DNA of 64,000 bases, from assembly GCA_965218795.1 (NCBI GenBank), contig OZ244653.1, positions 2,272,001 to 2,336,000 on the forward strand, read 5' to 3'. Within the stretch, counting starts at the first letter, position 1, and the number at the start of each line of letters is the position of its first letter. The position numbers were made by a program, and so were the translations under genes. This DNA comes from a bacterium. GTDB taxonomy: Bacteria > UBA8248 > JACPRG01 > G963555815. Below are positions 1 to 64,000 of the stretch, piece by piece. Under the pieces are notes generated by a model. That model saw only the letters and a program-made list of their open reading frames with translations. It ran no database searches and was not told the DNA's origin.

Positions 1-184
1 TCAGTGTGAGTCAGGGCGAACGAATCCTGCCCTGTCCCAAGCGTCACGACTGACCGGTTCATCCCTGGAGACGGCCGAGGGCATGGGGATGGAACATTTT
101 CCGTTCGGAAGGTGCACGCGCTGCTCCTTTCTCGGCGGGGGGTTCGAATTTGATGGGTGAAACGCTCGGGTTGTGGAGAAAACG

Positions 185-1375
185 ATGAAGGGGCCCGGCT
201 GGGGGGCAGAAGCCTTCCCCAAGTTTTCGGAAACCGAATATCAGCGCCGTTTTCAGCTCATCCGCGATCTGATGCGGCGGGAGGGCGTCGAGGCCCTGGT
301 CGTTCATGGTGCGACCGCCATGGGGTCAGCCGTCCATTACCTGAGCCATTACATCCCCGCCCGACCGGCTTGGCTGATCTTCCCTCTCGAAGGTCCATCG
401 ACACTCTTCCTGCACTTCTACAATCACATTGCGTGCACGAAGGCATTATCGATTGTAGAGGACGTCCGGTGCTACCACCCGAATCCGGGGAAGGCGGTCG
501 CGGACAACCTGAAGGAACGGGGACTCGGCTCTGTCCGCATCGGCGTAGTCGGGCTCGGTCATTCGATCCCCCATGGTCAGTTCGAAACGCTGAAGGCCGA
601 GTGTCCGGACGCCGGGTTCGTGGATCTCGCGGGCGCGTACAATCGGATACGGGTCATCCGAAGCGAGGAAGAACTGGATTGGCTCCGGGAAAGCGGGCGA
701 CTGAGCGATCTGACCTGCGAAGCCCTGGAGCGGGAGATTCGCCCCGGGCTGACCGAGTATGACCTGAGCGCCATCATCCACGACGCATTCCTCCCGGAGT
801 CGGGGCTCATGGGGATCCACTTCGTATCGACCACCTCGATGCGGAATCCGGAACGCCCTGTGCCGTGGCAATATCTGACGCCGCGAAAGGTGGAACCAGG
901 CGATGTGGTCATTACCGAAATCACCATCTCATATTGGGGATATGCCACGCAGATTCACCGTCCGTTCGCCGTCTCCGAAGAACCCGCACCCGTTTATCGG
1001 GAACTTTTCGACGTGGCGATGGAGTGCTACGAAGCGGTCCGGGCCATCGTGAAGCCCGGGACGACGAGCGAGGAAATCGTCGACCTGTCGACCCGCATGA
1101 CCGAGGGCAGGGGATATCCCATTCTCGACAGCCTGTTCCATGGAGAGGGCGGACGGAACCCCGAATTGGGGACCCGCAATTCCCATCACGCCTTCGAGCC
1201 GTATACGTTGCGGGAAAACATGGTCGTCGTCGTTCAGCCCAACCCCATGACGGAAGACGGCAAGGCGGGACTCCAGTTGGGCGCGGCCATGATCGTCAAG
1301 CCCACGGGCGGGGAATCGCTCCACCGGTATCCATTTCATTTTCCGGTTTGCGGACGACCCCCGGCAAAAGGATGA
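185..1375 (+). CDS. M24 family (Xaa-Pro peptidase/creatinase-like) hydrolase
   Basis: Creatinase-like N-domain plus pita-bread domain (RVIRSEEELDWLRES, IRPGLTE, GDVVITE, LRENMVVVVQP); ATG 185 follows GGAG. Confidence 0.85.
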   Translation: MKGPGWGAEAFPKFSETEYQRRFQLIRDLMRREGVEALVVHGATAMGSAVHYLSHYIPARPAWLIFPLEGPSTLFLHFYNHIACTKALSIVEDVRCYHPNPGKAVADNLKERGLGSVRIGVVGLGHSIPHGQFETLKAECPDAGFVDLAGAYNRIRVIRSEEELDWLRESGRLSDLTCEALEREIRPGLTEYDLSAIIHDAFLPESGLMGIHFVSTTSMRNPERPVPWQYLTPRKVEPGDVVITEITISYWGYATQIHRPFAVSEEPAPVYRELFDVAMECYEAVRAIVKPGTTSEEIVDLSTRMTEGRGYPILDSLFHGEGGRNPELGTRNSHHAFEPYTLRENMVVVVQPNPMTEDGKAGLQLGAAMIVKPTGGESLHRYPFHFPVCGRPPAKG

Positions 1376-2783
1376 AGAAGGCGGAACCAGGATTTCTCGT
1401 ATCCTGTTTGGCTCATCTGGCCGCGCTTGCCATCATCACCTCATGCGGTCCATCTGGGCGATCCGTCGATTCCCCTCCGCCCTTCCACCCTCCCACCGGA
1501 ATTGCCGCTAAATCCGCACCTCCGAGGCTTCTGCAAGGGCCGATGCTTGGTTTCGTCTCGGACAACGAGGCGAGTGTGTGGGTTCGACTGAACGGTCCAA
1601 ACCCTGTCCGGGTGAGATACGGGCTTTCGGATCCGCTTGATTCTCAACCGGACAAAATCTCCGAAGAAGTCCGGGCGCTCGCCGAGAACGATTACACTGC
1701 GGTGGTCCGTCTCAGACAACTGAAGCCGAGCACGAAATACCGTTACAGAATCCTCCTCCGGAGCGGGAGCCCCGCCCTCGGGAAGCCTTTCTTATTTCGG
1801 ACGTTGCCCCCGGCGGGCAAGGCGGATTCCTTCCGCATCGCTTTCGGCTCGTGCGCATCGGTGGATCTTGACTCCACCCAAAGATTTGGAAGGCCACAGC
1901 CCATTCCGGGCCTATGGCCTTCCTCTGGCTTGGGGACAATATCTACGGCGACTCGTCCAACCTGGCGGTCTTGCGAAAGAAATATCGCCGGCAACGGATG
2001 GTGAAGAGCCTCCTGGGTTTTCAGGCCACCGTCCCTCAACTTGCCATCTGGGACGACCACGACTACGGCCGGAATGACGGCGACCGCCGATTCGATGGAA
2101 AAAGAAATTCCTTGAAGGTCTTCCGGGAATATTGGGCCAATCCGAACTTCGGCCTGCCAACGACTCCAGGTGTCTTTTTTCGGTGGTCCATCGGTAACGT
2201 CGATTTTTTCTTCTTGGACACCCGAACCTATCGCGATCCGAATCTCTACTTGGACGGACCCCGGAAGACGCACCTCGGCGTCGCCCAAAAGTCGTGGTTG
2301 ATGAACGGATTGCAGGAAAGCCGTGCGGTCTTCAAGGTCCTGGTTTCATCCAATACCTGGACCGGGTGGAAAGGCCCGTTTCGGGATTCTTGGGGCTCTT
2401 TCACCAACGAAAGGGATGAGATTTTCAATTTCATTCGCGATGAGGGCATCTCGGGGGTCTTTCTGGTCGCCGGTGACAGCCACCGGCCTCAGATGAACGT
2501 GATTCCTTGGTCCAAGTTCGGAGGATACGACCTCTACGAGGTCATCAGCTCCCCCCTGGCCCAGGGGGTATACCGGGGACGGCTATGGCCGGGCGGATTC
2601 CAGCATGTGCGTCCGCCCAACGCCTTTCGACGCAACTTCGGTCTGATGGAGTTTGACACGCGCGCATCGCCCCCGCGCGTCATCCTTCACCTGATGGATG
2701 ATGAAGGAAAGGACCTCTGGCCCCCATTGAAACTGACGAGCGAGGAACTCACGAAGGGGGTCAAAAGCTGGGACAAAAAATAG
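1372..2783 (+). pseudogene. PhoD-like alkaline phosphatase D lipoprotein, split by a -1 frameshift near 1880 (true lesion or sequencing error)
   Basis: N-part (lipobox ITSC, LLQGPMLG, RIAFGSC) is in the 1372 frame; C-part (FLWLGDNIYGD, WDDHDYG, LDTRTYR, GDSH) is in ORF 1914..2783; one extra A at 1880-1882 restores the frame. Confidence 0.8.
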
Positions 2784-2824
2784 ACGGGGCGCAGGCGGAA
2801 TATCGGGTTGAGACTCGTAAATCT

Positions 2825-3289
2825 CTATTCCCAGAGGGATGAATTCTCCTCACGCGATTCGCGCTCCAGCTCCTCCCCCACTTGATGGGCGGGCCTGCCC
2901 TCCCACATCTCGTTCACCTGATGGGGATCACCCGGCGATTGGGCGCGCAGGAATTCATAGGAAAAGATCCCCGAATCGTGGCCGTCCCCCCAAACGAACT
3001 GGAGGGCATAATGGCCCATAGGATTGGCTTCGCGAATCTCCGCCGAGCCTTCCGTCCGGGGGGCGGCATCCGGCAGAACGCTCAAGCCCATGAATCCCCC
3101 CGGGGGCTGATCCGGAACCGGCGGTTCCCCGGAAAAACGCTGGCGGATATCATTGCAGGTCGCGCACGGGCAGAGCTTCCGGAGATATCCCAGGGGGAAC
3201 CGGCTGATGTGGCCGTCCTTCCATTGGATATAGAGAAGACGGGTCTTGTCGATGCGAATGTCGATGGGTGTCGTCGCGTCGGCGTCCAA
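2825..3289 (-). CDS. DUF971 / gamma-butyrobetaine hydroxylase-like N-terminal domain protein
   Basis: IQWKDGH, LRKLCPCATC, GHYALQFVWGDGHDSGIFSYEFL motifs. Confidence 0.85.
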   Translation of the reverse strand: MDADATTPIDIRIDKTRLLYIQWKDGHISRFPLGYLRKLCPCATCNDIRQRFSGEPPVPDQPPGGFMGLSVLPDAAPRTEGSAEIREANPMGHYALQFVWGDGHDSGIFSYEFLRAQSPGDPHQVNEMWEGRPAHQVGEELERESREENSSLWE

Positions 3290-3319
3290 AGCTGCCGCTC
3301 CTGACCTGATCCGGAATCC

Positions 3320-4951
3320 CTAGGCGGCCTTCGGCCCCGCGGCAATGACTTCCTTGGATGCCTGGTCCGCGTACTGTCTGAAGTTTTCATCGAACCGGTT
3401 GGCCAGATCGCGAGCCGCGGTCTCGTACCCCTTTCGATCCTTCCACATACTGGCCGGATTCAGAACCTTCGCCGGCACGTCCGGACAGGTTTCCGGAATC
3501 GAAACGCCGAAGATCGGGTCGATGGAGTAGCCCGCGTCATCCAACCAGCCGCTCAGTGCAGCGGTCAGCATGGCGCGTGTATGAGCCAGCTTCATGCGCG
3601 GAACGCTCCCGGCGCCGCCGCCGATCCAGCCCGTGTTGACAAGCCAAACCCGAGAGCCGTGTTGCGTCACCCTGTCCTGTAACAGATGCGCGTAGCGCGT
3701 CGGATGGAGCGCCAGGAAGGGGGCCCCGAAACAGGTGCTGAACGTGGCCTGGGGCTCGGTCACGCCCTTTTCAGTCCCCGCCACCTTGGCCGTGTACCCG
3801 GAGAGGAAATAGTACATGGCCTGGTCGATTGTCAGCTTGCTGATCGGCGGGAGGACGCCGAAGGCGTCGCAAGTCAGGAAGATGACGTCCTTCGGATGGC
3901 CGCCCATGCCGGGGATCACGCAATTGTCAATGTACTCGACCGGATACGTCGCCCGGGTGTTCTCGGTGATGCTGTCATCATCGTAATCGATTTCCCGGTT
4001 ATCGGGATCGACCATGACGTTCTCCAGGACCGAGCCGAACCGAATGGCGTCCCAAATCTGCGGCTCCCCTTCCCGGGTCAGCTTAATGGTCTTCGCGTAA
4101 CAGCCGCCCTCGAAATTGAAGATGCCGTCGTCCGTCCAGCCGTGCTCATCGTCGCCGATGAGGCGCCGTTTCGGATCGGCGGAGAGGGTCGTCTTCCCCG
4201 TGCCCGAAAGGCCGAAGAACAGGGCCGTCGAGCCGTCCTCCCCCATATTGGACGAGCAATGCATCGGACAGATGCCCTTCTGGGGAAGGAGGTAGTTCAG
4301 GATCCCGAATATGCCCTTCTTCATCTCGCCTGCATAACGGGTCCCGCCGATGAGGATGACGCGCTGCTCGAAGCTGACGAGGATGAATGTCGGCGTGCGG
4401 GTTCCGTCCGCTTCGGGTTCGGCGTACATCTCACAGGCATCAATGACGGTAAATTCGGGCTTATGCGACTTGAGCTCCTCGAAGGCCGGCCGGATGAAAA
4501 GCGTACGGGCGAAGAGATTGTGCCAAGCCTTTTCGGTAATGACCCGAACACCCATCCGGTGGCGCACATCCGCTCCCACGAATCCGTCAAAGACGAACAG
4601 CTCTTTCTGCTGAAGATAGGCCCGTACCTTCGAGAAGAGACGTTCGAAATTCTCGGGCTCGATGGGCTGGTTGACCGGCCCCCACCAAATGTCTTCCTTC
4701 GTGCTGGGCTCGACCACAGTATACTTGTCCGAGGGCGTGCGCCCCGTAAAAGGGTCCGTTCGGACGACCATTGCCCCGGTCGGCGCCAGATACCCCTCCC
4801 CCCTCGCAACGGCTATCTCGACCAGCCGTGCCGATGGCAGGTTCCAGTTGACCTTGTCGGGATTCGAGATACCGTGGGTCTCCAGGTCATATCCGTTCAG
4901 CGGGGTGTTGAAGGGGTCAGCGTTCGGAACCATGGGTGCGATGTCCTTCAT
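3320..4951 (-). CDS. pckA: phosphoenolpyruvate carboxykinase (ATP)
   Basis: YAGEMKK, MHCS, GLSGTGKTTLS, IGDDEHGW, NFEGGCYAK. Confidence 0.97.
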   Translation of the reverse strand: MKDIAPMVPNADPFNTPLNGYDLETHGISNPDKVNWNLPSARLVEIAVARGEGYLAPTGAMVVRTDPFTGRTPSDKYTVVEPSTKEDIWWGPVNQPIEPENFERLFSKVRAYLQQKELFVFDGFVGADVRHRMGVRVITEKAWHNLFARTLFIRPAFEELKSHKPEFTVIDACEMYAEPEADGTRTPTFILVSFEQRVILIGGTRYAGEMKKGIFGILNYLLPQKGICPMHCSSNMGEDGSTALFFGLSGTGKTTLSADPKRRLIGDDEHGWTDDGIFNFEGGCYAKTIKLTREGEPQIWDAIRFGSVLENVMVDPDNREIDYDDDSITENTRATYPVEYIDNCVIPGMGGHPKDVIFLTCDAFGVLPPISKLTIDQAMYYFLSGYTAKVAGTEKGVTEPQATFSTCFGAPFLALHPTRYAHLLQDRVTQHGSRVWLVNTGWIGGGAGSVPRMKLAHTRAMLTAALSGWLDDAGYSIDPIFGVSIPETCPDVPAKVLNPASMWKDRKGYETAARDLANRFDENFRQYADQASKEVIAAGPKAA

Positions 4952-5126
4952 CAGGCTTTGATTGAAGATGAACAGGTCGACAACGAGGGGTCACGCGACC
5001 CCATCTTATCCCTACAGGGGGACAGCGGGAGCTTTCCTCGGATGAACCGTTCGTTGGGTCGTCCTAATCTTTGCTCGATGGTCTCCAAGGACTCCAGCAC
5101 AATATAGCCCAAAACCCAGGCTCCGG

Positions 5127-5149
5127 AAAATGACGGGGATCACCGTCAT
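5127..5149 (-). terminator. possible intrinsic terminator of the thrC-like/NIL operon
   Basis: ATGACGG-N6-CCGTCAT stem followed by a short T run on the minus strand; a TATATT -10-like hexamer for pckA lies just downstream at 5101-5106. Confidence 0.4.
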
Positions 5150-5423
5150 GGGAAGAGCATGAAGAATGAAGATGTTTGGAGTGCTTCCCTGCGATCGAAT
5201 CATCACGATGAACACCAGCCACTCTCCCTTTCTTGCCGCTTCCGAAGAGCTGGTGAATCACCTGATATCCCTGATCTCTTCTGAAATCCCGATAGAAAAA
5301 GGGTGAGGGTCGGCGGGGGTCGGAAGCACGGGCTCATGAACTCAGGATTTCAAAGGCATTGAGTCATGCTCTTAACCAGAAGGCAGGATACGAATGATCC
5401 GACCCGCCCGGAAGGATATCAGG

Positions 5424-5666
5424 TCAGCTGGAAATCACATCTCCTTCAACCGGCCCGACTGTGATGCCCCTGGCTTCGAAGGCTTCAACGGCCTTTTGCA
5501 GGTTTTCCTCATCCCCCGACATTTCCAGGTGAACCCAGCCGAAGTCCTCCGTCACATTGGCTGCGCGAACGCTCCAGAGGATGTCATAGGCATTGCCGAC
5601 CTCATAGATGTGAGGGCGTTTCAAGGTCATTCCAGGAAATGCCAATCGAACGCGTAACGTCGCCAT
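5424..5666 (-). CDS. stand-alone NIL domain protein (divergent copy)
   Basis: 80 aa ACT-like pattern: RLAFP...PHIYEV...RAANVTEDFGWVHLEMSG...GITVGPVEGDVI. Confidence 0.8.
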   Translation of the reverse strand: MATLRVRLAFPGMTLKRPHIYEVGNAYDILWSVRAANVTEDFGWVHLEMSGDEENLQKAVEAFEARGITVGPVEGDVISS

Positions 5667-5748
5667 CTGGCCATACCCCTCAGAGGTTGGGCGAATCCGA
5701 GCTATCCAACCTTCTCCTGCCGTATTCCTGCCTTGGCTGCACCCGAGA

Positions 5749-6009
5749 TTAAGGCGGCAGGTCCTCTGGATTCGTAGGCTCCGGCTGGACTCCTCTTTCC
5801 CTCAGATATTCGATGGCTTCCCGGAGTGCGGTCTCCGAGCCTTCGAGCTCCAGGACGACCCAGCCCTCCTCCGCCTGAATATCCGGCCGATATTGCACGT
5901 CGGCCCGGAAAATGTTGGTGATGACCTCGCAGGACCGGCCCAGTTCGCAGATGATCGGTTCTTTGACGGCCTCTCCCTTGAAATGCGCGGTGACGAACTG
6001 TTTGGGCAT
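5749..6009 (-). CDS. stand-alone NIL domain protein
   Basis: KEPIICELG, VITNIFRADV, GWVVLELEG, AIEYLRERGVQPEP. Confidence 0.85.
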   Translation of the reverse strand: MPKQFVTAHFKGEAVKEPIICELGRSCEVITNIFRADVQYRPDIQAEEGWVVLELEGSETALREAIEYLRERGVQPEPTNPEDLPP

Positions 6010-6033
6010 TCTGATTCAATCCTTCCGGTTTCC

Positions 6034-6465
6034 TTAACAGGCCGCCAACCGATGCTCCTCCAGCGACCATGCCGTGACATCGTATTTCTTTGCGCTGGAC
6101 GATTTCCCGTCCACCGCGACAATCACGTAAATGTAGCCCGGCCAACCGCCGAAGAGGGTCAGATCCGTTGTCGAAGGCCGCGAGGGATGATCCGGGTGGG
6201 AGTGGTAATAGCCAACGATTTCCTGGCTGGTTCCGGTGAGAGATTTCTCAAGCTGCAGATAGGCCAGGGGATGAATCTCGTACCGGTCCCGTGCACGCTC
6301 CTGGTCGATGTTCTCCGCGGGCACGGCCTCCTCAATACGGATCCGTCTGGATTCTCCCTTTTGCTGGACGCGACCGACAAGAAAACCGCAACACTCGCGT
6401 GGATAGTCCCGGCCGGCGTGACGCTTCATAACCCGAAGGGATCGGGGGGAGGTATCGATCTTCAT
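6034..6465 (-). CDS. M67 family JAB/JAMM metallopeptidase (Mec-like)
   Basis: YPRECCGFL and YHSHPDHPSRPSTTD JAMM motif; ATG at 6465. Confidence 0.92.
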   Translation of the reverse strand: MKIDTSPRSLRVMKRHAGRDYPRECCGFLVGRVQQKGESRRIRIEEAVPAENIDQERARDRYEIHPLAYLQLEKSLTGTSQEIVGYYHSHPDHPSRPSTTDLTLFGGWPGYIYVIVAVDGKSSSAKKYDVTAWSLEEHRLAAC

Positions 6466-6520
6466 GGAGAAAGCCCGAGAAAACCGGAGGGTCCGAGTCG
6501 CTGCCAAACCAAACGGAACG

Positions 6521-6808
6521 TCACAGCACTCCAAGACCGCCCGCGATCGCAGGAATGATGGAAACCTCGTCTCCGTCCTTCAGAGTCGTCTTGGCGCCTT
6601 CAAGGAAGCGAATATCTTCATCATTCACATAGACATTGATGAATCGGCGGATTTCCCCGGCCTCGTCATACAACCGCTCTTTCAGGCCCGGAAATCGCAC
6701 GCTCATGTCCGCAAAGATTTCGTCCACATTGCTCCCCTGCACTTCAACTTCGCCTTCGTTCTTCGTGATCTTTTGCAGGGCCGTTGGGACCCGTACCTTG
6801 ATGGGCAT
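6521..6808 (-). CDS. MoaD/ThiS/CysO family ubiquitin-like sulfur carrier with C-terminal extension
   Basis: VRVPTALQ, FINVYVNDEDIRFL, GDEVSIIPAIAGG then LGVL. Confidence 0.93.
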   Translation of the reverse strand: MPIKVRVPTALQKITKNEGEVEVQGSNVDEIFADMSVRFPGLKERLYDEAGEIRRFINVYVNDEDIRFLEGAKTTLKDGDEVSIIPAIAGGLGVL

Positions 6809-6813
6809 TGCGG

Positions 6814-8055
6814 TTACGCCTCCTTCAACTGTTCAGCAAACATCTCCTGAAATGAACTGAACTTGGAGTCAATCCGAAGCGGCGAGGGAACACTGTCCTG
6901 GATGGCCTCTTGGGTCTTCAGACCATTTCCGGTCACGCAAATCACCGTCGCGTCGTCCGGCTTGATTCTCCCTTGCTCTACAAGCTTCTTGGTCACACCG
7001 ACTGTCACCCCGCCGGCAGTCTCCGTAAAAATTCCTTCTGTTTCGGCCAACAGGTGCATGGCCGAAACGATCTCTTCGTCCGACACGTCTTCACCGCCGC
7101 CTTCGCTTTCTCTGCACACCTTGATGCCGTAGTATCCGTCCGCCGGGTTGCCAATGGCGATGGACTTGGCGATGGTGTCAGGCCGCTGGGGCTTGAAGTG
7201 ATCCCAGCCGTTCTTGACGGCCGTCGTCACAGGCGAGCAGCCTGTAGCCTGGGCCGCGTACACGCGAGTCGTGATCTCATCGATCAAGCCAAGGTCCCTG
7301 AACTCATGAAACGCCTTCCAGATCTTCGTGATCAAGGAGCTGCCGGCCACGGGAACAATGATGTGATCCGGAGTGCGCCATCCGAGCTGCTCCATCACCT
7401 CATAACCGTAGGATTTGGACCCGTCGCCGTAGAACGGACGGATGTTGATGTTGACGAAGGCCCACGGGTAGCTGCTCGCAATCTCCGCGCAGAGGCGGTT
7501 GACGTCGTCATAGACCCCGTCCACACCGACAAGTGTGGGCCCATACACAAGGGTCCCGATGATCTTGCCCATCTCCAGATCGGCCGGAATGAAGATGACG
7601 CTCTTGAGACCGGCCGACGCCGCATGGGCGGCGACGGAATTTGCAAGATTTCCCGTCGAAGCGCAGGAAAGCGTGTCGAATCCGAACTCCATGGCCTTGT
7701 TGGCCGCCACGGCGACAACGCGATCTTTGAAGGACAAGGACGGACAGCAGACGCTGTCATTTTTCACGAACAGATTGTTCAGCCCGAGCTCCGACCCCAG
7801 GCGTTCCGCCCGGATCAGCGGAGTCATACCGACCTCGAGGCCTACGGTGGGTTCGCCGTCGATCGGCATGAGGTCGCGATACCGCCAGATGCTCTGCGGC
7901 CCCTCCTGAATGGATTCCCGCGAGATCTGTTTGCCGATGGCCTCGTAATCATAAACAATCTCGAGGGGCCCAAAGCAAAAATCACAGACGTGAGTCGGCT
8001 CTTTGGGATATTTCTTCCCACATTCCTTGCATCTCAGTCCCTGGACGAATCCCAC
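6814..8055 (-). CDS. thrC: threonine synthase-like PLP enzyme (MoaD-linked subfamily)
   Basis: N-terminal CKEC/CDFC ribbon, SFKDR PLP lysine, CASTGNLA, TIAKSIAIGNPADG, VTGNGLK. Confidence 0.88.
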   Translation of the reverse strand: MGFVQGLRCKECGKKYPKEPTHVCDFCFGPLEIVYDYEAIGKQISRESIQEGPQSIWRYRDLMPIDGEPTVGLEVGMTPLIRAERLGSELGLNNLFVKNDSVCCPSLSFKDRVVAVAANKAMEFGFDTLSCASTGNLANSVAAHAASAGLKSVIFIPADLEMGKIIGTLVYGPTLVGVDGVYDDVNRLCAEIASSYPWAFVNINIRPFYGDGSKSYGYEVMEQLGWRTPDHIIVPVAGSSLITKIWKAFHEFRDLGLIDEITTRVYAAQATGCSPVTTAVKNGWDHFKPQRPDTIAKSIAIGNPADGYYGIKVCRESEGGGEDVSDEEIVSAMHLLAETEGIFTETAGGVTVGVTKKLVEQGRIKPDDATVICVTGNGLKTQEAIQDSVPSPLRIDSKFSSFQEMFAEQLKEA

Positions 8056-8343
8056 GACTCGGTCTCTTTCTCTCAGCGACCCGGGATCAACCCCAAAGAG
8101 TCGCGCAAACTGATACCCTCAGCTTCAATAGACATAGAGCGAAAGTCTACTTTAATTTCCTTATTTTAAGCCATTGAGCATCCGAGGCAACCGAATTCTC
8201 GGATATCCCTAAGACCCAGCTCCCGTAACCGTTCGATCAAGTGGTATGATTCGGAGATAATATATCGATTCAAATGGGCGCATCAGCTCCCTTCTTCTTG
8301 GTTTGACAGGTTCTTGAGCCACATCACGCCGACTTTATAAGGA

Positions 8344-9171
8344 ATGTCCGTCTTGTCCGCTACTCCTACAGCCCTGACGATTGCAGGATCCGACTCCGGA
8401 GGGGGCGCGGGAATTCAGGCCGACCTGAAAACCTTCACCGTCCTGGGTGTCTACGGAGCTTCCATCCTGACGGCGCTCACCGCTCAAAACACGGTGGGCG
8501 TGCAGGGAGTCCACGCCGTGCCCACGGACTTTGTGGCGGAGCAATTCGATTCTGTTTGTTCGGACATTCGGATTGGGGCGGCCAAGACGGGAATGCTCGC
8601 GGATGTGAGCCTGATTGAAGCCGTGGCCGCCAAGATTCAAGAGCGCGGAATTCGGCCTCTGGTGGTGGACCCCGTCATGGTTGCGAAATCAGGAGACCGG
8701 CTCCTGGCCGAAGGCGCGAAGAACGCTCTGATTCAAAAGATCCTCCCATTGGCGGACATCCTGACTCCCAACCTCGGAGAGGCGGAGGAAATTGCGGACA
8801 TGCCGGTAGGGAATCCGAACGCCATGAAGGAGGCCGCAAAGCGGCTGCTCGATCTCGGCCCCAAAGCGGTTCTCGTCAAGGGCGGCCACCTGGAAGGAGA
8901 TGCGGTCGATATCTTGTACGACGGTTCGGAGTTTACGCCGTTCCGCGCACCGCGAATTGAAACACCGAATACGCATGGAACGGGTTGCACCCTGTCCGCG
9001 GCCATCACGGCCTACCTGGCCAAGGGTGAAAGTCTGGACGATGCCGTCCTGAAATCAAAGAATTTCATCACGGAGGCCATTCGGAACGCGCCCCCGGATA
9101 TCGGCTCTGGCCATGGGCCCATCGACCCTATGTGGAATATCAAAAGGGGTTTGGATCAGGGGAAGCGATGA
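8344..9171 (+). CDS. thiD: hydroxymethylpyrimidine/phosphomethylpyrimidine kinase
   Basis: LTIAGSDSGGGAGIQADLKT, DPVMVAKSG, KGGH, THGTGCT. Confidence 0.97.
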   Translation: MSVLSATPTALTIAGSDSGGGAGIQADLKTFTVLGVYGASILTALTAQNTVGVQGVHAVPTDFVAEQFDSVCSDIRIGAAKTGMLADVSLIEAVAAKIQERGIRPLVVDPVMVAKSGDRLLAEGAKNALIQKILPLADILTPNLGEAEEIADMPVGNPNAMKEAAKRLLDLGPKAVLVKGGHLEGDAVDILYDGSEFTPFRAPRIETPNTHGTGCTLSAAITAYLAKGESLDDAVLKSKNFITEAIRNAPPDIGSGHGPIDPMWNIKRGLDQGKR

Positions 9172-9343
9172 ACGGATTGAAAAAACACGGGGGATTCGAG
9201 CGGGTCGTCATTCCGCAATGCGACCGGCAGTGGATTTGTGGATTCCGTAAAATCTAATATTTCAGCTCCTCCAGGGGCGCGCCTCGCAGTGCATAAAGGA
9301 GGGGGCCCCGCGCCAAGTCATTCGGGCGGGCATCACTAAAACC

Positions 9344-11236
9344 CTATAGATTGAACCCGGGCCGAAACTCTACGCTTGTCGCCCGCCGTTGGGCTGCAAC
9401 CCAATTTCTCAAGACCAATGATTGTTTGCTCCGTAGGTACTCCTGACGGAACTTTCCGCCGTCTTTCTTCAACCTGCCCGGATCGGCAGCTTTCCGCCCG
9501 GACACCACATACAGCATCCGGCCGTTCGCCGTTACCGCCTGCCCGGCTTTTCCCGAGTCGAGATTGAAAACCTTTTGATAGAAGTCTCCACCGAGCTGGG
9601 GGGAGGAAAGCGGCTCCACGCGATTGAACTGAGGGGATTCGGTCACTCTGAGCCCCTCCGCCTTCGCGATCTCTGTCAGGGGCTTGCCATCGTTCACCGT
9701 CTTGACCCAACCCTTCACCTTTTCCTCCGCCAACCGTTCATCCTCATCCCGAACATAGGCCTTCTCGACCTCCGCCCGGACTTCCTTGAGTTCGGGTAGG
9801 CGGGAGGGCCGCTCATCAATCACCCGGATCAGATACCAACCTGCGTCTCCCTCGATTGGATCGCCGAGCTCCCCCCTCTCGAGACGGAACGCGGCAGCCG
9901 CCACCCTTTGCGCATCCGGAAGGACGAGGCCTTTTCCATCCGGGGTAAATAACTTCGAATTGCCCTGCCGGATGCCTTCCATTTTTGGAAGGCTATCCAG
10001 TTTTCGCCCTTCGGAAATCTCGTCCCAGATTTTTTCGATTCCTTCACGCGCCTTCTCGGAAGCGCGCGCCGCGCGCAGTTGATCGGCAATGGAAGCCTTG
10101 ACTTCCGATAGAGGCCGGGCCTTCGCCGACTCAATCTTATCCAACCGCACGAGATGGTATCCGAAGGGGGTCCTGACCGGACCCGCCACTTCCCCCTCTT
10201 CCAACCCGAAAACAGCCTTCTCGAAAGCGGGGTCCATTTCACCGCGTACAATCGCGCCCAAATCACCGCCTTTGCCAGCATTCGGATCATCCGAGGATTC
10301 GTCAGCCAGCTTGCTGAAATCTTCCCCGGAACGAATCCTTTTCAGCAGACCATTGGCCTTGGCTTTGACCTCTCCCGCCAACTCCTGGGAAGCTTCCGGA
10401 GCCACTTTGAACAGGATATGGCGAACCTGCCGCTTCTCGGGCTCCCGGTATTCCTCCTTGGCCGCTTCATAAGCCTTGGCAATTTCTTCGTCAGTGACCT
10501 TCACGGTCTTCTCGAACGCGAGGATCTCCGCAAAAACATAAGCAACCCGATATTTTTTCGGCAAACGAAACCGGGCCTTTTCCTTCCCGAAGTAGGCAAG
10601 CAGGGCGTCTTCTTTGACCTTGGGGGGGTTCTCGAAACGATCCGTGGGATAGATCATGTAACGCACTTTGACACCTTCATGGCCCCATCGATAAGCCTCT
10701 TCGATTTCCGGGACGGTCACCTTGACGCTATCCCGGATGACGGACTCGATCTTCCCCAAAAACAGGATCTGGCGTTGCTCGGCCTCATAGTCGGTGACCG
10801 ACAAACGGCTTCGACGAAGGACCTCCAGGTACAGAGCACGGTTGAAACTTCCGTTTCTTTGGAACGTGGGAAGGCGCTCGATGTGTCCGGCCAACTCCTC
10901 ATCGGAAACGGACAAGCCCGCCGCCTCCGCTTCCCGGATTTGAATCCTCGCCCTGACCAGCGTCTCCATCGCTTGACGGCCGAGTTGGAGGGCATTGAGC
11001 GTAGCCTGATCCAAATCTCTCCCGTAAATCCGACGGTATAAGTCATGGGTTTGCCGGTAGGCGGCTTGGTATTCTGCGAGCGATATGGGTTCACCGTCTA
11101 CGGTCGCAATGACATCCCGGGTAAACGGCCCTTGTGTGGCGCTCCACCCGAAGAAGCCCACGAACGTGACCACGATCATGCCAAGCATGATTTTGATGAA
11201 CCAAGAATTAGCGTGCTTTCGCATAAATTTCAGCAT
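9344..11236 (-). CDS. ppiD: PpiD/SurA-like membrane-anchored peptidylprolyl isomerase
   Basis: N-terminal TM helix, SurA_N region, parvulin domain (RHIL, SDDP, GGDLG, FEKAVF, PVRTPFGYHL). Confidence 0.9.
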   Translation of the reverse strand: MLKFMRKHANSWFIKIMLGMIVVTFVGFFGWSATQGPFTRDVIATVDGEPISLAEYQAAYRQTHDLYRRIYGRDLDQATLNALQLGRQAMETLVRARIQIREAEAAGLSVSDEELAGHIERLPTFQRNGSFNRALYLEVLRRSRLSVTDYEAEQRQILFLGKIESVIRDSVKVTVPEIEEAYRWGHEGVKVRYMIYPTDRFENPPKVKEDALLAYFGKEKARFRLPKKYRVAYVFAEILAFEKTVKVTDEEIAKAYEAAKEEYREPEKRQVRHILFKVAPEASQELAGEVKAKANGLLKRIRSGEDFSKLADESSDDPNAGKGGDLGAIVRGEMDPAFEKAVFGLEEGEVAGPVRTPFGYHLVRLDKIESAKARPLSEVKASIADQLRAARASEKAREGIEKIWDEISEGRKLDSLPKMEGIRQGNSKLFTPDGKGLVLPDAQRVAAAAFRLERGELGDPIEGDAGWYLIRVIDERPSRLPELKEVRAEVEKAYVRDEDERLAEEKVKGWVKTVNDGKPLTEIAKAEGLRVTESPQFNRVEPLSSPQLGGDFYQKVFNLDSGKAGQAVTANGRMLYVVSGRKAADPGRLKKDGGKFRQEYLRSKQSLVLRNWVAAQRRATSVEFRPGFNL

Positions 11237-11457
11237 GGATGCCCAGCCTCCTGGTCAACGCAGACACCGAACCTAAAGATGAGGTTTATAGAGTTTTTCT
11301 ACGTATCTTCTTTTCTACATATCTTCATCGGTTCCGATTTGATTTCTCATTGAATGCAGGATCCGTGTAAGTGAAAAATAATCCATTGATCAACTTGAAT
11401 CAAGATCCTTTGTAACTTGCGATGAAACAAGGTGTATATAAATTTCACGCTTTTCTC

Positions 11458-11487
11458 TTGTCAACCGTGCCAAAATGCTGTTAAATT
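11458..11487 (+). promoter_or_regulatory. sigma70-like promoter of the mre operon
   Basis: TTGTCA, 18-nt spacer ending TGn, then TAAATT, in an AT-rich divergent intergenic region. Confidence 0.45.
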
Positions 11488-11523
11488 TCAGGTCGATTAA
11501 GGGATTGATGCGGTTTGGCATGA

Positions 11524-12603
<1,080 letters not shown>

Positions 12604-12638
12604 GTCAGATTCAGTCGTTTGGAGACCGTTCTTTATTG

Positions 12639-13472
12639 ATGAGGCAGTTCGTAGAACGGCGTCAGGATTTGTTGCTGGTGGGCGGGCTGATTGTGTTCTC
12701 GCTCACTTTAATGACCCTCCAGGTTCGCCATAAAGGGCTGACCTCCCCCATTGAGCGATTTGCCATCGCAATCGTCGGGCCTTTCCAGTCCCTCGTCCAC
12801 AAACCCATGGCCGCAATCCGACGGCTGAATTTCAATCTGGCATTGCTGGAAAGCCTCCAGGACGAAAATCAATATCTCAAAGATGAACTACAGAGACTCC
12901 GAACGGCCGAGACCGCCTATCGGGAAATCCAACTCAAGAATGACCGTTTGCGGCGGCTTCTCAGCTTCAAAGAGCAAGTACCGTTCGTAATGCTCACAGC
13001 GTCAGTCATCGCCCGAGACGCCACCAACTGGTCAAAGACCATTACGATTGACGTCGGATCGGAATCCGGAATTCGTGAAGAGATACCCGTTCTGAATCAC
13101 GAGGGTATTGTGGGGCACGTCATTCGGGTCGCTCCCCATCATGCTCAGGTTCTCCTGATTACGGACGCGCGGGGCGCCGTGGACGCTATGATGCAAAGAA
13201 CGCGGACAGGGGGGGTGTTCATAGGATCGTCCAACGGCCATAATGCAGGATTCCTCCGATACGTTCACCGCGAGGAGGATATCCGCGTCAGCGATCGGGT
13301 GGTTTCTTCCGGCTATGGGGGTATCTACCCCAAAGGTTTACTTCTGGGCGTGGTCAAGAAGGTGGACCGAAGTGGAACGGATTTATTTCAGACAATCCAC
13401 GTGGAGCCCGCGGCGGATTTCTCTCGTCTGGAAGAAGTTTTGGTGGTGCTGGATCAGCGGCCGTCTCCATGA
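12639..13472 (+). CDS. mreC: rod shape-determining protein MreC
   Basis: TM helix, coiled coil (NDRLRRLL), SSGYGGIYPKG, DFSRLEEVLV; synteny. Confidence 0.95.
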   Translation: MRQFVERRQDLLLVGGLIVFSLTLMTLQVRHKGLTSPIERFAIAIVGPFQSLVHKPMAAIRRLNFNLALLESLQDENQYLKDELQRLRTAETAYREIQLKNDRLRRLLSFKEQVPFVMLTASVIARDATNWSKTITIDVGSESGIREEIPVLNHEGIVGHVIRVAPHHAQVLLITDARGAVDAMMQRTRTGGVFIGSSNGHNAGFLRYVHREEDIRVSDRVVSSGYGGIYPKGLLLGVVKKVDRSGTDLFQTIHVEPAADFSRLEEVLVVLDQRPSP

Positions 13473-13975
13473 TCGTCCTTGATGTTCTCTGCCTGATTGT
13501 TGTCATTCTCATACTCCAAACGACGCTGGCTGAATTCATAGCCGAATTAGCAGGCACGAAACCCGACCTGATTCTCTTGGTCGTCCTCAGTCTCGGGCTT
13601 TCGCGCGGAAAGCGCGCGGGAATCGGCTACGGTTGGCTGCTCGGACTGATTCAAGACGTTCTCTCCGGAAGTCTCCTCGGGCAAAATGCCCTGTCCAAGG
13701 GAATCATCGGATACCTTACGGGCGTCCTGCACCGGAACATGGGCGATCTGACCATGATTTCCCACCTTCTCATCGTTCCGTTGGCAACCCTCTTTGATGC
13801 CGCCATTCATTTGGGTACAGTGTCTCTCCTGTACGGTGCACCCATCGGGAAACAGGTCCTCGTCACGATCGGGATCATTGTACTCCTGAATACGATCGCC
13901 AGCCCCCTGACGAGTTGGTTGGTCAGAATATTCACCCGCAGAATTTGGGGTCAGCAGGACGAGGTCTCCTTTTGA
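13469..13975 (+). CDS. mreD: rod shape-determining protein MreD
   Basis: hydrophobic; KPDLIL, GLIQDVLSG; synteny. Confidence 0.92.
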   Translation: MIVLDVLCLIVVILILQTTLAEFIAELAGTKPDLILLVVLSLGLSRGKRAGIGYGWLLGLIQDVLSGSLLGQNALSKGIIGYLTGVLHRNMGDLTMISHLLIVPLATLFDAAIHLGTVSLLYGAPIGKQVLVTIGIIVLLNTIASPLTSWLVRIFTRRIWGQQDEVSF

Positions 13976-13984
13976 AAGGCCCAG

Positions 13985-15892
13985 ATGAATTTCCGTAAAC
14001 TTCGCCAGATGTCTTCCCGGATTGAAACCGGGAGCATCAACCGGCGACTGTTTGTCATCGGAAGTGTTTCCCTTTTTTTGATAGGAATCCTGGTACTGCG
14101 GCTATGGGTCCTTCAGGTTATCCGGGGAGAGTATTTCCGGCGGCGATCGGAAAACAACCGAATCGAGACCAAACTGGTACCGGGGCTCCGCGGGAGGATC
14201 CTCGATCGGAATGGTCGCTTACTCGCCGGAAACCGGGCGGCGTTTCACCTTGCCCTGATTCCGCGATCCGTACCCGATCTCGAAAATAGCTTGAGCCGCC
14301 TGAAGGAACAGACAGGACTGGACCCAGTCCGGGCCAGGGCCAGGATCCGGCGCGGTAATCCCTTTAAACCCATTATTGTTCAACGGGATCTCTCCCGCGA
14401 GGCCGTCGCCCAGGTGATGGAGCACCGCTGGGAGCTTCCCGGCGTTCTGGTTCAAGTCAACCCCCAACGGGAGTATCCCTACAATGCGATGGCCGCACAA
14501 ATGATGGGGTATCTCGGAAGAATTTCTGAAAGCCGATTGAAAAAGAAAAAGGGTTACCACCGCGGAGACATGACCGGCAAGCAGGGAATTGAGCGGGATT
14601 TCGAAGAAACCCTGCGCGGATCGAGGGGCAGACGGTGGGTCGAGGTGGACGCATTCGGACGGGAAATCAAATTGTTGGGGGAAGAGCCGGCCAAACGGGG
14701 CAAAAACTTGGTTCTGACGCTGGACTTGGAATTACAGCGAATGGCCGAATCCTTGATGGCCGAACGACCGGGAGTGCTGATCGCGATGGATCCCCGAAAC
14801 GGGGAAATCCTCGCACTCTCGAGTAACCCCAGGTTCGATCCCAACGCATTGACCAACGGAATGAGCGCGGAGTTGTGGAATTCCCTCCTACGGAACCCGC
14901 TACGGATCCTGCAAGACCGGGCAACGCGAGGGCAGTATCCTCCGGGTTCAGTATTTAAAATTGTAATGGCCGCCGCCGGATTGGAAGAAAATCTGATTCA
15001 ACCGACGGATACTCTCTTTTGCCCGGGCAATTTCAGGTTCCACGACCGGATCCATCGTTGCTGGCAGGCACACGGGCATGGAAATGTCAACCTGCATCGC
15101 GCCCTTGTTGAATCGTGCGACGTCTTCTTCTACCAGCTTGGACTCAAGCTGGGGATCAGCCGAATTGCACGATACGCATCCTCCTTTGGCTTGGGGAAAC
15201 CGACCGGCATCGTCAAACGAGGTGAGAAGGTTGGCATTGTTCCATCGCCCGGCTGGAAAAAGAAGGTTCTGGGCCAACCCTGGTATACGGGGGAAACTAT
15301 CTCCGTGTCGATTGGGCAGGGGTATTCATTGGTCACTCCGATTCAGATTGCCGTTCTCACGGCGGCCGTCGCCAACGGGGGGACTCTCTTCCGGCCGACC
15401 CTTGTCCGCAGGATCGATGAAAGCGACGGGACCGTTCTGGAGACCTTTACGCCGGAGATCACGGGTCAGCTTCCCGTCAGTCCCAGGAACTTGAAGCTCA
15501 TCCGTAACGCCCTTCGAGGCGTCGTACACGACCCTCGGGGCACCGGCTTCCGCGCGAGATTGCCGGGTATCAAAGTTGCCGGAAAAACGGGGACGGCCCA
15601 AGTGGTCCGTCTGAAGGCCCGCAAAGACTCAAAAGAACAACAGACCAGACCTCGGACTCTACGCGACCATGCCTGGTTCATAGCGTTCGCACCCTTTGAA
15701 GAGCCCTCGATTGCCGTAGTCGTCCTAGCGGAACACGCGGGCCAGGGCGGAAGCCGGTATGCGCCTCTCGCCAAGGCACTCATTGCGCATCACTTGGGAA
15801 TCGCCGTTCCCCAGCCCCAGGCGAGAATCAAAGTTTCACCGCCCTCTCCCCTCCTTCACTATGCCTCTCGCAATGAGGGGGGAGAGGAATGA
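13985..15892 (+). CDS. mrdA: penicillin-binding protein 2
   Basis: RGRILDRNG, PPGSVFK (SxxK), SCD, KTGTAQ. Confidence 0.96.
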   Translation: MNFRKLRQMSSRIETGSINRRLFVIGSVSLFLIGILVLRLWVLQVIRGEYFRRRSENNRIETKLVPGLRGRILDRNGRLLAGNRAAFHLALIPRSVPDLENSLSRLKEQTGLDPVRARARIRRGNPFKPIIVQRDLSREAVAQVMEHRWELPGVLVQVNPQREYPYNAMAAQMMGYLGRISESRLKKKKGYHRGDMTGKQGIERDFEETLRGSRGRRWVEVDAFGREIKLLGEEPAKRGKNLVLTLDLELQRMAESLMAERPGVLIAMDPRNGEILALSSNPRFDPNALTNGMSAELWNSLLRNPLRILQDRATRGQYPPGSVFKIVMAAAGLEENLIQPTDTLFCPGNFRFHDRIHRCWQAHGHGNVNLHRALVESCDVFFYQLGLKLGISRIARYASSFGLGKPTGIVKRGEKVGIVPSPGWKKKVLGQPWYTGETISVSIGQGYSLVTPIQIAVLTAAVANGGTLFRPTLVRRIDESDGTVLETFTPEITGQLPVSPRNLKLIRNALRGVVHDPRGTGFRARLPGIKVAGKTGTAQVVRLKARKDSKEQQTRPRTLRDHAWFIAFAPFEEPSIAVVVLAEHAGQGGSRYAPLAKALIAHHLGIAVPQPQARIKVSPPSPLLHYASRNEGGEE

Positions 15893-15937
15893 AGAGGTCC
15901 GAATCCGGGTTATGGCTCCATGTGAGGACATTCTGTC

Positions 15938-17032
15938 ATGTTTGATCGGCGAATCCTGGGTCAAGTGGATTGGGGATTGCTGCTGGCTGTTTTTCTGATT
16001 GCAGGAACCGGCGTTACGATGATCTATAGCGCCACCTATTCCAAAACCGGTGACCTGGAGGGACTCCACCTCCGCCAGATTTCCTGGATTGGGGTCGGCC
16101 TCCTGGGCGTCCTCGTGCTGATGATCGGGGATTACCGGATCATTCATCGCCACGCTTACCTGATTTACGCAGCAGCAGTGCTTTTGCTCATTCTGGTTTT
16201 TCCGTTTGGAAAAACCATTGGCGGCGCCACGCGCTGGCTCGTCTTCGGGCCCGTCCGCCTCCAGCCGTCCGAGTTTGCCAAGTTGGCCGTTATCATCGCT
16301 CTGGCGCGCTACCTGTCGAATGAGAACCGGACTGGATTGATGGACGTTAGAGACCTGGGGATTCCGGCACTGCTGATCCTGATCCCGGCCGCGCTTGTCG
16401 CCAGACAGCCCGATCTGGGCACGGCCTTGGTTCTCGCGTTGGTTGGCGTGATCGTCATCTTCACAGCGGGCCTTCGGTTCTGGACCATCGTCATCTTGGG
16501 CGTAGGAGCAATCGCCATGACGCCGCTGGGGTGGCTTTTTCTCAAGGGTTACCAGAGGGAACGCGTTTTGGCGGTTCTCCAGGGCGGGGATCCTTTGGAC
16601 GCCGGGTACCACAGCCTCCAGGCCAAAATTGCCATCGGCTCGGGAGGTCTCACGGGGAAGGGGCTTCTTGCCGGAACCCAGAGCCAGCTCCACTTCCTGC
16701 CCGCCCAACATACGGATTTCATTCTCGCCGTTTTAGCGGAAGAGGTCGGGTTTCTCGGGAGCATGTGGCTTTTGGTTCTATTCTCGATCCTGATAATTCA
16801 GGGAACTCGTATCGCCTATCGTTCCCGGGACTTGTTCGGATCCCTGTTGGCCGCCGGCATCGCCGGCTCGCTGAGCCTGCACGTCGTCTTGAACGTGGCA
16901 ATGACCACCGGGATGCTTCCGGTCGTAGGTCTTCCGCTTCCACTAATGAGCTACGGCGGGTCTTCGATGGTCGTGACCCTGCTCGGAATCGGCCTGCTGT
17001 TGAACATCCAGATACGACGATTCAGCTTTTAG
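15938..17032 (+). CDS. rodA: rod shape-determining protein RodA
   Basis: QPSEFAK, QPDLGT, HTDFI, LPLMSYGGSS. Confidence 0.96.
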   Translation: MFDRRILGQVDWGLLLAVFLIAGTGVTMIYSATYSKTGDLEGLHLRQISWIGVGLLGVLVLMIGDYRIIHRHAYLIYAAAVLLLILVFPFGKTIGGATRWLVFGPVRLQPSEFAKLAVIIALARYLSNENRTGLMDVRDLGIPALLILIPAALVARQPDLGTALVLALVGVIVIFTAGLRFWTIVILGVGAIAMTPLGWLFLKGYQRERVLAVLQGGDPLDAGYHSLQAKIAIGSGGLTGKGLLAGTQSQLHFLPAQHTDFILAVLAEEVGFLGSMWLLVLFSILIIQGTRIAYRSRDLFGSLLAAGIAGSLSLHVVLNVAMTTGMLPVVGLPLPLMSYGGSSMVVTLLGIGLLLNIQIRRFSF

Positions 17033-17316
17033 CACAGCGATTGCGCGGGATGGTCGAACGGGGGGCGAGCGGTTCAACTTGACTTTTCCGTTAAGAACAA
17101 TAACTTTTTTCTCGAGACGATACCGCACTATCGTTGCTTGTTCCTTTGAAGCGACGTCGCTGCGTGGAACGGCGAAAAGGACGTTAGCCGGATCTGGCTA
17201 ACTGATTCAGAATCCGTACCGGTTTGGATATCATTTCAGATCTGTCGCGCCGTTCCCGCCGCATACCGACCTTACAAATTTGCTGCCGGGATTTGATTTT
17301 CACTGGATGTAAAAAA

Positions 17317-18855
17317 TTGACTGCCTCCTCTTCCAAACTCATCGTAAACGTCGAACCTCAGGAAACCCGCGTTTCTCTTCTCGAGAATAACGTCGTCACC
17401 GAACTCTACATCGAGCGGAAGGAAGACGAGGGCATCGTGGGGAATATCTATAAGGGAAACGTGACGAAGGTTCTTCCGGGGATGCAAGCGGCATTCGTGG
17501 ACATCGGACTGGTGAAAGCCGGGTTCTTATATGTCTCCGACGTGGATGTCGAGCGCGATAATATCGATTCTTACATGGAGCAGCATGAGAAGCTGGAGTT
17601 CGAAGACGAGCGTCGCGAACGAAGCCGGCGTGCCCCCTTGCAACCCATTGAAGACCTTCTACGAACCGGCGAAGAGGTCATGGTCCAGGTGACCAAAGAA
17701 CCGATTGGCACGAAAGGCTGCCGATTGACCTCTTACATCTCTTTGCCGGGCCGGTATCTCGTTTACATGCCCAGCGGGGATCAGATCGGGGTTTCCAGAA
17801 GAATCGAAGACGAATCGGAGCGAAAGAGGCTCAAGAAGCTGGTCCGCAAGCTGAAGTCGAAGATCCAGGGAAATGGGGGCGGGTTCATTGTCCGTACGGT
17901 CAGCGAAGGGGTGTCTGAGACCGAGTTTGAGAATGACATCCGATTCTTGACGACCTTATGGAAACAAACACACGAGGCGTGTGAGAAAGTCTCTGCACCG
18001 AACATCATCCACGACGACCTGAATCTGATACTTCGGATGATTCGGGACCTGTTTTCCGAAGACATCTCCCAAATGATCATTGACGACCCGGAAGTACACG
18101 GCCAAACCCTGGGATTCGTCGAGCGCTTTTACCCTCATCTGGCGCCGCGAATTACGTTGCACGACGGGACGGAACCCATCTTTGATGCCTATGGGGTGGA
18201 GCTCGAAATCGAGCGGGCCCTGGGCCGACGGGTCTGGCTCAAATCGGGCGGTTACATCGTCCTCGACCAGACCGAAGCCCTCGTCAGCGTTGACGTCAAT
18301 ACGGGCCGATTCGTAGGAAAGCGCGACCCCGAAGAGACCATCTTGAAGACAAACCTGGAAGCCGTCAGGGAAGTCGTTTACCAGATCCGTCTCCGCAACA
18401 TTGGCGGAATCATCATCATCGACTTCATCGACATGGAGCGGGAGGAGAACAAGGAAAAAGTGTTCGAAGCCCTCGCACAAGAGCTCAAGACCGATCGCTC
18501 CAGGACCAGGATTCTCAAGATCTCCGAAATGGGTTTGGTGGAAATGACGAGGAAGCGAGTCCGTGAAAGTCTCAGCCGGACCCTCTGTCAACCCTGTCCT
18601 TACTGCGATAGCCGGGGAATCATCAAATCGACAATAACGGTTTGCTATGAAATCCTCCGCGAGCTCCGGCGGGTCCACGCTCACGACCCGGAGGCCCAAA
18701 AACTCAAGGTGAATGTCCACCCCACGGTGGCCGATTTACTCATGGAAGACGAAAGCGATCACCTCGATCGGCTGGAAAACGAGTTGAATCTCAAGGTGAT
18801 GGTAAAAGCCGACAAGGACCTTCACCAGGAAGGGTTTGAAGTCTTCTCGCTTTGA
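17317..18855 (+). CDS. rng: Rne/Rng family ribonuclease (RNase G-like)
   Basis: GNIYKGNVTKVLPGMQAAFVDIG, DVNTG, GGIIIIDFIDM, CPYC; probable TTG start at 17317. Confidence 0.93.
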   Translation: MTASSSKLIVNVEPQETRVSLLENNVVTELYIERKEDEGIVGNIYKGNVTKVLPGMQAAFVDIGLVKAGFLYVSDVDVERDNIDSYMEQHEKLEFEDERRERSRRAPLQPIEDLLRTGEEVMVQVTKEPIGTKGCRLTSYISLPGRYLVYMPSGDQIGVSRRIEDESERKRLKKLVRKLKSKIQGNGGGFIVRTVSEGVSETEFENDIRFLTTLWKQTHEACEKVSAPNIIHDDLNLILRMIRDLFSEDISQMIIDDPEVHGQTLGFVERFYPHLAPRITLHDGTEPIFDAYGVELEIERALGRRVWLKSGGYIVLDQTEALVSVDVNTGRFVGKRDPEETILKTNLEAVREVVYQIRLRNIGGIIIIDFIDMEREENKEKVFEALAQELKTDRSRTRILKISEMGLVEMTRKRVRESLSRTLCQPCPYCDSRGIIKSTITVCYEILRELRRVHAHDPEAQKLKVNVHPTVADLLMEDESDHLDRLENELNLKVMVKADKDLHQEGFEVFSL

Positions 18856-18875
18856 AGTCCTCCCGGGCGCCTTCC

Positions 18876-18904
18876 TTGACACTCAAAAATCCCAATCCTA
18901 TATT
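18876..18904 (+). promoter_or_regulatory. sigma70 promoter of the dprA operon
   Basis: TTGACA-N17-TATATT, about 85 nt upstream of dprA. Confidence 0.7.
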
Positions 18905-18987
18905 TAGTCGCCAATTGCCCGTCGCACGAAGGGGACGGATCCCGGCCAGCCCCGGGAAACCGCCAAACGCAGCGCAGGAGACGGCGT

Positions 18988-20091
18988 ATGGTCAACCCGG
19001 AAAGGCGAGAGGCATGGGTTGCGCTCAACTTGGCGCCGGGGTTTTCTTCCAGCCGAATACGGGCACTGGCCGACGCCTTTGGCGGCCCGCGGGAAGTTTT
19101 GCAGGCGGGTGTGGAGGCCTTACAGCAGAGCGGCGGGCTTTCGGCCAAAGCCGCGGCGCGCTTGACGAATTTCGATTGGAAGGGCGAGTTGGAAATAGAA
19201 CTGCGTCGCGCCGAAGCGCTGAAGGTTCGTATCGTGACGCTGGATGATCCGGATTACCCCATCCCTCTCGGAGAGATTTACGATCCGCCTCCGGTCCTCT
19301 ATCGATTGGGACGGCTCATGAAGGACGAAAGTCTGTCCATTGCTGTCGTGGGAACGCGTCGGCCCACCCCCTACGGACGGCGGATGGCGGCCCGTTTGGG
19401 CCGGGAGTTGACAGAACAGGGAGTGACCGTCGTCAGTGGGATGGCGCGGGGGATTGATACCGCCGCCCATGAAGGGGCCTTGGAAGCCGGCGGCAGAACG
19501 GTGGCCGTTGCGGGGTGCGGGCTCTCTCAGGTATACCCGCCCGAGGCGCGGGAATTGCAAGAGGCCATTGTCGAAAAAGGGGCCGTGATCTCCGAACGAC
19601 CCTTGGAGGATCCCCCCCTGGCCCGGCACTTTCCCCAGAGAAACCGGGTCATCAGCGGTCTCACAGCGGGGACGGTGATCGTGGAAGCGGCGGAACGGAG
19701 CGGGGCGCTGATCACCGCCCGCCTTGCGGCCGAACAGGGACGGGAAGTCTTTGCCGTTCCCGGGCGGGCGGATTCGAATCAAAGCAAGGGCGCCCATCGT
19801 CTGCTGCGGGAAGGCGCCGGATTGGTGGAGACCGCGCAAGATGTGATCGCCCAGCTTTCACCGAGTCTCACGGCCCGCCTGAGTCCAAAAGCGGCCCAAG
19901 CGGAGACCGAACCCTTCCTGGCGGGAGCCGAGGCGAAGGTGTTCGGTCTTGTATCGGAAGAAGACAAGCAGATCGAACAGTTAATTGAAGAGAGCCGGCT
20001 CAGTCCCGCGGACGTGTCGGGGGCCCTGATGGCCCTGGAGCTCAAAGGACTCATCCGCCAGTTTCCGGGAAAGATATTCTCGAGGGCCTGA
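18988..20091 (+). CDS. dprA: DNA-processing protein DprA
   Basis: AVVGTR, SGMARGIDTAAH, FPQRNRVISG, C-terminal winged helix. Confidence 0.96.
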   Translation: MVNPERREAWVALNLAPGFSSSRIRALADAFGGPREVLQAGVEALQQSGGLSAKAAARLTNFDWKGELEIELRRAEALKVRIVTLDDPDYPIPLGEIYDPPPVLYRLGRLMKDESLSIAVVGTRRPTPYGRRMAARLGRELTEQGVTVVSGMARGIDTAAHEGALEAGGRTVAVAGCGLSQVYPPEARELQEAIVEKGAVISERPLEDPPLARHFPQRNRVISGLTAGTVIVEAAERSGALITARLAAEQGREVFAVPGRADSNQSKGAHRLLREGAGLVETAQDVIAQLSPSLTARLSPKAAQAETEPFLAGAEAKVFGLVSEEDKQIEQLIEESRLSPADVSGALMALELKGLIRQFPGKIFSRA

Positions 20092-20129
20092 GGCGGGTCG
20101 GCCAAAATTGCTTTGGGAGCGGATGACCC

Positions 20130-20603
20130 ATGCGAGAACGTATGTTCCACATGGTCAACCTGATCGTCGAGTTTTTATTGAAGGAAAGCACGCTGTCCTA
20201 CTACGAGCCGGAAATTTCCGATTTGCTCCGGTCCCATGGATTCGAATCGGAGGAGATTTCGGAGGCGTTTCGGTGGCTGAACCACTTCGGCCCTTGGGGC
20301 GAGGACGGGCTTGTGGAGAAAGAAGGTTCCAGCGCGGCGCTCCGGATGCTCAGCGACGAGGAACGGTTGGCTTTCAACACCGAGGCCTACGGCTACTTGT
20401 TGCAACTCCACCGGATGGGGCTCATCGACGACTCGATGCGGGAAGAAATCTTCCAGAGGGCCTTGAGCCTGGTGGAAGAAGAGATTACCCGTGACGACAT
20501 CCAGACCATGGCCTTGATTGTGGCCTTTCATCGCTCCCAGAAGCACTGGCACACGGACCTCATTCATTTCCTCAAATCTGAAAACCAAAGCTTTCTGAAC
20601 TGA
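20130..20603 (+). CDS. smg: DUF494 / Smg family protein
   Basis: GFESEEISEAFRWL, RMLSDEE, GYLLQL; lies between dprA and topA. Confidence 0.85.
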   Translation: MRERMFHMVNLIVEFLLKESTLSYYEPEISDLLRSHGFESEEISEAFRWLNHFGPWGEDGLVEKEGSSAALRMLSDEERLAFNTEAYGYLLQLHRMGLIDDSMREEIFQRALSLVEEEITRDDIQTMALIVAFHRSQKHWHTDLIHFLKSENQSFLN

Positions 20604-20606
20604 GCC

Positions 20607-22886
20607 ATGTCAAATCCTCTACTCATCGTTGAATCGCCCGCCAAAGCCAACACCCTGAAGAAGTTCCTGGGTCGGGGTTTTCGTGTGGAGGCCTCCGTCG
20701 GACACCTGCGGGATCTGCCGCCCAAAAAGCTCGGCGTCGATGTCGAGAATGATTTTGCGCCGGAGTACGAAGTCATCGAGGGCAAGAGCAAAGTCTTGGC
20801 CCGATTGAAAGCGGCGGCCAAGGATAGCGAGGCTGTCTATCTGGCTCCGGACCCGGACCGGGAGGGCGAAGCCATTGCCTGGCACATCCAGCAGGAAATC
20901 CAGCCCGTGACGAAGGGCAAAATCTATCGGATCACATTTAATGAGATTACCAAGCAGGCGGTCACCCGGGCCGTGAAGCAGCCCGGGGAGATCGACCGGA
21001 ACAAGGTCGAAGCGCAGCAGGCCCGCCGGGTTCTCGACCGCTTGGTGGGCTATAAGCTCAGCCCTCTTCTCGGGCGGCGGCTGCGCAATTGGGGCCTGAG
21101 CGCGGGACGGGTACAGTCCGTCGCCCTCCGCCTCGTCTGTGATCGGGAAAAGGAAATCGAAGAATTCGTTCCCGTCGAATACTGGACGATCACGGCCCAA
21201 CTTGTAGGCAGCGAGCCGCCGCCCTTTGAGGCCGCGCTGCACCGGATCAATGGCAAGAAGGCCGAGATTCCGAATGAAGAACGGTCAAACGAAATCCTCG
21301 GCCGCCTGAAAGGCGCTGAGTACCGTGTCTCCAAGGTCGACCGAAAAAAGAGGCGGCGAAAGGCCTCCCCGCCGTTTATCACCTCCACGCTTCAGCAGGA
21401 CGCCTCCCGGCGCCTGAGATTCACGGCCAAGAAAACCATGGCCATCGCCCAACAGTTGTATGAGGGGCTTGATGTCGGCGAGGAGGGGCCGGTGGGTCTG
21501 ATCACGTATATGAGGACGGATTCCACCCGGGTTGCGAATGAGGCGCTCACCGAAACCCGAGCGTTCATTGAAAAAGAGTATGGAAAAGATTTCCTGCCTG
21601 ACAAGGCGCAAGTGTATACCTCCAAAAAGGGGGCGCAGGATGCCCACGAGGCCATCCGGCCTACATCCGCCCTCCGCTCTCCATCCTCCCTGGAAGGGAA
21701 ACTGAGCAAAGACCAGCTGGGCCTGTATCGTCTCATCTGGAACCGGTTCGTCGCCTCGCAGATGAATCCGGCCGTCTACGATCAGACCTCCGTGGACATC
21801 CAGGCCGGAGATTACACCTTTCGCGCAACCGGCTCCATCCTCGTATTTTCCGGTTTCACGAGGGTCTACGAGGAACAGACGGAAGAAGATCCCAAGGCGG
21901 ATGATACCAACCGCCCGCTGCCCCCGCTTGAGGAAAGACAGGTTGTCGGATGCGAAAAGATCGTCCCCAAGCAGCACTTTACTCAGCCTCCCCCCCGCTT
22001 CAGCGAAGCCAGTCTGGTCCGGGTCCTGGAGGAAAAAGGGATTGGCCGTCCCAGCACCTATGCGTCCATCATCAGCACCTTGTCAGACCGTGATTATGTC
22101 CGCCTCCAACAGCGTCAAATGCATCCGACGGACCTGGGAAGGATGATATCGGGCCTGTTGGTGAAGAATTTTCCCGATCTGATGAACGTCGGATTTACGG
22201 CGGAGATGGAAAACCGCCTCGATTCCATTGAAGAAGGAAAGGAGACCTGGACGGCGGCCTTGAAGGACTTTTACACGCCCTTTGAAAAAACCCTCAAAGA
22301 AGCCGAATCCACGATCAATGAACCGGAGCCGACCGGCAAGAAATGCCCCGACTGCGGCGGTGAGCTCGTGAGACGCCCCAGCCGGTACGGAATGTTTATC
22401 GGATGTTCCAATTATCCCGAGTGCCGCTACACGGAGTCGACGAGCAAGCGGGAGGCCGCGCCCCCTGTCGAAACCGACCAGAAATGTGACAAGTGCGGCT
22501 CGCCGATGGTCATCAAACAAGGACGATTTGGAGCCTTTCTTTCCTGCTCTCGTTATCCGGAATGCAAGAACGCGAAACCCATTCCCACTGGAGCGAACTG
22601 CCCCCAATGCGGCGGTGACATCGTTTCCAGACGCTCTAGGAAAGGCCGAAACTTCTACGGGTGCGCGAATTACCCGGAATGCGATTATGTCTCCGGGTCC
22701 CGGCCCTTCCCAAAATCCTGTCCCGAGTGCGAATCGCCGAATTTGGTCGTCCAGCGGAGAGAGCTCCGCTGCCCCAATAAAGAATGCGACCATACCGAAT
22801 CGCTTCCGGACAATTGGGGGATGGTGGGTTTGATGGCTGCCGACGCCGTCAACGGAGGGGAACAGGCCCCGGAAAGGGAACCGTGA
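20607..22886 (+). CDS. topA: DNA topoisomerase I with C-terminal Zn ribbons
   Basis: IVESPAKA, DPDREGEAI, SAGRVQS, ITYMRTDS, repeated C4 ribbons. Confidence 0.98.
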   Translation: MSNPLLIVESPAKANTLKKFLGRGFRVEASVGHLRDLPPKKLGVDVENDFAPEYEVIEGKSKVLARLKAAAKDSEAVYLAPDPDREGEAIAWHIQQEIQPVTKGKIYRITFNEITKQAVTRAVKQPGEIDRNKVEAQQARRVLDRLVGYKLSPLLGRRLRNWGLSAGRVQSVALRLVCDREKEIEEFVPVEYWTITAQLVGSEPPPFEAALHRINGKKAEIPNEERSNEILGRLKGAEYRVSKVDRKKRRRKASPPFITSTLQQDASRRLRFTAKKTMAIAQQLYEGLDVGEEGPVGLITYMRTDSTRVANEALTETRAFIEKEYGKDFLPDKAQVYTSKKGAQDAHEAIRPTSALRSPSSLEGKLSKDQLGLYRLIWNRFVASQMNPAVYDQTSVDIQAGDYTFRATGSILVFSGFTRVYEEQTEEDPKADDTNRPLPPLEERQVVGCEKIVPKQHFTQPPPRFSEASLVRVLEEKGIGRPSTYASIISTLSDRDYVRLQQRQMHPTDLGRMISGLLVKNFPDLMNVGFTAEMENRLDSIEEGKETWTAALKDFYTPFEKTLKEAESTINEPEPTGKKCPDCGGELVRRPSRYGMFIGCSNYPECRYTESTSKREAAPPVETDQKCDKCGSPMVIKQGRFGAFLSCSRYPECKNAKPIPTGANCPQCGGDIVSRRSRKGRNFYGCANYPECDYVSGSRPFPKSCPECESPNLVVQRRELRCPNKECDHTESLPDNWGMVGLMAADAVNGGEQAPEREP

Positions 22887-24199
22887 CCCAACCGGTCACC
22901 ATCGTAGGCGGAGGGTTCGCAGGCGTCGAGGCCGCATGGCAGGCGGCGGAAAGAGGCTCGCAGGTCAAGTTGCACGAAATGCGCCCCCGGCAATCCACCC
23001 CGGCCCACAAGACCGGCGACCTGGCCGAGCTTGTCTGCAGCAACTCCCTGAAAGCCGACTCCATCACCACCGCATCGGGCCTTCTCAAGGCTGAGCTTCG
23101 CTTGCTGGGCTCACTCGTCCTCCGTGTGGCGGACGCCTGCCGGATCCCCGCGGGTCAGGCCCTCGCCGTCGATCGGGAAGCGTTCGCTCGGGAAATCACA
23201 GGTCAGATCGAATCTCATCCGCGCATCACCCTCACCCGGGAGGAAGTCCGTTCGATCCCTTCCGGAGACCCGGTCGTCCTTGCGACGGGGCCCCTGACCT
23301 CACCGGAGCTGGCCGCCTCCCTGGCAAAGATGACGGGCGAGGATCACCTGTATTTCTACGACGCGATCTCGCCGATTGTGGACGGCGAGACGATTGACTA
23401 CGATGCAGCATTTTTCGCGTCTCGCTACGGGAAGGGGGAAACCGACGGCTACCTCAACCTGGGCCTGACGAATAAGGTGTATTCCGAATTTTGTGAAAAC
23501 CTGATCAGGGCGGAAAAAGTCCCCCTCCACGCCTTCGAGGAACCCAAATATTTTGAGGGGTGCCTTCCGATCGAGGTGTTGGCCGCTCGCGGGGAGAAAA
23601 CATTGGCCTACGGTCCGTTAAAGCCGGTCGGCTTGGGCCATCCCAAGAACGGGAGCCGTTTCCATGCCGTCGTTCAATTGAGGCGGGAGAACACGGCGGG
23701 GTCCGCTTACAACATGGTCGGGTTTCAGACGAAGATGACCTATCCCGAGCAACGACGCGTATTCCGCACCTTGCCGGGGCTGGAGCGGGCGGCCTTCTTC
23801 CGCTATGGGAGCATCCACCGAAACACCTATCTCAATGCTCCCAGACTTCTTCTCCCGACATTGCAGCTTCGACAGGATCCCCGTCTTTTCATCGCCGGCC
23901 AGATCACGGGTGTCGAGGGCTATCTCGAATCTGCGGCCACGGGGCTGCTCGCCGGATTGCACGCTTCGGCACGCTCCGCTGGGACCATCCTGCCCGATCC
24001 CCCTCAGGCCACGGCCATCGGGTCGCTGATTACATACTTGAAGAACGCCGATCCGAATCATTTTCAGCCTGTCAATATCAGTTACGGCCTTTTGCCGCAG
24101 GTCCCCAGGAAAGGTTCCAAAGAGGACCGCCGTCGCATGGTTGCCGACAGAGCACAACGAGAGCTGGAAGAATGGAAAAGAGACCTCCGACTCGTTTAG
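22883..24199 (+). CDS. trmFO: tRNA (uracil-54-C5) methyltransferase TrmFO
   Basis: GGGFAG, ELVCSNSL, YFYDAISP, FEGCLPIE, AGQITGVEGY; GTG start overlaps the topA stop. Confidence 0.96.
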   Translation: MTQPVTIVGGGFAGVEAAWQAAERGSQVKLHEMRPRQSTPAHKTGDLAELVCSNSLKADSITTASGLLKAELRLLGSLVLRVADACRIPAGQALAVDREAFAREITGQIESHPRITLTREEVRSIPSGDPVVLATGPLTSPELAASLAKMTGEDHLYFYDAISPIVDGETIDYDAAFFASRYGKGETDGYLNLGLTNKVYSEFCENLIRAEKVPLHAFEEPKYFEGCLPIEVLAARGEKTLAYGPLKPVGLGHPKNGSRFHAVVQLRRENTAGSAYNMVGFQTKMTYPEQRRVFRTLPGLERAAFFRYGSIHRNTYLNAPRLLLPTLQLRQDPRLFIAGQITGVEGYLESAATGLLAGLHASARSAGTILPDPPQATAIGSLITYLKNADPNHFQPVNISYGLLPQVPRKGSKEDRRRMVADRAQRELEEWKRDLRLV

Positions 24200-25182
24200 G
24201 CGAAGCCATTCAGGCATTCGACCGTTTTCTCCGACTTGAAAGGAACGCCTCCCCGCATACGCTAAGAAACTACATGGGCGATCTGGAGGACTTTCGGAGA
24301 TATCTGCGAGACGGTGCGAACCCGGATCCGGGTCTGGAAGACATCGATCGGGCGAGGATCCGCGGCTATCTCGCTCACCTCCATCAACGCGGGAACCGCC
24401 CTTCCACCGTTTCCCGAAAACTGAGCGCGCTGCGGTCTTGCCTTCGGCACGCGCGGCGGTTGGGCTACTCCGGACGCGATACCGTATCGGATATTCCCAC
24501 GCCCAAACGCGAGAACCGGGTCCCCCGCACCCTGACCGTAGACGAGGCCACCCGGCTGATGGAATACGCGAGTTCCCGCACGTCCCGGTCACCGAAGGCC
24601 AGGGCCCTTGACCTTCGCAATCGGGCCATATGGGAAGTGCTATACTCTACGGGCGTCCGGGTTGGCGAATTGGTCGGGGCTGACCTGAACTCGATGAATC
24701 TGGAGGAGGGGGTTTTTCGGGTTCACGGAAAAGGGTCCAAGGAGCGGATTGTCCCGCTGGGCGGGAAGGCGGCGGCGGCTCTCGCTGAGTATTTGGAGGC
24801 GCGTCCGGCGCTGAAGCCCAGGGATCAAGGACCCGACGCACCACTCTTTCTGAACAACCGCGGCCAGCGGCTCAGTGATCAGCGCGTGCGTGATCTCCTG
24901 GCCCAAATCGTGCGCTCGATGGGGCTGTCGGGAAAGGCTTCCCCGCATACCCTCCGGCACTCGATGGCCACCCACCTGTTGGAAGCAGGGGCCAACTTGC
25001 GGGACATCCAGGAAATGCTGGGCCACAGTTCCCTTTCCACGACGCAGAAATATACCCATCTGGCCGTCGACCGGCTCTTCGAAGTGTATGACAAGACTCA
25101 CCCGCGGGCGATCCATCGAAAAGGCCGGAAGACCGCGCCACCGCTACAGGCTGCGGAATCGGGGGAGGGGGAATCGAATTGA
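24172..25182 (+). CDS. xerC: tyrosine recombinase XerC
   Basis: [45 protein letters not shown]; synteny with hslVU. Confidence 0.92.
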
Positions 25183-25721
25183 TCCGCTCGACTACGATCT
25201 TGTCCATCCGGCGGGGAACGGAGGTCGCGATGGCCGGTGACGGCCAGGTCACCGTCGGTCAACAAATCATGAAAAATCAGGCCAGCAAGATCCGGAAGAT
25301 CTACAAGGACCAGGTGCTTGCGGGCTTCGCCGGTTCCGCGGCGGACGCGCTTGCGCTGTTTGAGAAGTTCGAAGGCCGACTGGAGGAATTCCACGGCAAT
25401 CTCCCGCGGGCCTCCGTCGAGTTGGCCAAAGACTGGCGGACGGATCGCGTCCTCCGAAGGCTGGAGGCGCTTTTGGCCGTTTCGGACCGGAACAACAGCT
25501 TCCTCGTCTCCGGGACCGGGGACCTGATCGAGCCGGACGACGGAATCGTGGCCATCGGCTCGGGAGGGGCCTACGCGCTCGCCGCCGCGCGGGCTCTCCT
25601 CAGGCATACGGCCCTCGACGCGAAATCGATTGCGCGGGAAGCGATGCAAGAGGCCGCCGCGATCTGCATTTACACCAACGGGGAAATTCTCGTCGAAGCC
25701 CTGGGACCGGGAGAGGAATAA
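25179..25721 (+). CDS. hslV: ATP-dependent protease subunit HslV
   Basis: TTI N-terminus, AGDGQVT, GSGG, ICIYTN. Confidence 0.97.
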
Positions 25722-25722
25722 C

Positions 25723-27138
25723 GTGGAAGACCTTTCACCCCGGCAGATCGTCGAAGTGCTCGACCGGTACATCATCGGCCAGGACGCCGCAAAGCGCGCC
25801 GTTGCGATTGCCTTACGAAACCGCTGGCGAAGGCGCCAGCTTCCGCCGGAACTCCGCGAGGAAGTCGCACCGAAGAACATCATCATGATCGGCCCGACGG
25901 GGGTCGGCAAGACCGAGATCGCCCGCCGGCTCGCGCGTATGGCGAACAGTCCCTTCGTCAAGGTGGAGGCCACGAAGTACACAGAGGTGGGATACGTCGG
26001 ACGGGACGTGGAGAGCATGATCCGGGATCTGATGGGCAGCTCGATGAACGCCGTCGAGACTGAGCATCGGAAAGAGGTGGAAGAACGGGCCAAAGAACGG
26101 GCCCTGGAGCGTTTGCTGGACGCGCTCCTCCCGTCGAACGAATACGAACATCCAGAACAACCCCAATGGGTCCCTCAGGAAAAACCGACCGGTGAGGGCA
26201 ACGGCGGCCAACGGTTCGATTACATCGGACCCGAATCCGCTCAATCCTCCTCCGTTGGGCGCAAAACCAGGGACAAGCTGCGGGAGATGCTGTTGTCGGG
26301 AAAGCTGGACGAGAGAGAGATTGAAATCGAGACGACGGCCCAGGCCTCTCCCATCATCGGAGTCATGCCGGGAGCGGGCCTGGAAGACCTGGATATGAAT
26401 TTAAAGGAGATGCTCGGCAACATTCTTCCGGAAAAGAGGAAAACCCAGAAGGTCAAGGTGACCGAAGCCATCAAGATTTTCGTCGAAGAGGAAACCTCCA
26501 AGCTCATCGATAAGGAAAAGATCGTCCAGGAGGCCACGGAGCGCGTCGAGGAGTCCGGCATCGTCTTTATTGATGAGCTGGACAAGATCGCAAGCCGCAG
26601 TCACACACAGGGCGCCGACGTTTCCCGCGAAGGCGTTCAGCGGGATATTCTCCCCATTGTGGAAGGTTCCACCGTCCCGACGAAGTACGGACCCTTACGG
26701 ACCGATCATGTTCTGTTTATCGCGGCGGGCGCCTTCCATATGTCCAAGCCGTCCGACCTCATCCCCGAGCTTCAAGGACGATTTCCAATCCGCGTGGAGC
26801 TGGAGGCTCTGGGCGAAGAGGAGTTCGTCCGAATTCTGACCGAGCCGGAAAACGCACTGGTCCGGCAGTACATCGAGCTTCTGAAGACCGAGGGAATTCA
26901 GTTGACCTTTACCCCGGACGCCATCCGGGAGGTTTCCCGACTCGCGGCCCTGGTGAACGGCAGGACTGAAAACATCGGCGCGCGGCGACTCCATACCATC
27001 GTTGAGCGGCTCCTGGAAGATGTTTCATTCGACGCGCCTGACATGGAGGAAACGGAGATCGTCATCGATCCCGAATATGTTCAAGAGCGGTTGAAGGACG
27101 TGGTCCAGGACGAGGACTACAGCCGCTATATTCTCTGA
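25723..27138 (+). CDS. hslU: ATP-dependent protease ATPase subunit HslU
   Basis: [26 protein letters not shown]-terminal SRYIL. Confidence 0.97.
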
Positions 27139-27228
27139 TTTCCCCTTTTCAATGATCGTCCGCTCCATGCGCGCCTGCGATTCAGACCATCGTCCCTCCT
27201 CTTCCGTCTCCATCTCCTTTGATGAGTG

Positions 27229-27891
27229 ATGGTTGACTCACGGACCAGCGGCGTCGTTTTCGACCTTTGGAACACCCTGGTGTATGAAAGCGCATCCCCC
27301 AACCCGGTCGTCCGGATGGCGGAGATGCTGGGCATCGCCGATCGGCCGGACTGGCACTCGCTGATGGAGCGGGCTTATATGACCGCGCGGGTGAGCGGGA
27401 TCGAAGAGGCCCTCAATCGATTGGCGCTTCTGGCGGCTCTTCCGCCCGTCGATCCCTCCCCTTATGTGGAGATGTTCCGAAAGTACGAGCGAACGACCCG
27501 CTTGTTCGACGATGTCTTGCCAACCCTCCAATCGCTTCGATCCGATTACCGCCTGGCCCTATTGACGAATACGCAGTCATTCGGGCTGGGATTCATCGAG
27601 GAAACCGGCCTCATCGACCTCTTTGATGTGACTTGCATGTCTTATGAATGCGGATTCCTGAAACCCGACGCCCGGATATTTCAATGCACAGCCGAACGGC
27701 TGGACTTGCCCCCGCAGCGCCTGACGATGGTGGGGGACAATCTCGATAAGGATGTTCTCGCAGCAGAAGCCCAGGAGTGGACGGGGATCCTGATCAAGCG
27801 AACCCGCGGGTCACTTTCCCACTCCGAGACGGGCTCACACGTCAGGACCGTTCGGTCGATCGACGAAATTGCACCGCTCCTCCGGCGTTGA
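27229..27891 (+). CDS. HAD superfamily hydrolase
   Basis: VVFDLWNTL, LLTN, KPDARIF, MVGDNLDKD. Confidence 0.88.
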   Translation: MVDSRTSGVVFDLWNTLVYESASPNPVVRMAEMLGIADRPDWHSLMERAYMTARVSGIEEALNRLALLAALPPVDPSPYVEMFRKYERTTRLFDDVLPTLQSLRSDYRLALLTNTQSFGLGFIEETGLIDLFDVTCMSYECGFLKPDARIFQCTAERLDLPPQRLTMVGDNLDKDVLAAEAQEWTGILIKRTRGSLSHSETGSHVRTVRSIDEIAPLLRR

Positions 27892-27938
27892 CAGGGCGAC
27901 CCGAGTCTTTGACCCGCTTTCATCAGCTTCAAATTGAG

Positions 27939-27967
27939 TTGAAACCCCGCAGGGTCGGGACCATAAT
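27939..27967 (+). promoter_or_regulatory. sigma70-like promoter of the arg operon
   Basis: TTGAAA-N17-CATAAT, about 40 nt upstream of argB. Confidence 0.55.
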
Positions 27968-28009
27968 TAACCTTTTGATTTCTTGAACCATAACCGATCA
28001 GGATACGAA

Positions 28010-28906
28010 ATGAACCTCACGCCGAGCGACAAGACGAATATCCTCGTCCAGGCTCTCCCCTACATCCGCCGGTTCCACGGAAAAACCGTCGTCATCAAAT
28101 ACGGCGGCGCGGCGATGGAAAAGACGGACCTGCGGGAGTTGTTCGCAGAGGATGTGACGCTGCTGAGCTACATCGGCATTCGGGTGGTCATCATCCACGG
28201 GGGCGGGCCGCAGATTGGCGAGGTATTGAAGCGGCAGGGGAAAGAATCCGAATTCGTCATGGGCCTCCGCGTAACGGACAAAGAGACGATGGATATCGTT
28301 TCCATGGTCCTCGGCGGGAAAGTGAATCAGGAGATTGTCAATTGGATCAACAGCCACGGCGGACGCGCCGTGGGGCTATCCGGAGTGGACGCCGGAACCC
28401 TCCAGACGTGTAAGCTTCACATCGAACCGCCCGAGGGATGGGTCGGCGATCCGCCGGACCTCGGGATGGTCGGGGATATCCGCGAGGTACGCGCCGGCTT
28501 GTTGGATTTGCTGACCGAGCGGGGCTACATTCCCGTGATCGCCCCGATGGGCGTGGGCGAAGATATCCAGCTTTACAACATCAACGCGGACACGGCAGCG
28601 GGTCACATCGCCGGCGCCCTGTGCGCAGAGAAGGTCGTTTACCTGACCGATGTGAGCGGCATCAAGGACGAAAACGGTGACCTGATCACATCCTTGGACA
28701 AGGAAACCGTTCAGGCCATGCAAACCCGGGGGGTCATTTCGGGTGGAATGTTGCCCAAAGTCGACGCCTGCCTCCGCGCCCTGGAATCCGGCGTGGGAAA
28801 GGCGCATATCATCGACGGTCGCATTCCCCACTCCATCCTCCTGGAGGTCTTCACCGATCAGGGGATCGGGACCGAGATCGTCCTGAATCAAGACGTCACC
28901 CGCTAA
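28010..28906 (+). CDS. argB: acetylglutamate kinase
   Basis: VIKYGG, HGGGPQI, GLRVTD, YNINAD, GGMLPK. Confidence 0.97.
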   Translation: MNLTPSDKTNILVQALPYIRRFHGKTVVIKYGGAAMEKTDLRELFAEDVTLLSYIGIRVVIIHGGGPQIGEVLKRQGKESEFVMGLRVTDKETMDIVSMVLGGKVNQEIVNWINSHGGRAVGLSGVDAGTLQTCKLHIEPPEGWVGDPPDLGMVGDIREVRAGLLDLLTERGYIPVIAPMGVGEDIQLYNINADTAAGHIAGALCAEKVVYLTDVSGIKDENGDLITSLDKETVQAMQTRGVISGGMLPKVDACLRALESGVGKAHIIDGRIPHSILLEVFTDQGIGTEIVLNQDVTR

Positions 28907-28975
28907 ACCCGGGTCGTTATCCCACAGGCAGGGCGGCCCTTCCCGACCCGCAATATGAAGTGCGGGAGAATTGAT

Positions 28976-30178
28976 ATGGATTCGGAAGAGTACATCGAAG
29001 AAGCGGAAAAGTACGTGGCCAAGACGTACGGCCGGTATCCGATGGTGCCGGTCCGGGCGGATGACACGCGCATCTGGGACGCCGACGGCAAGGAATACAC
29101 CGATTTCGTTTCGGGGCTCGGCGTGATCAACCTGGGACACTGTCATCCCAAGGTGGTCGAAGCCATCCGGGAGCAGGCCGGCACCCTGATGCACACCTCC
29201 AATCTCTTTCACATACCGCCCCAGATCGAGTTGGCGAAGCGACTCGTCGAAGCCTCATTCGCGGACAAGGCCTATTTTTGCAACAGCGGAGCCGAAGCCA
29301 ACGAATCCGCCGTCAAGCTCGCCAGAAAGTACAGCCATGACAAATACGGTGATGGGAGAGGAGACATCATCACGATGCTCGACTCTTTCCACGGCCGTTC
29401 CCTGACGACCCTCGCCGCGACGGGCCAGCCGAAATTCAGCAAGGGTTTTTATCCGCCCTCTCCCGGCTTCGTCCACGTGCCGTTCGACGACCTGGAAGCC
29501 GCCGAGGCCGCACTCACCGAGGTCACGTGCGCCATCATGGTGGAGCCGATTCAGGGAGAAGGCGGGGTCCACATCCCGAGCCCGGGATATCTGGCGGACC
29601 TTCGGAGGATCTGTGATGAGCGGGATTTGGTGCTGATTTTCGATGAGGTCCAGACGGGGATGGGCCGCACCGGGACGCTCTTTGCGTATGAACATGAAGG
29701 GGTGGAGCCGGACGCCATGGCCCTGGCCAAATCTTTGGCGGGCGGCACGGCCATTGGCGCGCTCCTGGCGAAGGAGCCGTTTATCTCCGCCCTCGGTCCC
29801 GGCACCCATGCGAGTACTTTCGGGGGCAACTTTCTGGCGACGGCGGCGGGCGTCGCGGCTATGGACGTCTTCGCCGAGGGGAGCATTCTGGCGAATTGCA
29901 AAGAAATGGGCGTCTATTTCACAGCCGGGCTGGAATCCCTCAAGGAGAGTCACCCCTGCATCGAGGAGATTCGGTCAAAGGGTTTGATGATCGGGGTCGA
30001 GCTGGATCATGAAGGGGTGGAATACGTCCCCCAGGCCATGGATCGTGGATTCCTGATCAATTGCACCATGGGCAGCGTCCTTCGGTTCCTACCTCCGTTG
30101 ACAATCACCCAAGGCGACATCGACCGTCTCCTAGCCGTGTTGGACGAGCTTTTGCCCGGCCCGGAGGCCGCCGATTAG
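28976..30178 (+). CDS. argD: acetylornithine aminotransferase
   Basis: NSGAEANE, SFHGR, EPIQGEGG, DEVQTGMGRTG, HASTFGGN; arg operon context. Confidence 0.95.
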   Translation: MDSEEYIEEAEKYVAKTYGRYPMVPVRADDTRIWDADGKEYTDFVSGLGVINLGHCHPKVVEAIREQAGTLMHTSNLFHIPPQIELAKRLVEASFADKAYFCNSGAEANESAVKLARKYSHDKYGDGRGDIITMLDSFHGRSLTTLAATGQPKFSKGFYPPSPGFVHVPFDDLEAAEAALTEVTCAIMVEPIQGEGGVHIPSPGYLADLRRICDERDLVLIFDEVQTGMGRTGTLFAYEHEGVEPDAMALAKSLAGGTAIGALLAKEPFISALGPGTHASTFGGNFLATAAGVAAMDVFAEGSILANCKEMGVYFTAGLESLKESHPCIEEIRSKGLMIGVELDHEGVEYVPQAMDRGFLINCTMGSVLRFLPPLTITQGDIDRLLAVLDELLPGPEAAD

Positions 30179-30187
30179 GGTTCCACG

Positions 30188-31126
30188 ATGCCGAAACACC
30201 TGCTCAGCGTCGATGACTTCAGTGCCGAAGAGATCCATCAACTGCTCGCCCGCGTCGATGATCTCCTCAATGCCCGCAAGGCCGGCCGATCGCCAAAGCC
30301 CCTTGAGGGAAAAACGCTGGCGATGATCTTCCAGAAGCCTTCCACCCGCACCCGGATCTCCTTTCATGTGGGGATGGCGGAGCTCGGCGGGGAGGCCCTG
30401 ATGTTGAGGGAGGATGAGATTCAGATCGGGCGGGGGGAGACGCTGGCCGACACCGCGCGCGTCATGTCCCGTTACGTCAACGGAATCCTGATCCGGACCT
30501 TTAAACAGTCCGACGTGGAAGAATTGGCCGGTCATGGAAGCATCCCGGTCATCAACGGACTGACGGATCTGGAGCATCCCTGTCAGATCCTGACCGACAT
30601 CTACACCATCCGGCAGAAGTTCGACGACTGGGCCCGATGCAAGATTGCCTGCGTCGGTGACGGGAACAACGTAGCGAATTCCTGGCTGTTGGCTGCGGGC
30701 AAGCTGGGCTTGAACTTTTCTCTGGCAACGCCCTCAGCGTATCCGGCGGACCCTGAGATCACCGCGCGAGCGAAAAAACTCGCCGCTGAATCCGGAGCGG
30801 AGCTTCATATCGGGAATGACCCAAGGGAGGCCGTTCAGGGAGCCCACGTCATTTATACCGACACTTGGGTGAGCATGGGCGCGGAGGCCGAACGGCGCGC
30901 ACGGCTGTCCAAGTTTGAAGGGTTTCAAGTGAACGCCCGGATCCTGCGCAACGCCGACCCCAAGGCCATTGTGATGCACTGTCTTCCCGCCCACCGGGGC
31001 GAAGAAATCACCGATGAGGTCATGGATGGCGCTCAGAGCGTTGTTTTCGACCAAGCGGAGAACCGTCTCCACGTCCAGAAGGGGATTCTCTCCGCGCTGA
31101 TGGCAGACGAGGCATCAGAAAGGTGA
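30188..31126 (+). CDS. argF: ornithine carbamoyltransferase
   Basis: STRTR, HPCQ, DTWVSMG, HCLP. Confidence 0.97.
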
Positions 31127-31130
31127 CAGG

Positions 31131-32348
31131 TTGAGCCTGGAAGTGAACAAGATTGTCCTGGCCTATTCAGGCGGTCTGGACACATCCATTATTATTCGAT
31201 GGCTGCGGGAGCGGTACGAATGCCCCGTGGTTGCTTTCGTTGCAGACCTGGGACAGGGCGAGGACCTGGAGGCCGTCCGGGAGAAGGCCCTCCGCACCGG
31301 AGCAGCCGAGTGCTACGTGGAAGACCTTCGGGAGGAGTTCGTCCGTGATTATGTGTTCCCGATGCTCCGAGCCGGAGCGGTCTATGAGGGGGGATATCTG
31401 CTGGGGACTTCGATCGCCCGGCCCCTGATTGCCAAAGCCCAGATGGACATCGCCCGCCGGATGGGGGCCGATGCCGTGGCCCACGGCGCAACGGGAAAGG
31501 GCAACGACCAGGTGCGCTTCGAGCTGACCTATCTGGCCCTCGACCCCGGCATCCGGATCATCGCCCCCTGGCGCGAATGGACCTTCAAAGGGCGGGAAGA
31601 CCTCATCGCCTATGCGAAGAAGCACGGAATCCCGGTCCCCGTGACCAAGGAGAAGCCTTACAGCACGGACCGAAATCTTCTGCACATCAGCTTTGAAGGC
31701 GGAATCCTGGAGGACCCCTGGTCCGAGCCGCCGGAGGATATGTTCGTTCTGTCGGTCGCGCCGGAGAAGGCGCCCGACGAACCCGAATTCATCGAGATAG
31801 AGTTTGAAAAGGGGGATCCCGTAGCGGTCAACAAGGAAGCCTGTTCCCCGTCTTCACTTCTGGCCAAGCTGAACGATCTCGGAGGAGCCCACGGCATCGG
31901 GCGGGCGGACCTGGTGGAAAACCGATTTGTCGGCATGAAGTCCCGGGGTGTTTATGAAACTCCCGGCGGCACAATCCTGCACGCTGCCCGCACCGCGCTG
32001 GAATCCATCGTTCTGGACAGGGAAGCGCTGCATCTGCGGAACCAGCTCATGCCGAAATATGCCGAACTGGTCTATTACGGCTTCTGGTTCGCTCCGGAGC
32101 GGGAGATGATTCAGGCCGCGGTGGACAAGGCCGCTGAATCGATCACGGGAACCGCTCGCGTGAAGATCTTCAAGGGCTCATGCACCACCGTGGGCCGCAA
32201 ATCGCCGCACTCCCTTTACAGCCCCGATCACGCCACCTTCGAAGCGGAAGAAGTCTACGACCAAAAGCACGCCGAGGGATTCATCCGCCTCAACGCGCTG
32301 CGGCTCATGATGCGCGCGGAGGTGGAGGGAAAAGACCCGAAAGCCTGA
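31131..32348 (+). CDS. argG: argininosuccinate synthase
   Basis: [32 protein letters not shown]. Confidence 0.98.
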
Positions 32349-32506
32349 AGATCTTTGGGGGGCATTTTGGAGGCAACGCGCCTCCGCGGATTCACGGCGC
32401 CCATAGGGCACTGCAACCGGGCGCTCGGAGTGAACCCAACTGAAGACGCAGGGGCTCGGCCTTCTGCGCCCCTCCCGTTGAATGACCTTGGGCTCGCCAA
32501 AGGGAA

Positions 32507-33439
32507 CTACGCGCTCTTCTTGCGTTTTCGCAGCGAAACGGCTGCGGCTTCGCCCGGGGTCCACGCCAGGATGATGGGCGCGGCAATATAGATGGAAGAA
32601 TACGTACCGGCGAGCACTCCGATCAGCAGCGCAAAGGCGAATCCGCGGATCACCTCGCCGCCGAGGAAGTAGAGCGCCAGGACGACCATCAAGGTCGTGC
32701 CGGAGGTCAGAATCGTGCGGCTGATGGTCTGGTTGATGCTGATGTTGATCAGGTCAAAGATGGTTTCTTTCCGAAGATTCCTGAGGTTCTCCCGGATCCG
32801 GTCGAACACGACGATGGTATCGTTCAGCGAATAGCCGATGATCGTCAAAATGGCGGCCACCACCGGCAGGGTGAATTCCAGGTTCATCACCGAAAACGCG
32901 GCGATGGTGATCAGGACGTCGTGTGCCAGGGCGGCAATGGCGGCAACGGCAAACCGGAACTCGAACCGCCAGGTGATATAGATAAGAATCCCGACCATGG
33001 AATACAGGACGGCCAGCAGGGCCTTGCGCCTCAGGTCCGCCCCCACCGTTGGTCCCACCGTCTCCACCCTGCGCACTTCGAAGGCATCCTTTCCCCCAAA
33101 GGCTTCAGCCATGGCTTTTTGAATCTGGCTCGCCAGCTCCTTCACTTCCGCGCTGGATTTCTCTACCCGGATCAGAACCTCCCGTGGATCTCCGAACTCC
33201 TGCACAACGGTGTCACCGACATTCAGTCCCTCCATGGCTTCACGGACGATACCGATCGTTTGGGGACTCTTGAAACGGAGCTGCACCATTGTCCCACCGA
33301 GAAAATCGATTCCATAGTTCGGGCCGCCCCGCGCCAGCAGCGACACCAATCCCACGAGTATCGCCACACCCGACAGGATGAGGGTGTGCTTGCGAATCCC
33401 GATAAAGTTGACGTTGGCGTCCGGATTGAAAAATTGCAC
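32507..33439 (-). CDS. secF: protein translocase subunit SecF
   Basis: GIDFLGG, VGPTVG, GYSLNDTIVVFDRIRE. Confidence 0.97.
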   Translation of the reverse strand: MQFFNPDANVNFIGIRKHTLILSGVAILVGLVSLLARGGPNYGIDFLGGTMVQLRFKSPQTIGIVREAMEGLNVGDTVVQEFGDPREVLIRVEKSSAEVKELASQIQKAMAEAFGGKDAFEVRRVETVGPTVGADLRRKALLAVLYSMVGILIYITWRFEFRFAVAAIAALAHDVLITIAAFSVMNLEFTLPVVAAILTIIGYSLNDTIVVFDRIRENLRNLRKETIFDLINISINQTISRTILTSGTTLMVVLALYFLGGEVIRGFAFALLIGVLAGTYSSIYIAAPIILAWTPGEAAAVSLRKRKKSA

Positions 33440-33448
33440 GCTGATTTC

Positions 33449-34990
33449 CTAGATGCTGAGCGTCCGCACCTGGCGGCGGGCCAAAACCATATCCAATATC
33501 ACCCGGGTGCAAAAGACAGCGGTAAACATGCTGGCCACAATCCCGACGGACAGCGTGATAGCAAACCCGCGGACCGGTCCGGTCCCGAACTGGAGCAGAA
33601 CCAAGGCCGCAATGAGGGTTGTGACGTTTGCGTCCAAAATCGTCAGGAATGCGCGGCCGTACCCCTGATCCACCGCGGCCCGGATGGTCTTTCCCAGCCG
33701 AAGCTCCTCGCGGATCCGTTCGAAAATCAAAACATTGGCGTCAACCGCCATGCCCACCGTGAGGATTAAACCGGCGATCCCCGGCAGCGTCAGGGTGGCC
33801 CCAAACCCCGCCATGACTCCCATGATGATGACGAGGTTCACGATCAGGGCCATCACCGCCAAAATTCCCGAAAATTTGTAGTAGACCACCATGAAGACAA
33901 GCACCAGGATACCGCCGAGGATGATGGAGATGACCCCCGCACGGATGGAATCCCGCCCGAGGGAAGGACCGACCGTCCGCTCCTCCAGGATTTTCACGGG
34001 GGCCGGCAGAGCGCCCGCACGGAGAACGATGGCCATATCCCGGGCCTCTTCGTCCGAAAAGCTGCCGGTAATGACAGCGGTTCCGCCGCTGATCCGTTCC
34101 TGGATAACGGGGGCCGAATAAATCCGCTTGTCCAAGACGATAGCGAGCCGCTTGCCAACGTTGGCCGCCGTAATGCGGTCGAACCGCCTCGCTCCCCGGC
34201 TGTCGAACCGCACGCTCACTTGAGGCTGGTTGAATTGGCCGAACTCTACCCTCGCATCCACCAGGGAGTCGCCCGTGAGGGCTGTTCGCCGTTTCAACAG
34301 AAATGGCGTTCGGCCCTCCTCGCGTCGGGTTTCGCTGTTGATGATGGGCTGGTACAGGATCTCGCTGCCCGGAGGGACGCGGCCCGCCAGGGCTTCCTGA
34401 ACGCTGCGCTCGTCGTCCACGAGCTTGAATTCCAGCAGCGCCGTCCGGCCGATGAGCCGCTTCGCGCGCTCCGGCTCCTTGATGCCTGGGAGCTGAATCA
34501 CCAACCGGCGGTCACCCTGTCGGATCAGGCTCGGCTCTGCGACGCCGAACTGATCGATGCGGTTGCGCATGGTTTCCAGGGCCTGACGGACCGCGAGGTC
34601 TTCAACCCGCTGGCGGGCCCCCTGGACCATCTCAATGAGGTATTCACTCCCTTCGCCCTGCCGCAGCAAGAGGTCCGGATATCCCTGAAGAATATTCTCC
34701 ACCTTCGTCCGGTCCGCTTCCTCTGGCAGAGAGACCTTCAAGACATCCCCTTCTCGGGAGAAATCCGCGTATTTCACACCTCGGCGATTCAATCGGGCCC
34801 GAATGTCTCCCGAATTGCGCTCTAGGGAGCCCTCGACCGCTTTATCCGCCTCAACTTCGAGGACGAGATGCATCCCCCCTTGGAGGTCCAACCCGAGATT
34901 GATGGTTTTCTCCACAGGGATGGCATACCAGAGGGAGACTGCCAGCACGATGAGGATGAGACCGATCTTCCACACAGAAGGCGATTTCAC
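33449..34990 (-). CDS. secD: protein translocase subunit SecD
   Basis: LGLDLQGG, RIDQFGVAEP, LRAGALPAP, VDANVLIFERIREE; probable GTG start at 34990. Confidence 0.97.
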   Translation of the reverse strand: MKSPSVWKIGLILIVLAVSLWYAIPVEKTINLGLDLQGGMHLVLEVEADKAVEGSLERNSGDIRARLNRRGVKYADFSREGDVLKVSLPEEADRTKVENILQGYPDLLLRQGEGSEYLIEMVQGARQRVEDLAVRQALETMRNRIDQFGVAEPSLIRQGDRRLVIQLPGIKEPERAKRLIGRTALLEFKLVDDERSVQEALAGRVPPGSEILYQPIINSETRREEGRTPFLLKRRTALTGDSLVDARVEFGQFNQPQVSVRFDSRGARRFDRITAANVGKRLAIVLDKRIYSAPVIQERISGGTAVITGSFSDEEARDMAIVLRAGALPAPVKILEERTVGPSLGRDSIRAGVISIILGGILVLVFMVVYYKFSGILAVMALIVNLVIIMGVMAGFGATLTLPGIAGLILTVGMAVDANVLIFERIREELRLGKTIRAAVDQGYGRAFLTILDANVTTLIAALVLLQFGTGPVRGFAITLSVGIVASMFTAVFCTRVILDMVLARRQVRTLSI

Positions 34991-35275
34991 CGTTCCAGCC
35001 CCGTCTGTCCCGGGAAGTCGTAGAGCCAACCGGCCGGGAGGGGATTTTGGACAAAAGATGCACCCATCGCCGTCATCTCGTTGAACGCTAAAAGGTTTCC
35101 CAAAACGTTCCGATCCCTGATGATTGGAGGCTCTGGAAAGAGCAATTCCATGAGGGAAGGATGCCAGGTATTCCGACGGGCGCACGATGGAATGAGGCGC
35201 TGAATACCCTATCTCGTTACAAATTCATCCTGACGGGACGCGCCATCCGCAAAATTCGCAATCGCTCAACCGCTC

Positions 35276-35300
35276 ATAGGGGTCCCGAGGGTTCCCCTAT
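35276..35300. terminator. hairpin immediately after yajC
   Basis: ATAGGGG...CCCCTAT inverted repeat without a clear U tract. Confidence 0.35.
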
Positions 35301-35665
35301 CATTCGTCGTCGTCGCCTTCGCCTTCCTCGTCCTTCGATTTCCCGCCCCCGCGTCCGACTACGGCGGTCACGTTGCTCTTCTGAACGCGAATGCGAACGT
35401 TTTCAGCAATTTCCAGATGCACCTTGTCTTCCCGGATCTTGGACACGGTCCCGAAAATCCCGCCCGTCGTCAGCACCTGATCGCCGGGCGACAGCGCCTC
35501 CAGGAGTTTCCGGTGATCGGCCTGTTTTTTCTGCTGCGGCCGGATCATCAGGAAATAGATGATGGCGAACACCATTGCGAAGGGAAGGAGAAGTCCGGCG
35601 ATCCCACCAGTGGACTCCCCCCCGCCCCCGGATCCGCCCATTGCGTATAGATACTCTGCCCACAT
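35300..35665 (-). CDS. yajC: preprotein translocase subunit YajC
   Basis: YFLMIRPQQK, GDQVLTTGGIFG. Confidence 0.96.
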   Translation of the reverse strand: MWAEYLYAMGGSGGGGESTGGIAGLLLPFAMVFAIIYFLMIRPQQKKQADHRKLLEALSPGDQVLTTGGIFGTVSKIREDKVHLEIAENVRIRVQKSNVTAVVGRGGGKSKDEEGEGDDDE

Positions 35666-35718
35666 AGGCTATTCTCCTAGTCCGCCGCCTCTCGGGACGG
35701 CCTGGATGGAAACGGTTC

Positions 35719-35747
35719 CTTCTATCAAACCAGCTTCCGGGTGTCAA
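35719..35747 (-). promoter_or_regulatory. sigma70-like promoter of yajC
   Basis: TTGACA-N17-TAGAAG, with the spacer ending TGA (extended -10). Confidence 0.45.
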
Positions 35748-35790
35748 ACCGATTGCCGGTGGCGTCGCTGCCTGGGCGATGCGCACCGCG

Positions 35791-37729
<1,939 letters not shown>

Positions 37730-37818
37730 CGGAAGAATCCATCTTCGCCGGACGGGCCTGACCGGATGGGATGTGGAACCCTGCGGCTTCTGTGCTCAAT
37801 GGCCCCGGGACGGATTGA

Positions 37819-39078
37819 TCAGTCATCGCATCCGTCCGTGTCCGATTCCGGCGATGCAATCCATCTCTCCGGGAAAATGGCATCCGGGTAGGTGGCGCGG
37901 ACGGCCCGGCCTCCCTCCACGTAAAGGCGGGGGACCCTTCTGGATAAACCGCACAAAATCTCGTACGGGACCGTGTCCGCCAAATCGGCCAGTTCCTCAG
38001 CCGTTACGCTTTCCTGATCCTGCCTGCCCAAAAGCACCACCTCATCGCCCACGGCGGCCCCCGGCAGATGGTTGATGAGAACGGCCAGCATATCCATCGA
38101 TACCGCCCCGACAACGGGCGCCCTTCGTCCTCCGATCAGGACGTCCGCCTTGTTGCTGAGGCAGCGGGGATAGCCGTCCGCGTAACCCATCGGGATGACG
38201 GCCACCCTGCTGCGTTCGGATACCCGGAAGGTGCGGCCGTATCCGATGGAGCGCTCACCCTCAGCCTCGTTCATGTGAACGATTCGGCTGTTCCAGGACA
38301 TGACGGGTTCAAACTCATCAAGGACCTGTCCAGGGTCGGGATTGGCCCCGAAGAGGAGAATCCCCACCCGGACCATGTTCAGCCACGAATTCGGCATCCT
38401 GAGGACCGCCCCGCTGTTGGCGCAGTGCAGCACGAGAGGCAGTCGATCTCGACTCCGAAGCTCTTCGACAAGATCGAGAAAGACCTCGAGTTGATTGGCA
38501 GAAGTCCCTTCCGGGTCTTCGGCATCGGCAAAATGAGACATCAGGCCGCGAACCTCGACGCCTTCCAGCCGGCGGACGCGGGTCAGAAAATCCGCAGCCT
38601 CGCCGGGCTGGATCCCCAACCGACCCATCCCCGAGTCTACTTTGATATGGACGGGGATTCGCCTGCCCGCGGCACGGCCCGCGGCGGAAAGGGCTTCGGC
38701 CACGCCGGCGTCACAGAGCACAGTCTCGAACCCGCCCGTCACCACGGAAGGGGCCTGCTCGGCCAACACGCCGCCCAGGACCAGAATCGGAGCCGCCAGA
38801 CCGGCCCTTCGAAGCTCCCAGCCTTCTTCCAGGACGCCGACGCCAAGCATTTCCGCCCCTGCGGCGACGGCGGTTCCCGCCACTTCGGCCGCTCCGTGAC
38901 CGTAGGCATCGGCCTTCACCACTGCCAGCAAACGGGCGGTCCGCCCCAATCGGTCGCGCACCCGCGCGGTATTTCTGGCCATCGCGTCCAGATCGATTCG
39001 CGCCACGGTGGGGCGGAGGGTCTGGGTTGTTTCGAGGCGTTCGGTGATCGTCGGATTCAATACTCTAAATCTCGGCAA
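37819..39078 (-). CDS. alr: alanine racemase
   Basis: AVVKADAYGHG, KVDSGMGRLG, GYADG, VSMD; start may be 39060. Confidence 0.96.
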   Translation of the reverse strand: MPRFRVLNPTITERLETTQTLRPTVARIDLDAMARNTARVRDRLGRTARLLAVVKADAYGHGAAEVAGTAVAAGAEMLGVGVLEEGWELRRAGLAAPILVLGGVLAEQAPSVVTGGFETVLCDAGVAEALSAAGRAAGRRIPVHIKVDSGMGRLGIQPGEAADFLTRVRRLEGVEVRGLMSHFADAEDPEGTSANQLEVFLDLVEELRSRDRLPLVLHCANSGAVLRMPNSWLNMVRVGILLFGANPDPGQVLDEFEPVMSWNSRIVHMNEAEGERSIGYGRTFRVSERSRVAVIPMGYADGYPRCLSNKADVLIGGRRAPVVGAVSMDMLAVLINHLPGAAVGDEVVLLGRQDQESVTAEELADLADTVPYEILCGLSRRVPRLYVEGGRAVRATYPDAIFPERWIASPESDTDGCDD

Positions 39079-39119
39079 ACGGTGGGAATCAATGGGTTCC
39101 GGGATTGACGGCGATGCGA

Positions 39120-40514
39120 TCAGAACGGGCCCGATTCGTCCACTGCTTCAGAAGGTTCCGCATATTCATGGCGAGAAAGATTCTCGAACCGGGCGTAGTT
39201 CTTGACAAAGGAGACGGGAACCCTGTCGATAGGGCCATTCCTCTGTTTCGCAATGATCACCTCCGCCTCACCCTCGATCTCGCGCCGCCTTTCCTCGTCG
39301 CGCTCATAAACCTCCGGCCGATATATGAAGGCGACGACATCGGCGTCCTGCTCAATGGCTCCTGACTCCCGCAGATCGGCCAGTTGGGGCCTGTGACCCT
39401 CCCGCTGCTCCACCTGCCGGCTCAGCTGGGAGAGCGCGATGACGGGAATGTTCAGCTCTTTCGCCAGCTCCTTCAACGAGCGGGAAATATCGGTGATCTC
39501 CTGCTGCCGGTTCTCCACACGTCCCCGGCCCCGCAGCAACTGAAGATAGTCGACGATGATCAGCGAGAGACCCCTCTCGGCCTTCAACCTCCTCGCGCGC
39601 GCCCGAATGTCCAGGGCCGTCAAGGCGGCGCTGTCGTCGATATAGATGGGGGCATCGGCCAATTTTCCGGCCGCCGTGGTCAGCCGCGGCCAATCGCCCT
39701 TTTCCAGAAACCCGGTACGCAATTTTTGGATGTCAATCCGCGCCAATGAACAGAGCAGCCTGATCACCAGCTGTTCCTTTGACATTTCCAGACTGAAGAC
39801 TCCGACCGGAAGCTGACTCTGGGTACCCACGTTTTGGGCGATGCTCAAGGCAAACGACGTCTTCCCCATACTCGGGCGACCCGCAACAATAATCAAATCC
39901 GAAGGCTGCAGGCCGGCCGTCAGCCGGTCAAAATCAGTGAATCCGGTGGCAACGCCGGTCACCATCTCCTTGCGTTCATAGAGTTCCTCAATCGTCTTGA
40001 AAGTCGACTTCAAGACATCGCTCATGCTGAGAAAACTCTGTGAGATTCGATCTTGTGAAATCTCGAAGATGACGCGCTCGGCCTGATCGATGAAAGCCTC
40101 CACTTCTTGGGTGCCTTCATAACCCTGGGCGACTATCTCTGTCGCGGCGGAGATCAAATCGCGCAGCAACGCCTTTTCTTTCACCAGTTTCGCGTGCGGG
40201 CCCACCCCCGCGGCCGTGGGAACTGCATCCACCAGAGCGGCCAAATAGGCTTCACCCCCCACCTCCTCCAGGTTCGCATCCTTTCGAAGGCGGTCGGTGA
40301 GAGTGAGCAGGTCGATGGCTTCGTTCCGCTCAAAAAGGCCCAACATGGCGGAGAAAATTTTCCGGTGGGTTTCCCGGTAAAAATGCCTATCTCGAATCAC
40401 CTCAAGAACCTTGGGGATCGCGGCGTTGTCGAGGAGTACAGCCCCCAGGACGGCCTGTTCGGCCTCAAGGTTCTGCGGAGGGACCCGATGGATCACTTCA
40501 TCTTCGGGCGTCAT
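39120..40514 (-). CDS. dnaB: replicative DNA helicase (no intein)
   Basis: PPQNLEAEQ, GRPSMGKT, VDYLQL, DLRESGAIEQDAD, KQRNGP. Confidence 0.98.
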   Translation of the reverse strand: MTPEDEVIHRVPPQNLEAEQAVLGAVLLDNAAIPKVLEVIRDRHFYRETHRKIFSAMLGLFERNEAIDLLTLTDRLRKDANLEEVGGEAYLAALVDAVPTAAGVGPHAKLVKEKALLRDLISAATEIVAQGYEGTQEVEAFIDQAERVIFEISQDRISQSFLSMSDVLKSTFKTIEELYERKEMVTGVATGFTDFDRLTAGLQPSDLIIVAGRPSMGKTSFALSIAQNVGTQSQLPVGVFSLEMSKEQLVIRLLCSLARIDIQKLRTGFLEKGDWPRLTTAAGKLADAPIYIDDSAALTALDIRARARRLKAERGLSLIIVDYLQLLRGRGRVENRQQEITDISRSLKELAKELNIPVIALSQLSRQVEQREGHRPQLADLRESGAIEQDADVVAFIYRPEVYERDEERRREIEGEAEVIIAKQRNGPIDRVPVSFVKNYARFENLSRHEYAEPSEAVDESGPF

Positions 40515-40568
40515 GTCTTTTCTTCACACTTGGGGCAAAGATCCGATGACCCCAGGCAGCCTGTTTTC

Positions 40569-40634
40569 ATGGGTTCTTGGCGGCCACGGTATTCGAGCGG
40601 GCATCGGATGGGTTCAGTTCTTGGCGGCCCGGTA
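40569..40634. repeat. imperfect direct repeat between rplI and dnaB
   Basis: GTTCTTGGCGGCC exact at 40573-40585 and 40617-40629, with shared flanks ATGGGTTC and CGGTA. Confidence 0.7.
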
Positions 40635-40635
40635 A

Positions 40636-41268
40636 TCAGGAGCTTTCCTCGCCGGCGCCCTTCTCCCGTTCCTCTCCTTCTTCCTCCACTCCCGGTTCCT
40701 CAGAGATATCTTCTTCGGCGGCCTCTGCGGGTTCCGCTTCACCCGCTCCGCCTTCTCCCTGCGCGGCTGCAGCCTCCGCCGGTTCCGTTGCAGCCTCCTC
40801 GGCCTCTGAATCCTCCGGTTGGCCTTCCTCTGCTTCCACCCAGACGTTCAATTCCGCCGTGACTTCCGGGTGGACGCGAACCGGGATCTTGTACACGCCC
40901 AGGGCCTTGATGGGAGACTCCAACTGAATCTTGCGTCGGTCGATCTTTTCTCCGGCTTCCTGGATTGCATCGGCGATGTCTTTCGCCGTTACGGATCCGA
41001 ACAGCCGGTCCCCTTCGCCAACCCGCCGGACAATCCGGAGCGACAGCTTCCCCAACTTCTCCGAAAAATCCTCGGCAGACCCTTTCATCTTCGCCAAACG
41101 TTGAGCCTGAATCCGCTTCTCATGCTCTACGGATTTCACGTTCCGCTTCGATGCGCGGACAGCGAGCCCTTTGGGAATCAGGTGATTCCTTCCATACCCG
41201 TCGGCGACATCCACCACATCGCCCATATCCCCAAGGTTTTCCACTTCCTCCCGCAGGATGACCTTCAT
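40636..41268 (-). CDS. rplI: 50S ribosomal protein L9 with acidic C-terminal tail
   Basis: MKVIL, GYGRNHLIPKG, LFGSVT. Confidence 0.97.
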   Translation of the reverse strand: MKVILREEVENLGDMGDVVDVADGYGRNHLIPKGLAVRASKRNVKSVEHEKRIQAQRLAKMKGSAEDFSEKLGKLSLRIVRRVGEGDRLFGSVTAKDIADAIQEAGEKIDRRKIQLESPIKALGVYKIPVRVHPEVTAELNVWVEAEEGQPEDSEAEEAATEPAEAAAAQGEGGAGEAEPAEAAEEDISEEPGVEEEGEEREKGAGEESS

Positions 41269-41283
41269 CTTCTTCTTTCCTCC

Positions 41284-42432
41284 TCAACCGTCCTCTTTAT
41301 CCGGGCTCTCTACCTCGGGAGAGATGCCGGTTTTTCGAAGCTTTCGGAAATCAAACCACAAATCAAACAGGCCGAACGCGACAATGACGTAACTCAGAGC
41401 GACGGAGATGAAATAGAGGGGGATCCGGAATACCACAGATACCCCCAGGCGCCGGCACCAAAAATGGACGACCGCCAGCCCCTGCAAAAAGTAGCCGAAC
41501 AGCAGGAGCAATACGAGGTTCGCCAAGACCCACGAGACGGGTTCCCCCCACAGAAAGAATAGGAGCAAGCCGCTCGCGATGAGCGGCCAGACAGCCGCCT
41601 CCGGCATGGACCAACGGCCCAGATCCATCTCGGGGAAAAGACGTCCAGCCCCGCGCAACGTCCAGAGACGGCGAACCAGCGAGTAGTTCAGCAGCGAAAT
41701 CAAAGCCGCCTGCACGACCACAATGGCCGGCATCAAGCGGCCCAACACTCGGATCAAGCGGGCGACCTCCTCGCCGGCGGGTCCCTGGGGGGCGCCCGAC
41801 ATCTGATGGAGGGTTCGCTCTCCTTCGGGACCGAGCGCGCCGGTTACGATGTTACCCCCAAGTCCGAGAACCTGAATGCCGTACAAGAGCCCCATTCCGG
41901 CCGCCACACCGAGAACACTCCATCCGACCGCCGTCTCCACCGATCTTCCCCCAAGAATGGCGATGGCCAGCACCCAGGCGACGACTCCAATGGTGGTCAG
42001 GTACTGCAGGGCGCTTGCCCATCCTCCGACGGCGACCAAAGCCAAAGCCACGCCGATCAGAGAAATGAGCCCCACACGGCTCCCGCACCGAAGGAAAATC
42101 TGCACCGCCGGCGCGGGTGAGAACAAACCGGCGGTTCCACCGATCAGCCCGAGCAGTCCGCCCATCATCGGCAGGCGCTCCATGACCATGTAGAGCAGAA
42201 GCGAGCCCCCGGCCAGCCCGACAATGCGGCCCGTTCCCAGATATGACTGGCCGGGTGGGTCGGCTGGAGTTTCCGATCCGGTCTCTTCCCGCGCCCTCCC
42301 GGGAGGCGAATCCTCCGGCGGGAACGACTTCATGCCGGCTCCCGACTGTCCATCCGACTCTTCCCGGGACTCGGATTCACCGGACGGGGACCGGCCCGGC
42401 TCTCCAGCTCCTCCGTCAGGCTCCATCGACAC
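41284..42432 (-). CDS. DUF2232 (YybS-like) membrane protein
   Basis: multiple TM helices, YFLQGLAVV, GLFDLWFDFRK; conserved position between rpsR and rplI. Confidence 0.85.
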   Translation of the reverse strand: MSMEPDGGAGEPGRSPSGESESREESDGQSGAGMKSFPPEDSPPGRAREETGSETPADPPGQSYLGTGRIVGLAGGSLLLYMVMERLPMMGGLLGLIGGTAGLFSPAPAVQIFLRCGSRVGLISLIGVALALVAVGGWASALQYLTTIGVVAWVLAIAILGGRSVETAVGWSVLGVAAGMGLLYGIQVLGLGGNIVTGALGPEGERTLHQMSGAPQGPAGEEVARLIRVLGRLMPAIVVVQAALISLLNYSLVRRLWTLRGAGRLFPEMDLGRWSMPEAAVWPLIASGLLLFFLWGEPVSWVLANLVLLLLFGYFLQGLAVVHFWCRRLGVSVVFRIPLYFISVALSYVIVAFGLFDLWFDFRKLRKTGISPEVESPDKEDG

Positions 42433-42471
42433 GGGAGACGACCCCCTTCCGAGCTTGTTTCCCTCAAACGG

Positions 42472-42729
42472 TTACTGTCGATCGACGGCGAACGGCAAGA
42501 AAGCGATGTTACGGGCACGCTTGATGGCTACAGTGAGCTGTCGCTGGTGACGCGCGCAATTACCCGAAATCCTGCGGGAGATGATCTTGCCCCGCTCGGT
42601 CATCAGGTTCCGGATTCTTCGAAGGTCTTTGTAATCGATGAATTCGACCTTATCCACGCAGAAGCGGCAGACCTTCTTGGGAACATAGCGCTTCTTTTTT
42701 TTCTTGGGTCTTACTGTTCTCATTGCCAA
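42472..42729 (-). CDS. rpsR: 30S ribosomal protein S18 (Zn-binding C+ form)
   Basis: CRFC, IDYKD, ERGKI, CARHQR. Confidence 0.97.
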
Positions 42730-42741
42730 TGAACCGATCTC

Positions 42742-43161
42742 CTAAAACGGGATATCATCATCCCCGGGTGGCGGAGGTCCCGCAAATTCGGGTTCACCAC
42801 TCTGGGCCCTTTGACCGCCGCCCTGCGACTGGCCTCCCCCGGGCATGAAGTTCACATTCTGGGCCACCACTTCGTGCTTGCTGCGTTTGGTCCCGTCTTC
42901 CCCTTCCCAGGTCCGGTATTGCAAGCGTCCCTCCACGAGGGTCAGCCGGCCTTTGCTCAGGTACTCGCCGACCAACTCCGCCTGACGCCCAAACGCCACG
43001 ATATCCACAAAGCAGGTCTCTTCCCGCTGTTCGTCCCCCTGACGGTACCGTCGGTTGACGGCCAGGCCGAATGTCGCTACCGGCGTCCCCGCCGGCGTAT
43101 ACCGGACCTCCGGATCGCGGGTGAGATTTCCCAACAGGATTACACGATTAAAGCTCGCCAT
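42742..43161 (-). CDS. ssb: single-stranded DNA-binding protein
   Basis: NRVILLGNLTRDPE, EGRL, C-terminal DDDIPF. Confidence 0.98.
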   Translation of the reverse strand: MASFNRVILLGNLTRDPEVRYTPAGTPVATFGLAVNRRYRQGDEQREETCFVDIVAFGRQAELVGEYLSKGRLTLVEGRLQYRTWEGEDGTKRSKHEVVAQNVNFMPGGGQSQGGGQRAQSGEPEFAGPPPPGDDDIPF

Positions 43162-43190
43162 CTCTCCCCCTTCCCTCGTCCATCCATGCG

Positions 43191-43730
43191 CTAGCTCTCC
43201 GCGGTCGGCTCCGGGGCCACATCCGCCTTTGGAGTATCCGCGGCGGGTTCGGGCATTTCATCCGTTCGTGGAGCGCCCTCGTCGGTCTGTCCTCCGCTCT
43301 TGTCTTGAGGGGGAGGCGAGGCCGGTGAGCTCCGATCGGATTGCAGCCTGGCTCTGTAACCCGGCGAGTCCTCCGAACCTGCGAATTCTCCGTCTTCTCC
43401 ACGGGTCCGATCGCTGCGCAACAAATCCGGCGGCGTTGCCTCATCCGGCTTACAACGGACCGTGAGGTACTTCAACACTTGTTCGGAGATGCTTAGGTTC
43501 TGCTCGGTTTGACGAATCAGGGGCGAAGGGCCAGTGTACCGATACAGGACGTAGTAACCATAACGCTGGCGTCGAATGTCATAGGCGAGGCGCCGCTTTC
43601 CCCAGTGTTCAAAGTCGGAGATTTCCGCGCCGCCGGCCGTGAAGCGGTCTTTGAGCGCCTCGGCTTGGGCCTCCAGATCCTCTTCGGAAAGATCCGGGTG
43701 AAAAATGACAATGGTCTCGTAATGGTTCAT
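43191..43730 (-). CDS. rpsF: 30S ribosomal protein S6 with long C-terminal extension
   Basis: YETIVIFHPD, WGKRRLAYDI, GYY. Confidence 0.96.
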   Translation of the reverse strand: MNHYETIVIFHPDLSEEDLEAQAEALKDRFTAGGAEISDFEHWGKRRLAYDIRRQRYGYYVLYRYTGPSPLIRQTEQNLSISEQVLKYLTVRCKPDEATPPDLLRSDRTRGEDGEFAGSEDSPGYRARLQSDRSSPASPPPQDKSGGQTDEGAPRTDEMPEPAADTPKADVAPEPTAES

Positions 43731-43734
43731 GCAA

Positions 43735-43810
43735 CTCTCCTCTCGGATCGACAGCCCACAGACCCGCGGGCGACCTCATCGGACGCCCGGATTGCCCGGA
43801 GCAAGGAGAA
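43735..43810 (-). promoter_or_regulatory. S6:S18 ribosomal protein leader RNA
   Basis: minus strand CTCCTTGCTC...GGGCTG-TCGA-TCCGA-GAGGAG; P1 sequesters the rpsF SD and a CCG sits in the junction, matching the known leader layout. Confidence 0.7.
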
Positions 43811-43905
43811 AAACCCGCCAGGGGAACCCTACCACATGGATTCACCCCCTACAATTATGGAATTCCTATCCAGGCCGTGAACGTCCGTACAGCAACTTTC
43901 CCCCG

Positions 43906-45870
43906 TTACAGCAGGAGCGGCGCCATCACCAGAGAGATGATGGACATCAGCTTGATGAGGATGTTCATTGAAGGGCCCGATGTGTCCTTGAGCGGGTCGC
44001 CCACCGTGTCCCCGACCACACCGGCCTTGTGGGCTTCGGAACCCTTTCCTCCGAAATGGCCCTCTTCGATATACTTCTTGGCGTTGTCCCAGGCACCGCC
44101 GCCGTTGGCCATCATGAGCGCCAAGAGAACGCCGGATAACGTCGCGCCTGCGAGCATCCCGCCCAGCGCCTCGCGGCCAATCAAGAACCCGACCAGTACA
44201 GGGAGGACGAAGGCTGTCACGCCTGGCAGGATCATTTCCTTCAGCGCGGCGTCCGTACTGATGGAGATGCACCTCGCATGATCGGGTGTCCCGGTCCCTT
44301 CCATCAGCCCGGGTATTTCGCGGAACTGCCGGCGAATCTCCTCGACCATCTTGAAGGCGGCCTTCCCCACCGAGGTGGTCGTGACGGCCGCAATAAAGAA
44401 TGGAACGGCCCCTCCAATGAGAAGGCCCACCACGACGCGGGCATTCGTCAGGTTGATGACGTCCAGCTTGGCCGCGGCGGTATAGGCCGAAAAGAGCGCC
44501 AGGGCGGTCAGCGCCGCTGAACCGATGGCGAAGCCCTTCCCGATGGCCGCCGTTGTGTTGCCCAGGGAGTCGAGGCTGTCCGTAATTTTTCGCGTTTCGG
44601 GGCCCAACTCGGCCATCTCGGAGATTCCGCCCCCATTGTCCGCAATGGGCCCGTACGCGTCGACAGACATGGTGATGCCGATAGTGGCCAACATGCCGAC
44701 CGCCGCAATGGCGATGCCGTACAGCCCCGCCAGGGCGGAGGCCGCCCAGGTGGCGGCTGCAATCACCAGAATGCTGGGAGCGGCGCTTTCCATCGCCAAA
44801 GCCAACCCGGCGATGATGTTCGTGGCGACACCCGTCTGGCAGGCCTCAGCTAATTTGATGATGGGTTTTCCGGCCGTGTAATACTCCGTCAACCGTCCGA
44901 TGATGATTCCGGCGACTGAACCCGCAAGAACGGACCCGAACACGTTGGAGGGGAGCCCCATGGATACCGTCACGAAGTAAGAAGGGATAAGCATCAAAAC
45001 CGCGCTGATGTAAGTGGCGTAGCGCAGGACGGCCGCCGGATCGAGATTTTGAAGAATCCTGACGGACAGAATCCCCAACAGGGAGGCGACCAGACCAATC
45101 ATCGCAATCAGCAGGGGAAGGGCCATCGCCGCTGAGGCCGTGGCCCCCATTGTCGCGCCGATGGCGATGACCGCGATGATGCTTCCGACATAGGACTCGA
45201 ACAGATCCGCTCCCATCCCTGCGACGTCGCCGACGTTGTCGCCGACCAGATCGGCGATCACTCCGGGGTTCCGGGGGTCATCCTCGGGAATCCCCGCTTC
45301 CACTTTCCCCACGAGATCCGATCCGACGTCGGCAGTCTTCGTGTAGATACCGCCCCCCACGCGCGCGAACAGGGCGATAGAGCTGGCCCCCATGCCGAAG
45401 CCGAAGACGACGCTGGGCTCATCCGAGAACAGCAGGAAGAAAACGCCTACGCCGATCAGCCCCAGGCTTGCAACGGAAAGCCCCATGATGGAACCACCGA
45501 AGAACGCCATGATCAAGGCCTTCCCCTGGCTCCCCCCGCGAGCGGCCTCCGCCGTCCTCAGGTTGGCCCGGGTCGCCGCCTTCATTCCAAAGAATCCCGC
45601 CAGGACCGAGCAGACGGCCCCGCCGAGGAAGGATATGGCCGTTCCCAAGTTCAAAAACAATGCGAGCAAGATAAAGACGATCACCACGAAGATGGCCAAT
45701 ATCTTGTATTCCTTCTTGAGAAAGACCATCGCCCCGTCGTGGATGGCTTTGGACAGGCTCTGCATTCTCTCATTGCCCGCCGGCTGGCTCGAAATGTAGC
45801 GAAACAGGAGTCCAGCGATCAGCAGGCCGATCAAGCCCAAAATGGGCGCCCAGCCGGTGAACGTGCTCAT
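43906..45870 (-). CDS. hppA: membrane-bound K+-dependent (probably Na+-translocating) pyrophosphatase
   Basis: [50 protein letters not shown]. Confidence 0.96.
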
Positions 45871-46502
45871 GAACGTGTTTCTCCCCTCGATTCCTTCGGA
45901 AGCTTGTCTCGATCCCAAACCCGGATCAACTCATCGATGCGGTCGGCCGCCAGGCCGATCACACCCTTCAGTTCCTCTTCCTCCCGCCGGGTGAAAGAAC
46001 TCAGGACATAATCGGCCTCGCTTTGATCCTCCATCCCACGGCCGATCCCTATCCGAATTCGCGCGAAGTCCCTCCCCCCGATACTTCCAATGATCGATCG
46101 AACACCGCGGTGTCCGCCGTCTCCACCTTTTCGTTTCAAGCGTACGGCGCCAAACGATATATCGATGTCATCGTGAACGACCAAGAGGTCCGTCATTCCC
46201 AATCCGAATTCCTTCAGCAATCCGCGAACAGCCCTCCCGGAACGGTTCATCAAGTCCTGCGGCTTGGCGAGCAGGACGCGCCGGCCATAAAGAGAGCCAT
46301 TGCCCGCAAGCGAACAATGGCCCGCCTCTTCGAACTCCACTCCCAGCCGCGCCGCCAGTTCATCCAGAACTCGAAACCCGGCATTGTGACGGGTTTCGGC
46401 GTACTCCGGGCCGGGATTCCCCAGACCGATGATCAGGATCGGCCGCTCCGGACCGTCAGTTCCGCCCGGTCTTTTCCCGGTCAGACGGCGAAAAAGCCTC
46501 AC
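45867..46502 (-). CDS. pth: peptidyl-tRNA hydrolase
   Basis: GLGNPG, TRHNAG, MNRSG, VHDDID, GGHRG. Confidence 0.96.
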
Positions 46503-47176
46503 CCCTCGCCAGACTCTTCTTTTGCCGCTTCAGCCGCTCCGGGCTCCTCCTCTCCCGGGGCCTCTTTCCCTTCCTCCACGGCCTCGCCTTCAAGGACTTC
46601 TTCTTCCACTCCCGCAGTCACAACGGTCACGCTGGCAACCGCCTCTTCAGAATCGGTAATCATCTCAACCCCGGACGGCAACTGCAAGTCCTTGACGTGA
46701 ATCACCGCGCCCACCTCCATTTCCGACACATCGATATTCACGGAAGGGGGGATCGCCATCGGCAGGCATCGAACGGCCACCGTGGAGAGCAACTGGCCCA
46801 GATAGCCTTGGTCCTGCACCACCCCGATCGGGATTCCCTCCAATTCGATGGGCACGTCGACCTCAACTTCGCGATCCACGGAAATCTGCAACAGGTCGGC
46901 GTGAAGGATTTCCCCCCGGATGGGGTCGTTTTGAATCTCGCGGACCATCACGAGCCGTTCCGTTCCATCCCCACTTTCGATCCGAAGGCGCATGAGGGCG
47001 TTGGCGCCCGCCTCGGTGGTCAACAATTGTCGAAGTTCCCGGGGATTGAGCGTCAGGGCGAAGTTTTCTCCTTCGCCGTACATGACGGCCGGGATATTTC
47101 CCGCCTCGCGAACCTGTCGCGCCGGCCCTTTGCCTCGGCCTTCGCGTGTTTGAGCGTGAAGTATCAACTCTTCCAT
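46499..47176 (-). CDS. rplY: 50S ribosomal protein L25/Ctc
   Basis: GKGPAR, IPAVMYG, HADL, TL5 C-terminal domain. Confidence 0.95.
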   Translation of the reverse strand: MEELILHAQTREGRGKGPARQVREAGNIPAVMYGEGENFALTLNPRELRQLLTTEAGANALMRLRIESGDGTERLVMVREIQNDPIRGEILHADLLQISVDREVEVDVPIELEGIPIGVVQDQGYLGQLLSTVAVRCLPMAIPPSVNIDVSEMEVGAVIHVKDLQLPSGVEMITDSEEAVASVTVVTAGVEEEVLEGEAVEEGKEAPGEEEPGAAEAAKEESGEG

Positions 47177-47189
47177 GACATTTCCTTCA

Positions 47190-48131
47190 TCAGACAAACA
47201 GCGAACTCACAGAACTTTCGCTGTGGATGCGCTGGATTGCGTCTCCCAGCAGGGTTGCGATGGAAAGCACTTGAATGCGCGGGCATTCCAGGGCGCGCGG
47301 TCTCAGCGGGATGGTATCGGTCACCACGACCTGCGCGATCGACGAGTTTTCTATGTGATCGATAGCCGATCCGGAGAAGACCGGATGAGTGGCGCTGGCG
47401 TAGACGGTTGTCGCCCCCTTCTCCATCAGAGCCCGGGCTCCTTCGGTCAAGGTTCCGGCCGTGTCGATCATGTCATCCACGATGAGCACCATGCGGTCCC
47501 TGACATCCCCAATGACGTTCATGGCCTGAGCCACGTTTTCACGCTCCCTGCGCTTATCGATGATGCCCAAAGGAGCGTCCATCCGTTTGGCGAAGGCTCG
47601 AGCCCGCTCCACTCCGCCGGAATCCGGCGAAACGACAGTCAAATCGGCCAAATTCAACCCTTGAAAATGCTCGATGATGAGGGGGGCGGCGAATAGATGA
47701 TCCACGGGGATGTCGAAAAACCCTTGGATCTGCCCCGCGTGCAGATCGATCGTCAGGACCCGGTCCGCCCCTGCCGCGCCCAGGAGATCGGCCACCAGTT
47801 TCGCCGTGATGGGAACCCGGGGCTGAACCTTCCGGTCCTGTCGGGCGTAGCCAAAGTACGGGATCACCGCGGTGATCCGCCTCGCCGAGGCCCGCCGGAA
47901 GGCATCGATCATGATCAAAAGCTCCATGAGATTCGTCTGGGAGGGGGAGCACGTCGGCTGAATCAAAAAGCAATCCATCCCCCGGACGTTCTCATTGATA
48001 TACACATTGATCTCGCCGTCGCTGAAATCGGTGATCTCAAGCTGACCCAATGCGATATTCAGAGATTTTGAGATCCCTTCCGCCAATTCTGGATTGGCAC
48101 GACCGGAGAAGAGCTTCAATTCTCCATTCAT
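47190..48131 (-). CDS. prs: ribose-phosphate pyrophosphokinase
   Basis: FSDGEI, YARQDRK, DLHAGQIQGFF, VDDMIDTAGT. Confidence 0.98.
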   Translation of the reverse strand: MNGELKLFSGRANPELAEGISKSLNIALGQLEITDFSDGEINVYINENVRGMDCFLIQPTCSPSQTNLMELLIMIDAFRRASARRITAVIPYFGYARQDRKVQPRVPITAKLVADLLGAAGADRVLTIDLHAGQIQGFFDIPVDHLFAAPLIIEHFQGLNLADLTVVSPDSGGVERARAFAKRMDAPLGIIDKRRERENVAQAMNVIGDVRDRMVLIVDDMIDTAGTLTEGARALMEKGATTVYASATHPVFSGSAIDHIENSSIAQVVVTDTIPLRPRALECPRIQVLSIATLLGDAIQRIHSESSVSSLFV

Positions 48132-48165
48132 AGATTCCGGTCATCCTCGTTGGATTACGTTTTCA

Positions 48166-48240
48166 TGGCTGGGGCGGGAGGATTCGAACCTCCGAATGCT
48201 GGATCCAAAATCCAGTGCCTTACCGCTTGGCTACGCCCCA
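48166..48240 (-). tRNA. tRNA-Gln (TTG)
   Basis: TGGGGCG TAGCCAAGCGGTAAGGC A CTGGA TTTTGGA TCCAG ... GGAGGTTCGAATCCTCC CGCCCCA GCCA cloverleaf with encoded CCA. Confidence 0.97.
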
Positions 48241-48263
48241 AAGAGCGGGGCTGTTTCATTCCT

Positions 48264-48608
48264 TCAGCATGTATCCGACTGGCCGGGTGGGGGCGCTTCG
48301 CCGCCAGGTTCCTCTGACCGGACGGGCTGTGAAATCGGCCGCGTTTCCTGTCGCTGGCGCAGGAGGTTCTGGTAGCGACCCAATATCTTGTCTTCGATCA
48401 TCCGGCGGGTTTCACTGTTCAGCGGGTGGGCGGTATCCTTGAACGAACCGTCTTTACATTTCCGGCTCGGCATGGCTACAAACAAACCGTTGGTCCCCTG
48501 AATGATCTTCAAGTCCCTCACAACGAAGCAATGATCAAAGGTGATGGTCACGTAAGCCTTCAGCTTCTCTTCGTCGACAGGGTAGACACGAACCTCTGTG
48601 ATTTCCAT
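48264..48608 (-). CDS. spoVG: SpoVG family nucleic-acid-binding regulator
   Basis: MEITEVRV, LKAYVTITFD, GLFVAMPSRK, DTAHPLN. Confidence 0.95.
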   Translation of the reverse strand: MEITEVRVYPVDEEKLKAYVTITFDHCFVVRDLKIIQGTNGLFVAMPSRKCKDGSFKDTAHPLNSETRRMIEDKILGRYQNLLRQRQETRPISQPVRSEEPGGEAPPPGQSDTC

Positions 48609-48654
48609 TTCGCCACCATTCCCCGTACGGGGCCATCGGGCATCATACCAAACC

Positions 48655-49533
48655 TCAGAACATACGCTCCTTCACTCCCAGCGTTCGCGTGATCCGAGTC
48701 AACATGCCATCTTGCCCCATTTTTCGGGCTGCCCGCCTGGCCTGACGATCAAGCGGAAAGAAGCCAAAGACCGTGGGGCCGCTCCCGCTCATCATCGCGA
48801 GTTCCGCACCCAATTCAAACAGTTTCTCCTTGAGCTTCCCTACGACGGGATACGCCTGGAATACGGGCGGTTCCAGATCGTTCCTGAAAATTTCCCATCC
48901 GGGCGGAAGCCGTGGAAATAAAGAACTTCTCTCTAGAATCTTAGGATTGGGAGCAGGGTGTGTCAACCCGGATTTCCACTCCTGATAGGCCCAGGCGGTT
49001 GAAATCGCAATGGGGGGCTTGACGAGCACCACGGTCCGGATCGGTCCCGGCCGAATCTCTGTCAGGCGATCGCCGCGGTCCTCTCCGAGAGCGCAGGCCC
49101 CTCCCAGGAAAAACGAGACATCCGCTCCAAGATCAGAGGCCAGCTCCAACAAGCCTTCTTGCGTCACATCCAGGTCCAGGAGCCTTCGGAGACCGAACAG
49201 GACGGCGGCGGCGTTCGCGCTCCCCCCGCCAAGCCCGGCGGCAGCGGGAATCCTCTTCTCGATATAGATGGAGCAGCCGGCTTTGACCCGGGCCGCCTTC
49301 ATCAATCGTTCGGCGGCCCGGAAGGCCAGATTCTTCGCACCGTCGGGCACATCGGGGTGAGAACACCGGACCCTCAGGCGGCCCGGCCGAAGGGTCAGGG
49401 TGACACGGTCGCGGAGGGCCAGTTTCTGCAGAATCGTCTTGACTTCATGATAGCCGTCCGGCCGCTTCCCCAGGATATGAAGGCCGAGGTTGATCTTCGC
49501 TGGGGGATAAAGGTGCAAGACGCGCAAGGGCAT
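48655..49533 (-). CDS. ispE: 4-diphosphocytidyl-2-C-methyl-D-erythritol kinase
   Basis: PAKINL, DGYHE, KRIPAAAGLGGGS, MSGSGPT. Confidence 0.96.
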   Translation of the reverse strand: MPLRVLHLYPPAKINLGLHILGKRPDGYHEVKTILQKLALRDRVTLTLRPGRLRVRCSHPDVPDGAKNLAFRAAERLMKAARVKAGCSIYIEKRIPAAAGLGGGSANAAAVLFGLRRLLDLDVTQEGLLELASDLGADVSFFLGGACALGEDRGDRLTEIRPGPIRTVVLVKPPIAISTAWAYQEWKSGLTHPAPNPKILERSSLFPRLPPGWEIFRNDLEPPVFQAYPVVGKLKEKLFELGAELAMMSGSGPTVFGFFPLDRQARRAARKMGQDGMLTRITRTLGVKERMF

Positions 49534-49545
49534 GACGGCACGGGG

Positions 49546-50358
49546 TCATTCACGATCCAGCGGGATGACGGAAACGCCGCTCGGGACGGGGAGATGGAAA
49601 GCCAGCGGAGTCAGGCCCTGGTTGAGCTTCACCCTCCGATAATGAATCTCCAGGGTTCGCTCGCCCCGCCCCACTTCGACCTCCACGCTTGCGGGGAACC
49701 GAAGACCGTCCTCTGTTCGATATCCCGAATAAAACACTTCCAAACCAGCGCCTCCCGAGTGCGCGATTGATTGAAAGCGAAGGGGAACCAGACTTCGGGC
49801 GTCCAGCCACCATTGGCGTCTGACCCGATCGCCCTCGGTGATTTGCAATTGATAAGCACCCGATTGACCCACGGTCCCGTCCCATCGAACGCGGACATCG
49901 CCGGCCTCCTGCCTCGGCACGACACTCCCCAAAAGAACTTCGACCACCTCTCTGGGCGTAAGGGGAATTCCGAGCCAGCGGTAAAGATTCCGCGCCGTCG
50001 CACGTCCCCGGAAATACTGGTTTTTCGACGGGTGATATGCGCTGAGCGTGTCGTTATCCGCTACGATGTAGATCAGCGGTTGGCCAAAGAAATTCAGAGG
50101 CTCCAGGCGAATCGAGCCGTCACCCCGAAGAAGAAGAACCGCCTTTCCCGCGTATCGTTCCTCACGCGCGTTGAGAACGATCTCCACGACTCCCCTCAGA
50201 TCCCGAAGGTGGCCCTGCTCTTCCTGCACCCGATTCAACAGACGATCGGGTCGTTTCAGGATCCGATCGGCCTCCGGCGGGGGCGGGATGACCACGAGGG
50301 ATGCACACCCGGCTGCAAGAATCAAAAGAACCCCCGCCGTCATTTCGGCGATTCTCAC
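49546..50358 (-). CDS. DUF4292/LolB-like lipoprotein
   Basis: lipobox LAAGC, IRLEPLNFFGQP, beta-rich; sits between the TPR gene and ispE. Confidence 0.7.
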   Translation of the reverse strand: MRIAEMTAGVLLILAAGCASLVVIPPPPEADRILKRPDRLLNRVQEEQGHLRDLRGVVEIVLNAREERYAGKAVLLLRGDGSIRLEPLNFFGQPLIYIVADNDTLSAYHPSKNQYFRGRATARNLYRWLGIPLTPREVVEVLLGSVVPRQEAGDVRVRWDGTVGQSGAYQLQITEGDRVRRQWWLDARSLVPLRFQSIAHSGGAGLEVFYSGYRTEDGLRFPASVEVEVGRGERTLEIHYRRVKLNQGLTPLAFHLPVPSGVSVIPLDRE

Positions 50359-52208
50359 TCCCGCGCCGCCCTTTGCAACCCTTCTTCAATCTCCACGATC
50401 TTTTTCTTCACGGCCTCGTTCTCCGGATCGACCTTGAGAGAGCGCCTCCAGGCCCGAACCGCGTCTTTTCGGCGGTTCAGGTCACGGTACACGTCGCCCA
50501 GATGATCGAGGATCACCGGATCGTCCGGGAGAAGGGAAATGGCCAACTCCAGCTTTTTGACGGCCTTCTTCAGCCACCCCTTCTTGTAATAAGCCCAACC
50601 CATGCTGTCGACGTAAGCGCCGTTATTGGGCTCAAGCAGCATGGCCTTCTCAATCAGGACGATGGCTTCGTCCAGCCGAATGCTCTGTTCCGCCCACATA
50701 TAGCCGAGAAGGTTCTTGGCGCTCGCGTTCTTGTCGTTCAAACCCAGGACCGTCTCCATCAGCCGCGTCACTTCCTCATACTCTTTGAGCTCGTAATGCG
50801 CCACGGCCAAGTTGAACAAGAACCGTTCGTTCTTGGGTTCAATCTTCAAGGCGCGCTGATAGTGGGGTATCGCTTCTCGATACTTCTTTTGCCGGGCCGC
50901 ATAGAGGCCCAGCATGAACGGGGCCCGAGAGTCTCGGGGCTTCAGGTCTTGTACTTCCAGCAGATGCCTGGTCGCCTCCTCTTCCCTCTTCAGCTCCATC
51001 AAGACCCGGCTGATTTGGATTCGCGCCTCCACCAACCGGGGATGGTGCTCAAGAACGATTCCCAATTCCCGAAGCGAATCCTCGAATCGATCCCGCGATT
51101 CCTGGATGGCCGCAACGTAACGCCTGATCCGGGCATCTTGGGGATAAGCGTGCAAGAAAAATCTGAACTTCTGCAAGGCGTCTTTTTGCCGCCGCTGCTC
51201 AAAGTAGATGAGGCCGACAATCCGGTGGCCAAAAAGAGCGTCATCCGCCCGCTCCAGCCATTTCCCGAATTCCCCCTTCGGCACGGAGGGACCTTTTCCC
51301 TTATCGCGGAGAATCAACTGCTCTACCCGTTCCTGCACGGCCTTGTTCCCGGGGTCGATATGCAGCGCCCGCCGATACGCCCGGATGGCTTCCGGATACT
51401 TCTTCTGAAGCTCCAGAGTCCTCCCGACGCTGATGTGGGCGTCCACAAACCGCGCATAAAGCCGAAGGGTTGTCTGGAACTCCTTCAACGCTTGTTCATA
51501 CCTCCCCGCCGACAGGTGGGTATGTCCGAGGTAGTAACGGGCGAATGCGGATGAAGCGTCCTTTTCCAAAAGCTGGGTGAGAACTTCGAGGGCTTCGTCC
51601 CATTCCTTCTTCTCGATCAAATTCGCGCCCAAAAAGATCGAGGCCTCCTGCAGGTTCGGCTTCTGTTTCAGGGCCGCCCGGTAGTTGCGGACCGCCTCTT
51701 CAGGACGGCCGAGGGCAGTGTGAATCTCGGCTGACAGAATTCTCATTTCAACCTGTTCGGGAGCCAGCGTGACGCTTCGGTCGGCCTCCTTCACGGCCTC
51801 TTCCATCCGCCCCAGACGCACGAGCACGGACGCCCGCGCAAAGTGGAGATAGGGAGTCTTCGGAGACAGCTCGATAGCCTTCCGGTAGGCCGTCTCGGCG
51901 GCGGTCAGGTCGTAATCCATCTCCGCCAGATAACCTCTGAGGAACTGTGCATGAGCAAGACCGGGGATATCTTCGCCCCTGGACCGACGCGGCGCTCCCC
52001 GGCCGACTTGTTTCGCCGTAGAGGCGCGCCGGATGAGTCCCCCGGTTTTTCCGGGTTCGGCTTGGGCGCCGCTGGACGAGCCGATACCCTGCATGCCTGT
52101 TCTGAGTTCACCCAAGGGTGTTTCCGTGGGGACCCACGCTGCACATCCGGACGACATCAAGCCGACGATCAGCATCCAGGAAGAGACGAGCCATTTGACC
52201 ATTTTCAA
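50355..52208 (-). CDS. tetratricopeptide repeat lipoprotein
   Basis: lipobox MSSGC, many TPRs, C-terminal NLLGYMWAE...YVDSMGWAYY...HLGDVY. Confidence 0.9.
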   Translation of the reverse strand: MKMVKWLVSSWMLIVGLMSSGCAAWVPTETPLGELRTGMQGIGSSSGAQAEPGKTGGLIRRASTAKQVGRGAPRRSRGEDIPGLAHAQFLRGYLAEMDYDLTAAETAYRKAIELSPKTPYLHFARASVLVRLGRMEEAVKEADRSVTLAPEQVEMRILSAEIHTALGRPEEAVRNYRAALKQKPNLQEASIFLGANLIEKKEWDEALEVLTQLLEKDASSAFARYYLGHTHLSAGRYEQALKEFQTTLRLYARFVDAHISVGRTLELQKKYPEAIRAYRRALHIDPGNKAVQERVEQLILRDKGKGPSVPKGEFGKWLERADDALFGHRIVGLIYFEQRRQKDALQKFRFFLHAYPQDARIRRYVAAIQESRDRFEDSLRELGIVLEHHPRLVEARIQISRVLMELKREEEATRHLLEVQDLKPRDSRAPFMLGLYAARQKKYREAIPHYQRALKIEPKNERFLFNLAVAHYELKEYEEVTRLMETVLGLNDKNASAKNLLGYMWAEQSIRLDEAIVLIEKAMLLEPNNGAYVDSMGWAYYKKGWLKKAVKKLELAISLLPDDPVILDHLGDVYRDLNRRKDAVRAWRRSLKVDPENEAVKKKIVEIEEGLQRAARE

Positions 52209-52684
52209 GGCTTCATCCTTCTGACACGGTCCAAAAGCGCCGCAAACGCTTTCCGGACGTCCTCATTCGGGATCTTCGAAAGGGCTTCCTGGGACTCTGC
52301 GGGATTCGGGACGCGCGTGGCGTACCACTTGCGCCGCTCCTGCACCCTTCCCGCCGGTAAGGGGTCCTCTTCGTCCTCAGGCTTGAAAGGCCCATCCGCC
52401 TGTCGAAAATATATCCGGTCCAGGGCCGCCTTCCCGACGGCTTCATTGAGGGCCCGGCGAACGGATTCACGCATATAGACCATCTGCTGGAGCCAAACCG
52501 GATCCCTCACGTCTACATAGAGCGTACGGCCTTTCACTTCTACCGGATTCGCCATTTCAGCGACCGCCGGGCCGACGACATCCTTCCACCGCCGCACCAC
52601 TTCATTTCGCTCCAGACCCGGACCCCAGGACGCCGAACGCGTCAATCCTTTCAGAATCGAACCGACAGAGCAGAAACCGCTCAT
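52205..52684 (-). CDS. DUF721 / DciA family protein
   Basis: WKDVVGPAVA...P...LYVDVRDPVWLQQM. Confidence 0.85.
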   Translation of the reverse strand: MSGFCSVGSILKGLTRSASWGPGLERNEVVRRWKDVVGPAVAEMANPVEVKGRTLYVDVRDPVWLQQMVYMRESVRRALNEAVGKAALDRIYFRQADGPFKPEDEEDPLPAGRVQERRKWYATRVPNPAESQEALSKIPNEDVRKAFAALLDRVRRMKP

Positions 52685-53433
52685 ATCTCGATGACCCGTC
52701 CTTCGGACTTCAGGTCGTCTACCATTTCGGCAATGGCTGCCATGACATGGTCGACGATCTTCTGGCTGGTCTCTTTTGTCGAGGGAAGCCGGTACAACGC
52801 CTCCATATCCAGCGGGGGACCGAACCGGACACCGAGGTCCTTGCCGATATGGGGACGAGCGCTATCGGGCGTCACGGCTTCGATGGTCCCCCAAACGGCT
52901 GTGGGGATGATGACCGGCTTGGCCAGGTGGATGAGGTGGCCGACTGGACGCTTCCCGGGCAGGAGCACGCCGTCCATGCTCCGGGTCCCCTCGGGGAAGA
53001 GCAATACCGAGGAGGTCTTCATGGCTCGTACAATCTGCCGCATGGCTCGAAGGTCTCTGCCCGTTCTGTCTACGAAAATCGTGCCATAGCTCCGGAGGAT
53101 GCGTCCCAGAACCGGGACCTGATTCAACTCGATTTTTGCGACGGACTGAACCAGTCGCTTGGGAAAACGCCAGAGAATGGCCGCGGGTATCAGGAGCGGA
53201 TCGAGATCAGAGATATGGTTGCTGAGAAACAGGACACCGCTCTTTTGTTCGGGGATGTTCTCCAACCCCTCGAACCGGGCCCGATTTGCAATCTTGAGGT
53301 AAGAAAGAATAACGAACCAACAATACCAAATCCATAGAAACCAACCGATCTTCCGGAGGCCTCGTGGTTGCGTCCAGGAAGGGGAATCAGGCTTGCTGAC
53401 GACAGCACTTTTTACCGAGTGGGTCATGTCCAA
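52681..53433 (-). CDS. plsC: 1-acyl-sn-glycerol-3-phosphate acyltransferase family protein
   Basis: NHISDLD, FVDR, FPEGTRS. Confidence 0.88.
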   Translation of the reverse strand: MDMTHSVKSAVVSKPDSPSWTQPRGLRKIGWFLWIWYCWFVILSYLKIANRARFEGLENIPEQKSGVLFLSNHISDLDPLLIPAAILWRFPKRLVQSVAKIELNQVPVLGRILRSYGTIFVDRTGRDLRAMRQIVRAMKTSSVLLFPEGTRSMDGVLLPGKRPVGHLIHLAKPVIIPTAVWGTIEAVTPDSARPHIGKDLGVRFGPPLDMEALYRLPSTKETSQKIVDHVMAAIAEMVDDLKSEGRVIEI

Positions 53434-53892
53434 GGAGATTGTTGGGTATTGATTTCGATTTGAGACTCCATCCTCGCACGCCCGACTCGCCTCAAATCAT
53501 ATCATATTCAGGTCCGCCTCGAGCCCGACCAGGGCTCTTGGTCGTGGGCCGTTTCGTTGAACGGACAGGACCTTATCGGGTTGTAGCCGCGATCCGAGCG
53601 CAGGGTCATCGACCCCAGAGGAAATTGTGGCGGGGCTTGCCCCGATCTCCGCTCCTCCGAGGGTCTTCGCTCGGATCGGAACTGCGTCGGAGAATCATCG
53701 GGCCATCCACAAGACCCGGCACAGTGCTGAAACTCGTCGCAAACTGACCCACTACCGGGCTTTTATCACATAATTTGTCACCGTCCAACGATTCGGAACA
53801 AGTTGCGGGGGATCCTCTCTTGTGCTATCGTTGAATACGTTGGAATGTCCCCAGCCGTTCCCTACATTTTCAGATGGACTCTTCGGTCTTCC

Positions 53893-55266
53893 ATGCCAAG
53901 TGTCAACGCCGAGATCTTCAGGGAGTACGACATCCGGGGTGTCGTGGATGAGGATCTGGATGTCCCCACCGTACGAGCCATTGGACGGGCAATCGGCACA
54001 TACCTTCACCGGGGAGAGGGCACGACCTTCGCAGTCGGTCGGGACGTTCGGCTGAGCTCGCCGGCGATTCGCGTCAGTCTGATCGATGGGCTCCGGGCAA
54101 CGGGCGGTCGTGTCAGCGACATCGGCATCGTTCCGACACCGGTCCTGTACTTCGCGGCCGTCCATTTGGAAACGGACGGGGCCGTGATGGTGACCGCAAG
54201 TCATAATCCTCCTGAATTCAATGGGTTCAAGATCAGCCGGGGTGTCGAATCCCTGAGCGGAGATGAGATACGAGCGCTCATCCGGATCATCGAAGGACGC
54301 CAATTCGCTCAGGGCAACGGCCAGGCCGTTCGTACGGAGGTCATCGAAAGCTATCGCGAGATGCTGAACTCCAAGTTCTCTTTTGATTCATCCCTGAAAG
54401 TCGTAATTGACGGCGGCAACGGGGCGATGGGGGAGCTGGCGGTTGCGGTCATCGAATCCATGGGGCATCGGGTCATCCCAATGTACTGCGAGCCGGACGG
54501 CAACTTCCCCAATCACCACCCGGATCCTTCGGATGAAAAGAACCTGAGGGACCTGATTGAGGCCGTTCACCGGGAGGAGGCCGATCTCGGCATCGCTTTT
54601 GACGGCGACGGGGACCGAGTGGGGGTTGTGGATGAAAAGGGCGAGGTCATCTGGCCGGACTACCAGATGATTCTCTTCGCTCGCGATGTACTCTCCCGTC
54701 ATCCCGGGGCCCCCATCGTATTCGAGGTGAAATGCACGATGAACCTGCCCCGGGCCATCGAAGAAGCGGGAGGCCGGCCGGTGATGTGGAAGGCTGGACA
54801 CTCTTTGATCAAGAAGAAACTCAAAGAGGAATCCGCCCCGCTCGGCGGAGAGTTCTCCGGCCATACCTTCTTTGCCGATGATTATTTCGGTTACGACGAT
54901 GCCCTGTACGCGGCCCTTCGCCTCATGGATTTACGGGCCCGGGCGCAAGCGCCCATGTCGAGTTTATTGCGCGACATTCCGAAGCTGTACGCTTCCCCCG
55001 AGATAAAACTCGGCTGTCCCGACGACGAAAAGTTCGAAGTCGTCCAAGGGCTTCGGGATCGGCTGGAGGGTGAAGCCCCTCTCATCACAATCGACGGGGT
55101 TCGCGCGGATTTCGGAGACGGTTGGGCCCTGGTGCGCGCTTCCAACACGACACCGGCCTTGACTGTCCGGTTTGAAGCCGCTTCTGAACAACGCCTGGAG
55201 GCCATCCGCGAAATCATGTTCGGGCATTTGAAAACGTTCCCCCAACTGGAAGGTATCGATGATTAG
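53893..55266 (+). CDS. phosphomannomutase/phosphoglucomutase (AlgC-like)
   Basis: FREYDIRG, TASHNP, FDGDGDR, GEFSGH, LVRASNT. Confidence 0.95.
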   Translation: MPSVNAEIFREYDIRGVVDEDLDVPTVRAIGRAIGTYLHRGEGTTFAVGRDVRLSSPAIRVSLIDGLRATGGRVSDIGIVPTPVLYFAAVHLETDGAVMVTASHNPPEFNGFKISRGVESLSGDEIRALIRIIEGRQFAQGNGQAVRTEVIESYREMLNSKFSFDSSLKVVIDGGNGAMGELAVAVIESMGHRVIPMYCEPDGNFPNHHPDPSDEKNLRDLIEAVHREEADLGIAFDGDGDRVGVVDEKGEVIWPDYQMILFARDVLSRHPGAPIVFEVKCTMNLPRAIEEAGGRPVMWKAGHSLIKKKLKEESAPLGGEFSGHTFFADDYFGYDDALYAALRLMDLRARAQAPMSSLLRDIPKLYASPEIKLGCPDDEKFEVVQGLRDRLEGEAPLITIDGVRADFGDGWALVRASNTTPALTVRFEAASEQRLEAIREIMFGHLKTFPQLEGIDD

Positions 55267-55870
55267 ACAGCTGTACGATTGGATGCTCCATTGGGCGGAT
55301 ACGCCTTATGGCGGGTGGGTGCTCGGATTGATCGCCTTCGCCGAATCCTCCTTCTTCCCCCTGCCTCCAGACCCTCTCTTGATCGCCTTGGCTCTGGGCG
55401 CCCCGGACAAGGCCCTTTGGTTCGCGACCGTGTGCTCGGCGGCTTCGGTCGCGGGAGGCGTTCTCGGTTACCTGATCGGGCGGGGATTCATGGAGGCTGT
55501 CGGGACCCGCATCCTTCGGTTCTACGGGGCGGAAGGAAAATGGGACTCCATGAAGCGCCTGTTCGAGCGTTACGATGCGTGGGCTGTGGCGATCGCGGGT
55601 TTCACCCCCGTTCCCTACAAGGTTTTCACCATTGCCGCGGGTGCGTTTCGAATCAACTTCAAGACCTTTGTCCTTGCCTCCATCCTCGGCCGGGCCGGAC
55701 GATTCTTTCTCGTAGCAGGCCTGATCTACATCTATGGGGATGTGATTCGCTTATTCATCGACGAATACTTCAATCTCCTTTCCTTCGTCTTCATAGCGCT
55801 TCTGGTGTTGGGCTTCATCGTCGTCAAGTTTGCCCTGGGACGTCACCGAAAGGCGCAACTCGAAACCTGA
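55259..55870 (+). CDS. YqaA/DedA (VTT domain) membrane protein
   Basis: ESSFFPLPPD, FTPVPYKVFT, GRAGRFF. Confidence 0.92.
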   Translation: MIRQLYDWMLHWADTPYGGWVLGLIAFAESSFFPLPPDPLLIALALGAPDKALWFATVCSAASVAGGVLGYLIGRGFMEAVGTRILRFYGAEGKWDSMKRLFERYDAWAVAIAGFTPVPYKVFTIAAGAFRINFKTFVLASILGRAGRFFLVAGLIYIYGDVIRLFIDEYFNLLSFVFIALLVLGFIVVKFALGRHRKAQLET

Positions 55871-56961
55871 TGAATTCCGCGGCCTTTGCGGCAGTTCTGG
55901 CGGGCGGGCCCGGCACGAGACTGTGGCCCCTGAGCCGAAAGCACAAACCCAAGCCCTTCCTGAAAGTCATCAGCGGGGATTCCCTGCTCGAGGCGACCTG
56001 CAAGCGCCTGCGGGGGGTGATCCCACCCTCTCGCACACTTGTGGTGACCGCGGCGGAAACCGCCGGGTTGGTCACCCAAGGGCTTCCACGACTCCCCAGG
56101 AACAACGTCTTGGCTGAACCGGAAGGACGCAATACAGCCGCCAGCATCGGATTCGCCGCCGTTCATGCCCGATCACGCAACCCGAAGGCCGTCCTCGCCG
56201 TCCTTCCCGCCGACCACCACATCGAGGAGGTGGACAGGTTCAGGCTCCTGCTTCAATCGGCCATCGCCTGGTCCTGGGAGACGGACGACATTGTGACCTT
56301 GGGAATTCCCGCAGATCGGCCTGAAACCGACTACGGCTACCTGCGGATGGGCGAAAGGAAAGGGAGCGCGGGGGGAATTCCCGTACAGGGGGTCGCCGCC
56401 TTTGTCGAAAAGCCCGATCGCCGCAAGGCGGGCAGATACGTGAAAAGTGGACGATACGCCTGGAACAGCGGCATCTTCGTCCTCACGGCGCACCGGGCTT
56501 TGGATGAAATTTCCCGACGGTTGCCCGCTCTGTATCGCGGTCTCATGAAAATTGACCGGGCCCTGGGATCCAGGCAAGAGGGCCGGGTCGTCAAGGAAAT
56601 CTTTCCAAGGCTGCCCGCCATCTCGATTGACTACGGTCTGATGGAAGAGGCGGCGGCGGAAGGACGGGTCGTCTCCCTCCCCTGCCGGGTCGGATGGAGC
56701 GACGTGGGTGACTTCAATGCGTTGGGTGTTCTGCTCCCCCACTCCTCCAGCGGAGCCATTGCCGCCAAGCATCACATCGGCGTAGACTGCGAAGGATTGA
56801 TCGTCTACGCTCCCGAAAAACTCGTCGCGACCGTGGGCGTGCGCGACATGGTCGTGATTGACGGGGGTGAAGCCATCCTGGTTGTCCCCAAGAAGCAGGC
56901 CCAGGACGTCCGAAAAGTCGTTGAGTTGCTGAAAAAAGGGAAACTGCGAGAGTTTTTGTAA
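55870..56961 (+). CDS. manC: mannose-1-phosphate guanylyltransferase
   Basis: LAGGPGTRLWPLSR, EPEGRNTA, PADH, FVEKP, WNSG, WSDVG; no isomerase domain. Confidence 0.93.
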   Translation: MNSAAFAAVLAGGPGTRLWPLSRKHKPKPFLKVISGDSLLEATCKRLRGVIPPSRTLVVTAAETAGLVTQGLPRLPRNNVLAEPEGRNTAASIGFAAVHARSRNPKAVLAVLPADHHIEEVDRFRLLLQSAIAWSWETDDIVTLGIPADRPETDYGYLRMGERKGSAGGIPVQGVAAFVEKPDRRKAGRYVKSGRYAWNSGIFVLTAHRALDEISRRLPALYRGLMKIDRALGSRQEGRVVKEIFPRLPAISIDYGLMEEAAAEGRVVSLPCRVGWSDVGDFNALGVLLPHSSSGAIAAKHHIGVDCEGLIVYAPEKLVATVGVRDMVVIDGGEAILVVPKKQAQDVRKVVELLKKGKLREFL

Positions 56962-57001
56962 TGAATCGGAAACATGAAACCCCGGCTCGATGGGCGGGAC
57001 A

Positions 57002-57796
57002 ATGGATTTTGCAAAAGCGATCCTGCTCGGCATTTTGCAGGGCCTGACGGAATTTTTTCCCATCAGCAGTTCGGGTCACCTTGCGGTGATGCAAAAGATG
57101 CTGGGCGTAAGGGGTCCTGTCCTCTTCATGGACGTGATGCTTCATGCGGGCACGCTGATAGCGGTCCTGATTGTCTTTGCGAAAGACATTCGTCTCATTC
57201 TTGCGTCCATGTTTTCCAGAGACGGCGGAGAATCATCGGGCGCCGCCCGTCTGGGATGGTTGGCCGTGCTGGGGACCATCCCCATCGGGGTCGCGGGAAT
57301 CGCGTTTCACAAGTGGATCGAGCGCTCCTTCGAGAGCATCCCGTTGGTGGGCGGGATGTTCCTCATCACGGGCATTCTGCTGTTCTGCATCCGGAGGCGG
57401 GAAGGCGGCCGAAGAGAAGATGAATTGCGGGTCCGCGACGCTGTATGGGTCGGCATTTGCCAGGCCGTTGCGCTTCTTCCCGGAATCTCACGGAGCGGTA
57501 CGACGATTGGAAGCGGTCTGTTGTTGGGAATCGAGCGCGAGCTGGCCGTGCGTTTTTCCTTCATGATGGCCATTCCGGCCATCATGGGGGCGTTGGCGTT
57601 CAAGCTCCTCGACCTCCCGGGTCAGACGCAGGCCATCGGGATCGGACCGGTGCTGGTCGGCACGGCGGCGGCGGTGTTGATGGGCTATGTCGGTTTGAAG
57701 TGGTTAATCCGGCTCACCATCTCCGGAAAGCTGTATTATTTTGCTTATTACCTTTGGGCTTTGGGCCTGGTCGTGCTCCTGACCTTCTTTTTCTGA
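57002..57796 (+). CDS. uppP: undecaprenyl-diphosphate phosphatase
   Basis: QGLTEFFPISSSGHL, PGISRSGTT. Confidence 0.96.
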   Translation: MDFAKAILLGILQGLTEFFPISSSGHLAVMQKMLGVRGPVLFMDVMLHAGTLIAVLIVFAKDIRLILASMFSRDGGESSGAARLGWLAVLGTIPIGVAGIAFHKWIERSFESIPLVGGMFLITGILLFCIRRREGGRREDELRVRDAVWVGICQAVALLPGISRSGTTIGSGLLLGIERELAVRFSFMMAIPAIMGALAFKLLDLPGQTQAIGIGPVLVGTAAAVLMGYVGLKWLIRLTISGKLYYFAYYLWALGLVVLLTFFF

Positions 57797-57930
57797 GCCG
57801 GACTGAAAGGCCCCCGATTCCGCGCTGGCCGATTCCCCCGGCCCAGCCTGATTCATGCGATAAGCGCACAACAATAAGGAAGACGCCTTGAGTGTCTTCC
57901 TTCCTTTTTGCCTGGTTGAGCCCGGGTACC

Positions 57931-58848
57931 ATGAGCCCATCGGCCGTTTCACGAACGCAAACGAAAAATGAAAAGCACTGGACACTGCTCGTGGTGCACG
58001 CTCACCCGGACGATGAATGCAGCGGTACGGGAGGGGTGTTGATCCAGAGCGCGGCCGCGGGCCACACGACCGTTCTGATCAATTGCACCAATGGCGAGAT
58101 GGGAGAGGCCAAAGACCCGCGCTACCCCCTGAAGCCCAGGGAGAACCTTGGAGATCGAAAAAAACTTGTCGATCTCCGGCGTCGGGAACAGGCGGAGGCC
58201 ATCAAGATTCTGAACATCACCCATTTCTATGACTTGGGTTACAGGGACTCGGGCATGGACGGATGGGACCAAAATCAGGAGCCGGACGCGTTTATGAACG
58301 TCGACGTGGATGAGGTGGCGGGTCGAATTGCCGGGGTGATTCGGAAGCACCGGCCCGACGTCGTTGTCACGTACAACGAAAACGGCGGTTACGGCCATCC
58401 CGACCACATCATGACCCATCAGGCCACGATGGCGGCGCTCAGGGCCGCGGAGGATCCGGCTTATGAGACCCATGACGGCATGGAGCCCTGGCGGGTCCGC
58501 AAGCTGTATTACACGGCCTGGGCCCGTTCCGAGATGATTCGGCTGTGGAAAATGCTCAAGCTTCTCGGCCGAAAAACCCCGCTGGACAATCCGGACACCG
58601 ACCTGAGCAAGATCGGTACGCCGGATGATGACATCACCACCCGGATTGACATCCGGCGATTCCTTCACCGCAAGCGGAGAGCGCTCTATACCTATCGCAG
58701 TCAGATGGGGGTATGGGGAATCAAAACGTCCTGGTGGTGGGTCATGGGCCTGGCCGGCCGCTGGTTCTTCCGGTTCGAGTCCTTCGTCTGTACGCGGACC
58801 GATGTCGAAATCCAAGAACCGGAAACGAGTCTCTTCACGGGCCTTTGA
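57931..58848 (+). CDS. PIG-L family deacetylase (MshB/Mca-like)
   Basis: VHAHPDDE, CTNGEMGE, GYRDSGM, TYNENGGYGHPDH. Confidence 0.9.
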   Translation: MSPSAVSRTQTKNEKHWTLLVVHAHPDDECSGTGGVLIQSAAAGHTTVLINCTNGEMGEAKDPRYPLKPRENLGDRKKLVDLRRREQAEAIKILNITHFYDLGYRDSGMDGWDQNQEPDAFMNVDVDEVAGRIAGVIRKHRPDVVVTYNENGGYGHPDHIMTHQATMAALRAAEDPAYETHDGMEPWRVRKLYYTAWARSEMIRLWKMLKLLGRKTPLDNPDTDLSKIGTPDDDITTRIDIRRFLHRKRRALYTYRSQMGVWGIKTSWWWVMGLAGRWFFRFESFVCTRTDVEIQEPETSLFTGL

Positions 58849-58995
58849 AGCAGCGATATCCCCCTCGCATATCGGGACCCTTTCCAAACCGAGAGCTTTC
58901 CGGGTCTCCCCGCTCGCGCAACCGGACCCGAAGACAAAGCCGGCCCGCCTCCGCGCGCATCGGCCGTTCCGTGGACAAGTCGCCGAAGGGTCGAA

Positions 58996-60036
58996 CTAGA
59001 ACTCGGGCTTCAAGACTACCTTTCCGAAGTTTTCCCGCTCCTCCAGGATCCGGTGGCCTTCAGCGGCGTCTTTCAGCGGGATCACGCGATCGATCACAAC
59101 ATCGAACACGCCCATGTCGAGCAGTTTGTTCAGGGTTCTTGCCTCATTGATCAACCCGTAGTTCGACCCGATGATCGTGAGCTCTTTGTGGAAGATGTGC
59201 GCCAGGCTGGTCGAGATATTGTAGCCCGACGTCCCGCCGCAGGTGGTCAACCGGCCTCCCCGGACCAGACACCGGATGCTCTGATCGAAGGTGTCCTCCC
59301 CGATGTTATCGACCACCATATCCACGCCCCGCTTGTCGGTCAGCCGTTTGATTTCCTCCAGCACATCCTGGTCCTGATAGTTGATGGCGTGGTCGGCCCC
59401 GTACTTGAGCGCCTGTTCGCATTTCCGATCGCTCGATGAAGTGGCGAAGACCCGGGCCCCCGTCAGCTTGGCAATCTGCATCGCGGCAATCGAAACACCC
59501 GAGCCGGCGGAGTGAACGAGTACGTCCTCTCCGGGCCGCAATCCCCCCCGGGTGATCACCTGATGCCAGGCCGTCACATAGGTCATGCTGAACGCTGCCG
59601 CATCCTCATAGGATGTATTGTCGCCGATGGGAAGCCAGTCCTCGGCCAGGGCGTTCATGTATTGAGCGTATCCGCCCCAGAGATGGGCCCCGTAATATTT
59701 CCGTTTCACGGCGAGGTTTGTATTCCCCGACTGGTAGAACTCGTCCTTATCCTGGTCATCCACGACCGTCACGAACAGGACCACGCGATCACCGGCCTTG
59801 ACGTTCGATACCTCGGAACCCACCTCGACGACTTCCCCCGCCACGTCGCCGCCCAGGATGTGGGGAAAGGACTTGAACGGCTTGTAATCGCCCCGCCGGG
59901 CCATCACCTCATACCAATTCATGGACGTGGCCCCGACCTTGACCAGGGCGTCCTTCGGTCCGGGTTCGGGGGGTTCAATGTCTCCATACCGCAACACGTC
60001 CCGTTCGCCGTACTCATTGTAAAAAACCGCCTTCAT
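58996..60036 (-). CDS. MDR-superfamily NAD(P)H oxidoreductase (zinc-free, quinone/enoyl reductase-like)
   Basis: PHILGGDVAG, HSAGSGVS, GADHAINY, GKVVL. Confidence 0.9.
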   Translation of the reverse strand: MKAVFYNEYGERDVLRYGDIEPPEPGPKDALVKVGATSMNWYEVMARRGDYKPFKSFPHILGGDVAGEVVEVGSEVSNVKAGDRVVLFVTVVDDQDKDEFYQSGNTNLAVKRKYYGAHLWGGYAQYMNALAEDWLPIGDNTSYEDAAAFSMTYVTAWHQVITRGGLRPGEDVLVHSAGSGVSIAAMQIAKLTGARVFATSSSDRKCEQALKYGADHAINYQDQDVLEEIKRLTDKRGVDMVVDNIGEDTFDQSIRCLVRGGRLTTCGGTSGYNISTSLAHIFHKELTIIGSNYGLINEARTLNKLLDMGVFDVVIDRVIPLKDAAEGHRILEERENFGKVVLKPEF

Positions 60037-61487
60037 GGTCTCACGCTCCCCCATCGCTCTGTTCTTTCAATCCAACTCTCACACGCGGCTTCCCGAACCC
60101 GCGCATCTTCATCCTCAAGAGCCTTGGACAAGGCGCCTTCGATGACCGACTCTTGATCCGAATCTCCAGGGAATTCCGATCCGAAAGTCCCCAGTGCAAC
60201 GGCTGCGCTTCTTCGGACCGCTGGATCGGCGTCCATCAGCCCATCCAGAAAAAATTTCAATTGAACCGAACGGCCCGTCTGGGCCAGCACCTCGATGGAC
60301 TTTCGGCGGACCGTTGCGTCCTGAGACCGCAAGGCCTCCTCCATCACCGCCGGGGAAGAGGGTTCGCCCAGGATGGCGAGGCCGAAGGCCGCCCGATGAC
60401 GCAGCCCCTCATCCTCCCCCCGGGTCAACGCATTCAGGGCGCGGCGAACCTCCGCCAGTTCTCCGTCCGCCGCCGTTGAGGCGGAAACCGCCTGGGTGAT
60501 CCAGGAGACAAGGGAGTCGGCGACCCGTTTGCGGATCGACCGGCTCTCGTCCGTCAGCGCGTGGACCAATAGACGGCCGGCTCCCGCCGCCCCCGTCTGT
60601 CCCAGACCGAAGACCGCACGGCCGCGAACCTCGACCGAATCGTCATGCAGCGACTCGCCCAGCGGCTCCACGGCATTCGGAAAGGGCAGATTTCCAAGCG
60701 CGTAGGCCGCTCGCTTGCGGACCTTGGGAGACTCGTCATGGAGCGCGGCGGCCAGTGGAGGAACGGCTTCGGGCGTCTGCCAGTCGGCCAAGGCCTCAGC
60801 TGCGTTCCACTTTTCCGAAACCCCGCCCGTCCGGAGACGCTCGCTCAACGATTTCAAAACGGCGGGGCTTGCGATCCTCCCGAGGGCTTCGGCCGCCCGC
60901 TTCCGGACGGCGATACCCAAATCATCCATAGCATCCAGCAAGGCCGGAACGGCAGCGGGATCTTCCAACATGCCCAGGGCCTCCGCCGCACAACGCCGAA
61001 CCTTACCCGACTCATCCTTGAGCCGCTCCGTCAGCGGGCCGGTGGATGACAAATCCCCATCATTTCCCAATGCGAGACAGGCCGCCGCCCGAACGGAGGC
61101 TTCGGGATCGTCCAGCAAGTCCCGGAGGCGGGCCGGAAGGCCATCGCCGGGAAGTTCGGATAAGGCGAGGGCCGCCCTTTCCCGAGCGTCGGGGCTCTCG
61201 GATTCCGCCATATCGAGAAAGTAGCCCGTGACCGCCGGTTCCCCGATGGCGGAGAGAATTTCAAGAGCCCTCTTCCGTTGACCTGAATATTCTCCTTCCC
61301 GGTAGAGTCGGATGAGCCGGGACAACACGCCATCCGCACCTTCCCGATCGCCCTCGCAGGTCCCGTCCCTTGCAAGCCGTCTACCGGCTGCCAGAATGTC
61401 CCAGCCCGGGGGATGCGAATTCGCCAAAGAGTCGGTCCCTGCTTCAAGCGAGCGCATTGCTGTCACCGCTTCCATTCGATTCGACAC
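60033..61487 (-). CDS. HEAT/PBS-lyase repeat protein
   Basis: about a dozen ~31-aa repeats (L..D....VR..AA.ALG). Confidence 0.88.
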   Translation of the reverse strand: MSNRMEAVTAMRSLEAGTDSLANSHPPGWDILAAGRRLARDGTCEGDREGADGVLSRLIRLYREGEYSGQRKRALEILSAIGEPAVTGYFLDMAESESPDARERAALALSELPGDGLPARLRDLLDDPEASVRAAACLALGNDGDLSSTGPLTERLKDESGKVRRCAAEALGMLEDPAAVPALLDAMDDLGIAVRKRAAEALGRIASPAVLKSLSERLRTGGVSEKWNAAEALADWQTPEAVPPLAAALHDESPKVRKRAAYALGNLPFPNAVEPLGESLHDDSVEVRGRAVFGLGQTGAAGAGRLLVHALTDESRSIRKRVADSLVSWITQAVSASTAADGELAEVRRALNALTRGEDEGLRHRAAFGLAILGEPSSPAVMEEALRSQDATVRRKSIEVLAQTGRSVQLKFFLDGLMDADPAVRRSAAVALGTFGSEFPGDSDQESVIEGALSKALEDEDARVREAACESWIERTERWGSVRP

Positions 61488-61700
61488 GGCTACCCCGTGA
61501 ACGGGTCAGGAACAACGGAAGAACAGGCCGAAACGACTTGGCATTCTACCGCACCGCCGCAATCCGAATCCATAAGGGTTGTTTCTTGGTTCGAATCCTC
61601 GTCATGAACTCCGGAGGGGACGCGCCGAAGAATCGAATTCAGGCCAGAGGCCGAACTCCATCACCCCTTCGAGGGCGGAGTCGGCTCTCCGCGGGAGCCG

Positions 61701-62879
61701 CTATAATCCCAGGCGGTCCGGCAGCATGGAAGAAAGCTCCCACCCGGGCGCTTCCATCTCACGTCCGGCCATCAAGTCCGCGGTCATCTTGGCCGTGATG
61801 GGGGCGAGATTAATGCCGGAGCCTTCATGACCGGTGGCGTACCAAAGACCTTCCACCACGGAGGACGGTCCGATCACGGGATGATGATCGGGCGTCCAGG
61901 GCCTTAACCCGGCGATTTCCCGTACGACGCGGAGGTTGCCGAGAGCCGGGAACCATTCTTTGAAGGACTGGAGCATGGCCGCCCGGCCCTCCCCGGTCAC
62001 TCGTTCATCAAACCCGGCGAACTCCCGGGTCGTTCCCAGGACGCAATGCCCCGGCGCGTGCTGATCCAGCGTAAAGCTGAACAGGAAGCGGGGCATGGGA
62101 TCCTCATCAGCCCGCTCCCCGGCGGTCTTGTGCAGGACATAACTGGCGCTTTGGAGGAGATGAGGAGAGAGTTCTCCCGTTTTTTCCGTGTACAGGAGTT
62201 GGCCGCGGCGGGGCACGACGGGGAGTTGGAGTCCCAAGTCCTCAGTCAAGAAAGGGGACCAGACGCCCGCGGCGACCACAACGGCGTCGGCCTCGATATC
62301 ACCCTTGTCCGTGCGCACACCGACTGCACGGCCGCCCCGGGTGATGATCGATCGGACCGGCTCGTGCTCCCGAATCTCTCCGCCCCGCGAGACCGCGTTC
62401 GCCGCCAGCGCCTTTGCGATCTCCGCCGCGTCCACGAGCGCCGCCGACGTGTCCAGCAGGGCCGCCTCTACTTCAATGGCCAAACCCGGCGCCCGGCGCT
62501 TCACTTCCCGGCCTTCCAGCATCTCCGGCTTCGCACCCATGGCCTTGAGCTTCAGCAGTGAATCCTCCAGGTACTCCGAATACTCCGGGCGTCCCGGAGG
62601 CAGCAAGACCATCGAGCCCCGCTCATCGATGGTGAATCCGTTGTTCAGTTCAACCCGGAGGCGCTCATAGATCTCACGTCCGTAGATCGCCATGGCCGCG
62701 CGGTGATCGGGCGGGCGGCTGCAAAGGGCGAGGACGCCCGTATTCTTGGCCGTGGTGGCCTGGGCGATGGCGTCCCGATCCAGCAAGATCACCCGACGGC
62801 CGTCACGCGACAGGAATTGGGCGATCATGGTCCCGATGATGCCGCCCCCGATGATGACGACCCGATTCAAATCGTTCAT
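61701..62879 (-). CDS. FAD-dependent oxidoreductase, DAO/glycine oxidase family
   Basis: IGGGIIG, VAAGVWS, PRRGQ, AGLRP, ATGHEGSGI. Confidence 0.92.
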   Translation of the reverse strand: MNDLNRVVIIGGGIIGTMIAQFLSRDGRRVILLDRDAIAQATTAKNTGVLALCSRPPDHRAAMAIYGREIYERLRVELNNGFTIDERGSMVLLPPGRPEYSEYLEDSLLKLKAMGAKPEMLEGREVKRRAPGLAIEVEAALLDTSAALVDAAEIAKALAANAVSRGGEIREHEPVRSIITRGGRAVGVRTDKGDIEADAVVVAAGVWSPFLTEDLGLQLPVVPRRGQLLYTEKTGELSPHLLQSASYVLHKTAGERADEDPMPRFLFSFTLDQHAPGHCVLGTTREFAGFDERVTGEGRAAMLQSFKEWFPALGNLRVVREIAGLRPWTPDHHPVIGPSSVVEGLWYATGHEGSGINLAPITAKMTADLMAGREMEAPGWELSSMLPDRLGL

Positions 62880-62890
62880 GGGAAAAACGC

Positions 62891-64000
62891 TTATAACCCG
62901 AGGCGATCCGGGAGCAGGGCGGAAGGGTCCAGCTCCGGTATCCCGAGGTCCCGACCCGCCATTTGTGCGCAGATGATTTTTGCCGTGACGGGGGCGTGGT
63001 TGATGCCGTCGCCTTCATGACCGGTGGCATACCACAGGCCCTGAAGCTTGGATGAGGGTCCGATGACCGGATGATGATCGGGCATCCAGGGGCGAAGCCC
63101 TGCCACCTCCCGGGCGATGCGGAGCTTGGATACGTTCGGAAACCACTGCTTCGTTCCTGCCAGGATGGCCGTCCTTCCTTCCGAGGTCAGACGTTCATCG
63201 TAACCGGCGAACTCACGGGTCGAACCGAGTACGCAGTGACCGGGCCCGTGCTGTTGAAGCGTATAACTGAATCTGAACCGCGGCATGGCCTCTTCGTTGG
63301 CGCGTTCGCCGGCCGTCTTGTCGAGAACGTAGGTGGCGCTCTGAATGAGATGGGGGGAGACCATCTCGGCCTTTTCGGTATGCAGGATCTGTCCGCGCCG
63401 GGGAACGATCGGAATCCTGAGGCCCAGGGCCTCGGTGAGGAAAGGCGACCAGATGCCGGCCGCGACGATCACGGCGTCCGCCTCAATCGTCTCGCGATCG
63501 GTCCTGACGCCCGCCACCCGGTCTCCATGTGTCACGATGGACCGGACGGGCTCATGCTCGTGGACCTCGGTCCCCCGGGAGACCGCGTCCGACAGCATGG
63601 CCTTGGAGATCTGCACCGCGTCCACCAATGCGCCCGACGGATCCATGAGCGCCGCCTCGACGTCCACCCCCAGGCCCGCCACACGCCGTTTCACGTCTCC
63701 ACCGTCCAGGATCTCCGCCTCCGCGCCGAACGCCTGAATCCCCCGACAGTTTTCCTCGAGGAATTCCACCCCCGCCGGACTCCCCTTGGGAAGGACCACG
63801 AGCGTACCCTTGCGGTCGATATGGAATGCATCGTCCCATTCGACCTTCAAGGCCTCATAGATCATTCGTCCATAGAACGCCATGACCGCCCGTTCATCGG
63901 CCGGACGGCTGACCAAAGCGAGGACGCCCGTATTTTTGGAAGTGGTTCCGCGACCTATCGCGTCACGCTCGATCAGCGTGACCTTGTGACCGTCCCTGGC
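62891..64000 (-). CDS. FAD-dependent oxidoreductase, DAO family (paralogue; N-terminus outside the window)
   Basis: frame stays open to the window edge (ARDGHKVTLIERDAIGRGTTSKNTG); AGLRP, ATGHEGDGI. Confidence 0.92.
   Translation of the reverse strand, partial: ARDGHKVTLIERDAIGRGTTSKNTGVLALVSRPADERAVMAFYGRMIYEALKVEWDDAFHIDRKGTLVVLPKGSPAGVEFLEENCRGIQAFGAEAEILDGGDVKRRVAGLGVDVEAALMDPSGALVDAVQISKAMLSDAVSRGTEVHEHEPVRSIVTHGDRVAGVRTDRETIEADAVIVAAGIWSPFLTEALGLRIPIVPRRGQILHTEKAEMVSPHLIQSATYVLDKTAGERANEEAMPRFRFSYTLQQHGPGHCVLGSTREFAGYDERLTSEGRTAILAGTKQWFPNVSKLRIAREVAGLRPWMPDHHPVIGPSSKLQGLWYATGHEGDGINHAPVTAKIICAQMAGRDLGIPELDPSALLPDRLGL

Follow-up and report, generated by a model that had tools for sequence, protein, structure and literature searches.

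The 217 nucleotides at 53540-53756 of the window (by which we mean the whole stretch of 64,000 nucleotides analysed) are very probably a decayed and immobile composite mobile element of the non-autonomous kind, namely a MITE carrying a REPIN; this reading is drawn from the sequence and from its comparison with related genomes. DDE-type transposases bind terminal inverted repeats (TIRs) and create duplications of fixed length. The outer MITE would be bound at its TIRs, of about 17 nt, by such a transposase supplied in trans, and its insertion duplicated 8 bp of the spacer between plsC and the phosphoglucomutase/phosphomannomutase gene (PMM). The inner REPIN is made of two inverted REP units, which as single-stranded DNA (ssDNA) would be substrates of a RAYT (HUH/Y1); RAYTs are described, in excerpts of PMC6006769 and PMC2817692, as recognising on single-stranded DNA the REP hairpin together with its GTAG head. 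The element would have arrived by cut- or copy-and-paste of the MITE, which carried the REPIN along, and would have decayed after insertion. It would now have no function of its own and at most, possibly, a passive effect of its hairpins on the expression of plsC and PMM.

The two genes are divergent and the element sits in their spacer (Table 1). Orthologues of plsC (56-75% identity) align with it from residue 2-3 onward, so that its start is likely the ATG at 53427; the left border of the element lies about 110 nt upstream of it. With PMM as a tblastn query the identity (79-80% in four relatives) begins at residue 1, which would put the start of this gene at the ATG at 53893. A promoter-like motif, TTGCGG-17 nt-TATCGT, is found upstream of PMM at 53803-53831 and is kept in five genomes of the family. 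As this motif is downstream of the element, the transcription of PMM probably starts past the element. In contigs from two other sequencing runs the spacer of the motif carries a GGGA to TTTT change (53809-53812).

Table 1. Positions, in the window, of the flanking genes and of the parts of the probable element.
Feature	Position	Strand	Basis
plsC, PlsC-type acyltransferase	52681..53433	-	Pfam PF01553, 82.8 bits
Left target-site duplication, 8 bp, GGGCTCTT	53532..53539	.	7/8 match to 53757-53764
Probable whole non-autonomous element (MITE, 217 nt) carrying a REPIN	53540..53756	.	nhmmer profile, alignment with G003 copies, gap in G001
Left TIR, decayed, GGTCGTGGGCCGTTTCG	53540..53556	+	12/17 match to the reverse complement of the right end
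REPIN, two inverted REP units (the rod)	53583..53685	.	Folds; doublet architecture in G003 copies and free doublets
Left REP unit, GTAG head (53583-86) and imperfect palindrome	53583..53631	+	nhmmer REP-unit profile, E 5.9e-10
Right REP unit, inverted	53639..53685	-	nhmmer REP-unit profile, E 7e-07; row 53634-53688:- of alignment A1
Right TIR, minus strand reads GGTAGTGGGTCAGTTTG	53740..53756	-	Identical to the G003 consensus end
Right target-site duplication, GGGCTTTT	53757..53764	.	7/8 match to the left copy
PMM, phosphoglucomutase/phosphomannomutase	53893..55266	+	Pfam PGM_PMM domains I-IV, all four present

The borders of the element are sharp. A nhmmer profile of 16 copies matches it end to end (positions 1-215, E 5e-47), and in its alignment with 15 copies and their flanks from G003, a genome of the same family and another genus, the similarity ends abruptly at 53540 and 53756, for a unit of about 215 nt. 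The consensus end of the G003 copies is GGTAGTGGGTCAGTTTG, found unchanged at the right end here, and a small subterminal hairpin follows the left TIR up to about position 53565. The T run of the right duplication, GGGCTTTT, is the TTTT that the preliminary description had seen after a CCGGG stem. In G001, which belongs to the same genus, the plsC-PMM spacer is 234 nt long and aligns on both sides of the element with a clean gap of 224 nt, equal to the element plus one copy of the duplication. The element is missing as well from this spacer in G003, G004 and G006, which with G001 are the four relatives aligned. Because of the target duplications and the empty site of G001, the locus has the hallmarks of a MITE that would have inserted in this lineage after its split from G001. 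In the run X13, one contig ends and another begins with a 27-nt overlap placed exactly over the left end of the MITE (53539-53565), which is what a repeated end in the sample would lead one to expect.

The genome of the window is a single contig of 5.17 Mb, and the repeat was searched there and among 40 relatives. Within its own genome alone the family is barely repetitive, which counts against the reading: BLAST found the stretch once plus a weak partial match, and to these the profile search contributed one copy with an internal deletion as well as some fragments, so that the idea of many copies in this genome had to be abandoned. The situation is quite different in G003. Queried with the stretch of the window, this genome yielded the core in 16 scored places (71-82% identity; 167 candidates at first look); when the query was one of its own copies, all of the 40 scored places (202 candidates at first look) matched strongly. 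These copies are 83-99% identical to one another, which points to what would be recent bursts. Allowing two mismatches at most, the terminal 17-mer GGTAGTGGGTCAGTTTG occurs 142 times in G003, vs once for the reversed control. The ends are near-perfect inverted repeats of 17 nt, and the paired ends are spaced by 132-284 bp, which reflects size variants. Several end motifs of this genome fall within about 80 nt of contig ends.

The 8-mers flanking the G003 copies are duplicated. Once the reverse-strand duplicates are omitted (rows 31-42) 30 distinct full copies remain, whose two flanks agree at 8 positions out of 8 in twelve cases, at 7 in ten, 6 in five, 5 in two and 3 in one; 22 of these 30 copies therefore have at least 7/8. 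When left and right flanks are taken from different copies, the agreement reaches at most 6/8, and this in 17 of 1722 mismatched pairs. The preliminary description had mentioned, besides an RNA, a palindromic repeat element, and it is this second proposal that proves right: the family is dispersed, bounded by TIRs and target duplications, and the same spacer is empty in a genome of the same genus.

Three elements of the own genome have paired ends and a duplication; they measure 217, 173 and 329 bp. The 173-nt one (C1:3429108-3429280, in L002) is a second composite copy with a 7/8 duplication, from which about 40 nt, half of the REPIN, are missing. The 329-bp one (C1:3694294-3694622; L165 195-523) shares the type of ends and the right arm with the MITE and is flanked by a 7/8 duplication, but its interior is a different one, devoid of REP units. 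Besides, a 17-mer differing from the MITE end at two positions, GGTAGTGTCTCAGTTTG, occurs identically four times in this genome (C1:2069711, 2696728, 2951731 and 3761936). These solo sites share no similarity beyond the 17-mer, one of them having an inverted partner 174 nt away; they may represent a second, related MITE family. G001, whose assembly is about 3.0 Mb (93% complete) vs 5.17 Mb here, has neither a Y1_Tnp match nor an IS1595 match nor any copy of the repeat.

The central part of the element is what had first been described as a rod. All the pairings named in that description exist in the sequence where it had placed them: CGATCCGAGCG (53590-53600) pairs with CGCTCGGATCG (53668-53678) over a perfect 11 bp, and an inverted-repeat search extends these closing arms to 53590-53603/53665-53678 (14 nt, 93% complementary); the inner GACCC/GGGTC and GAGGA/TCCTC stems and the CGGGGC-TT-GCCCCG apex are present in the minimum-energy folds; AGGTCC (53510-15) with GGACCT (53568-73), GAGCCC with GGGCTC, and CCCGG with CCGGG followed by CTTTT were found as well. 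Looking at the rod by halves, each opens with GTAG, then comes an arm whose pairing partner, the return arm, lies about 35-60 nt away, and the right half is the same unit inverted. In the parts of PMC2817692, PMC3116915, PMC6006769 and PMC3733652 that bear on the matter, REPs and REPINs are defined by a GT[AG]G head, an imperfect palindrome, and inverted doublets that can fold as one hairpin. Judged by its sequence, the rod is a REPIN, more precisely a head-head heterodimer in the terms used in the corresponding part of PMC3733652.

We aligned 79 distinct REP units (alignment A1) from the window, five other places of the own genome, and related genomes. They consist of the GTAG head, a stem of 10 bp, short conserved inner motifs, the return arm and an apex which varies freely, being absent, formed of one of several mini-hairpins, or replaced by a longer insert. 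Conservation of the G-T-A-G columns is complete or at least 90%. Over its 12 pairs, the hairpin of the unit is paired in 96.6% of 930 cells; none of 500 shuffles reached the observed values, and slid partners gave 34-48%. Two pairs of the stem covary: C-G in 42 units vs G-C in 34, and U-A in 38 vs C-G in 37, with both sides changed in 35 and 37 units respectively. This covariation is that of a few ancestral stem types, not of many independent events, since copies of a mobile element share descent. The covariation whose search in relatives had been proposed is present in the family, but both unit stems of the copy in the window are degraded.

At E<0.05 the own genome contains 11 REP units. One REP-like unit belonging to this family, bordered by GTAG on one side and CTAC on the other, was also seen in a third genus (G004, L005, about 1501-1555). 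The exact head-plus-stem pattern, searched in one genome per prokaryotic species, occurs in at least 124 stretches. Among the matches listed we examined 80 loci, of which 49 come from one MAG labelled Nitrospinota and 31 from other phyla; the latter resemble the pattern at the seed and no further, as would be expected by chance for an 18-mer in 596 Gb. The 49 loci may overlap those of G003 and are not counted as independent.

These 49 loci show that the two layers of the element can be separated. Full MITEs are found at 22 of them, one MITE end at 3, the core only at 22, and 2 have no match to the MITE profile; the form in which the REPIN hitch-hikes makes therefore about half of the REP loci sampled in this related genome (22/49 full MITEs vs 22 core-only). 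Inverted doublets devoid of MITE ends account for at least 11 of the core-only loci. Conversely, G003 has a 132-bp variant (L177 51-182) with both MITE arms, in which the REPIN is replaced by a small, unrelated-looking hairpin. This hairpin loosely resembles a collapsed REP, and the variant may be the backbone in its ancestral state or else have arisen by deletion. As core-only loci exist on one side, and the REPIN-less variants of 132 and 329 bp on the other, REPIN and MITE backbone do exist apart, and the 215-nt form is, from its sequence, a composite of both.

We put forward tentatively, a little below an even chance, that a REPIN was captured in a TIR-type MITE, so that REPs of a domesticated tyrosine-transposase (RAYT) system would also spread by an unrelated transposase, of the DDE type, in a phylum (Nitrospinota by label) for which we found no REP-RAYT report. 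If this is true, REP populations could grow independently of their RAYT or, as here, survive its loss. All four components, REPs, REPINs, RAYTs and MITEs, are well documented, and only the nesting of a REPIN in a MITE that makes duplications is mildly unusual. Our literature search returned no report on repetitive extragenic elements in Nitrospinota; the papers pairing Nitrospinota with RAYT were, as far as their titles and the beginning of their abstracts tell, surveys of nitrification and communities, none of which looked relevant, and the string "Nitrospin" occurs 0 times in PMC5581495, PMC6006769 and PMC3733652.

The RAYT expected to act on such REPs is found next to them. The own genome is matched twice by the Pfam Y1_Tnp profile; the stronger match (44.3 bits, locus L021) coincides with a cluster of REP units, four of which surround the gene with their heads outward. 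Of the five matches of G003, the best (56.9 bits, L023) is flanked by six REP units of the same family, and the 6 other Y1_Tnp loci of G000, G003 and G004 have none. The NCBIfam equivalog NF047646, "REP-associated tyrosine transposase", scores 125.6 bits for L023 and 91.9 for L021 (cut-off 80), and the two proteins share 67% identity over 114 residues. In both genera the RAYT gene is directly downstream of a class-I glutamine amidotransferase gene, and in the own genome a His_biosynth-family gene comes next; the RAYT looks like it interrupts an apparent row of histidine-biosynthesis genes. Such a synteny in two genera is as expected for vertically inherited RAYTs. The G003 gene (L023 1333-1815, minus strand) is intact. 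That of the own genome (L021 1344-1821, minus strand; C1 about 3378705-3379182) is frameshifted: the HUH part (profile positions 2-121) is in one frame, and the part with the catalytic Tyr (118-145) in another. This split is due to either a pseudogene or an assembly error.

The search for the partner of the MITE was less fruitful: no autonomous element with the same ends was found at the IS1595, IS256-type and ISL3 loci or in a scan of the own genome for TIR pairs. The own genome has 13 matches to IS1595-family transposases (e.g. C1:103729-104142, 2460673-2461086 and 4967815-4968228), among them six copies that share about 99% identity over about 745 nt, and G004 has 54; this family was discarded as its ends differ from those of the MITE. 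G003 has no IS256-type gene, and its sole ISL3 fragment, lacking such an end, was discarded too. The genome-wide scan of the own genome for a TIR pair with duplication, 0.1-4 kb apart, returned nothing besides the three MITEs.

The copy of the window is a decayed one. Its two ends match each other at 12 positions of 17, the stem of the left unit is degraded to G-T pairs and mismatches, the head of the right unit is mutated to GCAG on the minus strand (CTGC at 53682-85), and mismatches or G-T pairs are present in the stems of both units. An intact REPIN of G003 folds as ssDNA into two unit hairpins side by side (z -5.0/-5.25), vs -1.7/-2.2 for the rod, which is the only form in which the REPIN here folds as ssDNA. 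The 11-bp closing stem results from the pairing of the 5' arm of the left unit with the 5' arm of the right unit. In the G003 copies this pairing carries a mismatch and a wobble, because their two units have different stem types. The perfect stem of an otherwise decayed copy goes against simple decay; chance, gene conversion or selection could account for it. Since the RAYT is broken, the partner transposon missing, and only 3 elements and 11 REP units are left, the family looks extinct in its own genome.

The insertion itself is kept in other samples, with small differences. Twenty runs from 10 studies, none of which is recorded as RNA, are listed for a stretch of 701 nt around the element, and the contigs of four of them, from two studies, were compared. 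In X11 one contig covers all of this stretch, showing 6 differences along its length; the element is covered in X13 and X14 as well, and X15 leaves 53420-53803 uncovered. None of the contigs of X11, X13, X14 and X15 joins across an empty site, so the insertion appears fixed where sampled. This retention fits a fixed relic, and is compatible with a use as well.

Such a use is the first alternative to consider, and it agrees with a mobile origin: the relic would be transcribed, either within the leader of plsC or PMM or as an antisense RNA, its hairpins altering mRNA stability, termination or the spacing of a promoter. Hairpin effects of this kind are reported for some MITEs and REPs, and MITEs adjoining genes are often transcribed and affect their neighbours, according to an excerpt of PMC3733652. 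The position of the element in a divergent promoter region, so close upstream of plsC, its retention in the contigs of three other runs from two studies, and the closing stem, perfect though the rest decayed, go in the same direction. On the other hand, the promoter-like motif kept in five genomes lies beyond the element, and G001 and three other relatives manage without it. Moreover, no sigma-70-like site was found in 53380-53950 (0.3 expected), and two of the 4 terminator-like sites of this interval are weak and located at the left end. Altogether we consider an exaptation of the relic unlikely, the most probable of the alternatives being still far behind a relic devoid of function.

It could also be argued that the outer repeats are not transposon ends, and that a REP doublet mobilised by a RAYT entered a pre-existing "target palindrome". 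REP dimers are regularly found inside long palindromes, and this reading is offered for Anabaena variabilis in the relevant part of PMC3733652; besides, versions of the backbone without REPIN and free REP doublets without MITE ends both exist. However, the outer palindrome is itself dispersed, with a different 8-bp duplication at each site, and the whole unit, ends included, is an indel vs G001. The backbone is for these reasons a mobile element in its own right, which makes the target palindrome very improbable as a rival; it reduces to the order of events, a REPIN entering a MITE, which the composite MITE-REPIN reading allows.

There remains the idea of a structured RNA. The region had been called highly structured, and dinucleotide shuffles (n=200) support this, modestly above chance, for the rod only. 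Folded as RNA, 53500-53770 (271 nt) gives on the plus strand -108.8 kcal/mol vs -98.8 +/- 5.6 for the shuffles (z -1.79, 8/200 as good), and on the minus strand z -1.45 (20/200 as good). For the rod (53585-53685) z is -1.88 on the plus strand (8/200) and -3.36 on the minus strand (0/200 as good); as single-stranded DNA it is -1.70/-2.18. The left junction (-1.39/-1.34 for plus/minus) and the right stem (-0.05/+0.44), like the region as a whole, do not stand out. The absence of any match to a known RNA was confirmed: the Rfam 15 covariance models, among which those of 6S, SRP, RNase P, tmRNA and riboswitches, give 0 matches in 53350-53950 even at E<=10, and at gathering scores the single match in the whole window is a tRNA at 48169-48240. 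It was also correct that the region contains no credible ORF, the frame of 102 aa at 53439-53747 matching no Pfam family, and for this reason a protein-coding reading is rejected. A free-standing gene for a structured RNA, 6S-like or new, would be favoured by the minus strand of the rod, better than 200 shuffles out of 200, and by the lack of ORF, but we hardly give it any credence, given the empty Rfam search, whole-element folding energies that fall among those of the shuffles, the absence of the sequence from the orthologous spacer of all four relatives aligned, its borders formed by inverted repeats and a target duplication, its membership of a family inserted at many unrelated sites, and a conserved structure which is, in the family, a per-unit hairpin of DNA type with a GTAG head, degraded in this copy.

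Annotators should record the stretch as a MITE/REPIN relic rather than pursue it as an RNA gene, and what is understood of plsC and PMM is unchanged by it. For the biology of mobile DNA, the family clearly illustrates how two non-autonomous systems can be nested within a single unit. The full, REPIN-less and free-REPIN forms, together with a syntenic RAYT intact in one genus and frameshifted in another, are a material for studying the dependence of REPs on their RAYT. The presence of the repeat near several contig ends of a fragmented relative also calls for caution in assembly.

Among the known systems, the enterobacterial BIMEs are characterised by defined linker motifs and by the binding of proteins such as IHF and gyrase. 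As in BIMEs, built on REP types Y and Z, the REP variants described here have different stems and alternate in orientation (excerpts of PMC2817692 and PMC6006769).

The inner part of the element is best compared with the REPIN/RAYT systems and REPtrons of Pseudomonas fluorescens SBW25 and E. coli K-12, as presented in portions of Nunvar 2010 (PMC2817692), Bertels & Rainey 2011 (PMC3116915) and Quentin 2018 (PMC6006769). It shares with them the GT[AG]G head followed by an imperfect palindrome and, from the same portions of these three papers, the arrangement in inverted pairs with the heads outside, foldable as one long hairpin, and the compensatory changes in stems; like REPtrons, a single RAYT gene is flanked by the same units, inverted, and it is here syntenic in two genera. 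Several traits set it apart from REPINs as these portions depict them: its units, at 34-70 nt, are long and have at their apex a mini-hairpin that varies, two stem types combine in each doublet to make it a heterodimer, the host belongs to a lineage labelled Nitrospinota, this genome has only 11 units and a frameshifted RAYT, and the copy studied arrived inside a MITE, not as a bare REPIN.

The outer part resembles bacterial MITEs such as NEMIS/Correia, ERIC, RUP and Nezha, in what excerpts of PMC3733652 and PMC3116915 say of them: a non-coding unit of 130-330 bp with TIRs of 15-30 bp and a duplication of fixed length, multicopy, intergenic, with full and empty sites between relatives. Unlike those MITEs, it has no partner IS among the families searched, and its interior is the REPIN of an HUH/Y1 system. 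The nearest precedents that we found are the REP dimers located in long palindromes, GTAG-15 of Anabaena variabilis and CGTC-1 of Halothiobacillus neapolitanus (Di Nocera 2013, PMC3733652, in part), where a doublet also occupies the middle of a conserved palindrome. In the portion of that paper devoted to them this outer palindrome is called a target, and duplications are not mentioned; here, by contrast, 8-bp duplications accompany the outer unit and REP-less variants of it exist, which makes of it a transposable backbone.
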